This document shows positions 1 to 55,140 of a stretch of 55,140 nt of DNA, piece by piece. Below the pieces are notes generated by a model, which was not told the origin of the DNA, made no database searches, and saw only the letters and a list, made by a program, of their open reading frames with translations. Source of the DNA: Gammaproteobacteria bacterium (GTDB taxonomy: Bacteria; Pseudomonadota; Gammaproteobacteria; SZUA-229); contig JBLYYN010000191.1 of assembly GCA_048550535.1 (NCBI GenBank), positions 1 to 55,140 of the forward strand, read 5' to 3'. The position numbers were made by a program, and so were the translations under genes. Position 1 is the stretch's first letter. Every line of letters begins with the position of its first letter.

Positions 1-177
1 GATCTCGGGTATTTCAGCCACCAGTTGTTCAAGACCCAGCGCCTGTGGCTTAGGCTCCTGGTATTGTGGCTCAACCGGAGCTTCCTCATCCACTTCCAGT
101 AATAGCGCCTGCAGATAATCATTGATCGCCTGCTGCTGACTGGACTGGTTTTTTTTATTCTCCGAATCAGTCATCAT
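1..177 (-). CDS. 5' part (59 codons, MMTDSENKKNQSSQQQAINDYLQALLLEVDEE...) of an ORF that runs off the window start. Function cannot be assigned; a CheW-domain protein is expected here by synteny with Pseudomonas/Vibrio che clusters.
   Basis: My own translation of the minus strand. The ATG overlaps the TGA of the upstream ParA-like gene (ATGA coupling). It is absent from the ORF track because it is under 60 aa. Confidence 0.3.
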   Translation of the reverse strand, partial: MMTDSENKKNQSSQQQAINDYLQALLLEVDEEAPVEPQYQEPKPQALGLEQLVAEIPEI

Positions 178-980
178 AACTGCCTTTCACTTATCTGCTC
201 CGATGCCGGTTGATCAAGCGCAGCTTCATCCAGAGCCAGCATGTAATCCAGCAAATCGGAATAAGCCCTGCTTCCCCGGCAGCCGGGACGGGCAATGGAT
301 AGGGGAATTCCCTGCTGGCTGGCTTCACGGAACTGGTTATCGACAGGGATCACTTTCTCCCAGATTTGTTCACTGAAGTTTTCACGCAAATGCCGCAGGG
401 TCTGAATGGAGACTTTTAAACGTCGGTCAAAAAAGGTAGGCACAATGGTGTAATTCAGCTGTTGCTTTCGAGCTTTCTGAATCATACTCAGGGTATGAAC
501 CATACGCTCGAGACCTTTTAAGGCCAGAAATTCAGTTTGTACCGGGATCATCAAACGCTGACAGGCGGCCAGAGCATTCACCATCAATAAGCCCAGCATG
601 GGTGGACAGTCGAGAATGGCATAATCGTATTGCGACGACAGCTGCTCCAGTGCCTTCTTGATCACCAGCCCCATACCGTCTCTGGAACCCAGCTGTCGAT
701 CCAGAGTCGCCAGTGCCGATGACGCCGGAATGAATGATAAGCCATCAAATCGGGTTTTATGCACCGCCCTGGTTACGGCAATAGTCTGCTGAAACAGCTC
801 ATAAGCACTGCTCTCCACATCATCGGGATCGGCGCCAAAATAGCTGGTCAGTGAACCATGGGGATCAAGATCGACCAGCAGAACCTGGTAACCACGTTTT
901 TGCATTACGCCCGCCAGGCTTACAGCTGTGGTGGTTTTTCCCACACCACCTTTCTGGTTGGCAACGGCCCATATTTTCAT
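174..980 (-). CDS. ParA/MinD-family P-loop ATPase of the kind that closes polar chemotaxis clusters (ParC-like)
   Basis: Deviant Walker A motif NQKGGVGKTTT at the N-terminus. 268 aa. A 4-nt overlap with motB upstream. The position after motAB matches Pseudomonas/Vibrio che clusters. Confidence 0.8.
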   Translation of the reverse strand: MKIWAVANQKGGVGKTTTAVSLAGVMQKRGYQVLLVDLDPHGSLTSYFGADPDDVESSAYELFQQTIAVTRAVHKTRFDGLSFIPASSALATLDRQLGSRDGMGLVIKKALEQLSSQYDYAILDCPPMLGLLMVNALAACQRLMIPVQTEFLALKGLERMVHTLSMIQKARKQQLNYTIVPTFFDRRLKVSIQTLRHLRENFSEQIWEKVIPVDNQFREASQQGIPLSIARPGCRGSRAYSDLLDYMLALDEAALDQPASEQISERQL

Positions 981-1825
981 TGCAGCGCTCTTGCTGGCTC
1001 ACCGGGTTGCAGTGATCTTACTGGCAAGCCTTGCGCCTTATCGATGGGCGGTTTAGTTTCTGTGGCGGAATCCTCAAATGGCGTAGATTCACTAAACAAA
1101 TCATCTCCTGACATAATTCGAATAACAACACGTCTGTTTTTTTGCCGATTTTCCGCGCTGGAGTTATCAGCAACCGGCCTGAACTCACCAAATCCAATAG
1201 CACCCATCCGCGACGGGTCAATGCCATTACTGGCCATCAGTCTGACGACACTGGCCGCTCGTGCCGATGACAGCTCCCAGTTAGATGGATATTTTACGGT
1301 CCTGATAGGCAAATTATCGGTATATCCCGAAACATATAAAGGATTACGCGAGTCCTCAAACACTTCGGTCAGGCTGGTGAGTATTTGGCTGGCCTGTTGC
1401 GACAATGTCGCGCTGCCACTGGTGTATAAAATACTGCTGTTAATCTCCACTTCCAGCCATTTTTCATTACCCCGTACGGCAATCTTGCCTTTTTTGATCC
1501 AGCTTTTCATACGCGCTTCAATCTTCTCTGCGGTTTCTCTCATGGCCCTGAAACCAGACTGTCCTTCCACACCAATTGAGATGGGTGCTCGCTGTACCGA
1601 GACACCCAATGGCTGGTTACTGGACGAAGCTGTGCTGGGCCGTGTCTTCTGACTGAAGGCAGTGGTCATGGAATCAGACAATACCCGGTATTTGCCTAGA
1701 TTGACCGAGGACATGGAATACATCACTACGAAGAAGGCAAACAGCAGGGTAATAAAATCAGCATAGGAAATCAGCCAACGATCCGTATTTTCTGTTTCTT
1801 CAGGAATTCGACGGCGACGTGACAT
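977..1825 (-). CDS. motB: Flagellar stator protein MotB/MotD (OmpA-like peptidoglycan-binding C-terminus)
   Basis: N-terminal plug/TM region WLISYADFITLLFAFFVVMY and an OmpA-like C-terminal domain (NRRVVI). Follows motA. Confidence 0.85.
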   Translation of the reverse strand: MSRRRRIPEETENTDRWLISYADFITLLFAFFVVMYSMSSVNLGKYRVLSDSMTTAFSQKTRPSTASSSNQPLGVSVQRAPISIGVEGQSGFRAMRETAEKIEARMKSWIKKGKIAVRGNEKWLEVEINSSILYTSGSATLSQQASQILTSLTEVFEDSRNPLYVSGYTDNLPIRTVKYPSNWELSSARAASVVRLMASNGIDPSRMGAIGFGEFRPVADNSSAENRQKNRRVVIRIMSGDDLFSESTPFEDSATETKPPIDKAQGLPVRSLQPGEPARALQ

Positions 1826-1843
1826 AGCATGGCTCCCCGTCCG

Positions 1844-2584
1844 TTATCGCAGATAACTCTGCAATTTGGATTCTATATTCCTCGGGTTTTCACCCTCCGC
1901 TATGCTGACTATCCCTTCCAGCATCATCTCATGTTGCATTATTTGTTTTTGCACCACCGATTTCAGTTTACCGGCCGTGGGTAATAGAAATAAATTGGCC
2001 AGCCCAACGCCATAAATGGTCGCCACGAAGGCGGTTGCAATACCACTGCCAAGCTTGCTGGGATCAGCCAGATTATTCATAACATGTATCAATCCCATCA
2101 CCGCTCCCAGGATACCAATAGTTGGGCTATAGCCGCCCATAGCTTCATACACCCTGGCTGCCTGCAACTCAAAATTTTCCATAATCTGGATTTCAGTCTC
2201 CATCACATCGCGAATGGTTTCCGGCTCATTGCCATCCACCAGTAATTGCAGACCTTTTCTTGAAAACAGATCCTGTTCAATCTCAGAGGCTTGTTCCAGT
2301 GCCAGTAATCCTTCACGACGTGACATCTGGCTCCAGTTCACCAGTTTTTCGATGGTGCCTTCGACATTCACCCTGGGGGTGAAAAATACCCAGCGCAACA
2401 TGGTAAGCGCTCGTAAAAATACGGGAATTGAGGTCTGTAGCATAACGGCACCCATGGTGCCTCCCACAACAATGAGAAATGCGGTTAACTGGAACAGTTG
2501 ATCGGTATGGCCACCTTCCAGCAGATTGCCACCAATAATGGCCGCAAACGCCAAAGTAATGCCGATTATGCTTAAAATGTCCAT
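1844..2584 (-). CDS. motA: Flagellar stator protein MotA/MotC (proton channel)
   Basis: 246 aa with four predicted TM segments and the MotA/ExbB-type C-terminal region (GVGLANLFLLP). Adjacent to motB. Confidence 0.85.
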   Translation of the reverse strand: MDILSIIGITLAFAAIIGGNLLEGGHTDQLFQLTAFLIVVGGTMGAVMLQTSIPVFLRALTMLRWVFFTPRVNVEGTIEKLVNWSQMSRREGLLALEQASEIEQDLFSRKGLQLLVDGNEPETIRDVMETEIQIMENFELQAARVYEAMGGYSPTIGILGAVMGLIHVMNNLADPSKLGSGIATAFVATIYGVGLANLFLLPTAGKLKSVVQKQIMQHEMMLEGIVSIAEGENPRNIESKLQSYLR

Positions 2585-2585
2585 A

Positions 2586-3683
2586 TCAGGAGTTTAAAGC
2601 AAGTTTCTTGCCTATCTCTTTTACCGGAAGTATCTGCTCTGCAATATTGGCCACTGCAGCGGGCATACCATAAATAATACTGGTGGCCTGGTCCTGAGCC
2701 CATATGGTTGCACCATGTTGTTTGAGTTTTTTACAGCCCTCCATACCATCCTGACCCATTCCAGTGAGAATGATACCCAGTACCCGACCGCTCATACTAC
2801 TCACCAGTGAATCGAAGGTGACATCGACGCAGGGCTTATAATTTTGCATGGGATCGGTTTCTTCTTTCACCTTTACTCTAAATTGACCTGCTCGTCGCTC
2901 AACCACCATCTGTTTACCACCCGGCGCCAGCAGTGCTACACCGGGTTCCAGTTTATCGCCATCTTTAGCTTCACGAACCTGGATCTTACATAACTGATTC
3001 AAGCGAGCGGCAAAGGCCTCGGTAAACGCGCTGGGCATATGTTGAACCAGTAACAACGGCAAAGGGAAATTTTCCGGTAACTGAATTAATACTTCCTGTA
3101 GTGCCACCGGGCCTCCGGTAGAGGTACCTATTCCCACCAGGTCGAAATCGGAAGCTTTAAATCGGCGACTGGGACTGCTGGCAGGCCTTGCGGCCTGACG
3201 AGATGCCCCAGCATTGGCAACTGAAGACGTAGGTTTTCGTGGCGCCCTTAATGAACTTGTAGCAGTGGCTGCAGTTCCAGTGCCAGGCCTCACTGCCAGT
3301 GCTTTCACACGTGAACAGAGTATACGACACGCTTCTTGCCTGTCATTGGAAATATCATCAAAACGCTTGGGTAAAAAATCGGTCGCCCCGGCTTCCAGCG
3401 CATCCAGTGTGGCCTGGGCACCCTGATAAGTCAGGGAAGAAAACATCAGAATCGGTGTCGGCCGTTTCTTCATGATTTCACGTGTGGCATCAATGCCGTT
3501 CATTACCGGCATTTCTATATCCATGGTAATAACATCAGGTCGATAGCTGATCGTTTTTTCGATGGCATCTTTGCCATCAACGGCCATTTCCACCACTTCG
3601 ATCATGGGATCAGAAGTAAGTATTTCACTGAGACGGCGTCTGAAAAAACCTGAATCATCAACTATCAGGACTCTAATGGTCAT
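2586..3683 (-). CDS. cheB: Chemotaxis response regulator protein-glutamate methylesterase CheB
   Basis: N-terminal REC domain (VLIVDDS...DIEMP) joined by an Ala/Ser/Pro linker to a C-terminal methylesterase domain (GTSTGGP, HMP, GMGQDG). Confidence 0.95.
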   Translation of the reverse strand: MTIRVLIVDDSGFFRRRLSEILTSDPMIEVVEMAVDGKDAIEKTISYRPDVITMDIEMPVMNGIDATREIMKKRPTPILMFSSLTYQGAQATLDALEAGATDFLPKRFDDISNDRQEACRILCSRVKALAVRPGTGTAATATSSLRAPRKPTSSVANAGASRQAARPASSPSRRFKASDFDLVGIGTSTGGPVALQEVLIQLPENFPLPLLLVQHMPSAFTEAFAARLNQLCKIQVREAKDGDKLEPGVALLAPGGKQMVVERRAGQFRVKVKEETDPMQNYKPCVDVTFDSLVSSMSGRVLGIILTGMGQDGMEGCKKLKQHGATIWAQDQATSIIYGMPAAVANIAEQILPVKEIGKKLALNS

Positions 3684-3773
3684 TACTTTTATCTCGTTTT
3701 ATCTTTTGAATTTTTATATAAAATCACTAGTACCATAAATGGCCAAAATAGCTGTATATGTAAATATAGATCA

Positions 3774-5993
3774 TTAAAAACCTTTTCTGGCGCGCGTTTT
3801 CAATAAACTTTGCACATCAATAATCAGTGCAATACCGCCATCACCGGTAATGGTTGAACCGGCAAATCCGGGTAAGCCCTGCAACAGGGCACCCAATGGC
3901 TTGATAACCACTTCTTCCTGGCCTACAACCTGATCGGTAACCAGACCCACCATTCGATTAGCCAGCTGCACTATAATCACTTGCCCCTTACCTTCTCCAT
4001 ACCTGGCGACCTCACCTGGCTTGAGTAACCATTTCGATAAATAAAATAAAGGTACTGCCTTCTCACGCACCATTACCATGAGTTGTCCATCCACTATATT
4101 GGTTCTACGCGTGTCCAGTTCGAAAATTTCATTCACATTGGATAGTGGTAAGGCAAAGGTAAACTTACCGAGAGCAATCATTAAGGTCGGCAGTATAGCC
4201 AGAGTCAGTGGTACCTTGATGGTGAGTACGGTGCCCTTACCTATGGCGGAGTCTATATCCAGAGAGCCATTGAGCTGAGTAATACGGGTTTTCACCACAT
4301 CCATCCCCACACCACGACCCGATATATCAGAAATCTCTTCCTTGGTGGAAAATCCTGCCATGAAAATCAGATTGAAGCATTCCTTATCATCCAGCCTGGC
4401 CGCGGTCTCTTCATCCATCAGGCCTTTTTCTACTACCTTGCCTCGCAACACTTCCGGGTCCATACCTGCGCCATCGTCTTCAATGGTCAACAGAATATGG
4501 TCCCCTTCCTGACTGGCCGATAAAATAACCGTACCTACCCGCTGTTTGCCTTTTTTCTCACGTACATCGGGCATCTCAATGCCATGGTCAACCGCATTCC
4601 GCACCAAATGTACCAGAGGATCGGCCAGGGCTTCCACCAGGTTTTTGTCCAGGTCGGTTTCCTCACCCATCATTTCCAGTTTGATTTCTTTTTTGATCTG
4701 TCGTGATAAATCACGTACCACTCGGGGGAAGCGGCCAAATACCTTCTTTATTGGCTGCATTCGGGTTTTCATCACCGAGGTCTGCAAATCCGAAGTCACC
4801 ATACCCAGATTGGTGATGGCCTGTGATACCTGGCCTTCACCCAGCTCACTGCGTAGAGTTTGCAAACGGTTACGCACCAGTACTAATTCCCCGACCAGAT
4901 TCATGATTTCATCCAGTCGTTCAGTATCGACGCGTACCGAAGTTTCGGCGGCCGGCTTAGCCATAGCAGGTGCAGCAGCTTTAGCGGTTGCAGTTGTTTT
5001 AGTTACTGCAGCAGTTGGTGAAGTAGCGGCCTGTTTAGGAGCAGCCGACCTGGCCACAGGTTTTGCTGCTGATGGCTGACTCGCAGGTTTAGACTTACTC
5101 TGTTTTTCTGCACTAGGCCCTTTGCCCTTACCGTGTAGACTATCCAGTAACTGATCGAATTCATCATCGGTAATCAGTTCATCTTTATCCGCTTCAGATA
5201 TAGCCGTTGATGGAGTGTCTTTATCTGGTGTTTTTCCAGCAGCCGTAGGCCCTTTACCCTTACCGTGGATATCATCCAGTAACTGATCGAATTCATCGTC
5301 AGTAATCAGATCACTGTCTGCCACTGATTCCAGAGACTGTGCTGTCTCATTATTTTTAGCAGGCTTGCCGCCATGCTTGCCCTTTCCATGGATGTCATCC
5401 AGTAAGGCTTCAAATTCATCATCGGTTATTTCATCACTATCCGTAGCACTGCTTTGCTCACCGTCCATAGCATCCAGCAGGGCTTCGAATTCATTGTCGG
5501 TTTCATCATGGCTCTGTTCGGTGGTATCCCCTGTAGCTTCTGCTTCAACCACTACTTCACTGCTCGCAGGCTCAGTTTGTTCCACCATTTCAGTATCTGC
5601 TGATTCAGGTACAGAGAATTTTTTGAGCGTACTCAGTAATTCGGGATCGGCAGGAGTCGGATCAGAACCAGACTGGATATCCGCGAACATGGTCTGCACA
5701 CAATCCAGGCCCTGTAGTACAGCATCCATCAGAGCAGGTGAAACCATACGTTCACCCTGACGTAGCACATTGAAAACATCTTCACAGACATGGCAGGTAT
5801 CCACCATGGGGTCGATGGCAAGGAATCCTGCACCGCCTTTTACGGTATGAAATCCTCTAAAAACGGCATTTAACAGATCATGGTCCTGAGGAGCCTGCTC
5901 CAGTTCGACCAGCTGTTCACTGAGTAGCTCGAGTATTTCTCCCGCTTCAACCAGAAAGTCCTGTAAAATTTCGTCATCAAGATCGATTGACAT
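3774..5993 (-). CDS. cheA: Chemotaxis histidine kinase CheA (P1 Hpt, repeat linker, P3-P4-P5; no globular P2)
   Basis: Hpt motif FHTVKGGAG, dimerisation segment VRVDTERLDEIMNLVGELV, HATPase boxes (HLVRNAVDHGIE, DDGAGM, GRGVGMDVV) and a CheW-like C-terminus. Confidence 0.95.
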   Translation of the reverse strand: MSIDLDDEILQDFLVEAGEILELLSEQLVELEQAPQDHDLLNAVFRGFHTVKGGAGFLAIDPMVDTCHVCEDVFNVLRQGERMVSPALMDAVLQGLDCVQTMFADIQSGSDPTPADPELLSTLKKFSVPESADTEMVEQTEPASSEVVVEAEATGDTTEQSHDETDNEFEALLDAMDGEQSSATDSDEITDDEFEALLDDIHGKGKHGGKPAKNNETAQSLESVADSDLITDDEFDQLLDDIHGKGKGPTAAGKTPDKDTPSTAISEADKDELITDDEFDQLLDSLHGKGKGPSAEKQSKSKPASQPSAAKPVARSAAPKQAATSPTAAVTKTTATAKAAAPAMAKPAAETSVRVDTERLDEIMNLVGELVLVRNRLQTLRSELGEGQVSQAITNLGMVTSDLQTSVMKTRMQPIKKVFGRFPRVVRDLSRQIKKEIKLEMMGEETDLDKNLVEALADPLVHLVRNAVDHGIEMPDVREKKGKQRVGTVILSASQEGDHILLTIEDDGAGMDPEVLRGKVVEKGLMDEETAARLDDKECFNLIFMAGFSTKEEISDISGRGVGMDVVKTRITQLNGSLDIDSAIGKGTVLTIKVPLTLAILPTLMIALGKFTFALPLSNVNEIFELDTRRTNIVDGQLMVMVREKAVPLFYLSKWLLKPGEVARYGEGKGQVIIVQLANRMVGLVTDQVVGQEEVVIKPLGALLQGLPGFAGSTITGDGGIALIIDVQSLLKTRARKGF

Positions 5994-6006
5994 ATAAAAC
6001 CTTCAA

Positions 6007-6753
6007 CTAAAAGCCCAAGCTGGCGAGTAAATCATCGACCTCATCCTGGCCTTTCATAACATCGCTACTTTCTTTGCCAGGAATCTGCGGACCTTCTAAT
6101 TTAGTTTCATTATCCGAATGTTTATTTTCTTCATGGCTATAGTTTTCACCCTGGATTTTTATCAGTTCGACTAGATTAGTTTCAATTTCATTAACCAGAT
6201 TAATCACCTTACGTATAATTTGGCCAGTCAAATCCTGAAAATCCTGTGCCATTAATACCTGGTTGAAACCAGATAATAAATCCGTCATCATGTTGTCCGA
6301 TTCGGCAAAGAAGCTCTCGACTTCATGACCCATAGTTCGAAGTTCATCAGCATCCATTTCACGACGACGAAACTTTTGCCACTGTTGTGTCAACTGCCGC
6401 GATTGTGCACTGAGTTTTTCAGCAACTGGCGAACTGTGTTCAACCACTGTCAGTACTTTATTAGCTGCGTTTTCCGTCATGGTTATGACGTATTCCAGGC
6501 GATCTTTAGCATCAGGTATATCGGTGTTGGCCAGGTCGGCTATACGTGAATCCATGCGAAAATTCTGTATCGAGTCATGGATTTCACGGGTCATCTTTCC
6601 CAGCTCATTGAACAGGCTGGCTTCACGAATTGCAATCACATCATCCAGCATGGAATGTAATTCTTTGTCCGAAACATTTTCAGAACCGAGTAATAACACC
6701 AGTGCCTGGGTTTTCTCCAGCAGTGCCTGTTTATCGATGGGCTCATTTTCCAT
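6007..6753 (-). CDS. cheZ: CheY-P phosphatase CheZ
   Basis: 248 aa. Has the CheZ catalytic region (QDFQDLTGQ) and the C-terminal CheY-binding peptide DDLLASLGF. Lies between cheY and cheA. Confidence 0.85.
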   Translation of the reverse strand: MENEPIDKQALLEKTQALVLLLGSENVSDKELHSMLDDVIAIREASLFNELGKMTREIHDSIQNFRMDSRIADLANTDIPDAKDRLEYVITMTENAANKVLTVVEHSSPVAEKLSAQSRQLTQQWQKFRRREMDADELRTMGHEVESFFAESDNMMTDLLSGFNQVLMAQDFQDLTGQIIRKVINLVNEIETNLVELIKIQGENYSHEENKHSDNETKLEGPQIPGKESSDVMKGQDEVDDLLASLGF

Positions 6754-6769
6754 AATGGATGTTCTACCT

Positions 6770-7156
6770 CTAGCCGTCTATACGTTCAAATATTTTTTCT
6801 ATTTTTTCTTTCAGGGTCTGTGCCGTAAAGGGTTTAACGATATAACCATTGACACCTTCCTTAGCAGCCAGAACGATCTGATCTTTTTTAGCCTCAGCAG
6901 TCACCATTAATACCGGCAGACTCTGCAATTTTGGATCGGCGCGGACGGTACGTAATAAATCTATGCCGGTCATCCCCGGCATATTCCAGTCAGTTACCAG
7001 AAAATCGTAATTGCCCGTTTGCAGCATGGGTAAACCCGTAGTGCCATCATCCGCTTCCTGTGTATTGTTGAAACCTAAATCACGAAGAAGATTTTTAATA
7101 ATCCGTCGCATGGTTGAAAAATCATCCACAATCAGGATTTTCATATTTTTATCCAA
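6770..7156 (-). CDS. cheY: Chemotaxis response regulator CheY
   Basis: 128-aa single REC domain with [21 protein letters not shown] and KPF. Confidence 0.95.
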
Positions 7157-7338
7157 GGTAACTTCTCTCAGTTTTCTAAATACTTAACTAAGATTCTGGC
7201 AGACATTTTCACAATTACCAGTCAGATACTGTGATTCATGTGACATTTCCCCACCAGACAACTCTAATGAAATCGTTTATAGCTACAGACGCTATCTGTT
7301 ATACCGATACAGGTGATATTATTTCTAAACTATGTAAA

Positions 7339-8064
7339 TTAGTTGCCAGTCCAGTCCGACAGTTTTGCTCGAATCCTGGCAAGCGACTGGCCATGAATCT
7401 GGCAAACCCGTGATTCACTTATATCCAGAACCCGTCCGATTTCTTTCAGATTCAATTCATCGTTGTAATAAAGCGACATCACCAATTGCTCTCGCTCCGG
7501 TAATTCACTGATACATTTAGTCAGGGCCCTGGCAAAATCCTCTTTGTGCAATACCCCTGAAGGATCTTTACCATCGCTGCTTAAATTCAGACCATGTCCT
7601 TCATCTTCAGCCTGATCAATACTAAACATTCTGGAATTGGCACTGTCCCGCAGAATGGAGTGGTATTCTTCCAGGCTAACACCCATTCGATCTGCGACCT
7701 CATGATCCCGAGCATCGCGCCCAGTTTCATTTTCAATCAGTCGTATCGCTTCACTGACCTCTCGCATTTTCTTATGCAAGGAGCGTGGCGACCAGTCGGC
7801 ATGACGCACTTCATCCAGCATAGCCCCCCGCACTCGGATACCGGCGTAGGTTTCAAAGCTGGCGCCCTGGCCAGAGTCGTAGTTTTTAGCCGCCTCGATC
7901 AGACCCAGCATGCCAGCCTGGATCAAATCATCCACCTGAACCGATGATGGCAAGCGACCGATCAGGTGATAGGCAATCCGCTTCACCAGACCCAGGTGCT
8001 CAACAATTCGCTGTTGCTGCTGATCCTTATCCACTTCTGCGTACATAGCACAACCTGAATACAT
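7339..8064 (-). CDS. fliA: Flagellar sigma factor FliA (sigma-28)
   Basis: Sigma-70 family regions 2-4 (DLIQAGMLGLIEA, YAGIRVRGAMLDE, LNLKEIGRVLDISESRVCQIH). Follows flhF-flhG. The start may instead be the second in-frame Met at 8046. Confidence 0.9.
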   Translation of the reverse strand: MYSGCAMYAEVDKDQQQQRIVEHLGLVKRIAYHLIGRLPSSVQVDDLIQAGMLGLIEAAKNYDSGQGASFETYAGIRVRGAMLDEVRHADWSPRSLHKKMREVSEAIRLIENETGRDARDHEVADRMGVSLEEYHSILRDSANSRMFSIDQAEDEGHGLNLSSDGKDPSGVLHKEDFARALTKCISELPEREQLVMSLYYNDELNLKEIGRVLDISESRVCQIHGQSLARIRAKLSDWTGN

Positions 8065-8075
8065 GAATAGCTGAC

Positions 8076-8933
8076 CTAACTTGCACTGCTGTATTTAATT
8101 AAGCGTTCAACAAAAAACTCCAGCTGGCCACTGGCCTGGGCTGGCAGTGGCCAGGTTCTGACCTTTTTCGCCAGCTGTCTGAATGCCAACGAAGACGGGC
8201 TCTGGGGATAGGACTTCATGACCGCCTGCTGTTTTTTCACCGACTTGATCAAATACTCATCCTGTGGAACGGTACCCAGATACTCCAGGGTGACATCGTC
8301 CAGGTATTGATCGGTCACTTTTGATAATTTGCTATACAGGCTCATACCCTCTTTCGGATTGCGTACCATATTGGCCAGAATATTGAACTTGTGTATGCCA
8401 TGACCATCATTCAATACCTTGATCAGGGCATAAGCATCGGTCATCGAGGTAGGTTCATTACACACCACCACGATCACTTCATTCGAGGCTCTGGAGAAGC
8501 TCACCACACTATCGGAAATACCGGCCGCGGTATCCACTATCAGCACATCTACCGCTGTGGTTAATTCACCAAAAGCCCGGATAACACCCGCATGCTGAAC
8601 CTGCGACAATTCAGACATCATCTGGATACCGGATGAGGCCGGGACGATTTTCAATCCATCCGGCCCATCAGTAATCACTTCTTCCAGGGTACGTTCACCC
8701 GTTATTACGTGGGACAGATTGAACGGGGATTGCAGCCCCAGTAGCAGATCGACATTGGCCAGGCCCAGATCTGCATCCAGCAATAACACCTTAAGCCCGG
8801 ACTCCACCAGCGCCAGAGACAGATTGACAGAGACATTGGTCTTGCCCACACCGCCTTTGCCACTGGTAACAGCAATCACCTGTACCGGGTTTTGCTTCGA
8901 CATTCTTCTTAAGCCTGCTGCTTGATCAATCAT
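8076..8933 (-). CDS. flhG: MinD-like flagellar number regulator FlhG/FleN
   Basis: Deviant Walker A motif SGKGGVGKTN. 285 aa. Sits between flhF and fliA. Confidence 0.85.
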   Translation of the reverse strand: MIDQAAGLRRMSKQNPVQVIAVTSGKGGVGKTNVSVNLSLALVESGLKVLLLDADLGLANVDLLLGLQSPFNLSHVITGERTLEEVITDGPDGLKIVPASSGIQMMSELSQVQHAGVIRAFGELTTAVDVLIVDTAAGISDSVVSFSRASNEVIVVVCNEPTSMTDAYALIKVLNDGHGIHKFNILANMVRNPKEGMSLYSKLSKVTDQYLDDVTLEYLGTVPQDEYLIKSVKKQQAVMKSYPQSPSSLAFRQLAKKVRTWPLPAQASGQLEFFVERLIKYSSAS

Positions 8934-8996
8934 TATTTATAATCACTATATATAGCTTAAAAAGTACCAGAAATGGCCAGGTACGCGATTTGTTTG

Positions 8997-10316
8997 TCAT
9001 AAATGGGCATGACTGACATCACTATGGAACGCCATCGCCAGAAATTCTTCATCGCTGGCTTCACGATACCGTTTCATATGAGCCAGAGCTTCATTAACCA
9101 TTTCCCTGGCTCGCGCCGGTTTCAGGTCTTCCGGCACCCTTTGCCCATCACTGACATAAGCCGCAGGTAAATGGTGTTTGATCATGGCACTGAGTACGCC
9201 GCCGAGACTCACGGCTTCGTCGGTTTTGGTGAGAATACAGCCCGCCAGGTTGGCTTTTTTAAATGACCGAATCACTTCATCCAGAGTGGTTAGCTGGGCA
9301 TTGGCCGACAGCACCAGGTATGACTTGATCAATGCGGCCTGACGGCCAATGTGAACAAACTGCTCACTGAGTCGTAAGTCTCTCTGACTCATACCCGCGG
9401 TATCAATCAACACCAGTTTTTTGTCATTGAGCTTGTGTAGATGCTGCTGCAGTTCCTTGGCATCGTTGGCGGTGTATACCGGCACACTGAGCAAGCGACC
9501 AAAGGTCATCAATTGCTCATGGGCACCGATACGATAATTATCGGTACTGATCAGGGCCACGTGACGCTGTCCATGGCGCATGGCGAAACGGGCCGCTAAT
9601 TTGGCAATGGTGGTGGTTTTTCCCACCCCGGTCGGACCCACCATTGCAATCACACCACCCCGATCCAGAATATCGTCATCCGCCACCGGCAACTGATGCA
9701 CCAGTTGTTTCAATGCGGCCTGCATGGCTTTTTCAAAATCACTGGATTCATCCAGCCCTTTCACCAGATACTTGCATACATCCTGACTCAGACCCATTTC
9801 GGTAAAACGCCGGTAAAGACTTATGCGCAATGGATGCTGTTGTGTCATCTGCCCCCATTCGGTCATCGCATGCTGATTTTCGATAGTGGCGCGCAATGAT
9901 TTAAGTTCCTGCTTCATTTCCGACAGACCATGGTTTTCACTCACCCGCGAATCCAGTAAACCGGAAGCCTGGTGTTCCATGGCTACATTCATCGCCGCAG
10001 CCCGATAGGCCTTATCTTCCTGACCAGGATAATGCTGGTCGATTTCAGCTATCGCCGGTTGCTCCTCATCCTGCCCAGCATAACGCTCGGCCGCCGCCTG
10101 TTCATAATAAGCCGCGGCACTGCCCGGCTTGGCTTTATTCAGAGTCTGATTAAGTGCATCGTTAATCAATGCTTCGTCATAATTCATCGCCGCCAGCAAT
10201 TCGACCTGACCATCCGTACTACGGTTAGACAGGATTACAGCATCAGGCCCCAGTTCCTCTTTCACTTCCCGCAATGCTGTACGCATATCGTCGGCAATAA
10301 AGCGCTTTACTTTCAT
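8997..10316 (-). CDS. flhF: Flagellar biosynthesis SRP-type GTPase FlhF
   Basis: G-domain motifs GPTGVGKTTTIAKLA, DTAG and TKTDE. Lies downstream of flhA. Confidence 0.9.
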   Translation of the reverse strand: MKVKRFIADDMRTALREVKEELGPDAVILSNRSTDGQVELLAAMNYDEALINDALNQTLNKAKPGSAAAYYEQAAAERYAGQDEEQPAIAEIDQHYPGQEDKAYRAAAMNVAMEHQASGLLDSRVSENHGLSEMKQELKSLRATIENQHAMTEWGQMTQQHPLRISLYRRFTEMGLSQDVCKYLVKGLDESSDFEKAMQAALKQLVHQLPVADDDILDRGGVIAMVGPTGVGKTTTIAKLAARFAMRHGQRHVALISTDNYRIGAHEQLMTFGRLLSVPVYTANDAKELQQHLHKLNDKKLVLIDTAGMSQRDLRLSEQFVHIGRQAALIKSYLVLSANAQLTTLDEVIRSFKKANLAGCILTKTDEAVSLGGVLSAMIKHHLPAAYVSDGQRVPEDLKPARAREMVNEALAHMKRYREASDEEFLAMAFHSDVSHAHL

Positions 10317-10380
10317 ATTCCTGGTTCCTTAATTAATGCTCTGTATTTTATTCTCAAGTCACTCAACTGCAGTACTAACA

Positions 10381-12471
10381 TCAGGACACCTTATCGGCAC
10401 CCACCGCAGCAACCACTTTAATATTCTTGTCATCGGGGATTTCGCTATAGGACAGCACACTCAAACCGGAGATGGCATGACGTACCAGTTGCGACAACCA
10501 CAGACGCAGCGGCGGCGCCACCACCAGGATGGCGGCTTGACCAGACACCTCCTGCTTGCGAGTCACCTGTTCCAGTGATTTGAACAAACGATCTGCCAGT
10601 CCTGGCTCAATACCCAGCGAGCCCTGGGATGAAGTCTGTGCCGACTGCATCAGTAACTGTTCCAGCCCTGGTTCCAGAGTAATCACCGGCATTTCCCGCT
10701 GCATACCGTTAACCTTTTGTACAATGGACCGGCCTAAGGCCACCCGAGCAGCAGAGGTGAGCTCCACCGGATCCTGAGTGCGTGCGCCATGTTCCGCCAG
10801 GATTTCAGCAATGCTCCTGACATCCCGAACCGACACTCCTTCACTGAGCAGGTTCTGCATCACTTTCACCACCACACTCAATGGCATCAATTTGGGCACC
10901 AGGTCTTCCACCAGCTTGGGTGACTGCTTACCCAGGTTATCCAGTAACTGCTGTACTTCTTCATGGCCCACCAGCTCATGGGCATTGTCATGCAGGATTT
11001 GATTCAGATGAGTAGCAATCACGGTGGTAGGATCTACCACGGTATAGCCCATGGTTTGCGCATGGTCCCGTTGGCCAGGTTCGATCCATACCGCTTCCAG
11101 ACCAAAGGCAGGATCTTGAGTTTCTACCCCCTGTAGCTTGCCATACACCTGTCCGGGATTAATGGCCAGTTCACGATCGGGATAAACTTCGCTCTCGCCC
11201 ACGGGTACTCCCATTAGCGTGATACGATAGGCGTTGGGGCTGAGATCGAGATTATCTCTGATATGCACGGCATGGACCAGAAAACCCAGCTCCTGGGACA
11301 GTTTTTTTCGTACACCCTTGATTCGGTTCAGGAGCTGGCCATCCTGATTACGATCGACCATGGGGATAAGGCCATAACCCACCTCAAGGCCCACCAGATC
11401 CACGGGTTGTACATCATCCCAGCTCAACTCCCTGGGTCCATCTGTCTTCAACGGTTCAATTTCTTTCTGTACCTGTTCCCGAATCACTTCATCCTGTTTC
11501 TGTTTTTCCAGCAACCAGGCACCACCGGCCACCAGTCCAGCCAGGGTCAGGAAAGCCAGATTTGGCATGCCCGGAATAATCCCCATGACACCGATAATTG
11601 CCGCGGTCAGCCACAGTACCTTGGTATTCTGGAACATCTGGCGGAATACCTGTTGCCCCAGATCGTGCTTACTGGAATCCCGGGTAATGATGATGGCCGT
11701 AGCACTGGACAACAGTAATGATGGAATCTGGGCAACCAGTCCATCACCGATGGTCAACAGAGTGTAATTACGCACCGCATCACCGAACATCATGTCATGC
11801 TGGGCCATGCCAATGGACAGACCTCCGGCGATATTGATGAGCAGTATCAGAATGCCGGCCACAGCATCGCCGCGCACGAATTTACTGGCACCATCCATAG
11901 AGCCGTAAAAGTCCGCTTCTGCAGACACTTCTTCCCGGCGAGTCCTGGCTTCATCCTGGTTTATCAGGCCTGAATTGAGATCGGCATCTATAGCCATTTG
12001 TTTACCGGGCATGGCATCCAGAGTGAAACGTGCGGTGACTTCAGAAACACGACCAGCGCCTTTGGTGACCACCACAAAGTTAATGATCACCAGAATCGAA
12101 AACACCACCAGGCCGACCGCATAATTACCGCCTATTACAAATTCACCAAAAGACTCAATCACATTTCCAGCCGCACCGGTGCCAGTATGACCTTCCAGTA
12201 AAACAATACGAGTCGAAGCCACATTCAATGCCAGACGAAACAGTGTGGCGACCAGAATAATGGTGGGGAAGATCACAAAATCCAGTGGTCGACTAGCATA
12301 AATACATACCAGTAAAATAATAAGAGACAGTGAAATATTGAAAGTAAACAGCATATCCAGTGCAATCGGCGGCAGAGGTACCACCATCATGCCCAGCATA
12401 GCGATCACCATGAATGGGGCCACCATACCGCGTCGACTAAATTGTTGTATGCTGTTTAATACCGCTTCCAT
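10381..12471 (-). CDS. flhA: Flagellar type III export apparatus protein FlhA
   Basis: 696 aa. FHIPEP-family N-terminal membrane domain (FPTIILVATLFRLALNVASTR) plus the cytoplasmic ring domain. Confidence 0.97.
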   Translation of the reverse strand: MEAVLNSIQQFSRRGMVAPFMVIAMLGMMVVPLPPIALDMLFTFNISLSLIILLVCIYASRPLDFVIFPTIILVATLFRLALNVASTRIVLLEGHTGTGAAGNVIESFGEFVIGGNYAVGLVVFSILVIINFVVVTKGAGRVSEVTARFTLDAMPGKQMAIDADLNSGLINQDEARTRREEVSAEADFYGSMDGASKFVRGDAVAGILILLINIAGGLSIGMAQHDMMFGDAVRNYTLLTIGDGLVAQIPSLLLSSATAIIITRDSSKHDLGQQVFRQMFQNTKVLWLTAAIIGVMGIIPGMPNLAFLTLAGLVAGGAWLLEKQKQDEVIREQVQKEIEPLKTDGPRELSWDDVQPVDLVGLEVGYGLIPMVDRNQDGQLLNRIKGVRKKLSQELGFLVHAVHIRDNLDLSPNAYRITLMGVPVGESEVYPDRELAINPGQVYGKLQGVETQDPAFGLEAVWIEPGQRDHAQTMGYTVVDPTTVIATHLNQILHDNAHELVGHEEVQQLLDNLGKQSPKLVEDLVPKLMPLSVVVKVMQNLLSEGVSVRDVRSIAEILAEHGARTQDPVELTSAARVALGRSIVQKVNGMQREMPVITLEPGLEQLLMQSAQTSSQGSLGIEPGLADRLFKSLEQVTRKQEVSGQAAILVVAPPLRLWLSQLVRHAISGLSVLSYSEIPDDKNIKVVAAVGADKVS

Positions 12472-12496
12472 CGAATTACCTACCCCTTATATTCGC

Positions 12497-13663
12497 TTAA
12501 TGTCGTCCTGGATCATTATCAGTACCCATATCGGCGTATTTTCTGAAGTCTTCTGGCAGTTCGGAAACTGGCAGTGACGGTTTTACGCCGCCATTTTTTT
12601 GTACCGCTTTTAGCTGATACACGTAAGCCAGTATCTGAGCCACCGCCAGATAGAGCCCGGCCGGTATTTCCTGTCCAATTTCAGTACTGTGATACAAGGC
12701 TCGTGCCAAAGCTGGTGTTTCCACCAATAAAACTTCATTTTCAGTGGCCACTCGACGAATATTGGTGGCAATCAGGTCTGCGCCCCTGGCCAGCACCAGT
12801 GGGGCTCGCATGGTTTCAGGATCATATTTCAGGGCTACTGCAAAATGAGTGGGGTTGGTGATGACTACATCCGCCTCGGGCACTGCATCCATCATGCGGG
12901 CCTGAGCCATTTCCCTTTGCAATTGTCGGATCTTACTGCGAACTTCCGGTTTGCCTTCGGTGTCCTTCATTTCATCTTTTACTTCCTGTCGGGTCATACG
13001 CATTTGTTTGCTGTGATCCCAGAGCTGGAACGGCACATCTATGGCAGCAATAACGATCAATGCCAGGGTGACAAACATAAAAGACGAGGTAAACAGATCA
13101 GCCGCATGTGACAGAGCCATATCCAGTGATTCGCCACCCAGTTGCAGGAATTCATCCATCTTCACCCAGATCACCACCACCGCTACCGAGGCCACCAGAC
13201 TGAACTTGGCAAAGGCCTTGATCAGTTCCATCAGCCCCTTGGCAGAGAACACACGTTTCAAACCTTTAAGTGGGTTGAGTTTTTCCAGCTTGGGCTGCAG
13301 GGCTTCAAAACTGAATGACCATCCACCGATGCTCATAGGTGTTAGCAGGGCCGCCACCATCATCAAACCGAAAAATGGCAACAACAACCATATACCGTCA
13401 ATGATTGCCTGATAGAAAAACCGCAAAACCGCACGACCATCAAAAATATCTTCCCGACTAGGCTGAAATCCGGATTTAATAAGCTCGCTCAGGTCATTGA
13501 GCATGGTTTGCCCCAACATCATCAAAGCCACCGCCGCCAGCGCCATAATCACCATGGTATTGAGCTCACGTGAACGGGGCACCTGGCCTTTCTTACGGGC
13601 ATCGTCTAGTCGTTTCGGGGTGGGTTCTTCGGTACGTTCCTGGGAGGTATCATTTTCAGCCAT
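12497..13663 (-). CDS. flhB: Flagellar export switch protein FlhB
   Basis: N-terminal EKTEEPTPKRL-type motif (ERTEEPTPKRLDDARKKGQV) and the NPTH autocleavage site (VITNPTHFAVAL). Confidence 0.95.
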   Translation of the reverse strand: MAENDTSQERTEEPTPKRLDDARKKGQVPRSRELNTMVIMALAAVALMMLGQTMLNDLSELIKSGFQPSREDIFDGRAVLRFFYQAIIDGIWLLLPFFGLMMVAALLTPMSIGGWSFSFEALQPKLEKLNPLKGLKRVFSAKGLMELIKAFAKFSLVASVAVVVIWVKMDEFLQLGGESLDMALSHAADLFTSSFMFVTLALIVIAAIDVPFQLWDHSKQMRMTRQEVKDEMKDTEGKPEVRSKIRQLQREMAQARMMDAVPEADVVITNPTHFAVALKYDPETMRAPLVLARGADLIATNIRRVATENEVLLVETPALARALYHSTEIGQEIPAGLYLAVAQILAYVYQLKAVQKNGGVKPSLPVSELPEDFRKYADMGTDNDPGRH

Positions 13664-13674
13664 AGCCTGAGTTC

Positions 13675-14454
13675 CTAACCAGCCGTGAGCGCTGACTGAA
13701 TAGCTTCAAAGCTATCCATCATAAGCTGGGTAAAACGGGTTAAAATCGAAGGTGTGGTAGCCGCCAGGAAGACAAAACCCAGAAGGATCATCAGTGGGAA
13801 ACCCACCGCAAATATATTCATCTGGGGAGCCGCACGGGTGATGACCCCCATAGATATGTTAACTACCAGCATGGCGACCACTGCTGGAATCGCCACCAAC
13901 ACAGCGCCTGCGAACATCTGCGTGCCTCTGCTGGCAATTTCCCAGGCCCCCTGGGTGGACAGGCCCTGTTCAGAAATGGGTAACCACCGAAAGCTTTCTA
14001 CCACCAGCTCGATCAGCATCAAATGACCATTGAGGACGACAAATAACAAGGTCGCCATAATTATCAGAAACTGGGACACCACCGGCACCTGTACCCCATT
14101 AGCCGGATCGACCATTCGGGCAAAACCCAGCCCCATGCCATTGGCTATGGTTTCACCGGCAATTACCAGCGTCTGGAACACCATCTGGATCATAAATCCC
14201 ATGGCGACACCAATCAGCACCTGCTGAAACAGGATAATCAGCGCCTGAAAGGAAATGGGATCCACCGCAGGCACCGGCGGTAACATGGGGATGGCAACCA
14301 TACTAAAGGCCACGGCCATGAGTACTCGAATCCGAATCGGCATCATGCGGGCACCGAAAACCGGGGCCGCCATCAACATGGCACTGATGCGCACAAAGGG
14401 CCAGAAAATACTGCCCATAAAAAGCCCGAGCTGTTCAGTGGTGAGAACCAGCAT
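13675..14454 (-). CDS. fliR: Flagellar export apparatus protein FliR
   Basis: 259-aa polytopic membrane protein. Its start is separated from the fliQ stop codon by a single nucleotide. Confidence 0.9.
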   Translation of the reverse strand: MLVLTTEQLGLFMGSIFWPFVRISAMLMAAPVFGARMMPIRIRVLMAVAFSMVAIPMLPPVPAVDPISFQALIILFQQVLIGVAMGFMIQMVFQTLVIAGETIANGMGLGFARMVDPANGVQVPVVSQFLIIMATLLFVVLNGHLMLIELVVESFRWLPISEQGLSTQGAWEIASRGTQMFAGAVLVAIPAVVAMLVVNISMGVITRAAPQMNIFAVGFPLMILLGFVFLAATTPSILTRFTQLMMDSFEAIQSALTAG

Positions 14455-14455
14455 A

Positions 14456-14725
14456 TCAGCCCAGCATGGATGGAATATTCATGATTAACCGCTGAGTGAA
14501 GTCCACAATATTACTCAGCATCCAGGGCCCAAAAACAAACAGTGCGGTTACCAGTATGCCCAGCTTGGGGATGAAACTCAGGGTCATTTCATTGATCTGG
14601 GTGGCGGCCTGAAACATACCCACCAGCAAACCGATAGCCAGCGCCGATAACAGTAATGGAGCTGCAATGAGTATCGTCATCCACAGAGTCTGTGTAGCCA
14701 GTTGCATGACCGTATCTTGTGTCAT
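14456..14725 (-). CDS. fliQ: Flagellar export apparatus protein FliQ (89 aa; start moved to the internal Met)
   Basis: Two-TM protein of FliQ size. GGAGG lies 6 nt upstream of the ATG at 14725. The track start at 14758 would fall at or upstream of the predicted transcription start. Confidence 0.9.
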   Translation of the reverse strand: MTQDTVMQLATQTLWMTILIAAPLLLSALAIGLLVGMFQAATQINEMTLSFIPKLGILVTALFVFGPWMLSNIVDFTQRLIMNIPSMLG

Positions 14726-14772
14726 AACGCCTCCGACGTTTTTTTGACAAAAATGCATTTACTACGGACTAC

Positions 14773-14788
14773 TGCAGGATGGGTGCCA
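14773..14788 (-). promoter_or_regulatory. Sigma-54 (-24/-12) type promoter for fliQ-fliR-flhB...
   Basis: The minus strand reads TGGCAC-CCATC-CTGCA, against the consensus TGGCAC-N5-TTGCW. GG-N10-GC spacing is exact. It lies 48 nt upstream of the fliQ ATG. Confidence 0.55.
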
Positions 14789-14792
14789 ATAA

Positions 14793-14827
14793 GACCCAAA
14801 AGAAAACGGGGCCGTCAGGCCCCGTTT
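14793..14827 (-). terminator. Rho-independent terminator after the LRR/PKD gene
   Basis: Perfect 10-bp stem AAACGGGGCC/GGCCCCGTTT with a 4-nt loop, followed on the minus strand by TCTTTTGGG. It begins 22 nt after the stop codon. Confidence 0.6.
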
Positions 14828-14849
14828 AGAGATATAAATTGCTTAACAA

Positions 14850-17723
14850 TTATTTTAGATAACGTCTACCGAGCAAAGGCACAGCCAGTAACAGCAACCA
14901 GGGCCAGCTCAGTGCACCATTACCTACGACAATCACATTTCGCTTGGTGATGATGACATAAATCAAACCACGACCTATCAGTTCATCATCATCGGTAACC
15001 GTTACCCTGAACAGTAAGCGGACTCTGCGATTAGTGATTGTTGGTGCCTCAAATCGGGTAGTAGGAGTATCTGTGGTTTCCAGATCCACGGTTGGACCTA
15101 ACAGTTGTTCCCAGTGATAGGTGACCACTTGACCATCAACATCAAAGGCATTCGCGTTCAGCTCGATCCAGTTACCTTCTTCCGCTTCATCACCTGGCTG
15201 GTCAGTGCTAGGATCGGTTTCTGGTTCGATCTTGACATCGTTTACGGTGACCTGAACCTCATCTATTGCTGTTTGACCATCGTTATCCGTCACGGTGAGT
15301 TCAAACACCAGCACATCTCCAGCTACTTCAACCGCAGGTGCTTCAAAAGTGACAATAGCAGGATTGGTATCTGACGGGGTAAGAACAACCTGGTTAGTAC
15401 CTGAAATTTGTCTCCAGTTGTGGCTAATTATACTGCCGTTATCATCCCTGCTAGCCGTGGCCGAAAGAGTTACCGTTGTACGTTCATCAACAGATTGAGC
15501 AGGACCCGCATCGGCAACAGGTGGCATGAAGACATTATTAACAGTCACACGAACATTGTCAGTAGCTGTTCCACCATCGTTATCGGTGACCGTTACTATG
15601 AATTCCAGATCTTCAGATACAACCAGACTATTAATCAAGTGTGTAAAACTAACATTAGCGAGGCTATTACTGCTAAGTGTTACCTGCGAACCCGATACCT
15701 GCTCCCATAAGTAACTATCAATAGTTCCATTGCCATCACTAGCCATAGCAGACAGTGTGACTACATTTGCTTCATAAATCGTTTGATCTGGACCGATGGC
15801 GGATACTGTTGGCGCTACTATCACATTGTTAATAGTCACCACAACATTGTCAGTGGCTGTAGCACCTTCATCATCGGTAACAGTGACCTTGAATTCTAAA
15901 TTTGTAGATTCAGTATCGATACCAGGTGCAGTGAAACCAGCATCGGCACTAGTCGCTGAATTGATAGTTACGGGCAAACCTGAAACCTGCTGCCATTGAT
16001 AATTTAATGTAGATTCACCGCCATCACTGGCAATCGCCGAGAGTGATACTGAATCACCTTCATTAACAGTCTGGTCGATACCGACAGTGACCGTAGGTGC
16101 ATTGTTTACCGTCACCAAAACCGTATCGGTGGCAATTTGATCATCATTATCAGTAACCGTGACCATGAACAACAGAGATTCAGAAGAAACATCAATACTG
16201 GGGGCAGTAAAACTGACTTTAGCTTCATCAAGAGAATCCACAATAATGCTAACTGGCGGACCTTCAACCTGCTCCCAAAAGTACCTGTCTATTGTGCCGT
16301 TAGGGCTAGGATCGCTGGCAGTAGCTGTAAGTGACACAACATCACTTTCATTGGCGGTTTTATTCACACCGGCAGAAACCGTAGGTGCCGCCAGAACATT
16401 ATTCACGGTAACCTGGACATCATCATAAGCTATATCGCCATCATCATCGGTAACAGTGACCCTGAAAGTAAGGACATCACCTCCGATAGAAACTTCGGGT
16501 GCGCTAAAGCTGGCTGATGCGGTATCGGTATTTATTAAATCATCTGCATCCGGCCCGGATAACTGGCTCCAGGAATAACCGACAATAGTACCATCAGTGT
16601 CACTGGCAGTGGATGAAAGATTAACTGTGGTTAACTCATCTACAAACTGATCAACCCCCGCCCCGACTGCCGGCACCCCTTTGGAAACTGCAGCGCTGTC
16701 TTCACTAATCACCATATTTTTAAGGTTGTCATCATGAGTATTGGTGTAATTACATACCTTAAACCAGTAATTCACACCCTCCTGTAGATTATTGATAGTA
16801 GTACTGGTCACACTACGATTATTAATGTCAGGAACAACCTGTGTAAACGGCCCCCCAGCTGAAGTGGACTGTAGAATTTTATACCCACCGGTGGTTGATG
16901 GCGTGGTATCGAAAGCGGCCCAACTAAGCTCTACACTGGTAGTTGTTTTTCCATCCAGAATAAAACCGGTAGGTGCTACTGTCTGACTATCTTTATATGG
17001 TATTAGATTTACATGAGTAATATGATTGCTATCGATAAATGAATTTAAAGTTGCGTCATCACTTCTGAGGCCATTCCATCTCAAGTCCAGGTGAATATCA
17101 TCAGTATATGCATTACCAATATTCATCAACTCAATAGGCAGATCCCCGATAAATTGATTGCCCTGGACATAGAAATTCCAGAGCATTGCCAGCTTACCCA
17201 GCTCTTTAGGCAATTGTCCTGATAATCGATTATTGTATAACTCAAAATATAATAAATTGGTTAAGCTTGATAACGACGAGGGGATAGGTCCTTCGAGATC
17301 ATTGTCAAAAAGGCTCAATGTAACCAGCTTACTTAATAAACCGAGCTCAGAAGGAATATTATCGTTTAATTTATTGTTTTGTAGCTTAAGCCGAACCAGA
17401 TTAGACAGATTACCAATTTCTGCAGGTATGGTGCCAACAAGATTATTATCACTAAGATCCAGTTTTTCAACATTATCACTACTGTCACAGACAATCCCGT
17501 GAGTTACTATCTCAGGCACTGCATCTGGATCTGGACATAAGATATCGATGTCTGCATCAGCACTCCATCCAGTGTTTACTTTCCAGTTGGGACCATCAGT
17601 GCTGGTATATAACGCCTTGAGTGCCTCCTGCACCAAAGTATCGCTAATCGCTGCCTGGCTTGTTTGACTCATGATGAGGCCAGACAACAACAAAAGAATT
17701 TTAATTGAGCAATTGATATTCAT
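14850..17723 (-). CDS. Secreted or cell-surface protein: signal peptide, plant-type LRR block with an LRRNT-like cap, an Fn3-like domain, six PKD-like repeats and a hydrophobic-basic C-terminal sorting tail
   Basis: Signal peptide MNINCSIKILLLLSGLIMSQTSQA. Repeats of 24 residues LxxLxLxxNxLxGxIPxxLGxLxx. Six repeats of about 95 aa ending in (F)xVTVTD(D/N)DG..A.D.V.VTVNN. Tail GNGALSWPWLLLLAVPLLGRRYLK. Confidence 0.85.
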   Translation of the reverse strand: MNINCSIKILLLLSGLIMSQTSQAAISDTLVQEALKALYTSTDGPNWKVNTGWSADADIDILCPDPDAVPEIVTHGIVCDSSDNVEKLDLSDNNLVGTIPAEIGNLSNLVRLKLQNNKLNDNIPSELGLLSKLVTLSLFDNDLEGPIPSSLSSLTNLLYFELYNNRLSGQLPKELGKLAMLWNFYVQGNQFIGDLPIELMNIGNAYTDDIHLDLRWNGLRSDDATLNSFIDSNHITHVNLIPYKDSQTVAPTGFILDGKTTTSVELSWAAFDTTPSTTGGYKILQSTSAGGPFTQVVPDINNRSVTSTTINNLQEGVNYWFKVCNYTNTHDDNLKNMVISEDSAAVSKGVPAVGAGVDQFVDELTTVNLSSTASDTDGTIVGYSWSQLSGPDADDLINTDTASASFSAPEVSIGGDVLTFRVTVTDDDGDIAYDDVQVTVNNVLAAPTVSAGVNKTANESDVVSLTATASDPSPNGTIDRYFWEQVEGPPVSIIVDSLDEAKVSFTAPSIDVSSESLLFMVTVTDNDDQIATDTVLVTVNNAPTVTVGIDQTVNEGDSVSLSAIASDGGESTLNYQWQQVSGLPVTINSATSADAGFTAPGIDTESTNLEFKVTVTDDEGATATDNVVVTINNVIVAPTVSAIGPDQTIYEANVVTLSAMASDGNGTIDSYLWEQVSGSQVTLSSNSLANVSFTHLINSLVVSEDLEFIVTVTDNDGGTATDNVRVTVNNVFMPPVADAGPAQSVDERTTVTLSATASRDDNGSIISHNWRQISGTNQVVLTPSDTNPAIVTFEAPAVEVAGDVLVFELTVTDNDGQTAIDEVQVTVNDVKIEPETDPSTDQPGDEAEEGNWIELNANAFDVDGQVVTYHWEQLLGPTVDLETTDTPTTRFEAPTITNRRVRLLFRVTVTDDDELIGRGLIYVIITKRNVIVVGNGALSWPWLLLLAVPLLGRRYLK
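14940..16680 (-). repeat. Six tandem intragenic coding repeats of about 285-295 bp (PKD-like modules)
   Basis: The repeat periodicity is visible in the translation. Boundaries are estimated from amino-acid positions of roughly 349-929. Confidence 0.7.
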
Positions 17724-17987
17724 AGGATTTCCAACAACACGCCTAATATAAGCTTAACTACATAAATCTTGCCTACACGAGGGAAATCACAACCAGCACC
17801 TCCGGTGTTTTTCTGGTACCCACATACAAGATTCTGGACCATAAAAATGGCCAAAATTGTGCGTCATTACTCATTTTTTGATAACTGCAGATGAGGGGGT
17901 CTTGTCGCAGCGTCAATACAGGAACTTTTTTTGGCTCTAACGGCCGAATTTCATATTTATTACCATTGAAACATACCAAACTATAGT

Positions 17988-18527
17988 CTATATGGCAACT
18001 GTCTGCAGGACTTGCAGATCCTGGAATGAGTCTTCCAGATTACGTCTGAACAACTGCCGAGACCAGTTAGACAAGCCATCCTGACGGTCATTTTTCTTTA
18101 AAATTGAAGCAATTAGGTCCAGTTTAACCACATCCGGGGTATAGTGCCCCAGTAAATCATGCCAGGCATTAAGCTGACTGGGCCTGACTGGCGGCATGGA
18201 AAAAGCGACAATCTGTACTGCCTGAAAACTGATAGAAGCGAAAAAAGGCCGCATCTTACGTAAAATTTCCTCTCGCGCATACTTACAGGCAAACCAGCCT
18301 ATGGTTTCCGCGGCATCCATTAAATCTGCATCCAGGCCTGGTTCAGTCTGGAAAAAATCCAGGGCTGGAAAATAACCCAGTTTTTTATCATTCACATAAT
18401 CCACTACCTGTTCAGTCAGCTTGTGTCCTACCACTTCAGCGGATGAGGCCAGGTACTTTTCCAGCACCCCATGGGGCACCCTGAGCCTGAGCGAAATATG
18501 TATTTTATTCAGATGTAGCTGTGACAT
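17988..18527 (-). CDS. Hypothetical protein (179 aa), probably co-transcribed with the upstream 373-aa gene
   Basis: Long ORF beginning 20 nt after the upstream stop. I recognise no motif. Confidence 0.55.
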   Translation of the reverse strand: MSQLHLNKIHISLRLRVPHGVLEKYLASSAEVVGHKLTEQVVDYVNDKKLGYFPALDFFQTEPGLDADLMDAAETIGWFACKYAREEILRKMRPFFASISFQAVQIVAFSMPPVRPSQLNAWHDLLGHYTPDVVKLDLIASILKKNDRQDGLSNWSRQLFRRNLEDSFQDLQVLQTVAI

Positions 18528-18547
18528 GGTATCAATCGGTATATAGA

Positions 18548-19669
18548 TTAACTGCGAAGTATTGCCAGTTGCTGCTTTAGTGGCGTAGTTAAATGCTCGA
18601 TACGTTTACGCATCACTGAACCAATGGCATCGCTCAGGCCGAATACCGGGAAAGCCAGCTCTTCACAGTAACCGGATAGCAACATCATGGCCGCTAACTT
18701 ATCCTTTAGCTCTGGAGCCAATTCCATAACATCCATCAGCGGCTGAGAGACCAATTGTGGTTGCTCGGCACAGTGCAGTGCATGTTTAATCATCGCCTCG
18801 ATATCACGTCGGCTATCAAACCCTGGATTTGCATCGGCGAAATAGTTCTCTATAGCCATAAACAGGGCCACCACTACATCCTGGTTACTGGGTCGCTTGA
18901 GTACAGCCTCAACCGTATTCAGGTAATTCTGACCATTGGCACTCAGTACCCGCAGCAGTAGACGAGCAATAGGATTATCTGCCTCCCGTAATGGCCCAAG
19001 TTTCTGCTTAATCACCTCGAGCGAAGGGTGCTCAGCCGCATCGCCTGGTAAATCATCGGGACTAGCCTGTAAAAAGCCGACATAATAAGAAGCTTTGCTT
19101 TTTGCCTTGCTCCAAAGATTTTGTCGCAGCTCTTCAGTGACCAGTCCAGGTTGCAGGGCCGATTTCACACTATCGATCATCGCCTGCTGCTCTTCCTCAA
19201 AGGGCAGATGCTCAATGAGATGCTCGGCCAGTATCTTACCCATATCACCCCTAACCACCTCTTCCTTTTCCAGCATGCGCCGGGCATTGTCCGAAGTCGG
19301 ACTACACCACCAGGCACGACGTGCCAGCTCATTGGTCAGTCCAGGGGCGTGAACTACCGCTACCACGGCTTCTTCCTCACCTAACAACAGTAGCTGCTCG
19401 AGACTATCATCACGGGCCTGCCCCATGCGGGTCCAGCGTTTAAGATACACCGGATAACCACCGGGAGAGCCCAGTGAGTGGGATGACAACAGAGACTTTA
19501 CATTACGGATATACTGTTCGTTTCGACAGTTAGGATTCAGATTAACCTTAGCCTCACCTCGTTCGGTGAGGGCATATACCAACATACGTGATTCATCGAC
19601 ACGCACCGCCAGCAGGCCCTGAGTCAGCAGGACATTCAAACGCAAACTGTCTTCCGGGGAGAGATCCAT
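18548..19669 (-). CDS. Conserved hypothetical protein; possible DsrS-like protein (tentative)
   Basis: 373 aa, about 41 kDa, soluble. The size and the N-terminus (MDLSPEDSLRLNVLL...) fit my recollection of DsrS from sulfur oxidisers. Not verifiable here. Confidence 0.5.
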   Translation of the reverse strand: MDLSPEDSLRLNVLLTQGLLAVRVDESRMLVYALTERGEAKVNLNPNCRNEQYIRNVKSLLSSHSLGSPGGYPVYLKRWTRMGQARDDSLEQLLLLGEEEAVVAVVHAPGLTNELARRAWWCSPTSDNARRMLEKEEVVRGDMGKILAEHLIEHLPFEEEQQAMIDSVKSALQPGLVTEELRQNLWSKAKSKASYYVGFLQASPDDLPGDAAEHPSLEVIKQKLGPLREADNPIARLLLRVLSANGQNYLNTVEAVLKRPSNQDVVVALFMAIENYFADANPGFDSRRDIEAMIKHALHCAEQPQLVSQPLMDVMELAPELKDKLAAMMLLSGYCEELAFPVFGLSDAIGSVMRKRIEHLTTPLKQQLAILRS

Positions 19670-19695
19670 AATTCTTTCAAAAACCTAAATTATTT

Positions 19696-19814
19696 GCCAC
19701 AGAGTCACAGAGGGCACTGAGTCACAAAATGTTAATTATGCAGAAATGACCATCTAATAATTAAATTATTCGGCCTACAAAAAATAATCTCTGTGTGCTC
19801 AGTGCCTCTGTGGC
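19696..19814. repeat. CACAGAG-iteron palindromic element, copy 1
   Basis: Left arm GCCACAGAGTCACAGAGGGCACTGAGTCACA. Right arm CTCTGTGTGCTCAGTGCCTCTGTGGC. An AT-rich core separates them. The element ends 5 nt from the stop codon of the VWA gene. Confidence 0.8.
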
Positions 19815-19819
19815 TGATA

Positions 19820-21106
19820 TCAATTCAATTGCACCCTGACACCCCAGGGTACCGGGGTTTTGCCTTTCACCAGCCAGATCACCGGGAAGCAGGGTTCATG
19901 TTGCGGAAACTGACCCTGAGCATCGGTAAAGTACACTAGCAAATCAGGCGCCTTATCCTGCTGATCGGCCCATTCAATCACCGGAACGAAACTGGTGCCA
20001 CCACCACCCTGAAATTTACGCGGCATGGCGAACTCCTCCCAGGCTTCGAACAGCCAGGGTCCATCTTTGGCCAGGTCTGAGTCACAGGCCAGGAGGGTGA
20101 TTCTGGCTCGCAACTGACTCTTGATAGCATCTATTTCAGACACAAATTCTCCAATTTCCTTATCCGAGATCGAACCACTAATATCCAGAGCCACCGTTAT
20201 ATCCAGTTGTGTGCTGCGCAGGCTGGGATATACCGCTGGGTCACCTCTGCGACTCGAAGGCCGGGAATAGGTGTAATCGTCCCGTGCCACCATGGTCATA
20301 TATCGGGCCAGTAACATACGCCAGGGTAAACGGGGTTGCAGCAGATGATCGACCATTCGGGCCATGGAACCACCCAGTTTGCCGGCCTGAATCGCTTGTT
20401 GGGCCGCACTGGCCATACGCTGTTGCCACTGGGTGCTGAGGGTTTCGATTTCCTGTGGCGTTAATGGATCGGGTTCGGAATCACCTTCGGATTCCGGTGG
20501 ACGATCCTGCTTACCCTCACCCTCACCTCCCTGGGAATTATCTTCCCGGGCACCGCCGTCTTCTTCACCCCGTCCCTGATTGCCCTTCTGTCTTTGCTGC
20601 TTGCCTTCATTCTGCTGATCAGCATCGCCAGTGCCCCCCTCGCCCTCATCGGAGTCCTCGTTTAGCTGCTGTTCCAGCTCCCGCTCCTGATCGTTTTCAT
20701 TGTCTTCCAGACAGGGATAGATTTCCTCTGCGGTCATATCGGTATATTCGCGCAGATAGAGGGCATCCACCGGGGGTGTCATACCATCATTGATCAACAT
20801 AGGATTGATTGCCAGATCACAGGCCATGTCCCAGCGATGTTTGATACGATGCTGACGACGGGCAAAATGCAGCAAGGCACAGTGCAGGGCTTCATGAGCC
20901 AGGGCAAACTGGGTCTGATCCGGGTTCAAGGCTTCTATATATTCGGGATTATAATAAAACTTCTTGCCATCACTGAAGGTAGCCGCACACCATTCCGGAT
21001 TGGCCGGCACCATGGGCAAACGCAACACCAGGGCACCCAGAAAAGGCTTTTCCAGTATTAACTTGGTACGAGCTGTGGCGAGTTTTTTTTCCAGATCCAA
21101 AGGCAT
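19820..21106 (-). CDS. VWA-domain protein with an N-terminal HExxH putative metallopeptidase domain (DUF2201-like architecture)
   Basis: HEALHCALLH motif, an acidic/Gly-rich low-complexity linker, and a C-terminal VWA-like fold with a MIDAS-like DISGS motif. Paired with an AAA ATPase upstream. Confidence 0.75.
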   Translation of the reverse strand: MPLDLEKKLATARTKLILEKPFLGALVLRLPMVPANPEWCAATFSDGKKFYYNPEYIEALNPDQTQFALAHEALHCALLHFARRQHRIKHRWDMACDLAINPMLINDGMTPPVDALYLREYTDMTAEEIYPCLEDNENDQERELEQQLNEDSDEGEGGTGDADQQNEGKQQRQKGNQGRGEEDGGAREDNSQGGEGEGKQDRPPESEGDSEPDPLTPQEIETLSTQWQQRMASAAQQAIQAGKLGGSMARMVDHLLQPRLPWRMLLARYMTMVARDDYTYSRPSSRRGDPAVYPSLRSTQLDITVALDISGSISDKEIGEFVSEIDAIKSQLRARITLLACDSDLAKDGPWLFEAWEEFAMPRKFQGGGGTSFVPVIEWADQQDKAPDLLVYFTDAQGQFPQHEPCFPVIWLVKGKTPVPWGVRVQLN

Positions 21107-21110
21107 AAAA

Positions 21111-21205
21111 AAGTCTTAAGTTGTAAGTCATAAGTCATAAGTCCACGTCAAAATACTAAGAACCCATCGCTTTGACTTACGACTTATAACTTACGACTTA
21201 TGACT
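21111..21205. repeat. Heptamer-iteron inverted repeat (long hairpin) between the AAA and VWA genes
   Basis: Left arm TAAGTTG-TAAGTCA-TAAGTCA-TAAGTC. Right arm GACTTAC-GACTTAT-AACTTAC-GACTTAT-GACT. The spacer is about 30 nt. Confidence 0.8.
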
Positions 21206-21210
21206 ATCTT

Positions 21211-22251
21211 TTAATAAATCATCAGCTCGGCAATGCTATCGGCCCAGTCGGCAAACTCGGGTACGGCGAAAATCTCCTCACCCATGGCACGATGCATATC
21301 AGATACCAGCATGACACCCATTTCTTTCTGCCTGAAACGACGCGCATATTTGAGGATCTTACCCATGACGTCCTGAGCATTATCCTTGCCTTTGACCTGA
21401 ATCGCACGCCCCACCAGGGCAGAGGCTACGGCATACTGCAAATCGATTTCTTTCGGTGTATGGACCTCTTCTCCAGCCAGAATGGCATCCAGATCGGGCA
21501 ACTGATCCAGACTATCAATAAACGCATTCAGCTCAACTCCAGCCGCTGGCCCGACACAGGCCTGCAGAGCACCCAGAAACAGCTCGGGATGATCTTCGAA
21601 CTTATGTAACGCATTATGTGCAAACTCCCATGAACGGGGCGACGGAAACGCCACTGGATTATGGGCAGGATCGAAATCGAACAGCAGGTCGGGACGAAAG
21701 CGCAAGAATGCGATTACTCGCTCATTAATGCCACGATCCCAGGCCCAGGCCACCCAGTCATCCAGATTCACATCCACTTCATAATGAGAGAAACGATTTG
21801 CCAGTGGCGCCGGCATGGTATAGGTCACGCCGCGGTCACCCTGTCGATTACCGGCGGCAAATATGGCCCAGCCTTCCGGCACTTCGTAATTACCCAGTTT
21901 ACGATCCAGGATCAGCTGATAGGCTGCTGCAGATACGCTGGGTGGCGCCGAAGTAATCTCATCCAGAAACAATATACCTTTAGAGCCATGGCGTTTGGCA
22001 TCGGGCAGCATCGATGGGATCGCCCAGTCCACGCACTCATCAACCCTAAACGGAATACCCCTTAAGTCACTCGGTTCCATCTGTGACAGACGGATATCAA
22101 TGACTGGTACATCATGTTTCTGGGCAACCTGAGCCACCATCTGAGATTTTCCGACACCCGGCGGCCCCCACAGCATGGCTGGGGTGTGATGACCTGTCTC
22201 GGTGCTCTGAAATTCACGTTCTAAAACAACAAGCAATTTCGCAGGACGCAT
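21211..22251 (-). CDS. MoxR-like / AAA_5-type AAA+ ATPase
   Basis: Walker A motif GPPGVGKS and Walker B motif ILFLDEIT. A single AAA module of 346 aa, located upstream of a VWA protein. Confidence 0.85.
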   Translation of the reverse strand: MRPAKLLVVLEREFQSTETGHHTPAMLWGPPGVGKSQMVAQVAQKHDVPVIDIRLSQMEPSDLRGIPFRVDECVDWAIPSMLPDAKRHGSKGILFLDEITSAPPSVSAAAYQLILDRKLGNYEVPEGWAIFAAGNRQGDRGVTYTMPAPLANRFSHYEVDVNLDDWVAWAWDRGINERVIAFLRFRPDLLFDFDPAHNPVAFPSPRSWEFAHNALHKFEDHPELFLGALQACVGPAAGVELNAFIDSLDQLPDLDAILAGEEVHTPKEIDLQYAVASALVGRAIQVKGKDNAQDVMGKILKYARRFRQKEMGVMLVSDMHRAMGEEIFAVPEFADWADSIAELMIY

Positions 22252-22295
22252 TAAGATTCCTGTAATAATTCAGTTTATGGATAAATGAAGTGAAC

Positions 22296-22730
22296 TTAGA
22301 ATCCAGCCAGTTTATACAGACGCTGGGCTTCTTCCGGGTTTTTCTCAATCCCACGGCCTTCTTCGTACATCATCGCCAGAGTAGTCATAGAACCCACCAG
22401 GCCTTGATCCGCGGCTTTCTTGAACCATTTAACCGCTTCTTCGGAATTCTGCTCTACACATTCACCTTCCATGTACATGAAACCCAGGCCATGTTGCGCA
22501 AAGGAATAGCCTTGCTCAGCTGATGCGCGCATCCACTTTTCAGCGCTGGCTTCGTTAGTCATCACACCCAGTCCGTTCTGGAACATAATCGCCACTCGAT
22601 GCTGTGCATCGGCATTGCCCTGTTCGGCATATTTCAACAACAGGCGCATGGCATTGCTAAATTCCTTGGATTCAAATGCCGCAATACCACTGGCAAAATC
22701 CTGATCTAAGCCTTCGATCTGCTCAGTCAT
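22296..22730 (-). CDS. Sel1-repeat (TPR-like) protein
   Basis: Three to four repeats of the type A..W..KAA.QG...AQ..LG.MY..G.GV..N..EA.KW. Confidence 0.85.
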   Translation of the reverse strand: MTEQIEGLDQDFASGIAAFESKEFSNAMRLLLKYAEQGNADAQHRVAIMFQNGLGVMTNEASAEKWMRASAEQGYSFAQHGLGFMYMEGECVEQNSEEAVKWFKKAADQGLVGSMTTLAMMYEEGRGIEKNPEEAQRLYKLAGF

Positions 22731-23001
22731 GGCAAAACCTCTTTCAAATAGTTACTCTTGGGGGAGCGTAAGACTATAATAATCCCGGCTCCAGTCGTAT
22801 ATCTCTAATGGGGAAACATTCTCATTTAGCAAATATATGACTATTATACCCCCCTATGGAGATATACAGCCATCTAATCACTGGCTATATACTTAGTCCC
22901 CATCTGGAAATGGGGTTACAATTCCGCATTTCTGTAATACCGAATTTGAATCCGCTGATATCAGCGACAAGTTAAAAATGGTCCTCTACCAGGAGTAAGC
23001 T

Positions 23002-23196
23002 ATGAACAAAGAATATTTCGATACAGTAACCAAACTGGAAAAAGACGGTATCGACCCAGAGTACATCCAGGGCTGGCAGGGCGGTTATGTATGTAACCCA
23101 GAGCGCGAAGAACAACGTGTAAACGAAGCCTACTCTGCGGGTTTCGAAGATGGTAGCGCCCATAACACGGATAACGCTGCTAACTTCAAGGCTTAA
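23002..23196 (+). CDS. Small hypothetical protein (64 aa)
   Basis: AGGAG lies 7 nt upstream of the ATG, and a strong terminator follows the stop. No recognisable motif. Confidence 0.5.
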   Translation: MNKEYFDTVTKLEKDGIDPEYIQGWQGGYVCNPEREEQRVNEAYSAGFEDGSAHNTDNAANFKA

Positions 23197-23221
23197 GATC
23201 AGTTATTAAGCTTGTAGTTTC

Positions 23222-23250
23222 AAAAGGCCGGACATGCTCCGGCCTTTTTT
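23222..23250 (+). terminator. Rho-independent terminator
   Basis: 9-bp stem AAGGCCGGA/TCCGGCCTT with a 5-nt loop, followed by TTTTTT. Confidence 0.75.
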
Positions 23251-23263
23251 ATGTTCAGGATGA

Positions 23264-23445
23264 ACGGTATGCCGCGGGCGCATGGAACCACATGGATGTG
23301 GCGAAGTAGAGCAATGCATGGAGCAATTGCCGAGATGCGCAGGAGCGGCTATGCACAGGGATGTGCTGTATCCTGCAAAACCTGCATTTCCGCCATACCC
23401 AAAGGGCATAAATCCATGGCGGTCGTACGCCGCGGGCGCTGTGAG
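23264..23445. repeat. Mosaic repeat unit A (84-bp core at 23264-23347 plus an extension)
   Basis: The core ACGGTATGCCGCGGGCGCATGGAACCACATGGATGTGGCGAAGTAGAGCAATGCATGGAGCAATTGCCGAGATGCGCAGGAGCG recurs at 24248-24329 with 3 mismatches. The extension recurs at 24621-24730. Confidence 0.8.
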
Positions 23446-23502
23446 TTACAAAAATTTATGCCATTTGGGCACATTGAGATACAGCAAGAATATATTGAAA
23501 AT

Positions 23503-23528
23503 CTCTGTGTACCCTGTGCCTCTGTGGC
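23503..23528. repeat. Solo right arm of the CACAGAG-iteron element
   Basis: CTCTGTGTACCCTGTGCCTCTGTGGC ends 7 nt from the stop codon of the 190-aa gene. No matching left arm is present nearby. Confidence 0.7.
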
Positions 23529-23535
23529 AATAGAT

Positions 23536-24108
23536 TTAACTCCCTAACTGAGCCGTACTTCCCCCATCCACCATTTCCAGCTTGGCCTTGGTCAGGGTTT
23601 CCAACACCTGTGGCACTTCGATATCGATGATATGGGTGGTGATCCATTTATTGTCCTTTTCACCCATTTGGCGTGCGACATAATCGCCAAAATCCCGCTT
23701 GTACTGGTAACCGGGCTCATCACCATCCCAGGAACAAATAGCATAAGCGTTCATTCGTTCATTCAATAACTCGATGAATGGCCCCTGAAAGTCCCCTTTT
23801 CCAATCAGGTCTTCCGAATTTTCCTGCATAACCTTAATCAACTTCAGCGCCATCTTGCTGATCAAATCCTGACGCTCATCAAGGGACATCTGATCAACGA
23901 CCATACGATCCGTAACCGAGATCAGAAATGCCAGAATCTCTTTAATGACATCCAGGCGCTGCTGCTGAGTATCGGTCTGGAAGTTTTCGTTCTCCAGATT
24001 CAACACCATGGCCGCTGCAATCCTCCAGGCGATAAAAGCCAGGGTATTAGCTTTTTCTTCAACGGAAACAACACGGTCTTTCTTGTGCCACTTGGTTCTG
24101 ATCCTCAC
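23536..24108 (-). CDS. Hypothetical protein (190 aa) embedded in a repeat array
   Basis: GTG start with GAGGT 5 nt upstream. The ORF is long, not built from repeat DNA, and has ordinary amino-acid composition. No motif recognised. Confidence 0.65.
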   Translation of the reverse strand: MRIRTKWHKKDRVVSVEEKANTLAFIAWRIAAAMVLNLENENFQTDTQQQRLDVIKEILAFLISVTDRMVVDQMSLDERQDLISKMALKLIKVMQENSEDLIGKGDFQGPFIELLNERMNAYAICSWDGDEPGYQYKRDFGDYVARQMGEKDNKWITTHIIDIEVPQVLETLTKAKLEMVDGGSTAQLGS

Positions 24109-24196
24109 AACAACCTCATATTTACAGTTAAAAATTAAGAATATTAGAATACGAAATAGTATACTATTTTAATCAAGAATTATATGTACAGGAAGT

Positions 24197-24990
24197 ACGG
24201 TATGTCGCGGGCGCAGGGATGCGTAGGAGCGACGGCACAGGATGTGCAGTATGTCGCGGGCGCAGGGAACCACATGGATGTGGTGAAGTAGAGCAATGCA
24301 TGGAGCAATTGCCGAGATGCGCAGGAGCGACGTGCCAAGGTTCACTAGATAAAGCAATAGATTAATACAGGAGCAACTGTCGAGAGCAACGCATGGAGCA
24401 GTTGCCGAGGATGTGCGGGCAGATAATTGCTCCTGCATTTTCTGCATACATGCCATCCCTGGCAATATATACCGCGGGGCCAAGGAACCACATGGATGTG
24501 GTGAAGTAGAGCAACGCAGGAGCGGCGCGCTAAGGGTCATGCAAAGATGCGCTGAAGCAACGCATGGACGATGTTAATGGATTAATAAGTATCTCGAGAG
24601 GGCAGGAATAGCCCGAAAAGACTCAATTACCGAGATGCGCAGGAGCGACTGCACAGGATGTGCGGCAGGTTTTTGCTCCTTCAAAACCTGCATTTCCGCC
24701 TTCCCTGACGGTCGTATGCCACGGGGCCTAGTACAGATAACTGCTCCTGCGTTATCTGCATTTCCCACATCCTTGTGGGTCATGGCCAGGACGCCTACAG
24801 GGAGGTAGGCGGCACGAGCCCAAGGACGGGCCAAGGTAGAACAGTGCAGGAGCAACTGTCGAGAGTCGAGTCACGACTAAATGGATTTAGGAGTTAGAGT
24901 GAAGCAGGAAGCCAGAACCGAGGAACAGAGACCGAGCGGCGTGTTTAGGGCCAAAGATGCGCAGGAGCGGTTATTACACAATGTGCGCTG
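24197..24990. repeat. Degenerate tandem/mosaic repeat array (units start near 24197, 24248, 24466 and 24709)
   Basis: Repeated modules are GGAACCACATGGATGTGGTGAAGTAGAGCAA (24266, 24484), GAGATGCGCAGGAGCG (24314, 24622, 24955), CAGGAGCAACTGTCGAGAG (24368, 24847) and AAAACCTGCATTTCCGCC (24683). All are in the same orientation as unit A. Confidence 0.75.
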
Positions 24991-25074
24991 AACTCTGTTC
25001 ACCAGAGAAATACAGATACATGTCGGATTTACTCCAATTGAACCCGGTCCAGCAACCTAGAGGTATCATCGAAC

Positions 25075-26106
25075 ATGCAACAGCTGCAAACCAAGGTACA
25101 AGCCAACTGCAACCTCTCAGATGCCCAACATGCAGGCAATTACACTTTATGCATTTATTTACTGAAAATGCGCGAATATTTCCGTTGGGAAACCGGTCAG
25201 GCTTTTGGCAGCCCACTATCTAAAGACGATATTGGTGAATGGCTGACAGATCGCGAACAATTGTGGGATGGACTCGAAGATGATGACTATCAGACTCTTG
25301 ATATCGACGATCAGCAATTCGACCCCTTTCACAGCCGCGATATTAACCAACAACTGAATCCAATGGGCCTTGTGTACAGTGGCGGTTATGGCAACATGGG
25401 TAAACCTGTATTTTTTCTGGCCGAAATCGAATCCATAAAGCAGCTGGATGATTACACTATATACATATCATCGAAGGAACTGGCTCGAGACCTGGCCGCA
25501 CCTCCCGGCATGGCACAGGACAAATGCGTATATATCCGTCGTGAATCACTACGCCGCTTCCTTTGGGAAAAATATGAAGAATCCCACTGGTATAACCTGG
25601 ACAATCCACTGGCCAGAGCTCTTGCCTGCTACGATTTCAAAAAACACGCGGACGATTCGCTGGAGCTTATGACAGATGCAGAAATTGATACGGTATTGCA
25701 TCATGAAATGGGTGAAATACAGGCCGGACAAAGACTGGGTGATGACTGGGAAGCGATGCTGTCCCGGCTACCCCGTTCCCAGGCAGAATTACTGATTCGT
25801 TCTGTAAGGGATAACCTGGCTGACAGTCTTTCTACCCTTCCCAGATTACTGGAAGATGCCGAACCAGCTCGCATTCATTTCTATTTCGCCAATCTAAGCA
25901 ACCTGAGAAAAATGATTTTCCCCTCCATCATGAATGCCTACCAGGAATGGTTAAAGCATGGTGATAAATCACCCATAACAAAACTCATGAACAAGTCTGA
26001 AAAGCACTGGATGAATCTCGCACAGCAAAGCCTGAAACTGTTCAGCAAACATGGTGATGACAGTGCGCCGCATATAGAATCATTCATCAAAAGCCATTAT
26101 CTTTAG
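25075..26106 (+). CDS. Conserved hypothetical protein (343 aa)
   Basis: Long ORF, 38 nt upstream of a 2OG oxygenase gene. I can name no catalytic motif. Confidence 0.65.
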   Translation: MQQLQTKVQANCNLSDAQHAGNYTLCIYLLKMREYFRWETGQAFGSPLSKDDIGEWLTDREQLWDGLEDDDYQTLDIDDQQFDPFHSRDINQQLNPMGLVYSGGYGNMGKPVFFLAEIESIKQLDDYTIYISSKELARDLAAPPGMAQDKCVYIRRESLRRFLWEKYEESHWYNLDNPLARALACYDFKKHADDSLELMTDAEIDTVLHHEMGEIQAGQRLGDDWEAMLSRLPRSQAELLIRSVRDNLADSLSTLPRLLEDAEPARIHFYFANLSNLRKMIFPSIMNAYQEWLKHGDKSPITKLMNKSEKHWMNLAQQSLKLFSKHGDDSAPHIESFIKSHYL

Positions 26107-26144
26107 TAACCATTAAAAATAGCAAAGGTTTATTTAGGAACACT

Positions 26145-26753
26145 ATGTATCACGACTCGACTCAGCGCAAAGATCTACAAACCATCCATGAAGTAAAACC
26201 TGGAAGTTTTATATACTTACAGGACAATGCTTTAGCCAGTGATATCTGTCAGGAAATGATACGTCGTTTCGAAGCTAAACCCGAAGACCAGTACCGTGGA
26301 CGAATCGGCCAGGATTTCAAGGAAGATAATTCCATAAAAAAATCTACTGACATTGCCCTTAGCGCACACGAACATTGGCGCGATATTAATCAGGAACTGT
26401 TTCGTTCATTAAGTTCAGCTATCCGTGAATTTGCCAATGCCTTCCCATTTTTCAAAGGCCCATTCAAAGACGTAGGCTATGCCATGCAGCGCACCGAAGC
26501 AGATGAGTATTATCACTGGCATATCGATGGTGGTAGCCACGACTTCGCCGACCGACAACTGGTCGCTCTGTGGTATCTGAATGATGTAGCCGGTCCTGGT
26601 GGTGCTACAGAGTTTTTGTTTCAGGATGTCGCCTTACAGCCTAAACAGGGGGCCCTGGCTTTATTTCCCCCATTCTGGACCCATGAGCATAGGAATTCAC
26701 AGTTGCTGGAAGGGGTGAAGTATGTGGCTACTACCTGGGTTTCTTTTGCATAA
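26145..26753 (+). CDS. Fe(II)/2-oxoglutarate-dependent oxygenase (prolyl-4-hydroxylase-like fold)
   Basis: HxD motif in YYHWHIDGG, a distal His in FWTHEHRN and a basic residue in KYVATTW. 202 aa. Confidence 0.75.
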   Translation: MYHDSTQRKDLQTIHEVKPGSFIYLQDNALASDICQEMIRRFEAKPEDQYRGRIGQDFKEDNSIKKSTDIALSAHEHWRDINQELFRSLSSAIREFANAFPFFKGPFKDVGYAMQRTEADEYYHWHIDGGSHDFADRQLVALWYLNDVAGPGGATEFLFQDVALQPKQGALALFPPFWTHEHRNSQLLEGVKYVATTWVSFA

Positions 26754-26827
26754 TTATGTTTGGCACGAAGACACAAAGCCCTGGTTAATAATTTTATAAA
26801 TACCTTCACGCCTTTGCGTCATACTAT

Positions 26828-27256
26828 ATGGTAATTACTACACCAAAATCCAAACGGGACTTCGCACAATATTTTCATCTGCGCTGGAAAATACTAAGAA
26901 AACCCTGGGGAGAACCAGAAGGTTCAGAGCAGGATGAGCATGAAGGCAGCAGCTATCATGTTATGGTGAAAGAGGGTGATAAAGTTATTGGCGTAGCACG
27001 CTTACAGAATATTGCGCCAGCGGTGGCACAGGTCCGCTATATGGGTATAGATGATAATTACCAGGGCAAAGGCATTGGTCGATTGATGATGCAGCATATA
27101 GAAGCCTATGCCCGAGACAGTAACATTGATGAACTATTTCTACACGCCAGAGAAAATGCCCTGGGCTTTTATACAACGCTTGGCTATAAGCAGTTGGAGA
27201 AGTCCTACCTGCTATTTAACAGTATCCAGCACTACAAAATGAACAAGAGAATTTAA
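26828..27256 (+). CDS. GNAT-family N-acetyltransferase
   Basis: Acetyl-CoA binding motif QGKGIGRLMM. 142 aa. Confidence 0.85.
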   Translation: MVITTPKSKRDFAQYFHLRWKILRKPWGEPEGSEQDEHEGSSYHVMVKEGDKVIGVARLQNIAPAVAQVRYMGIDDNYQGKGIGRLMMQHIEAYARDSNIDELFLHARENALGFYTTLGYKQLEKSYLLFNSIQHYKMNKRI

Positions 27257-27703
27257 ATGCATATCTGGATAGATGCCGATGCCTGTCCTGTTGTTATCAA
27301 GGAAATTCTGTTCCGAGCTGCACAGCGTACCGGTACCGAGTTAACCCTGGTGGCCAATCACTACATTCCCAAACCCTCCTCGCCATTGATCAAAGCGGTC
27401 CAGGTTGGACAGGGATTCGATGTTGCGGATAATTACATATCCAAACACATTTCTTCGGGAGATTTACTCATTTCTGCCGATATTCCCCTGGCTTCTGAAG
27501 TTATCGCCAAAGGTGCTCATGTCATCAACCCCCGCGGCGAAGAATATACAACGGACAATATCCAGCAGCGACTCACCATGCGCAATTTCATGGAAGAAAT
27601 GCGCAATGCAGGCCAGGCCTCAGGCGGCCCTCCACCCCTGAACCAGAGCGATCGTCAGAGTTTTGCCAATGCCCTGGATAGATGGCTAAACGCATCGCAA
27701 TAA
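27257..27703 (+). CDS. yaiI: UPF0178/DUF188 protein (YaiI/YqxD family)
   Basis: N-terminus [24 protein letters not shown] is typical of the family. The start abuts the GNAT stop codon (TAAATG). Confidence 0.8.
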
Positions 27704-27975
27704 AACATTTGATTATTAGAATATTCTGATATTTTCACTCTAAGTCCAAAGTACCCATGCCTCAGTTAAATGAATCTGATCAACTAAAGTTAATAAAATA
27801 GAAATTTTCTGACTTTTATCATATTTTTTAGTTAAAAAAATATTTTCTCTGTCGAGTTAGTAAATAACAATATGCTAAGATTCTTTTAAGCTAAAGGAGC
27901 TTAATAAAATTTTCCCATGTCGGCACATACTCGCTATAAGCAAACATGGCCCACCTAAAAAAAGCGGTAACAATC

Positions 27976-29289
27976 ATGAAAAATAAAATTTTGCCTGCAC
28001 TTATCCTGAGCAGCCTATGTGTTTCTACGCAAACTTTCGCCACCAATGGTTATCAACTCATAGGTATAGGTAACTATCAGAAAGGTCTCGCTGGCGCTGT
28101 AACCGCCATGCCTGGTTCTGCCATGACGGCCATTAGCAACCCGGCAGGTATGGCCCGCATTGGTAAGCGTGCAGACTTCAGTCTGGAAATGTTCATGCCG
28201 GATAGACATGTCGATTTTACCGCTACCGGCGGCGAAAAGAGCGACAGTGCTGCCACTCAATACGGCGTGCCTTCTTTGGGCTGGACCGCTCCGGTCAGTG
28301 ATGAAAATCCTGATGTATATTTTGGCGGCGGCATGTATGGAACATCAGGTCTGGGAACAGATTACCCATTAACTCAGTTTTCAGCGGCTTTTCCTCCAAC
28401 TGCACCTTTTGACATGTATTTTGAAGGCTATTCCTCCTTACAGTTCTGGCAAATGGCACCCACTGTTGCCTGGAACCCTAGCAAAAAGCTCAGTTATGGA
28501 ATCTCGCTAAACATAGATTACCAGTCGGTTTCCATGAAACAGGCCTTTTATGCAGATACCACTGCTGATGGTATCGCAGATACCAACATGGTTAATTTTG
28601 ATCTGAGTCGTAGTGCTTCTTCTTTTGGTCTGGGCCTGACCCTTGGTGTGCTCTACGATGTTAACGACAAACTGACACTGGGTGCAAGCTATAAGAGTGA
28701 ACAGAATTTCAGCGACCTGGAATACCAATTGAGTCATGGTGACATCCAGGATATAACTGGTCAAAATCGGTTAGATATTACTGGCTGTGCTGGCAATGTA
28801 TGTCCAGCAGGCACCTATAAACTGGATCTGGACTTCCCTCAGGTTTTTGCCGCAGGCATAGCATACAAGGCTATGGAAAAACTGACTGTATCGTTCGATG
28901 TTAAATTAATCACCTGGTCCGATACCCTTAGCACCATGGAAATTACTGGACCAGACAGTATAAAGATCAGCTTGCCAGCGGGCTGGGACGACCAGACCAT
29001 TATCGCCCTGGGTGTTGAATATGCGGTCAATGAAAAACTCAATCTACGCGCAGGTTATAATCATGCCGATGCGCCGATTGATGATGCCGATACCGACAAT
29101 AACTACATCTTGCCGGCGGTCACCACCAGCCATTTTGCCATTGGCGGTGATTACCATGTGAGCAAATACTGGGAGATTGGCTTCCATGCATCTAAGGCAT
29201 CTGAAGAAACTCTGACTTCTCCAACCACCGGTGCATCAATTGGACTGGGCATTACTACCGTGGGTATGAACCTGGGTTTTCATTTTTAA
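27976..29289 (+). CDS. Outer-membrane transport protein of the OMPP1/FadL/TodX family
   Basis: Signal peptide MKNKILPALILSSLCVSTQTFA, an N-terminal hatch motif NGYQLIGIG...AISNPAGMA, and a beta-barrel ending in the terminal aromatic residues (GFHF). The start is moved to the Met preceding the signal peptide. Confidence 0.85.
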   Translation: MKNKILPALILSSLCVSTQTFATNGYQLIGIGNYQKGLAGAVTAMPGSAMTAISNPAGMARIGKRADFSLEMFMPDRHVDFTATGGEKSDSAATQYGVPSLGWTAPVSDENPDVYFGGGMYGTSGLGTDYPLTQFSAAFPPTAPFDMYFEGYSSLQFWQMAPTVAWNPSKKLSYGISLNIDYQSVSMKQAFYADTTADGIADTNMVNFDLSRSASSFGLGLTLGVLYDVNDKLTLGASYKSEQNFSDLEYQLSHGDIQDITGQNRLDITGCAGNVCPAGTYKLDLDFPQVFAAGIAYKAMEKLTVSFDVKLITWSDTLSTMEITGPDSIKISLPAGWDDQTIIALGVEYAVNEKLNLRAGYNHADAPIDDADTDNNYILPAVTTSHFAIGGDYHVSKYWEIGFHASKASEETLTSPTTGASIGLGITTVGMNLGFHF

Positions 29290-29308
29290 ACTAAATAAAC
29301 TTAGCAAT

Positions 29309-29341
29309 AAAAAAAAGGGCCTGCTTGTCAGGCCCTTTTTT
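29309..29341. terminator. Bidirectional rho-independent terminator
   Basis: A-run, then stem GGGCCTG/CAGGCCC with a 5-nt loop, then a T-run. Confidence 0.75.
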
Positions 29342-29784
29342 GTTATTTTAAAATAATTATGTTTCAAAAAATTAAGATAAATCTGTAGTAAGCCTTTAAT
29401 TTTATGATTTTTTTAAACATTCATTTCGCCTGTTGGCGACCTACTTATTTTTCTGCAGCAAAAAATAAGTAGGCAACAAAATGCCGCCCCAACTCTCAAG
29501 CCCTTCATAAAAACCATGAAGGGTTCCCTCGTCAGTCCTTATTGATACGGCTGCTGCGGAACTCACGAATCATGAAATGCTTGATTCGCTCAGACATCCT
29601 CGCAGAAAACTTCCGCATCAATCACTCCTTCCTCGGCTTGTTCAATGGGAAACTATAAACACAAAAGCAAAAGAAAGCTGGCCCAATTCGCACTGATTGT
29701 ATGCGTGTCATCTCGGCAATTGCCGAGGCGAAACCAATGCAAAAACCAGGAACATTTTGAATAAAATATATAATTAATTAAGCT

Positions 29785-30141
29785 TTAATCACAAAAAACA
29801 ACACCCTTAGAAACCGCCAGTGACTTGATATGCCCCTCGTCCGGATAAGCCTCCGGCGCCATCTGCATAGTGGTCTGCCATTCAGAAAACAAACTGGCCA
29901 GCTCTGGATCCGAACCATGGCAGCCCAGCACACTGATCACACAATCCCCCACCTTCCACGGGCCGTCACCCTTATATTTTCCCTGCACCAGATGTATTCC
30001 TGATTGCTCTGGCTGCTGATGCCAGAACACTTCAAAATATAGCAGGCCTTGCGGATGTTGAAAATATTCGGCCATGATGTGTTTACGACCATCGGGTAAA
30101 CGAATCACCAGGGGTGATTTCATAGTAAATAAATCAGCCAT
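29785..30141 (-). CDS. Hypothetical protein (118 aa)
   Basis: ORF starting 3 nt after the upstream 117-aa ORF. No motif recognised. Confidence 0.5.
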   Translation of the reverse strand: MADLFTMKSPLVIRLPDGRKHIMAEYFQHPQGLLYFEVFWHQQPEQSGIHLVQGKYKGDGPWKVGDCVISVLGCHGSDPELASLFSEWQTTMQMAPEAYPDEGHIKSLAVSKGVVFCD

Positions 30142-30144
30142 ATA

Positions 30145-30498
30145 TCAGGTGGCTATGTCGATTTCATCGATTTCCAGGTCATTATGCACCGTAATGCCTT
30201 TAACGTTTGGCATGGTATGGATGATATAGGCGCTCATGAGATAAAACATACGCTTGTTTTCGGTATGCATGGCACTCACCAGTTTATTGGCCGCCACCTG
30301 ACAACGCTGTTCCGGTGTCGGGTTTTCTACCCAGAATCGCCCCAACTGCCAGCCCTTATCCATATCATCATCCATGGTTTTAAAAAAATCCTGGGCCTCA
30401 TCCAGTAATTGCTCAGGCACATCCAGTGCATAGGCCTCCTGATCAATGTTAATATTCAAAATCATTGTTTCATACGCTTTGCTTTTAGAGCGTGGCAT
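30145..30498 (-). CDS. Hypothetical acidic protein (117 aa; the start may be the internal Met of MILNINID)
   Basis: ORF divergent from the PiuC-like gene. No motif recognised. Confidence 0.5.
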   Translation of the reverse strand: MPRSKSKAYETMILNINIDQEAYALDVPEQLLDEAQDFFKTMDDDMDKGWQLGRFWVENPTPEQRCQVAANKLVSAMHTENKRMFYLMSAYIIHTMPNVKGITVHNDLEIDEIDIAT

Positions 30499-30555
30499 TA
30501 TATCAGAAGGTTTAGGCTGCCTCTAAACCTAATACCCTGTTGCACTGGAGAAATC

Positions 30556-31230
30556 ATGCTTATACCGATTCATGGCGTACTCGATCAGGATCAACTATCT
30601 AGTGTACGTAAAATACTGGATGAATCGCAATTTGTGGATGGTCGATTATCCGCCGGCGTAACGGCGAGAAAAGTGAAGAACAACCAGGAAATCCCACAGA
30701 ATGCACAGGTTCTCAACCAGCTCAACAACATTGTCATGAACAGCCTGTTCAATCATCCTGTTTATCAGGCCGCGGTCATACCCCACCGGGTTGCCACGCC
30801 TTTCTATGCCCGTTATGGCTCAGGACAGTTTTATGGCGACCATGTTGACGACCCCATCATGGGCCCAATGAACGGCCGTTATCGCACTGACGTATCCACT
30901 ACCCTGTTTCTTAATGACCCTGACGAATATGACGGCGGAGAAACCGTAATTCGCACTCACATGGGTGACAATAGAGTAAAGCTGGCCGCGGGAGATGCCA
31001 TCACCTATCCTTCCGGCAGCCTGCACCATGTCGCAGAAGTAACCCGAGGCACCCGCCTGGTCGCCGTGAATTGGGCGCAGAGCATGATTCGAGACCCAGC
31101 CAAGAGGGAGCTACTATTCGAACTGCACAAAGCCCGTGAATCCTTACAGAAGAAATACCCGGATGATGATGAAATCGTGAAAATTGACCACAGCTACATC
31201 AACCTGGTACGCATGTGGGCGGAGATTTGA
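30556..31230 (+). CDS. PKHD-type Fe(II)/2OG hydroxylase (PiuC/YbiX-like)
   Basis: MLIPIHGVLDQDQL... N-terminus, HxD in YGDHVDD and a distal His in GSLHHV. GGAG lies 6 nt upstream of the ATG at 30556. The track start at 30409 is rejected because it overlaps the divergent gene. Confidence 0.85.
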   Translation: MLIPIHGVLDQDQLSSVRKILDESQFVDGRLSAGVTARKVKNNQEIPQNAQVLNQLNNIVMNSLFNHPVYQAAVIPHRVATPFYARYGSGQFYGDHVDDPIMGPMNGRYRTDVSTTLFLNDPDEYDGGETVIRTHMGDNRVKLAAGDAITYPSGSLHHVAEVTRGTRLVAVNWAQSMIRDPAKRELLFELHKARESLQKKYPDDDEIVKIDHSYINLVRMWAEI

Positions 31231-31236
31231 TAATTT

Positions 31237-31352
31237 GCCACAGAGGCACAGAGTCCACAAAGAAATGAATTGTTGTTAAATATTTACCCCGGAGTCATAG
31301 AGAATAAGAGATTAATACTAAAAGCACTCTCTGATCTCTGTGTCTCTGTGGC
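31237..31352. repeat. CACAGAG-iteron palindromic element, copy 2
   Basis: Left arm GCCACAGAGGCACAGAGTCCACAAAG. Right arm CACTCTCTGATCTCTGTGTCTCTGTGGC. It starts 6 nt after the stop of the PiuC-like gene. Confidence 0.8.
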
Positions 31353-31369
31353 AATGATTTACCATACAT

Positions 31370-31398
31370 AAAAAAAGCCGCTATGAAGCGGCTTTTTT
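31370..31398. terminator. Bidirectional rho-independent terminator between convergent genes
   Basis: AAAAAA, then stem AGCCGC/GCGGCT with a 6-nt loop, then TTTTT. Confidence 0.75.
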
Positions 31399-31422
31399 GC
31401 ATCTAAAACGTTGGGTTAAATC

Positions 31423-31626
31423 TTAACGTTTTGAACCTTTATCAGCATGAGCAGCGTCACACAGTTCCATTGCTTTATCATTAAAGGTTTCACGATAACC
31501 GTCCAGTGCATGACCAGACTCAGGAGTGTAGTAGTTTTTTGCATCAAAACCGTTTTTGTGTTCGTTTTCGATAAACTTCTTCTGCATTTCGATCAATTCT
31601 TTGATCAGTGTGTTTCTGTCGCTCAT
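31423..31626 (-). CDS. Small hypothetical protein (67 aa)
   Basis: ORF with a terminator downstream and ordinary composition. No motif recognised. Confidence 0.45.
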   Translation of the reverse strand: MSDRNTLIKELIEMQKKFIENEHKNGFDAKNYYTPESGHALDGYRETFNDKAMELCDAAHADKGSKR

Positions 31627-31739
31627 TAGCTCTACCTCATGAAGTCTTTATTAATCCGGCCAGTTCAACCAAGTTGCAGAATTATAGCCGGTATTGAACA
31701 AGAATGCCTCTACCCCAATGGGAATAGAGGCATTAATAG

Positions 31740-32078
31740 TTAATAACCGCCTTTACGGGTACTCTGTGGCAGGCCAGCGATTTTACGACCCTGCTTGCTG
31801 GGCGCAAGCGGGAATAGCCCGAAAGTATCTTTACTGGAAGGCTTACTGCCCCAGATTTTACCCAGATCCTTCAGGATAGTACGCTCATTAGGCTCATTGC
31901 CTGCATTGTCAATGTGCTCAGCGCGCAGATACTTGACAACATCCCAGTGCTTGTCAGTCATTTCGATGCCTTCTATAGCGGCCAGTGCCAGCGCAACATC
32001 TTCGTTCCAGTCATTTATATCAGCCAGGTAACCGGTTTCAGTTACTTCGATTGATTTGCCATTTACGTCTAGTGCCAT
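31740..32078 (-). CDS. DsrC/TusE-family paralogue lacking both C-terminal cysteines
   Basis: Aligns along its whole length with the DsrC at 38136-38468 (VNGKS.E..E.GYLA....W.....A.A..E......HW.V...LR). It ends ...QGRKIAGLPQSTRKGGY rather than ...QACKYAGLPKPTGCV. Confidence 0.85.
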   Translation of the reverse strand: MALDVNGKSIEVTETGYLADINDWNEDVALALAAIEGIEMTDKHWDVVKYLRAEHIDNAGNEPNERTILKDLGKIWGSKPSSKDTFGLFPLAPSKQGRKIAGLPQSTRKGGY

Positions 32079-32255
32079 GATTTAGCCCCTATCAAAAATG
32101 CAATTATTAACAGTCAAAATTCTAAGGGGGCTAACTTAATCATAGTTTACCTGAAATGTCACTTATCCCATTAGATATATTAGCCAAGTCTAAATCATTA
32201 AAAATAAGCCTGAGGCAGGATTTTTATCTTATAATTTCAATGACTTGAAGAAATA

Positions 32256-32969
32256 CTATTCGGCGCCGCTAAAATGTGATGTTTCGGACATATCACCTAC
32301 CGGCTTAATACCTTTGTGGGGAATGAACAGGCCAAAACCCATTTTTCGGCCATCGCCGATGCCATGAGTTTGCAGCAGCACCGATTCTTCAGGATCCAGA
32401 TCCGCCACCATGACACTCATGGTACGCACCCGCCCCTGGGGTAGCCTGAACTCATGACTGATGCCGCACAGCGCCTTGTTCAGTGTGATGCCCATGGCTT
32501 TCATATCACTGGACAGGCGAGCAACCAGCTGATCTTCGGTTTCATTCTCCTGCAGCAGAATATAACGGGCAAACAGAGTCCCAAGAGAAGTCAATGGCTT
32601 CACCTGATAATCACCCACAGTGATGGCATTGCCAGCGATATCAAGGGTCTGCCCCACTAGTGCCTGTGCATCCTCAAATCGATCTTTGGGCATACGCAGC
32701 ATCATACGGGAGCGTTTTGACAGGTAAATAAAATCTTCACCGTCCTCTTCTTCCGGACGCTGCCAGCCATTGCCTGATGACGCACCATGAATCAGATGCA
32801 CGCCGGCACGCTGTTCGTCGGCCAGCCAGGGCAATGCCAGGTGTAGCGCCTGGGACAGATCATGAGCATGATCCAGTGCAATTTGCTTACAGCTGATCTT
32901 GAACGAAAGATCCGCGATATCATCCGGTACCACAAAGGACTGTTCGCGTTTATTTTCTTCCCACAACAT
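32256..32969 (-). CDS. RAMP/Cas6-like protein (tentatively Cas6/Cmx6-like) without CRISPR context
   Basis: 237 aa. The C-terminal GIGDGRKMGFG matches the Cas6/RAMP glycine-rich loop GhGxxxxxGhG exactly. The family assignment is from memory and unverified. Confidence 0.45.
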   Translation of the reverse strand: MLWEENKREQSFVVPDDIADLSFKISCKQIALDHAHDLSQALHLALPWLADEQRAGVHLIHGASSGNGWQRPEEEDGEDFIYLSKRSRMMLRMPKDRFEDAQALVGQTLDIAGNAITVGDYQVKPLTSLGTLFARYILLQENETEDQLVARLSSDMKAMGITLNKALCGISHEFRLPQGRVRTMSVMVADLDPEESVLLQTHGIGDGRKMGFGLFIPHKGIKPVGDMSETSHFSGAE

Positions 32970-32986
32970 ATGCAGAACTCACTCTA

Positions 32987-33178
32987 TTAACGATGAGGGG
33001 AAGTAAAGGCCACTTCCAGGCGATTCTCCCAGTCATTGGGGGTATCGGGAAACGGGGGACGCACATCGATCTGGAAATGCATTTCACCTTTACGTGCCCG
33101 CTCTTTTAATGCTTCTATCAAACTATCGAAACTTTCCAGCTCATGCTCCTGCATAAGCACTTCACTCAGATACAACAT
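32987..33178 (-). CDS. Small acidic hypothetical protein (63 aa, or 55 aa from the Met at 33154)
   Basis: Wedged between the TauD-like and Cas6-like genes. It either overlaps the upstream gene by 17 nt or starts 8 nt after it. Confidence 0.4.
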   Translation of the reverse strand: MLYLSEVLMQEHELESFDSLIEALKERARKGEMHFQIDVRPPFPDTPNDWENRLEVAFTSPHR

Positions 33179-34106
33179 GCTTCAACACCCTATCCAAATC
33201 TGTCTGTTCAATCCGGTCGAAATACCTCGCCCGATATAATAAACGTTGCCGTCCCGATGCGGGATCATCGGTAAAACCGCTACGAGAGTGCAATATATTA
33301 TTGCAGACTATACCCTCACCTGGCTTTAACCTATACCTAATTACATAGGGGTTATCTGGGGTCAGTAGTTCCGTAATACAAGCCACCGCTTCCTGTGTGA
33401 TGGTATTATTTTTCCACTCGATATTCCGAGTGCGTGCAGTGTATCTCATGTGCAGATTTCCGGTATCTGGCTGCAAAGAAAACACGGGGCCCGTTTGCTC
33501 ACCACGTATTTCCACTCCCTGCTCAATATTAGCCGGTATAGTCATCACATCTGGCTGCATCAGCGCCTGGATAAAGTCCGGATTCTGGTCACGAAGCTGA
33601 ATGTACGCAATTTCATGATCCAGTAGCATATTTTCACCACCCTCGGCTGCATCCTGAGCACAATGCATTAAAATTCCACGAATTTGCTTATCCGGTGTAT
33701 TGTAATAACCATCGGTATGCCAGCTCAGGCGACGATTGGTATAGGGAATATACCCTGAATGTCGACCCACTTCGCGGACTTTCAGCGAACTGATACTGTC
33801 TCCATCGGCACAGAGATTTCCATCCAGGCGATTAAGGCCCATCTGCTTCCCAAGCATCTTGATCATCGATTTATCCACCAGCTGATGGTCCTTGAAGCGA
33901 TAAATCACAAAATTACTTTTACTACAGATATTTAACAGTTGAGTCAGTTCAGCTTGTCCAATAGCGTCAGGCTGCAAATCAACCCTGAGCTGATCAATGG
34001 ATGTCGGGTAAGCGTCCAGCTTGCTCTCTCGCCAGCGAAAATAGGCGACCTCATTGTGGAGCAGGAATGGATTTTGTTGCATTTGGTAAATCGCCTCAAA
34101 ACGCAC
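33162..34106 (-). CDS. TauD/TfdA-family Fe(II)/2OG dioxygenase
   Basis: HxD in LSWHTDGYYN and distal His/Arg residues in NNILHSRSGF...RQRLLYRARY. 314 aa. Confidence 0.75.
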   Translation of the reverse strand: MRFEAIYQMQQNPFLLHNEVAYFRWRESKLDAYPTSIDQLRVDLQPDAIGQAELTQLLNICSKSNFVIYRFKDHQLVDKSMIKMLGKQMGLNRLDGNLCADGDSISSLKVREVGRHSGYIPYTNRRLSWHTDGYYNTPDKQIRGILMHCAQDAAEGGENMLLDHEIAYIQLRDQNPDFIQALMQPDVMTIPANIEQGVEIRGEQTGPVFSLQPDTGNLHMRYTARTRNIEWKNNTITQEAVACITELLTPDNPYVIRYRLKPGEGIVCNNILHSRSGFTDDPASGRQRLLYRARYFDRIEQTDLDRVLKHVVSE

Positions 34107-34293
34107 ACATATAACTAATGTGTAATTAGTAAAAAATATGGCTCAATTACTAACCATAAAGATAATAAATCCTAACATTAGTATCTGTTAAATAAATAAT
34201 AATTTTATCATCAGATTAACTAACCTTTTGCATTATTTAGTGCTATATTATTTTGCTCAGTTTTTTGTAGTCTTGCCTGTCTATCGCTTTTAC

Positions 34294-34337
34294 TATCCCA
34301 TATGGGATATATGGAAGATCCTATTCCCCCCCATGGG
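34294..34337. promoter_or_regulatory. Two CCCAT(AT)GGG-centred palindromes in the TauD-like/dsrA divergent control region (candidate operator)
   Basis: A perfect 16-bp palindrome TATCCCATATGGGATA (34294-34309) and CCCATGGG (34330-34337), with centres 32 bp apart. Confidence 0.3.
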
Positions 34338-34529
34338 TAGGATGTTCTCATGTGCCAGCTAGGCCTAGACTACTTCGCACTGAAGAAGGAGGAATTTTTC
34401 TGTTTACTCAGAAAATGACTTCCACAGACTTATTAACCGTATGGCTCGTCCATATAAAGAAAGTTAGGGGAGCAGGCACTTACCGCGCCCCTAGGATAAA
34501 AACCTGTCGTCCCTACTACGGAGATCGCC

Positions 34530-35780
34530 ATGGCAGCAAACAAGATCTATGAAACACCGATGCTGGATGTACTGGAAGATGGCCCTTGGCCTAGCTTCAT
34601 TACTGGTATCAAAGCACTACGTGATAACCACGAAAGCCAATTCATCAACGATATCACTAGTTCTCTGCTCGGTCAGCTTGAGCATTCTTATGAAACTCGT
34701 AAGGGTTACTGGAAAGGTGGTACAGTGTCCGTATTCGGTTACGGCGGTGGTATCATCCCCCGTTTCTCTGAAGTAGCAAAAGCTTTCCCAGAGTCTAAAG
34801 AATTCCATACCCTGCGTGTACAGCCTACTCCAGGCAACTATTACACCACTGACATGCTGAATCAGCTTGCAGACAGCTGGGAAAAACACGGTTCAGGCCT
34901 TGTTACTTTCCACGGTCAGACAGGTAACATCATGTTCATCGGCACGACTACTGACGGTACTCAGACATTCTTTGATGAAATCAATGAGTTCGGTTGGGAT
35001 CTGGGTGGCGCGGGTCCTTGTGTACGTACGGCTATGTCTTGCGTAGGTGCGGCTCGTTGTGAAATGTCCTGTACTAACGAGCATGCTGCACAGCGCTGGC
35101 TGGTGAACAACTTCACTGACGATGTTCATCGCCCTGCCCTGCCTTACAAGTTTAAGTTCAAGATTTCTGGTTGTCCAAACGACTGTCAGAATGCTATCGA
35201 ACGTTCTGACATGGCCGTAATCGGTACATGGCGCGACGATATGAAAGTTGACCAGGCTGAGTTCAAGAACTACCTGGAAGCTAAAGGCCGTCAGTACATC
35301 ATTGATAACGTAATCACTCGCTGCCCGACTCAGGCCCTGTCTCTGGGTGACGACGATTCTATTCAGGTTGACAACCGCAACTGTGTACGTTGCATGCACT
35401 GCCTGAACGTTATGCCTAAAGCACTGCGTCCAGGTGATGATAAAGGTGTAACTATTTTGATCGGTGGTAAACGTACTCTGAAAATCGGTGACTTGATGGG
35501 TACAGTTATTCTGCCATTCAAGAAGCTGGATACTCGTGAAGACTACGAAGAACTGGTCGAATTTGCTGAAGAAGTTATCGACTTCTGGGCAGAAAACGCA
35601 CTGGAACATGAGCGTTGTGGTGAAATGATTGAACGTATCGGCCTGGTTAACTTCCTGGAAGGTATGGACGTTGATGTTGATCCTAATATGGTTAACAGCA
35701 CACGTCAAAGTTCTTATGTCCGTATGGATGGATGGGACGACGAAGCGGTTAAATGGTTCGAGCGTAAAGCAGAAGCCTAA
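34530..35780 (+). CDS. dsrA: Dissimilatory sulfite reductase alpha subunit DsrA (oxidative type)
   Basis: 416 aa with siroheme/[4Fe-4S] Cys clusters and a ferredoxin-like insert (CPTQA...CVRCMHC). Heads a dsrABEFHC... operon. Confidence 0.95.
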   Translation: MAANKIYETPMLDVLEDGPWPSFITGIKALRDNHESQFINDITSSLLGQLEHSYETRKGYWKGGTVSVFGYGGGIIPRFSEVAKAFPESKEFHTLRVQPTPGNYYTTDMLNQLADSWEKHGSGLVTFHGQTGNIMFIGTTTDGTQTFFDEINEFGWDLGGAGPCVRTAMSCVGAARCEMSCTNEHAAQRWLVNNFTDDVHRPALPYKFKFKISGCPNDCQNAIERSDMAVIGTWRDDMKVDQAEFKNYLEAKGRQYIIDNVITRCPTQALSLGDDDSIQVDNRNCVRCMHCLNVMPKALRPGDDKGVTILIGGKRTLKIGDLMGTVILPFKKLDTREDYEELVEFAEEVIDFWAENALEHERCGEMIERIGLVNFLEGMDVDVDPNMVNSTRQSSYVRMDGWDDEAVKWFERKAEA

Positions 35781-35797
35781 GCTTAAAAGTCTTGAGA

Positions 35798-35835
35798 TTC
35801 GATAATTGCGGGGATCCATCCCCGCCGTTATCGAA
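35798..35835 (+). other. Intercistronic stem-loop between dsrA and dsrB
   Basis: Outer stem TTCGATAA/TTATCGAA and inner stem GCGGGGA/TCCCCGC (15 bp in total, with 2-nt symmetric bulges). No T-run follows. Confidence 0.6.
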
Positions 35836-35865
35836 AGTTTAAATATATAACTTGAGGAACTAATC

Positions 35866-36942
35866 ATGGCAATGGCAGATATGCGTCCGCCCATCGAGTC
35901 TGGATGTCCAGACGGTTTCCAGTACATGCATCCTACGATGCGTCGTAATTTTGGCCAGTGGAAATATCACACTGACCCTCGTCCTGGTGTTCTGTGTCAC
36001 GTTGCAGAAAGCGGTGAAAAAATCTTCACTGTTAAAGCCGGAACTCAACGTATTCTCGACCTGTTCACCCTGCGTGAACTGACTAAAATCGGTGATGAAT
36101 TTGCAGACGGTTACATCCGTTTTACTATTCGTTCTAACATCGAATTTAATGTAGCCGACGAAGCTAAAGTTGAGCCTCTGATTAAAGCTCTGGAAGATGC
36201 TGGCTATGTTGTTGGTGGTACTAAAAACTCGGTAACTACTCTGTCTCACACACAGGGCTGGTTGCACTGCGATATCCCGGGCACTGATGCCTCTGGTGTT
36301 GTTAAATCCATGATGGACGAACTGATTGACGAGTTCAAACAGTGGAACATGCCTAACCGTGTTCACATGACTACATCTTGCTGCCAGATCAACTGTGGTG
36401 GTCAGGGTGACATCGCGATCAATGTTCAGCACACCAAGCCACCTAAGATCGATCACAGCCTGGTTGCCAACGTTTGTGAGCGTCCTACTGTTGTTGCTCG
36501 TTGTCCGGTAGCCGCTATTCGTCCTGCACTGGTCGATGGCAAACCATCTCTGGAAATTGACGAGAAGAAATGTATGTGTTGTGGTGCATGTTTCCCTCCT
36601 TGTCCTCCTATGCAGATCAACGATGCAGAGCACAGTAAACTGGCTATCTGGGTTGGTGGTAACCACTCAAATGCTCGTGGCAAACCCACTTTCCAGAAAC
36701 TGGTTGCATCCGGTATTCCTAACAACCCACCTCGTTGGCCTGAAGCGACTGCTGTCGTTAAGCAGATACTGAAGTGCTACAAAGAAGATGCTCGCGATTG
36801 GGAGCGTGTTGGTGAGTGGGTTGAGCGTATCGGCTGGCCTCGTTTCTTCGAACTGACCAGTCTGCCATTCACTAAGTACCACATTGATAACTGGCGTGGT
36901 GCTCGTGCAAGCCTGAATGCTTCTACGCACATCCGTTTCTAA
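35866..36942 (+). CDS. dsrB: Dissimilatory sulfite reductase beta subunit DsrB
   Basis: 358 aa with Cys clusters (CCQINCGG, CPVAAI...CMCCGACFPPCP). Immediately follows dsrA. Confidence 0.95.
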   Translation: MAMADMRPPIESGCPDGFQYMHPTMRRNFGQWKYHTDPRPGVLCHVAESGEKIFTVKAGTQRILDLFTLRELTKIGDEFADGYIRFTIRSNIEFNVADEAKVEPLIKALEDAGYVVGGTKNSVTTLSHTQGWLHCDIPGTDASGVVKSMMDELIDEFKQWNMPNRVHMTTSCCQINCGGQGDIAINVQHTKPPKIDHSLVANVCERPTVVARCPVAAIRPALVDGKPSLEIDEKKCMCCGACFPPCPPMQINDAEHSKLAIWVGGNHSNARGKPTFQKLVASGIPNNPPRWPEATAVVKQILKCYKEDARDWERVGEWVERIGWPRFFELTSLPFTKYHIDNWRGARASLNASTHIRF

Positions 36943-36959
36943 TTTGAGGATAATGGTCA

Positions 36960-37352
36960 ATGAAGTTATCTATTCAAATTAACGAAGGACCTTATACTCA
37001 TGAAGCCTCTACAACTGCCTTGAACTTTATCAAGGCGGCTGTGGAAGCCGGTCATGAGATATTCCGTGTCTTTTTCTATCATGATGGCGTAAATAACGGC
37101 ACTCGTTACACTAAGCCACCACAGGATGACCGCAATCTTGTAGCCGCATGGTCAGAAATGGCTGAAAAACACGGTTTGGATCTGGTTGTTTGTGTAGCCG
37201 CGGCTCAGCGCCGCGGTATTGCTGACGAAGGCGAGCAGCAACGTAACGGCCTCGACGGCAATAACATAGCTCCGGGCTTCCGTATTTCAGGTTTGGGTCA
37301 GTTGATTGAAGCTGGTATTGAATCTGAACGTTTAGTCGTATTTGGTGATTAG
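36960..37352 (+). CDS. dsrE: Sulfurtransferase complex subunit DsrE
   Basis: 130-aa DsrE/TusD fold with the active-site Cys in LVVCVAAAQRRG. Confidence 0.9.
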   Translation: MKLSIQINEGPYTHEASTTALNFIKAAVEAGHEIFRVFFYHDGVNNGTRYTKPPQDDRNLVAAWSEMAEKHGLDLVVCVAAAQRRGIADEGEQQRNGLDGNNIAPGFRISGLGQLIEAGIESERLVVFGD

Positions 37353-37359
37353 GGGTAGC

Positions 37360-37770
37360 ATGATGTCAGAGATAAAGAAATTTTTATACATCAACCGCAA
37401 AGCTCCCTACGGCACTATTTATGCGTGGGAATCGCTTGAGGTTGTTTTAATTGGTGCAGCTTTTGATCAGGACGTTAGCCTTGCTTTTATCGGCGATGGT
37501 GTTTATCAGATCGCCAAAGGCCAGGACACCACTGAACTGGGTATCAAGAACTTTTCTCCCACATACTCTGCTCTGGGTGATTACGACATCAACAAGATTT
37601 ATGTTGAAAAAGAATCTCTGGAAGCTCGTGGCCTGACGGTTGATGATCTGATGAAGCTAACCTGGGAAGATGAGGACGAAGATTGGGCTGAAAAAGACTC
37701 GATCCAGATCCTTCCTGCCAAAGAGTTAGCTGAAATCATGGATCAGCAAGACATCGTTCTTAGCTTCTAG
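37360..37770 (+). CDS. dsrF: Sulfurtransferase complex subunit DsrF
   Basis: TusC-like protein of about 136 aa, placed between dsrE and dsrH. The start is set at the ATG after the dsrE stop codon; the track TTG at 37342 would overlap dsrE. Confidence 0.85.
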   Translation: MMSEIKKFLYINRKAPYGTIYAWESLEVVLIGAAFDQDVSLAFIGDGVYQIAKGQDTTELGIKNFSPTYSALGDYDINKIYVEKESLEARGLTVDDLMKLTWEDEDEDWAEKDSIQILPAKELAEIMDQQDIVLSF

Positions 37771-37782
37771 GAGAATTCATAT

Positions 37783-38091
37783 ATGTCAATGCTACACACT
37801 GTAAACAAATCACCATTCGAGCGCGATTCGCTAGCTAGTTGCCTGCGTTTAGCGGTCAACGGTAGCGCTGTTCTTCTGATTGAAGATGGCATTTATGGCG
37901 CCATGAGTGGAACAGAAAACTCTGCCATGGTTGAGGAAAGCAAGAAGGGAATTTCCTTCTATGTGTTAGGACCTGATCTAAAAGCACGCGGTATAAGCGA
38001 AGATCGTGTAATCGATGGCATAAAAGTTGTCGACTACAAAGGTTTTGTAGATCTGGTTGCCGAGCATGACTCTAGTCAGGCCTGGCTATAA
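37783..38091 (+). CDS. dsrH: Sulfurtransferase complex subunit DsrH
   Basis: 102-aa TusB-like protein with a conserved Cys in SLASCLR. Its position in dsrEFH fits. Confidence 0.85.
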   Translation: MSMLHTVNKSPFERDSLASCLRLAVNGSAVLLIEDGIYGAMSGTENSAMVEESKKGISFYVLGPDLKARGISEDRVIDGIKVVDYKGFVDLVAEHDSSQAWL

Positions 38092-38135
38092 ACTTAATTT
38101 TAAATATTTTACGTTATAAACGTAGGAGACAAACA

Positions 38136-38468
38136 ATGCCTATCGAAGTAAACGGTAAGTCACTTGAGACTGATGAAGAAGGTTACCTCGCTAACCTGAA
38201 TGAGTGGGTACCTGAAGTTGCCACTGCTATGGCCGCTGCAGAAGACCAGCCCCTGGACGAAAATCACTGGGAAGTAATCAACTTTCTGCGTGAATATTAT
38301 GAAGAATACCAGATCGCTCCTGCGGTACGTGTTCTGACTAAAGCTATTGGTAAAAAACTGGGTAAAGACAAAGGTAACAGCAAGTACCTGTACGAACTGT
38401 TCCCATACGGCCCAGGCAAACAGGCCTGTAAATACGCCGGTCTGCCAAAACCAACTGGCTGCGTTTAA
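38136..38468 (+). CDS. dsrC: DsrC, the sulfur-carrier substrate protein of DsrAB/DsrMK
   Basis: 110 aa. The C-terminal arm ...QACKYAGLPKPTGCV carries both conserved cysteines: the penultimate Cys and a second Cys 11 residues upstream of it. Confidence 0.95.
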   Translation: MPIEVNGKSLETDEEGYLANLNEWVPEVATAMAAAEDQPLDENHWEVINFLREYYEEYQIAPAVRVLTKAIGKKLGKDKGNSKYLYELFPYGPGKQACKYAGLPKPTGCV

Positions 38469-38478
38469 TTTAGACGCT

Positions 38479-38510
38479 CAGAGGGGAGTAATCTCCCCTC
38501 TGAATTTTTA
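38479..38510 (+). terminator. Intra-operon terminator/attenuator after dsrC
   Basis: Perfect 10-bp stem CAGAGGGGAG/CTCCCCTCTG with a 4-nt loop, followed by AATTTTTAAT. Confidence 0.6.
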
Positions 38511-38549
38511 ATATTTGATTAATACTGTTAGTTGCGGAGTATAGCTCTG

Positions 38550-39305
38550 ATGTCCACTCTAATTGCATTACTGCTGTCAGCGGCAACGCTGGTGATGATT
38601 ATCGGTCTGCTTGTTAAAATCAAACAGTACCAAAGTACTCCCGCTCCCCTAAAGATTCCTGTTACACCGGCTCCTAAATCAACAGGAGGCGTTGTACTTA
38701 GGCTGGCTAAAGAAGTCATTTTCTTTGCGGCCCTGTTCCGTGCGAGCAAATGGACCTGGCTATTCGGCTGGATGTTCCATATTGCACTGGCCCTCGCTTT
38801 CCTACGTCACTTACGTTATGTAATCGACCCAGAAGGTATGCTAGGTTTCATGTGGCCCCTGATTAACCTGGAAATCGTCCAAAGTTTCGGCAAATACGCC
38901 GGTTTTGCCATGGTAATTGGCTTACTAGGCCTGTTTGGTCGCCGCATATTTGTCCAGCGTGTACGTTACATATCTGCTCCTTCAGATTACCTGATGCTGA
39001 TTCTGTTTATGCTGATTGCATTCAGTGGTTTGATAATGAGCTTTGTATCACACGTCGACATCGTTCAGGTGAAAGTATTTATGCTGGGCATACTGAACCT
39101 GGATCCACAGGCTCTACCAGTCAGTATCCCTCTACTGATTCACCTGATACTGGTGTCCATACTTGCCCTGATACTACCTGTGAGCAAACTGTTGCACATC
39201 CCAGGCGTTTTCTATTCCCCGGCACGTAATCAGGTTGATAACCCACGTGAAAAGCGTCACATATCTGACTGGGCTAAGAAACTAGATGAAACACGTAGCA
39301 GTTAA
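38550..39305 (+). CDS. dsrM: DsrM, a NarI-like dihaem b membrane subunit
   Basis: Five TM helices with conserved His residues. Precedes dsrK. An ATG at 38550 with GGAG upstream is preferred to the track TTG at 38532. Confidence 0.85.
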   Translation: MSTLIALLLSAATLVMIIGLLVKIKQYQSTPAPLKIPVTPAPKSTGGVVLRLAKEVIFFAALFRASKWTWLFGWMFHIALALAFLRHLRYVIDPEGMLGFMWPLINLEIVQSFGKYAGFAMVIGLLGLFGRRIFVQRVRYISAPSDYLMLILFMLIAFSGLIMSFVSHVDIVQVKVFMLGILNLDPQALPVSIPLLIHLILVSILALILPVSKLLHIPGVFYSPARNQVDNPREKRHISDWAKKLDETRSS

Positions 39306-39364
39306 TTGATTTAACACGCTGACACTGAAACAGAATAAACAAAGAGTACGTCGAGGAGTCCAAA

Positions 39365-40921
39365 GTGGCTGATTACGAGGTTCCAGAACTTAAAGAGTAT
39401 GCAGTTGTTCCATTGCCAAAAATCGGCACTATGAAACACTCATCACCTTTTGTTGCAAAAACCGACTTCCAGGATGCCCTGGGATACGATAGCAAGAAAG
39501 TACAGAATGAAGGCGAAGACCCAAAGTATGTGCTGGTCGATGACTGGCATGATAAAGCCATCGATAAGATGGGTGATCTGCTGGGTCGTTACCGCGGCTT
39601 CCGTGTGTTCATGGATTCCTGTGTAAAATGCGGAGCCTGTACTGACAAGTGTCATTACTTCCTGGGTACTGATGACGCCAAAAACATGCCCGTCGCCCGT
39701 CAGGATCTGTTGCGCAGTGTATATCGTCGCTACTTCACCTTTGCCGGTAAATATTTTCCTAAACTGGTGGGTGCACAGGATCTAACTGAAGAAGTTATTG
39801 ATGACTGGTATAGCTACTTTCACCAGTGCTCAGAATGCCGTCGTTGTTCTGTTTTCTGCCCTTACGGCATTGATACTGCTGAAGTCACCATGGCCGCTCG
39901 TGAAATCATGGCGCACATCGGTAGAGGAATGAAATATAACAATGAGATTATTGCCAAGGTATTCACCATTGGTAATAACCTGGGTCTGCCTGAAAAAGCC
40001 CTGGCCAATGTACTCGAAGGCCTGGAAGAAGACGTTGAAGAAGAAACAGGTGTAGCGGTTAAATTCCCACTGGACCAGAAAGGTGTCGATATCCTGGTGG
40101 TAACACCTTCTGCAGACTTCTTTGCAGAACCGCACATTGACGGTCTGATTGGTTACGCCAAGGTATTACACGAAACCGGTGCCAGCTGGACCCTGAGCTC
40201 AAAAGCTTCGGAAGCCGCAAACTTTGGACTGTTTATCGGCAGTTACGAAAATATGCAACGGGTATCCATGCGTATTCGTGAAGCGGCACAGGAGCTGGGT
40301 GTAAAACGTATTGTATACGGCGAATGTGGCCATGCATGGCGCGTAGGCTATAGCTTCCTCAACACATTGGCCGGACCTTTTGACTTCCTGGATCAGAACT
40401 ATCCCATTCCACAGCATATTTGTGAATACACACTGGATGCCCTGGAAAAAGGTCAACTGAATATCGATAAGTCTCTTAATGATGACATGGTTCTTACTTT
40501 CCATGATTCCTGCAACATTGCACGTGCTTCTGGCATGGGCAAAAAGCCTGGTGGCCAGTTCACCATTCCGCGTGCAGTAATCAAGCATGTTTGTAACAAC
40601 TTTGTCGATATGGAGCATGACACCATTGGTGACGCAACCTTCTGTTGCGGTGGTGGTGGTGGTCTGCTCACCGATGATTTAATGGAACTGCGTATCAAAG
40701 GCGCTGTGCCTCGCGCATCTGCATTGAATAATGTAGTCAAGGAAAATGGTGTCACTCATATGGCCGCGATTTGCGCGATCTGTAAGAGTCAGTTCACCAA
40801 GGTACTCCCCTATTTCGGATTTACCATGGATCAAATTGTCAGCGTTCACCAGTTAGTCAGCAATGCCATCATCCTGGAAGGCCAGGTTAGTGATGACGAT
40901 GACGATGGTGACACTGAATAA
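39365..40921 (+). CDS. dsrK: DsrK, an HdrD-like Fe-S catalytic subunit
   Basis: Ferredoxin-like CxxCxxCxxxC motifs (CVKCGACTDKC, CSECRRCSVFC) and CCG-domain motifs (FCCGGGGG, HDSC). GTG start. Confidence 0.9.
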   Translation: MADYEVPELKEYAVVPLPKIGTMKHSSPFVAKTDFQDALGYDSKKVQNEGEDPKYVLVDDWHDKAIDKMGDLLGRYRGFRVFMDSCVKCGACTDKCHYFLGTDDAKNMPVARQDLLRSVYRRYFTFAGKYFPKLVGAQDLTEEVIDDWYSYFHQCSECRRCSVFCPYGIDTAEVTMAAREIMAHIGRGMKYNNEIIAKVFTIGNNLGLPEKALANVLEGLEEDVEEETGVAVKFPLDQKGVDILVVTPSADFFAEPHIDGLIGYAKVLHETGASWTLSSKASEAANFGLFIGSYENMQRVSMRIREAAQELGVKRIVYGECGHAWRVGYSFLNTLAGPFDFLDQNYPIPQHICEYTLDALEKGQLNIDKSLNDDMVLTFHDSCNIARASGMGKKPGGQFTIPRAVIKHVCNNFVDMEHDTIGDATFCCGGGGGLLTDDLMELRIKGAVPRASALNNVVKENGVTHMAAICAICKSQFTKVLPYFGFTMDQIVSVHQLVSNAIILEGQVSDDDDDGDTE

Positions 40922-40979
40922 TAAGATTCAAAACACCACAGATTTTAACTATACGGTTTAAGCATATAGGAGAACAGGC

Positions 40980-42950
40980 ATGGCAACTTCCAAAGAAGAC
41001 ATGCAGAACAAAAACTTGACTTTCCGTCGCTACGAAGATGGCAATTCGAAATGGTCAAGAATGAATGACTTAATATTTAATGAGGATCACTCTCACAAGT
41101 GTCCGACCTATGTGCACCGCACACCACCTTGTCAGGGCAGCTGCCCTTCAGGTGAGGATATTCGTGGCTGGCTGGACATTATTCGTGGCATCGAGGTTCC
41201 ACCTCAGGGTGTTTCTAAGGAAGAATATGCATTCCTTCGTTCTACCACTGCTAACCCCTTCCCTGCGATGATGGGTCGTGTATGCCCTGCACCCTGCGAG
41301 ACCGGTTGTAATCGTAACGATGTAGATGACTTTGTAGGCATCAACTCTGTTGAGCAGTATATTGGTGACAGTGCCTTCACTGAAAAATACGCCTTTGGCG
41401 AACTACCCGCTCTGGGTAAAAAGAAAGTTGCCATCATCGGTGGCGGTCCTGCAGGTATGGCTGCGGCTTACCAACTGCGTAAAATGGGTATTGCCAGCAC
41501 CATTTTTGACGACCACTCTGAACTGGGCGGCATGATGCGCTACGGTATCCCCGGTTATCGTACTCCCCGTGACGTACTGGATCACGAATGTAATCGTATC
41601 GTGGACATGGGCGGCATCGAACTGAAGATGAATACCCGTGTCGGTAAAGACATACCCGTCGCCGATGTCGAAAAATCTCACGATGCTATGTTGTGGGCCC
41701 TGGGTTGTAAAAAAGGCCGTGGTCTGTTCGTAGATGGCTGGGACGAAACATCTAACTGTATTACTGCTGTTGACTTCCTTGAGCAGTTCAACAAAGGCGA
41801 CATGAAGTACACCGCCAACAAGATACTGTGTGTGGGTGGTGGTGATACCTCTATCGACGTTGTTTCTGTATCTCGTCGTATTGGTACTCTAAAAAGCTAC
41901 AATGAGAACCCTGAAGACTCTGCGACGGGTAAAACTGTACATGGCGATGTCAACGATGCTGACAAGAAACCTTGCGACAACGTGACCCTGACAGCCCTGT
42001 TCAAACGTGAAGACATGACGGCTGCTGAGCACGAAGTGAATGATGCGCTGGTAGAAGGCGTCACCATCATGAATGAAGTAATGCCAGTTGAAATCATCAA
42101 AGATGCCAACGGCCGTGCAACAGGTCTGAAACTGGCGGATTGCAAATTCGAAAACAATATACCTGTGCTGGTTGAAGGTGGCAAAGAATACACCATAGAA
42201 GCCGATCTGATCGTATCTGCGATCGGCCAGTACGGTGACCTGGATGGACTGGAAGATCTGGACAACGGTCGTGCCCTGATCGACGCTGATAGCATGTACC
42301 AGGTTCCTGGTAAAGCCGGTCACTTCGTCTGTGGCGATATTGTACGTCCTCATCTGCTGACCACAGCCATTGGCCAGGCATCAGTCGCTGCCGAAACCAT
42401 TGCCGCTTATGTTAACCAGGCTGAAGCAAAGAAACGTCCGAAAGTTGACGTCCATCACTTCAACCTGCTGGATAAACTGAACGAAGCCCATTTGGCACCC
42501 ACTTCCTATGCTGACAAGCATCTGGAAGACGACAATCAACGCGGCACTGATAAAATGGACTACGCAGTTCACAATTATCAGGACCGTTCTGCACATGAGG
42601 TTATCTCTACAGATCGCATGTTCCTGGGTCATTTTGAAGCAGTAGACCGCGTACTGCGTACTGAAGACGTACCTTCTTCAGATGAAGTTCTGGGACATTT
42701 CCATGAGCGAATGAACGGCCTGGCAGACGAGCAGGCAGTTGCTGAAGCCAACCGTTGCATGAGCTGTGGTATGTGTTTCGAGTGTGATAACTGCGTTATC
42801 TTCTGTCCTCAGGATGCAGTTTTCAAAGTCAATAAAGACCAGCACACTACAGGTCGTTATGTCGATACTGATTATAAAAAATGTATCGGTTGTCATATCT
42901 GTGCTGATGTATGCCCTACCGGTTACATCGATATGGGCATGGGTGAATAA
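40980..42950 (+). CDS. dsrL: DsrL, a GltD-like NAD(P)H:acceptor oxidoreductase with a C-terminal ferredoxin domain
   Basis: Dinucleotide fold VAIIGGGPAGMAAA, N-terminal Fe-S cysteines, and a C-terminal 2x[4Fe-4S] motif (CMSCGMCFECDNC...CIGCHICADVCP). Confidence 0.9.
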   Translation: MATSKEDMQNKNLTFRRYEDGNSKWSRMNDLIFNEDHSHKCPTYVHRTPPCQGSCPSGEDIRGWLDIIRGIEVPPQGVSKEEYAFLRSTTANPFPAMMGRVCPAPCETGCNRNDVDDFVGINSVEQYIGDSAFTEKYAFGELPALGKKKVAIIGGGPAGMAAAYQLRKMGIASTIFDDHSELGGMMRYGIPGYRTPRDVLDHECNRIVDMGGIELKMNTRVGKDIPVADVEKSHDAMLWALGCKKGRGLFVDGWDETSNCITAVDFLEQFNKGDMKYTANKILCVGGGDTSIDVVSVSRRIGTLKSYNENPEDSATGKTVHGDVNDADKKPCDNVTLTALFKREDMTAAEHEVNDALVEGVTIMNEVMPVEIIKDANGRATGLKLADCKFENNIPVLVEGGKEYTIEADLIVSAIGQYGDLDGLEDLDNGRALIDADSMYQVPGKAGHFVCGDIVRPHLLTTAIGQASVAAETIAAYVNQAEAKKRPKVDVHHFNLLDKLNEAHLAPTSYADKHLEDDNQRGTDKMDYAVHNYQDRSAHEVISTDRMFLGHFEAVDRVLRTEDVPSSDEVLGHFHERMNGLADEQAVAEANRCMSCGMCFECDNCVIFCPQDAVFKVNKDQHTTGRYVDTDYKKCIGCHICADVCPTGYIDMGMGE

Positions 42951-42969
42951 AACAATCCAGGAGATTGAC

Positions 42970-43437
42970 ATGCAGCAGTTGAAACAGCTCATGCATAAAT
43001 CCATTCTGGCTACAGTGGGAAGCGCATTACTTGCGCTTTCTACTGTCGTTTTAGCTGGAGAAGGTGAGAAACCCTCTTTTATGCCTCACGTTCCAGAGCC
43101 TGAGAATGGCACTACGGAATGTGTAGAGCCAGAAGATGAGATGAAGAAGAACCACATGGTGTATATCATGCATCAACGTGATGAAACCATGCATCAGGGT
43201 ATACGTACTAAAACCTATAGCCTGAAAGAATGTATTAACTGCCATGTGCCAGAAAACACTTCTGTACGTTTTGGCGACACCAAACACTTCTGCAGTAGCT
43301 GCCACAATTTTGCTGGCGTTACTATAGACTGTTTCCAGTGTCACGCTGACCGCCCACAGGGTAAACCCAAGCATTCACTAAACAGTAGTCCGGTGCCACA
43401 TTACGCTGATACAGCTATGGGAGCGTCGAATGAGTAA
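42970..43437 (+). CDS. dsrJ: DsrJ, a periplasmic trihaem cytochrome c
   Basis: Signal sequence plus three CxxCH motifs (CINCH, CSSCH, CFQCH). AGGAG lies upstream of the ATG at 42970. The track start at 42766 lies inside dsrL. Confidence 0.9.
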   Translation: MQQLKQLMHKSILATVGSALLALSTVVLAGEGEKPSFMPHVPEPENGTTECVEPEDEMKKNHMVYIMHQRDETMHQGIRTKTYSLKECINCHVPENTSVRFGDTKHFCSSCHNFAGVTIDCFQCHADRPQGKPKHSLNSSPVPHYADTAMGASNE

Positions 43438-44173
43438 AGAAACCATCAATTTTTCCCGCCGTACTTTTGTTGAAAAGACAGCGACTACCGCAGCGGGTAT
43501 CAGTATTGCGCCCGGTATATTCCTTAATCAGGTAGCCCAGGCCAAACCGGCTGATCAGGCGGTAACCGATGCAGTCCGCTGGGGTATGCTGATTGATACC
43601 AACAAATGCGCATCAGGCTGTACCGCCTGTGTTTCTGCCTGTGCTGAAGAAAACGGCATCAAGTCACACGGCCGACCTGAAACCGATCAGGTGTGGATTC
43701 GCAAAGTGAAACTGCGCGATACCCAGACCGGTCATGTAACATCGCTGCCAATGTTATGCCAGCACTGTGAAAGCCCACCCTGTGTCGATGTATGTCCCAC
43801 AGGTGCTTCTTTCAAACGTGTCGATGGCATTGTACTGGTCGATCGTCATATATGTATCGGCTGCCGTTACTGCATGATGGCCTGCCCTTACAAAGCACGC
43901 TCATTTGCCCATGAAGTGGTAGAAGATCCTAAAGATTTTGCACCTCGTGGTAAGGGTACAGTCGAATCCTGCACTTTCTGTGTACATCGAGTTGATGAAG
44001 GTGGAACACCTGCCTGCGTCGAAGCCTGTACCGAAGCTGAACACGGCGCAATGTTATTCGGTGATTTGAAAGATCCTAACAGTGAAATTTCAAAACAACT
44101 GGAAAAACAGGGCGGTAAACAGATTCGTGCAGATCTCGGTCTAAACACCGGTGTTCGTTATCAGGGTCTCTAA
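43430..44173 (+). CDS. dsrO: DsrO, a periplasmic Fe-S ferredoxin-like subunit
   Basis: Tat motif SRRTFVEK and several 4Fe-4S Cys clusters. Overlaps the end of dsrJ by 8 nt. Confidence 0.9.
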   Translation: MSKETINFSRRTFVEKTATTAAGISIAPGIFLNQVAQAKPADQAVTDAVRWGMLIDTNKCASGCTACVSACAEENGIKSHGRPETDQVWIRKVKLRDTQTGHVTSLPMLCQHCESPPCVDVCPTGASFKRVDGIVLVDRHICIGCRYCMMACPYKARSFAHEVVEDPKDFAPRGKGTVESCTFCVHRVDEGGTPACVEACTEAEHGAMLFGDLKDPNSEISKQLEKQGGKQIRADLGLNTGVRYQGL

Positions 44174-44189
44174 GCTGGGTTGAAATGCT

Positions 44190-45413
44190 ATGAATAAAAT
44201 ACACTTACAAGAAATTGAAGGGAATAGCGCGGGTTACCTCAGCCTGTTAGGCTTTTTTGGCCTGTTCATACTGGCAGCCCTGGCTTCTACTTACTATATG
44301 GAACATAACGGTCACTGGGTGACCGGAATGAATAACCAGATCGTATGGGGTATGCCGCACGTGTTTGCCGTATTCCTCATCGTAGCGGCCTCCGGTGCAC
44401 TGAATGTGGCCTCTATTTCATCTGTTTTCAACAAGAAGATCTATAAGCCCCTGGCACCTCTGTCTGTATTGCTATCACTGGCATTGCTGACTGGAGGGTT
44501 GATGATTCTGGTACTCGACCTGGGTCGTCCTGATCGCCTGCTGGTTGCCATGACCTACTACAACTTCAAGTCCATCTTCGCATGGAACATGATTTTGTAT
44601 AATGGTTTCTTCCTGATTGTCGGCGTCTATATGTGGTTCATGCTGGATCGTACCATGAAAAAATATACACGCTATGCTGGCTTTGCGGCCTTCATCTGGC
44701 GACTGGTACTGACCACCGGTACTGGTTCTATCTTTGGCTTCCTGGTTGCCCGTACAGCCTATGATATGGCCTTGATGGCACCCATGTTCATTATTATGTC
44801 ATTTGCCTTTGGTCTGGCTTTTTATATTCTGGTTCTGATGGCTGCCTACAATGGTACTAATCGTGATCTGGGTGATGTTGTTCTGAAGCGTCTACGTAAC
44901 CTGCTCGGCGTATTCGTTGCAGCGGTACTGTACTTTGTGGCTGTTTACCATATGACTAATCTGTATGCCACTGAGCATCATGGTTATGAGGCCTTCATTT
45001 TGTTGGGTAAAAATGGTGGCAGCACCTACTCTCAGATCTTCTGGATTGGACAGATCCTGCTGGGCAGCATCCTGCCGCTGATTCTGATCTATCTGCCTGC
45101 ACTTGCCAATAGCCGCAAGATACTCGGCATTGCCAGTTTGCTGGTTATATTTGGTGGTATTGCTCAGATGTACATCATTATTGTGGGGGCTCAGGCCTAC
45201 CCGCTGGATATATTCCCGGGTAAGGAAGTACTGGAATCCGGCTTCTTTGATGGCGCGGTTACACAATACTCAGCTAGCATGCCGGAATATATGTTAGGTT
45301 TAGGAGGCATTGCTGCTGCCTTGATTATCGTGACCATCGGCATAAAAATACTGGCATTCCTGCCAACGTCTCTGGCCGATTCAGTTGCTGATCCTCATCA
45401 CAAGGCTGACTAA
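44190..45413 (+). CDS. dsrP: DsrP, an NrfD/PsrC-like integral membrane subunit
   Basis: 407 aa with about 10 TM helices. Follows dsrO. Confidence 0.9.
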   Translation: MNKIHLQEIEGNSAGYLSLLGFFGLFILAALASTYYMEHNGHWVTGMNNQIVWGMPHVFAVFLIVAASGALNVASISSVFNKKIYKPLAPLSVLLSLALLTGGLMILVLDLGRPDRLLVAMTYYNFKSIFAWNMILYNGFFLIVGVYMWFMLDRTMKKYTRYAGFAAFIWRLVLTTGTGSIFGFLVARTAYDMALMAPMFIIMSFAFGLAFYILVLMAAYNGTNRDLGDVVLKRLRNLLGVFVAAVLYFVAVYHMTNLYATEHHGYEAFILLGKNGGSTYSQIFWIGQILLGSILPLILIYLPALANSRKILGIASLLVIFGGIAQMYIIIVGAQAYPLDIFPGKEVLESGFFDGAVTQYSASMPEYMLGLGGIAAALIIVTIGIKILAFLPTSLADSVADPHHKAD

Positions 45414-45455
45414 ATTGGGGTTTTAATTTCGTACTTTGATATTTAACCCCAACAA

Positions 45456-45497
45456 GAAACGGCTCGAAGTATTTATCTTCGAGCCGTTTCTGTTTTA
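45456..45497 (+). terminator. Strong terminator-like hairpin between dsrP and dsrN
   Basis: Perfect 14-bp stem GAAACGGCTCGAAG/CTTCGAGCCGTTTC with a 7-nt loop, followed by TGTTTTA. It is preceded by a second 8-bp stem, TTGGGGTT/AACCCCAA (45415-45452). Confidence 0.6.
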
Positions 45498-45511
45498 GAG
45501 TTGTAATCATT

Positions 45512-46903
45512 ATGTCTCATCTACTCATTTCTGCTGCTCATAAATCCTCTGGTAAAACCACTATAACCATTGGTTTGTGTGCCGCCTTGGCCGAATCCGG
45601 TAGCCAGGTCCAGCCTTTTAAAAAAGGCCCGGATTATATTGACCCGATGTGGCTGGGTCGCGCCGCCGGCCATGCCTGCCACAATCTTGATTTCTACACC
45701 ATGAACAAACAGGAAATCATTGATACAGTAGTTCGATACAGCCAACATGCTGATATTTCAATTATTGAAGGTAATAAAGGCCTGTACGACGGTCTGGATC
45801 TGGATGGCAGTAATTCCAATGCGGCCCTGGCATCATTAGTTCACGCACCTGTGGTGCTGGTTCTCGATGCTCGAGGCATGACACGGGGTATTGCACCCTT
45901 GATACTCGGTTACCAGGCTTTTGATCCCAACATTAACATTGCAGGTGTCATACTCAACCAGCTGGGTGGGCAACGCCACGAAACCAAACTGCGATCAGTG
46001 ATTGAGCACTATACCAATATTTCTGTGGTAGGTGCGGTTTACCGCAACCCTGAAATGTCTATCGAAGAACGCCACCTCGGCTTGATGCCCAGTAATGAAG
46101 ATGATTCGGCCGATCAGAAAATCGGACAGATTCGGGACCTGATAAAACAGCAGATTGATCTGAATAAAATTCGCGCCATTGCCGCCTCAGCCCCTGCATT
46201 GCCCGAACCAGACAGTAACAGTGGCCCTGTCCTTGACTCAGTACCAGCAGATATACGCATTGGTGTAGTACGTAATGATGCCTTTGGCTTCTACTATCCC
46301 GATGATTTACTGGCACTGAAAAATGCCGGCGCAGAACTGGTCTTTATTGATACCATTCGTGAACACAACTTGCCTGATATCGACGGCCTGTTTATCGGAG
46401 GTGGATTTCCGGAAACCCGGATGAAACAACTGGCTAACAACACTACCATGCGAGAACAGATCAAGCAGGCCATAGAAAATGGTCTGCCCACCTATGCAGA
46501 ATGTGGCGGGCTGATGTACCTTAGCCGCAGCCTGCAGTGGCAGGGAGAAAAAGCAGAAATGGTCGGTGTCATTGCTGCTGATACCGTGATGCATAGCCGA
46601 CCTCAAGGCCGGGGATATATTCAGTTAGCTGAAACCCAGCAACATCCGTGGCTCAAGATGGAACCAGCACCAGATAAAATAATATCAGGCCATGAATTCC
46701 ATTACTCAGCACTTGAAAATGTTGATCCATCAATACAATATGCATACAGAGTCATTCGTGGCACAGGTGTAGATGGCCAAAACGATGGTATCGTCTATAA
46801 CAACCTGTTGGCCTGTTACGCCCATCTGAGGGATACTCAATCCAATCACTGGGCATCACGCTTTGTACAGTTTTCAAAAACATGTAAAGATAAACCTGTT
46901 TAA
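45512..46903 (+). CDS. dsrN: DsrN, a CobB-like (cobyrinic acid a,c-diamide synthase family) sirohaem amidase
   Basis: N-terminal P-loop SAAHKSSGKTT and a C-terminal glutamine amidotransferase domain with Cys in YAECGGLMYL. Confidence 0.85.
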   Translation: MSHLLISAAHKSSGKTTITIGLCAALAESGSQVQPFKKGPDYIDPMWLGRAAGHACHNLDFYTMNKQEIIDTVVRYSQHADISIIEGNKGLYDGLDLDGSNSNAALASLVHAPVVLVLDARGMTRGIAPLILGYQAFDPNINIAGVILNQLGGQRHETKLRSVIEHYTNISVVGAVYRNPEMSIEERHLGLMPSNEDDSADQKIGQIRDLIKQQIDLNKIRAIAASAPALPEPDSNSGPVLDSVPADIRIGVVRNDAFGFYYPDDLLALKNAGAELVFIDTIREHNLPDIDGLFIGGGFPETRMKQLANNTTMREQIKQAIENGLPTYAECGGLMYLSRSLQWQGEKAEMVGVIAADTVMHSRPQGRGYIQLAETQQHPWLKMEPAPDKIISGHEFHYSALENVDPSIQYAYRVIRGTGVDGQNDGIVYNNLLACYAHLRDTQSNHWASRFVQFSKTCKDKPV

Positions 46904-46917
46904 CACTGGAGAAATTT

Positions 46918-47229
46918 ATGATTACCCTGACAGCAGAAGCTGCCAAACAAATCCGCCTTTCAGCCAAAGAAAGTAACCTGCAGGGTCTGCCCCTGCGCCT
47001 GGCCGGCACCCGAAACGAAGATGGTAGCATCCATTATGGTATGGGTTTCGATGATGTAAAAGAAGATGACACCACTTATACTTCAGAGGGCGTCGATCTT
47101 GTGGTTTCGGTGACATCGAAAGATATTCTGGAAGGCATGACTGTTGACTTTGTTGAACTTGAACCAGGAAAACCCCAATTTATTTTTATGAACCCCAATG
47201 ACAAAAACTACACACCACCCACTGAGTAA
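46918..47229 (+). CDS. dsrR: DsrR, an IscA/HesB-like protein lacking the cluster-binding cysteines
   Basis: The IscA-like fold is present (ITLTAEAAKQI...GLPLRLAG...GMGFD). The C-terminal CGCG motif is absent, and the protein contains no Cys at all. Confidence 0.8.
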   Translation: MITLTAEAAKQIRLSAKESNLQGLPLRLAGTRNEDGSIHYGMGFDDVKEDDTTYTSEGVDLVVSVTSKDILEGMTVDFVELEPGKPQFIFMNPNDKNYTPPTE

Positions 47230-47246
47230 ACTCTGTTATTGTTGCA

Positions 47247-48644
47247 ATGGATAACAAACTCAGACAAAGCAGCTTGAAAAATAATTCTCAACAGCGATTG
47301 TTTACCTGTATTTTTGTTCTGTTCATACTGCTGAGCGCCCTTGGTGCCAGCAGTTACTGGCTGATACATGCTGAACAACAGATTGCCATTGCCACAACGG
47401 TTCATATACTGATTTTGATCAGTGCTTTCTTTCTGGTCGCCTATATCGCCTCGCGCAACCAGAAACTGCAAAAGGAAGAAGTCGATCAACGTAATCATGT
47501 GCAGAATATTCTGTATGAGGTTGCAGCCAGCATTAACACCTGTCGTGATCTGAGTGAACTGCTTAATCGTTTTTGCGAAGCAGTTTATAGCGAATTATCT
47601 ACAAAAAGTATCAGTATCTGGCTGATCACCGATCAGGATACCCTGGAATACATCACCAGTTGCGGTATCCCCCCAGATCAGACAAGTCCCCACAAACGAA
47701 TTGATATCGAACAGGATATACAACAGCTGCTCACCGAGAATAAAATCATCCTGGCAAAAGATGAGCTATCCACAAACCTGCTGTCTGACCCATCAGTAAA
47801 TTATTGCTTCCAGGTACCATTACATCATCATTCCCGCACACTCGGAGTCCTCAATTTTGAATTAAGCTCGCTGCCGTTCAAGCCCAGCTATTTACAGGAA
47901 CTGATGATCACTCTGGGTAATCATCTCAGCATGGCCATAGAAAAGGCAAGACTGGATCAGGAATCACGTCGTATGTTAATCATGCAGGAACGCAGTTTAA
48001 TCGCTAATGAAATGCATGACTCACTGGCTCAAACTCTTGCCAGTCTGCGCTTTCAGGTCAGAGTACTGGATGAAACCCTGCAACCCACCAGTGAATTCAA
48101 AGCCATTCGAGGCATCGAGCAGGTCGAGAACAGTCTCGATGAAGCCTATACTGATTTACGAGAATTAATCGCCCATTGTCGTACCCCAATCAATAAACAG
48201 GGCCTGTTACCGGCTATCGAAAAGTTGATTTCACGATTCCGCAAGGAAACGGGTATTCATGTGCTTTTCCAGAAGGAATGGCAACACTCAGCTTTGCCAC
48301 CGAATATGGAAATGCACATATTTCGAATAATCCAGGAAGCCATGAACAACATTCGTAAACACAGCGGTGCCAACCACGTTCGTGTTATGTTCCGCTGTGA
48401 TGACAGGGGAAACCACCATATACTTATCGAAAATGACGGTATTGGTTTTGAAACACCCAAATCCAGTGATCATCCTGGCAAGCATCTGGGATTAACCATT
48501 ATGCAGGAACGTGCAGCCCATCTGGGCGGACACTTACGTATTGAGAGTGAACCTGAAGAAGGTACACGTATTGAGCTACAATTCACTTACAATAATGAAT
48601 CTCAAAATGATCCATTGCAACGATTATCGGGGATGAGCAGATGA
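47247..48644 (+). CDS. Sensor histidine kinase: two TM helices with a minimal loop, a cytoplasmic GAF-like domain, HisKA_3 and HATPase (NarX/NarQ class)
   Basis: H-box ANEMHDSLAQTLASL, N-box EAMNNIRKHSGA and G-boxes ENDGIGF/GLTIMQERA. Only about 5 residues separate the two TM helices. Confidence 0.85.
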   Translation: MDNKLRQSSLKNNSQQRLFTCIFVLFILLSALGASSYWLIHAEQQIAIATTVHILILISAFFLVAYIASRNQKLQKEEVDQRNHVQNILYEVAASINTCRDLSELLNRFCEAVYSELSTKSISIWLITDQDTLEYITSCGIPPDQTSPHKRIDIEQDIQQLLTENKIILAKDELSTNLLSDPSVNYCFQVPLHHHSRTLGVLNFELSSLPFKPSYLQELMITLGNHLSMAIEKARLDQESRRMLIMQERSLIANEMHDSLAQTLASLRFQVRVLDETLQPTSEFKAIRGIEQVENSLDEAYTDLRELIAHCRTPINKQGLLPAIEKLISRFRKETGIHVLFQKEWQHSALPPNMEMHIFRIIQEAMNNIRKHSGANHVRVMFRCDDRGNHHILIENDGIGFETPKSSDHPGKHLGLTIMQERAAHLGGHLRIESEPEEGTRIELQFTYNNESQNDPLQRLSGMSR

Positions 48645-49348
48645 GCATGCGTGTATTGATGATCGATGACCATGCCCTGTTTCGTGTTGGCTTACAGGGG
48701 CTGCTGGAACAGCGCGGTATCGAGGTTGTGGCCGCAGTGGCTGAAGGTTATGAGGGTCTGACTCTGGCCAAAGAACTGCAACCGGATATCATTCTTCTCG
48801 ACTTACGCATGCCCGATATGTCTGGCCTTGAAGTGCTACAGAAGATAAAGGAAATCGAACTAAAAATTCCTGTGGTCATGCTAACCACCAGTAACGAAGA
48901 ACAGGATCTGGTTGAAGCATTACGCAATGGCGCTCAGGGCTATCTGTTAAAAGATATGGAACCGGATGAACTGGTGAGTGCCCTGCGTGACATCGAAAAA
49001 GGCAAGAATGTAGTTGCTCAGGAACTCACCGATGTACTGGCCCGTATGGTACAGGGTGAACCCCATGAGGCGAAGCAACAAAAGCCAAGCCCATTTTCAG
49101 AACTTACCCCTCGTGAACTCGAAATTCTGTGCCTGTTAGCTGACGGACAGAGCAATAAAGTTATTGCCCGCAATCTGGGCATCTCCGATGGCACCGTAAA
49201 ACTGCATGTTAAAGCAATTTTACGCAAACTTGAGGTGCATTCAAGGGTTGAAGCTGCGGTCATCGCGGTTGAACAGGGCTTGAGACAAAAAAACCCGGGC
49301 AACCAGGATGCACAAGCAAACCATAACCGATCGGTAAATAAAAAATGA
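48641..49348 (+). CDS. NarL/FixJ-family response regulator (REC + LuxR HTH)
   Basis: VLMIDDH...DLRMPDMSG...K, and HTH LTPRELEILCLLADGQSNKVIARNLGISDGTVKLHVKAILRKL. ATGA overlap with the kinase gene. Confidence 0.9.
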   Translation: MSMRVLMIDDHALFRVGLQGLLEQRGIEVVAAVAEGYEGLTLAKELQPDIILLDLRMPDMSGLEVLQKIKEIELKIPVVMLTTSNEEQDLVEALRNGAQGYLLKDMEPDELVSALRDIEKGKNVVAQELTDVLARMVQGEPHEAKQQKPSPFSELTPRELEILCLLADGQSNKVIARNLGISDGTVKLHVKAILRKLEVHSRVEAAVIAVEQGLRQKNPGNQDAQANHNRSVNKK

Positions 49349-49806
49349 AAACCCTTAAAGACCTGGTCGATGACACACTAGCACACATTAAGGAGCTGTT
49401 TCCATGGGATCTGGAAGAGCGTATTGCCGAGAATAAGGATATCCTACTGATTGACATTACTGAACCCAAAGAATTTAACACCTTGCATATTGAAGGTGCA
49501 ATCAATGTACCTCGTGGAATCCTGGAAGCATCATCAGACTGGAATTATGAAGATACCCTGCCCGAACTGGCTTCTGGCCGCGACCGGGAAGTGGTATTGA
49601 TCTGCCGTTCAGGAAATCGAAGCGCGCTGGCGGCTTTTACTTTACAGTTAATGGGTTTTAAAAATGTTACCTCATTAAAAACCGGACTCAGGGGCTGGAA
49701 TGACTTTGAACTGCCACTGGTGGATGGAGAAAATAATCCGGTGGATGTAGATGATGCCGATGAATATTTCAGCATAGGCCCAAGACCGGACCAGATGGAA
49801 CCCTAA
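49345..49806 (+). CDS. Single-domain rhodanese (sulfurtransferase)
   Basis: Active-site loop CRSGNRS. ATGA overlap with the response regulator gene. Confidence 0.85.
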   Translation: MKTLKDLVDDTLAHIKELFPWDLEERIAENKDILLIDITEPKEFNTLHIEGAINVPRGILEASSDWNYEDTLPELASGRDREVVLICRSGNRSALAAFTLQLMGFKNVTSLKTGLRGWNDFELPLVDGENNPVDVDDADEYFSIGPRPDQMEP

Positions 49807-49813
49807 CATTCTT

Positions 49814-49922
49814 GCCACGGAGTCACAGAGAACACTGAGTATTTATTATTATAAATAGTTTATTGCCATCAGATTGATTCTCTGTGACCTTTGTGTACCC
49901 AGAGGGCATAAATCTCTGTGGC
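49814..49922. repeat. CACAGAG-iteron palindromic element, copy 3
   Basis: Left arm GCCACGGAGTCACAGAGAACACTGAG. Right arm CTCTGTGACCTTTGTGTACCCAGAGGGCATAAATCTCTGTGGC. It starts 7 nt after the rhodanese stop and ends 9 nt from the stop of the convergent S24-like gene. Confidence 0.75.
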
Positions 49923-49931
49923 ATAATTTGA

Positions 49932-50240
49932 TCAGTAAAACCTGCGATCCTTGCGACGCTTGCCTGCCTGCTGAATCACCACACCCTTAATCACTTCAAT
50001 ACCCGATATTTCCTCGGTTTCATACAAATCATTCAATGGCACCAGATAATGTTTTTCCTGGTGAAAGCGGTACTGGCGAAAGGTATATTCTTCGTCATGC
50101 ATGGCCACTACATAACAGCCGTCACGCACCACTCCTTCTGGGTCGACGATGATAACAACACCATTCATAAATTCGGGTTGCATAGAATCACCCAGTACTT
50201 GCAGGGCAAAGGGTTCCGCGTTGCTACAGGATGACTCCAT
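49932..50240 (-). CDS. Stand-alone S24 (LexA/UmuD-type) peptidase-like domain protein without a DNA-binding domain
   Basis: GDSMQPEF...G..IIVDP motif containing the nucleophile Ser. 102 aa. By hand alignment to LexA, the dyad Lys position is occupied by Arg (TFRQY against TVKRL). Confidence 0.55.
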   Translation of the reverse strand: MESSCSNAEPFALQVLGDSMQPEFMNGVVIIVDPEGVVRDGCYVVAMHDEEYTFRQYRFHQEKHYLVPLNDLYETEEISGIEVIKGVVIQQAGKRRKDRRFY

Positions 50241-50444
50241 AATCAGACCTCAGAAAAATAATCTCGGCTATTATACATGATCTATATAGCTGCTTTAACC
50301 CGGATAATATTAATGAATTCAATAATCCAGCCTTGTCCATGGGACATATCTGAAACTCTGATGCCCACCCTCCCCTAGTCTCTTAGTAATATTCCTGTAT
50401 AATAATGGTCTTAATCTTTTCATTTAAGAAACAGTTACTTACAT

Positions 50445-50933
50445 ATGTCAGATCAACACATTAGTCGCAACAAAGTGGTCCAGTTTACCTACTCAATTAC
50501 CGATGAGGATGGGAATATTGTCGAACAGGTGGATCTACCAGTGAAATATGTTCACGGTGCCAGTGATATGGGCCTGATTGAACGAGTTGAACGCGCACTG
50601 GAAGGCTGCAAGGTGGGTGACAGAATTGAAGTGGATGTGCCACCTGCAGAAGGTTTTGGCGAGATAGACCCCAGTCTCAGCTTCACTGATGATCTGGACA
50701 ATGTTCCCCCTCAGTTCCGACAGATCGGTGCACAGGTGGAAATGGCCAATGATGGCGGCGAAACTAAAAGCTTCATGGTTACTCATATCGCGGATGGTAA
50801 ACTTACGGTCGATGGCAATCATCCACTGGCCGGAAAAATCGCTAAATTCACCGTTACCATACTGGATATTAGAGATGCCACACCCGAAGAAATTTTAAAT
50901 GGGGTCACTAACCCCAACATGTCCATTCACTGA
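50445..50933 (+). CDS. FKBP-type peptidyl-prolyl isomerase (SlyD/SlpA-like, with an IF insert and no His-rich tail)
   Basis: VVQFTYSITDEDGNIVEQ...VKYVHG...GHPLAGK..KFTVTILDIRDAT is typical of the family. Confidence 0.8.
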   Translation: MSDQHISRNKVVQFTYSITDEDGNIVEQVDLPVKYVHGASDMGLIERVERALEGCKVGDRIEVDVPPAEGFGEIDPSLSFTDDLDNVPPQFRQIGAQVEMANDGGETKSFMVTHIADGKLTVDGNHPLAGKIAKFTVTILDIRDATPEEILNGVTNPNMSIH

Positions 50934-51075
50934 TCGTCCAGACTCTGTGCCTGGCCTTCTTAGGACAGGGCGAGGGCTACTGACGCCCAGCTTGCTGTGC
51001 GCGCCAGTTAAGCCCTGTTGTCTGACCCAGAGCCTAATGTCAATAGCGGCATTCATCCGCTAATATTGAACCTGA

Positions 51076-51113
51076 TGTCATGCTGTCATGACATAGGGTG
51101 TCATGAATGACAG
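51076..51113. promoter_or_regulatory. Cluster of TGTCAT/ATGACA half-sites (candidate enhancer/operator upstream of sqr)
   Basis: TGTCAT (51076), the perfect palindrome TGTCATGACA (51084-51093), and TGTCATGAATGACA (51100-51113). Confidence 0.4.
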
Positions 51114-51198
51114 TCAATACTGACCAATTCCAGTTAATTTATATGTGTTTTTTCACAAAAAACCTCTATATTTTTGATATTTAATACTATTTTAAATA

Positions 51199-51213
51199 TG
51201 GCCCGACACTTGC
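51199..51213 (+). promoter_or_regulatory. Sigma-54-type (-24/-12) promoter candidate for sqr
   Basis: TGGCCC-GACAC-TTGC with exact GG-N10-GC spacing, 42 nt upstream of the ATG. Confidence 0.45.
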
Positions 51214-51254
51214 CTTTATTTCCTCGAATTTAATCCAAATGAAGAGGAATTGTG

Positions 51255-52526
51255 ATGGCCCATATTGTGATTATCGGAGCAGGTGTTGGCGGCCTGCCCT
51301 GTGCCTATGAAATGAAAGAAGCGGTCGGCAGCAAACACGAAGTTTCTATAGTTAATGAAAGTGATTGCTTCCATTTCACTCCCTCCAATCCCTGGGTCGC
51401 CGTGGGCTGGCGAGATGCAAAAAATATATCAGTCCCATTACACAAGATTCTAAAAAAGAAAAAGATCGACTTTATTCATGGTCGTGTGGACGACATAGAT
51501 GCCAACAACAATCGCATTACCCTGGCCAGTGGTGAAGTGGTGGGCTATGATTATCTGGTCATCACCACCGGCCCTCGACTGGCATTTGAAGAAGTCCCGG
51601 GTTCTGGCCCAGATGGCTATACCAACTCCATCTGTACCACGAGTCATGCCACAGCAGCCCTGGAAAGCTTTAATCAACTGGTAGAAAATCCAGGCCCCAT
51701 CGTGGTCGGAGCCATGCCCTTTGCCAGCTGTTTTGGTCCGGCCTATGAATTTGCTTTTATTCTGGATACAGCACTGCGTAGAAAACGAATTCGAAACAAG
51801 GTGCCCATGACATTCGTCACCTCTGAACCCTATATCGGTCATCTGGGTCTGGGCGGAGTGGGTGACTCCAGAGGTATGCTGGAAAGTGATTTGCGTTCTG
51901 CCCATATCCAGTTTATTACCAATGCCAAAACCACCAAAGTGGAAGATGGCATTATGTATGTGGATGAACTGGATAATAATGGCGAGCTAATCAAACAGCA
52001 TGAACTGCCCTTTGTCTATTCAATGATGCTGCCGGCCTTTAAAGGTGTAGATGCCGTGGCTAAAGTGGAAGGATTGTGCAATCCACGTGGTTTCGTCATG
52101 ATCGATGAGTACCAGCGTAACCCAAGCCATAAAAATATTTATTCAGCCGGTGTCTGTGTCGCCATACCACCGGTGGAAGCGACACCTGTACCGACCGGCG
52201 CACCGAAAACCGGTTATATGATCGAGACCATGGCGACCGCCATCGTGCACAATATTGTGCATGAACTCAAAGGTGAGGAACCTGAGAAATGCGGTACCTG
52301 GAATGCCATCTGCCTGGCTGACATGGGAGATACAGGTGCAGCCTTCGTTGCCTTGCCACAGATCCCTCCCCGAAATGTTACCTGGTTCAAGAAAGGCAAG
52401 TGGGTACATCAGGCAAAAATCGGTTTTGAAAAATACTTCCTGCGCAAAATGAGAAAGGGAAATACAGACCCCATTTTCGAACGATTTATTCTAAAAGCCT
52501 TAGGTATAACTAAACTAGAAAGCTAG
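51255..52526 (+). CDS. sqr: Sulfide:quinone oxidoreductase (SQR, flavoprotein disulfide reductase family)
   Basis: FAD fold MAHIVIIGAGVGG. SQR-type redox cysteine motifs SCFGPAYEF and AGVCVAIPP. Overall collinearity with type I SQR, as I remember the Aquifex enzyme. Confidence 0.88.
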   Translation: MAHIVIIGAGVGGLPCAYEMKEAVGSKHEVSIVNESDCFHFTPSNPWVAVGWRDAKNISVPLHKILKKKKIDFIHGRVDDIDANNNRITLASGEVVGYDYLVITTGPRLAFEEVPGSGPDGYTNSICTTSHATAALESFNQLVENPGPIVVGAMPFASCFGPAYEFAFILDTALRRKRIRNKVPMTFVTSEPYIGHLGLGGVGDSRGMLESDLRSAHIQFITNAKTTKVEDGIMYVDELDNNGELIKQHELPFVYSMMLPAFKGVDAVAKVEGLCNPRGFVMIDEYQRNPSHKNIYSAGVCVAIPPVEATPVPTGAPKTGYMIETMATAIVHNIVHELKGEEPEKCGTWNAICLADMGDTGAAFVALPQIPPRNVTWFKKGKWVHQAKIGFEKYFLRKMRKGNTDPIFERFILKALGITKLES

Positions 52527-52607
52527 GGAAGCTCTGTGAACTTGTCGGCAAAGGATTGCCGTATTGTTTAATACACACTTGGCATTGGCTTTACCCACAA
52601 GCTTTGC

Positions 52608-53675
52608 CTATTTCAGGCCCAATGGATTATCAGGATTCACATCATCCATGAATGGAATCTTCCTATCGGTATTGGTCACCTGATAAATCAGGCCCATCCA
52701 GTTACCAATCACTTCACCTGCAGTGTCATGCCAGGTGTTATTCAGCTTATGTTTAATCAGGTTTTCAGGAAAATATTTGAGGTTTTCTACAGCCAAATCA
52801 TTATTTAATGAACGCCAGCGGTATTCATTTAAAATTGCTTTTTCGAATATTGCGAAATAGTTTTCCGGAAAAGGAGGATAATCATTTCTTTCTGAATTCA
52901 TAAATAAACCTACTTCACGCTTGTATTCTTTAAGCAGGGAAATAGTGTCATATTCTGGGTGCCCCTGAAAAAAGATAGTTCTCAAGCCATCAGCACTGGT
53001 CGCCAGATGTACATAGCCGTCATCACTTTCTGCCAACACGCGCAATCCAGCAGCATCGAACTGTACAGGACTTACCGCATTCCATCGCGAATGCGGCACA
53101 TCAAAGCGGGTATTGATATCCGTTACCAGTGGATGAGTTTTATCCATTACATTATGCGGATATACGCCCCAGATTTTTTCAGGCTGTAACTGTCGCTTCT
53201 GCCCATAACGAAATTCCAGCACCGCATGAGTGGCCAGACATGAACAGAGAGTCGATGTTACATTTTCATGCGCCCAGTCAAAAACTTCTATCAGAGGGTC
53301 CCAGAATGATTGCTGTGATAATTCGGGTCCAATGACATTGGCACCGGTAACGATCAATGCATCCAGCCCCTGCTCACGAATAGTATCGAAAGTTTCATAA
53401 TACTCATCGATGTAAGCCTGAGCCTGGCTGGATCGTGGTAATTCTTTCAGGGTAAAAGGATGCACATAAAACTGGGCAATAGGATTACTTTCACCAACCA
53501 GACGAAAAAACTGGCGTTCGGTAGCTTCCAGGGCGGCATCCGGCATCATGTTCAACAAACCAATATGTAATTCACGAATATCCTGATGCAAGGCAAAATC
53601 CGGCTCAAGTACACGTATACCTTCACCACGCAGGCGATTGAAAGAAGGCAATTGATTATGTGCGACTAGAGGCAT
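52608..53675 (-). CDS. metA: Homoserine O-acyltransferase, MetA family
   Basis: MetA-type N-terminus (DIRELHIGLLNMMPD) and the catalytic Cys region (STLCSCLATHA). 355 aa. Confidence 0.88.
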   Translation of the reverse strand: MPLVAHNQLPSFNRLRGEGIRVLEPDFALHQDIRELHIGLLNMMPDAALEATERQFFRLVGESNPIAQFYVHPFTLKELPRSSQAQAYIDEYYETFDTIREQGLDALIVTGANVIGPELSQQSFWDPLIEVFDWAHENVTSTLCSCLATHAVLEFRYGQKRQLQPEKIWGVYPHNVMDKTHPLVTDINTRFDVPHSRWNAVSPVQFDAAGLRVLAESDDGYVHLATSADGLRTIFFQGHPEYDTISLLKEYKREVGLFMNSERNDYPPFPENYFAIFEKAILNEYRWRSLNNDLAVENLKYFPENLIKHKLNNTWHDTAGEVIGNWMGLIYQVTNTDRKIPFMDDVNPDNPLGLK

Positions 53676-54530
53676 TTAGCTCTCCCGGTTAATGGCAGTT
53701 TCCAGTAATTGTAAAAAATCCTTCTCGTCCCTGACCTGTGACACTTCTTGTGAAGTCACAGTGTAACCATGGGGTTTTGCAATGGCTTCATAGCGTGGAA
53801 TCCGGGAATGAAATAGACGAGGGAATACCCAACGGGTAAATTCATCTGGATCCATTTCTGCGGCAAAACTCAGCTTATTCTCCTGCAAATAAATCTCCAA
53901 TTGCTGCTGTAAAAATTCGGCTCGGTAGTACAGCGGCTTGGGAGCGCTCTGGGCACGAGATATCAGTTTTTGCTCTTCTTCTTTATCTGTGACCTGTATA
54001 TAGAGAATCAGAGTATGTTTGACCAGGCTATGGATAACAGAAGGTTCATCCAGTTCACACAAGCTGCCGCCTACGTCATTAACGAAATTTTTGTAGCCAT
54101 ATATTTCCCTGGCTTTATGAATAAATGCAGGCACATCATACATAGTTGCAATTTCAGCTTCTCGATACAAAGCCTGGCGCTGTATAAAATCCTCAAGTTC
54201 CACACCACCCAGCTCGGGATTACCCAGCTTACCCACAAAGCTAAGTACAGGCCCAAGATCATTGACCTTAATATTATTACGAATGTAAATCCAGTCACGT
54301 CGTAGTAATTCTTTTAAAAAGGGCACCTGCATGGCCTGCTGTTTGATCATATCCAGGATATGCTCATCAAGGTAACGTGTACCAATCCGATAATCTCCGG
54401 AAAAGTGAAACCAGTTAGAATCCCTTAGCAAGGCAGACAGATAGGTCTTACCAACGCCGGACATACCCAACAAGGTTACACTTTTACTATTCCAGGCACG
54501 GAATTCATCGATTGTGAATTTCACAGACAC
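53676..54530 (-). CDS. P-loop NTPase (shikimate-kinase-like/AAA_33-like) directly abutting metA
   Basis: Walker A motif LLGMSGVGKTY. GTG start. The stop codon is immediately followed by the metA start. Confidence 0.65.
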   Translation of the reverse strand: MSVKFTIDEFRAWNSKSVTLLGMSGVGKTYLSALLRDSNWFHFSGDYRIGTRYLDEHILDMIKQQAMQVPFLKELLRRDWIYIRNNIKVNDLGPVLSFVGKLGNPELGGVELEDFIQRQALYREAEIATMYDVPAFIHKAREIYGYKNFVNDVGGSLCELDEPSVIHSLVKHTLILYIQVTDKEEEQKLISRAQSAPKPLYYRAEFLQQQLEIYLQENKLSFAAEMDPDEFTRWVFPRLFHSRIPRYEAIAKPHGYTVTSQEVSQVRDEKDFLQLLETAINRES

Positions 54531-54601
54531 ACCCCAATCATTCGACTAAAAGTGTGATTATGCAGGAATCCCCCGGATTGGCAAACCCGTTCAGCCTAAA
54601 A

Positions 54602-54616
54602 GCAGAAAAATTGCCA
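54602..54616 (-). promoter_or_regulatory. Weak sigma-54-like motif upstream of the ATPase-metA pair
   Basis: The minus strand reads TGGCAA-TTTTT-CTGC with correct GG-N10-GC spacing, 72 nt upstream of the GTG. About 1-2 such matches are expected by chance in this window. Confidence 0.2.
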
Positions 54617-55140
54617 GGACAATAGCATCTGATACCCAGATAATAAGAACTTCTTCTTAAATCAGGCAATTATGAAATGTTTTCAATAACATATTAATTA
54701 ACACTGTCTGCATGGCTAGTCATATATCAAACAGGTTATATCCCTGCATCAATTGACTGGAGCATCCATCCCAAATACCAATGGCTTATTTCTTAAGACG
54801 TATTGGTCAAATATAAATTAAGTCAGGGTGGTTCTTTTCGATTGATACAGGATGATCCTGATCCTTTCCCCCATCAGCAGCTGAGACATATCGAAACAGA
54901 CGACTGCTTGTTACCCTTCGGATCATCTATCACTTCAAGTACTGTTAGAACCTCTGGTAATTAGCGGCCGGGTTCGGTGATACACTGGATTCGGCCAGGG
55001 CCAGGACAGGAACAGAAAATATGTCGCATAACTGATATGACTTTACTTACTAACGGATCCATAAAAAAGAATACATTATTTATTCAATCTATAGTAAAAT
55101 GTGTCCATGAAAATAGATGGCCGCGAACTCACCACTGACC

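Follow-up and report, generated by a model that had tools for sequence, protein, structure and literature searches.

Why does a protein with the hallmarks of the CRISPR protein Cas6 lie in a dioxygenase operon beside the dsr genes of a gammaproteobacterium? This question was raised by a stretch of 55,140 nt (contig JBLYYN010000191.1, assembly GCA_048550535.1), hereafter called the window. The original prediction, made from the letters alone, was that a RAMP fold had been exapted here for a non-CRISPR job, perhaps RNA or nucleotide recognition linked to oxidative modification. Using profile searches, structure models and the comparison of related loci, we could assign the 237-aa protein to a distinct and large Cas6 (Cmx6-type) subfamily whose members no longer lie in CRISPR-Cas loci.

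Organization of the locus

The ORF list of the window confirmed three minus-strand ORFs packed in the order TauD, 63-aa ORF and Cas6-like gene, as had been predicted (Table 1). The 63-aa ORF overlaps the TauD stop codon by 17 nt, and a gap of 17 nt separates it from the Cas6-like start. It was also correctly foreseen that the operon is divergent from dsrA and lies beside a DsrC paralogue without both Cys. The genes dsrA (34530-35780) and dsrB (35866-36942) head a dsrABEFHCMKL...OPN cluster, in which the downstream genes were assigned by Pfam and dsrJ was inferred from its position. In addition, a NarL/LuxR response regulator is encoded in the window at 48641-49348.

Table 1. Positions of the genes and sequence elements of the locus in the window
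Feature	Position	Strand	Remarks
TauD/TfdA-family Fe(II)/2-oxoglutarate dioxygenase, dsrQ type	33162..34106	-	PF02668 E 3.9e-21; first gene of the operon
Acidic 63-aa protein	32987..33178	-	conserved across loci; no Pfam/NCBIfam match
Cas6-fold protein, 237 aa	32256..32969	-	PF09559 E 9.7e-56; TIGR02807 106.7 bits
Glycine-rich loop GIGDGRKMGFG, residues 203-213	32331..32363	-	invariant G203, G205, R208, G211, G213, F215
DsrC/TusE-family paralogue without catalytic Cys	31740..32078	-	PF04358 E 4.4e-29
Conserved 67-aa protein	31423..31626	-	43-94% identity in most loci; no family match
Palindrome TATCCCATATGGGATA upstream of dsrA	34294..34309	.	operator-like, NarL-type 7-2-7 geometry
Palindrome copy 2, weaker	32164..32179	.	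about 100 nt upstream of the DsrC-paralogue start
Palindrome copy 3	31711..31726	.	about 100 nt upstream of the 67-aa gene
dsrA and dsrB	34530..36942	+	ORF list; divergent from the TauD operon

The first gene of the operon encodes 314 aa when it is read from GTG, but translation probably begins at the internal ATG at 34082 (about 306 aa), because the homologues align from there. Its prediction as a TauD/TfdA-type dioxygenase was borne out by the PF02668 match and by the retained HxD...H iron triad and 2-oxoglutarate-binding Arg; H130, D132, H273 and R288 each show at least 97% conservation across 106 homologues. The closest solved structure is TmpA (6npb, E 1.6e-9), and in sequence the product comes nearest to the TmpA / gamma-butyrobetaine / trimethyllysine hydroxylase branch rather than to taurine dioxygenase itself. 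Among sulfur oxidisers that are aerobic chemotrophs, a tauD-like gene divergent from dsrA has been named dsrQ, and its role was speculated to be sulfite release from sulfonates (Lenk et al. 2012, as cited in PMC7596348 and PMC9371685). The TauD gene of the window is in exactly the same position and of the same family. The passages of these two papers that deal with dsrQ describe the TauD gene only, and the small ORF, the Cas6-like gene and the Cys-less DsrC are absent from them; in our literature search, no mention of a Cas6-like partner of dsrQ was found.

The 63-aa protein has a pI of 4.8, and its AF2 model (pLDDT 88.6) consists of three short helices for which no fold match was found in the PDB (best E 3.8). 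The ORF had been described as 55-63 aa, acidic, and either overlapping TauD or starting 8 nt after it; its acidity and the overlap held, and the shorter variant was discarded, since the N-terminus MLYLS of the 63-aa form is invariant in the homologues. The DsrC paralogue matches TIGR03342 as well as PF04358, and in the PDB it matches A. vinosum DsrC (1yx3) best, relative to which QAC has become QGR and PTGCV has become STRKGGY. Both catalytic Cys are thus replaced, and the C-terminus ...STRKGGY is invariant, whereas the true DsrC in the window (38136-38468) keeps its Cys and ends in ...QACKYAGLPKPTGCV. The 67-aa protein matched no family in the Pfam and NCBIfam profile searches.

A Cas6 fold with conserved and family-specific features

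In the Pfam profile search the 237-aa protein matched PF09559 (Table 1), and its score against TIGR02807 (cas6_cmx6) was marginally over the cut-off of 98.85 bits; five further dsr-type members scored 100-122 bits. The expectation that such proteins are automatically annotated as CRISPR proteins was correct, since the source databases call the homologues 'type I-MYXAN Cas6/Cmx6'. The AF2 model (pLDDT 82, pTM 0.80) has two ferredoxin-like (RRM) domains, as expected for the Cas6/RAMP fold, and Foldseek placed it on the Cas6 chain 8fcj_B with E 9e-16, TM 0.73/0.80 and an rmsd of 2.5 A; almost all of the top 41 PDB matches were Cas6, Cas6e or Cse3. The same chain was found with the family profile of the dsr-linked proteins (E 6.7e-19). 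The family is large, with at least 199 clusters at 50% identity (E 1e-30 or better).

The loop GIGDGRKMGFG was rightly recognised as the GhGxxxxxGhG motif; it is invariant in the family and common to Cmx6. Genuine type I-MYXAN Cas6/Cmx6 proteins are homologous to the dsr-type over the whole length (24-26% identity), with the same double ferredoxin-like fold, and H34, R92, R135 and GxGxxRxxGxGxF are common to both groups. H34, the conserved His at the start of helix 1, is a candidate residue for RNA stem-loop binding or cleavage. The dsr-linked family differs from Cmx6 by an N-terminal extension with M-x-W-x-E, a GNGWxRP insertion of 11 residues and a PHKGI tail; two Cmx6 loops are missing from it. 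It is also acidic (median pI 5.9, 82% of members below 7), in contrast to the basic genuine Cmx6 sampled (pI 9.3-9.6). The core basic-residue count is alike (20-29 in the dsr-type and 20-26 in genuine Cmx6), so the acidity comes from added acidic residues.

Some representatives of the family have long N-termini, which were considered as natural fusions with the small ORF; they are not the small ORF, and the candidate was rejected.

Among solved structures, the best structural and sequence match is the Cas6 of a type I-B CRISPR-associated transposon Cascade (8fcj/8fcu chain B). It has 23% identity, carries Asn where the dsr-linked family has the conserved His, and is without the GNGW insertion. 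Unlike the dsr-linked protein, it belongs to a complex for RNA-guided transposition.

No CRISPR system around the gene

The original prediction had noted neither an array nor cas genes, and our searches of the window likewise came back empty: there were no tandem or evenly spaced repeats in its 55,140 nt, no Rfam match at gathering thresholds, no core cas gene by PADLOC on 40 other ORFs, and no tblastn match to a type I-MYXAN cas set. A possible degenerate array at 24188-24975 was rejected because of its irregular spacing, copies in both orientations and degenerate repeats. Outside the window, type I-MYXAN cas genes or CRISPR-like arrays were found in 0 of 144 related loci (1.26 Mb of flanks). 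By comparison, the three genuine Cmx6 sampled are encoded in cas6-cas3-cmx8/cas8-cas7-cas5 operons; cas1 and cas2 are also present in the two loci with long enough flanks. The TIGR02807 scores are bimodal, with 206-255 bits for these three members and 100-122 bits for the dsr-type. The database label of the dsr-linked proteins as CRISPR proteins is therefore very probably wrong.

Conservation of the three-gene unit

The sample comprised 60 genome loci, 80 metagenome loci and divergent members at 32-45% identity. In almost all of these approximately 150 loci the order TauD, 63-aa ORF and Cas6-like gene recurs, and among gammaproteobacterial sulfur oxidisers it nearly always diverges from dsrAB; the proposed linkage of the three genes and their co-occurrence with dsr are thus strongly conserved, over an identity range of 32-97% for the Cas6-like protein. 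Of the first 60 genome loci, 55 encode the 63-aa protein, as do nearly all of the 80 metagenome loci, and its ORF always lies directly upstream of the Cas6-like gene. The Cys-less DsrC paralogue usually comes next after the unit, and the 67-aa protein, usually downstream of this paralogue, is kept in most loci. The parts of the operon can nevertheless separate, as indicated by Thioploca-type loci, where the small ORF and the Cas6-like gene form a pair without TauD or dsr, and by a Thiothrix plasmid that carries the TauD homologue alone. The case of a Gloeobacter plasmid suggests that the Cas6-like protein was recruited more than once.

Palindromes and the search for an RNA target

The locus contains three copies of the palindrome TATCCC-N4-GGGATA. 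The copy on the dsrA side is present in all 82 complete dsrA-TauD spacers (82/82), at about 222 nt (sd 25) from the dsrA ATG. Upstream of the DsrC paralogue a single half-site is intact, and which one differs by clade. The palindrome fits the NarL 7-2-7 layout (PMC7419079). Because the pair statistics at the dsrA site fit half-sites, not an RNA stem, and because half-sites are lost clade by clade, we read the palindromes as DNA operators; from their sequences, the three conserved copies behave as candidate NarL-type operators. An alternative role as a Cas6-type RNA hairpin was rejected: at the dsrA site, whichever strand is read, A.C mismatches are as frequent as G.U pairs, and the flanking sequences do not pair. 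Upstream of the 67-aa gene, the copy in the closest clade lies within a longer stem with G.U pairs, and for this copy the operator reading is more tentative.

The search for an RNA ligand gave no conserved hairpin in the locus, and the dsrA leader contained no element conserved at the sequence level. Nearly all loci with a readable dsrA-dsrB spacer have a stable GC-rich hairpin there, and these hairpins differ completely in sequence between loci.

Discussion

We hold with high confidence that the 237-aa protein is an exapted non-CRISPR Cas6 within a conserved dsrQ operon. This part of the original prediction stands on the Cas6/RAMP fold, the non-CRISPR context, the conserved triad and the linkage to dsr, and nothing that we examined overturned it. 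The opposite reading, a working CRISPR Cas6 that lies away from its cas operon and processes the crRNA of an array elsewhere in the genome, could appeal to the TIGR02807 'equivalog' score above the cut-off and to the retained fold, glycine-rich loop and His. It is extremely improbable, because the same dsrQ operon surrounds the gene in almost all of the related loci at 32-97% identity, the flanks contain no type I-MYXAN cas gene or array, the TIGR02807 scores are separated from those of real Cmx6, and insertions, deletions and charge differ as well. Particularly, the conserved synteny with the dsrQ operon makes a distant CRISPR locus an unlikely explanation.

As a whole, the explanation that we prefer, with a probability just short of even, is that the exapted Cas6 is the ligand-recognition subunit of an oxygen-dependent DsrQ module co-regulated with dsr. 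To judge from the gene order, the products of the overlapping or closely spaced genes would form a protein complex, in which the Cas6-derived subunit may recognise an anionic ligand through the retained site of loop, His and Arg, and the new acidic insertions and tails may dock the oxygenase and the small protein. The ligand would most probably be an RNA stem-loop or a nucleotide-like molecule. Since its enzyme is a dioxygenase, the module would be active only with oxygen present; it may be switched on together with dsrAB through the common putative NarL-type operators, and its task would be to regulate or maintain the reverse-Dsr pathway of aerobic sulfur oxidisers. More tentative is the specific mechanism in which the ligand is RNA and the Cas6-like protein is the recognition subunit of DsrQ. 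A further step, which extends the original prediction, is that the DsrQ / 63-aa / Cas6-like complex couples the availability of oxygen to the oxidative modification or processing of a specific RNA or nucleotide that controls or maintains reverse Dsr; this we consider unlikely. We know of no TauD-family enzyme acting on RNA. The empty search for an RNA target, the acidic family, the lack of fusions and the separable parts speak against the preferred explanation.

Two other explanations accept the exaptation and differ in what the protein does. The Cas6 fold may have lost nucleic-acid binding and become a protein- or small-molecule-binding accessory subunit of DsrQ; it might present the arm of the Cys-less DsrC paralogue, or hold a carboxylate-rich or sulfonated metabolite or a tetrapyrrole. 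The acidic pI, contrasting with genuine Cmx6, argues for it, as do the conserved loops peculiar to the family (GNGWxRP, PHKGI, M-x-W-x-E), with their many His, Trp, Asn and Gly residues, the tight coupling with the acidic micro-protein and the oxygenase, and the search for an RNA target that found none. We regard it as less likely than not, because conservation is still highest in the glycine-rich loop of Cas6 with its Arg and in the His common to Cmx6, the core basic residues are unchanged in number beneath the added acidic ones, and none of the tests run found such a ligand or partner. Alternatively, the Cas6-like protein may work independently of the oxygenase, acting on dsr or operon mRNA either as a post-transcriptional regulator or as a processing nuclease, with the neighbourhood reflecting co-regulation only. 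The retained Cas6 features would suit such a role, as would the Thioploca-type loci, which keep the gene with the small ORF in the absence of TauD, and the dsrA-dsrB spacer hairpin. However, the sequences of this hairpin are wholly different between loci while the putative binding residues of the protein are invariant, and a conserved hairpin elsewhere in the locus was not found, which makes this role quite improbable.

The preferred reading, exapted Cas6 as a subunit of DsrQ, can be set beside the array-less type I-E cas5-8 and STAND NTPase module of Streptomyces, a derived CRISPR-Cas system with a non-immune or obscure role (PMC8730458). In that module, too, Cas proteins are kept without the adaptation module, Cas3 and an array. 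However, it has several Cascade subunits and is defence-like, whereas here a lone RAMP protein is found in an energy-metabolism locus with an oxygenase.

The dsr-linked family bears on how Cas proteins become exapted: for CRISPR biology it is a case, both abundant and well delimited, in which a single RAMP protein has moved into core energy metabolism. It also exposes a systematic annotation error: an NCBIfam 'equivalog' and PF09559 label the dsr-type proteins as type I-MYXAN Cas6, and as a result CRISPR-Cas counts are inflated in the genomes and MAGs of sulfur oxidisers. If RNA binding has been kept, a compact binding module with a new specificity could be derived from the family. The carriers are sulfur oxidisers, which are major players in marine sediments and symbioses and many of which are uncultured. 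In their aerobic members, at least two unstudied, strictly conserved genes, for the 63-aa and the Cas6-like protein, now join dsrQ, whose own role has so far only been guessed at. If the RNA-recognition DsrQ complex is true, it would be without precedent both as a metabolic, non-defence use of a single Cas6 and as an RNA-directed TauD-type oxygenase.

Cas6 identity and CRISPR context

The Cas6/RAMP assignment of the 237-aa protein, made from sequence in the original prediction, is real. The protein matches Pfam PF09559 'Cas6' (E 9.7e-56) and scores 106.7 bits with NCBIfam TIGR02807 cas6_cmx6 (cut-off 98.85), and a profile of 20 homologues gave one convincing solved match, 8fcj_B (E 6.7e-19), which is the Cas6 of a type I-B CRISPR-associated transposon. 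The AlphaFold2 model (pLDDT 82, pTM 0.80) matched the same chain with E 9e-16, TM 0.73/0.80 and rmsd 2.5 Å, and its other structure matches, down to E about 1e-3, were nearly all Cas6, Cas6e or Cse3. The claim that the window has no CRISPR array or cas genes was also borne out. No tandem or evenly spaced repeats were present across the window, PADLOC, run on 40 other window ORFs, detected no core cas gene, and tblastn queries taken from a genuine type I-MYXAN operon (Cas3, Cmx8, Cas7, Cas5, Cas1 and Cas2) had no hits in the window or in 144 related loci (1.26 Mb), where a k-mer test likewise found no CRISPR array. The window has no Rfam families. Since the equivalog score is marginal, the label 'type I-MYXAN CRISPR-associated protein Cas6/Cmx6' on the dsr-linked subfamily around this protein (dsr type) is best treated as an over-call.

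Weak PADLOC matches among the other ORFs were to ZorB/MotB, CARF3, MzaA, mad8 and a 'CAS-associated 2OG' model, the last of which may be the second 2OG-Fe(II) oxygenase. A non-coding stretch of ~800 bp (24188-24975), with no convincing ORF, is dense in degenerate 16-50-nt repeats, such as GATGCGCAGGAGCGACG (six copies); these were ruled out as CRISPR-like by their occurrence in both orientations and irregular spacing.

Comparison with genuine Cmx6 proteins

Using tblastn against plasmids, we obtained six cyanobacterial 'type I-MYXAN Cas6/Cmx6' genes and inspected four. Three lie within cas6-cas3-cmx8/cas8-cas7-cas5 operons, and cas1 and cas2 are present in both loci with flanks long enough to reach them. 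The fourth, on a Gloeobacter plasmid, has a different, non-cas context. On this plasmid (G. morelensis pGMOR1; L148, 5974-9237), the genes after that for the Cmx6-type Cas6 encode a PAPS-reductase-family protein, a cupin protein and hypothetical proteins, and this Cas6 may represent a second, independent recruitment.

Genuine Cmx6 proteins have 24-26% identity to the window protein, compared with 32-97% for the dsr type, and TIGR02807 scores of 206-255 bits (Gloeobacter, 161), compared with 100-122. Their pI is 9.3-9.6, whereas that of the dsr type has a median of 5.9, with 82% below 7 (n=381); the core contains 20-26 basic and 14-20 acidic residues in Cmx6 and 20-29 and 21-31, respectively, in the dsr type. 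Both groups have the D-H pair starting helix 1 (H34), R92 in LRLP, R135 and the loop LQxxGxGxxRxxGxGxF. Exclusive to the dsr type are the M-[LY]-W-x-E motif at the N-terminus, the GNGWxRP insertion of 11 residues (with low model confidence) and PHKGI with its conserved tail; this group is also without two loops present in Cmx6. Because these residues are shared and the basic counts similar, while the acidic count is higher and dsr-only motifs appear, the putative nucleic-acid site looks to have been retained, with acidic surfaces as a new addition. Exhaustive searching with a profile yielded 1188 clusters (50% identity) with E ≤1e-3, of which 199 reach E ≤1e-30; among the 150 best clusters, about two in three have the exact GNGW and PHK motifs, and the dsr-type pattern is present in all of roughly 30 sequences inspected.

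Gene linkage and partner proteins

The three predicted minus-strand ORFs are present, and the coordinates predicted for the glycine-rich loop are correct (see the table). dsrJ is inferred from its position, and homologues of the TauD-type protein align from an ATG at 34082, giving about 306 aa.

Features of the dsr-linked locus in the window
Feature	Position (nt)	Strand	Remark
TauD-type gene (dsrQ)	33162-34106	-	314 aa from GTG
63-aa acidic ORF	32987-33178	-	17-nt overlap with TauD stop
Cas6-like 237-aa ORF	32256-32969	-	start 17 nt past small ORF
Glycine-rich loop GIGDGRKMGFG	32331-32363	-	residues 203-213 of Cas6-like protein
DsrC-family gene (DsrC paralogue)	31740-32078	-	downstream of Cas6-like gene
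67-aa gene	31423-31626	-	downstream, same strand as triad
dsrA	start 34530	+	divergent from triad; then dsrBEFHCMKL...OPN genes
PKHD/YbiX-type 2OG hydroxylase	30550-31230		conserved neighbour
Two ORFs, family unassigned	30145-30498 and 29785-30141		conserved neighbours
GNAT acetyltransferase	26828-27256		conserved neighbour
Second 2OG-Fe(II) oxygenase	26145-26753		conserved neighbour
DUF6866	25075-26106		conserved neighbour
GAF-HisKA_3 histidine kinase	47247-48644		after dsrN
NarL/LuxR response regulator	48641-49348		after dsrN
Palindrome copy 1	34294-34309		upstream of dsrA
Palindrome copy 2	32164-32179		~100 nt upstream of DsrC paralogue
Palindrome copy 3	31711-31726		~100 nt upstream of 67-aa gene
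Conserved block CCCnCCCAwGGGTAGGAT	34326-34343		upstream of dsrA, fixed spacing, all loci
Conserved block CCTAGACT	34364-34371		upstream of dsrA, fixed spacing, all loci

The predicted TauD/small ORF/RAMP linkage and its association with dsr are conserved in 60 genome and 80 metagenome loci. The former, from one-genome-per-species contigs, are all from uncultured Gammaproteobacteria, including Thiotrichaceae, Ectothiorhodospiraceae, Thioalkalispiraceae and Competibacteraceae. Their common order is dsrE-B-A on one strand and TauD, 63-aa ORF, Cas6-like gene, DsrC paralogue and 67-aa ORF on the opposite one, followed by the PKHD/YbiX-type hydroxylase and two more conserved ORFs; this order holds for Cas6-like proteins of as little as 40% identity, and the metagenome loci, from a broader alignment, gave the same picture. 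Of the members of 32-45% identity, which were checked one by one, five were again in the triad, four of them beside dsrAB; the fifth is on a 1.9-kb contig with the triad alone, where the small ORF matches Pfam DUF6967. A Thioploca-type locus (L061, 7445-8687) has the small ORF and Cas6-like gene without TauD, dsr or DsrC paralogue nearby, and on Thiothrix fructosivorans plasmid pTfr153 (L149, 8995-9900) a dsrQ-like TauD gene (50% identity) stands alone next to a frame-shifted nrdD, without small ORF, Cas6-like gene or dsr. As the former keeps the pair alone and the latter TauD stands apart, the tightest pair is the small ORF and the Cas6-like gene, the usual unit being the triad and the usual place beside dsrAB. 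This suggests that the pair is the minimal unit.

Eleven places similar to the Thioploca-type pair were reported. In L064 (at 7171-7878) and 11 other loci (L054-L056, L073, L095, L109, L134, L135, L141, L142 and L144), the small ORF is separated from the Cas6-like gene by an additional conserved gene of ~235 aa that matches no Pfam family. The DUF6866, 2OG-Fe(II) oxygenase and GNAT genes adjoin the locus in L062 and L063 too, and the dsr-adjacent island of the window has three oxygenases.

The TauD-like protein is nearest by sequence to TmpA and to gamma-butyrobetaine and trimethyllysine hydroxylases, and at least 97% of 106 sequences keep its H130, D132, H273 and R288. The sulfur literature calls this gene dsrQ (PMC7596348, citing Lenk et al. 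2012; PMC9371685) and describes it as transcribed away from dsrA in the majority of aerobic chemotrophic sulfur oxidisers; sulfite release from sulfonates is offered as speculation (PMC7596348, PMC9371685). The literature searched, Lenk et al. 2012 aside, has no mention of a Cas6-like gene beside dsr or dsrQ. The 63-aa protein is well conserved and confidently modelled as three short helices, with no family or fold match; some database records of its homologues (P0394, P0399, P0412) say 'sulfur relay protein DsrC', and no DsrC profile match was found. The DsrC paralogue has A. vinosum DsrC as its best match, with both cysteines replaced and an arm ending in STRKGGY. Its C-terminus, ...G(L/C)PxSxRKGGY, is invariant across all loci and two residues longer than the DsrC arm.

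Palindromes and candidate RNA targets

The palindrome TATCCC-N4-GGGATA has exactly three copies in 55 kb, all in spacers of the triad/dsr locus, and the dsrA-upstream copy is found in 82/82 complete dsrA-TauD spacers, with steadier spacing to the dsrA ATG (sd 25) than to TauD (sd 59). As Cas6-style RNA hairpins, the palindromes were rejected: whichever strand of the dsrA site is read, A.C mismatches equal G.U pairs in frequency, genuine compensatory changes are rare and the flanks are unpaired, and upstream of the DsrC paralogue just one half-site survives in different clades. From these features, we infer that the palindromes behave as a dimeric DNA operator. The NarL heptamer has the consensus TACYYMT. 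The palindrome has the 7-2-7 layout of NarL-family regulator sites (PMC7419079). At the dsrA site, ~77 bp separate its centre from a presumed start that comes shortly after the conserved CCTAGACT box, which looks like a -10 box and would give a ~150-nt leader; sequence conservation is absent in the dsrA leader downstream of it. Together with the kinase and NarL/LuxR pair, the palindromes (TAYCCC-N4-GGGRTA) have the look of a two-component regulon dedicated to dsr and its accessory genes.

The dsrA-dsrB spacer (35781-35865) forms a stable GC-rich stem-loop in the window and in nearly all readable related loci, followed in some by a T-run. Its sequence is unrelated between loci, so the structure is conserved and the sequence is not, and the hairpin fits better as a stabiliser or attenuator than as the target of a protein whose putative binding residues are invariant.

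Possible roles of the Cas6-like protein

In conclusion, the core of the original prediction, a RAMP/Cas6 fold exapted outside CRISPR in a fixed, dsr-linked triad, was overturned by none of the tests proposed to refute it. An orphan CRISPR Cas6, to which fold and database label point, is highly improbable beside loci free of arrays and type I-MYXAN cas genes. An independent RNA regulator could use the shared residues and is unlikely, with palindromes that read as DNA operators and a spacer hairpin of changing sequence. A protein- or metabolite-binding role is a real possibility that can be set beside the acidic surfaces and, on the other side, the invariant loop. Our tentative preference is for a ligand site of RNA or nucleotide type that has been retained, through which the Cas6-like protein would serve an oxygen-dependent DsrQ module.
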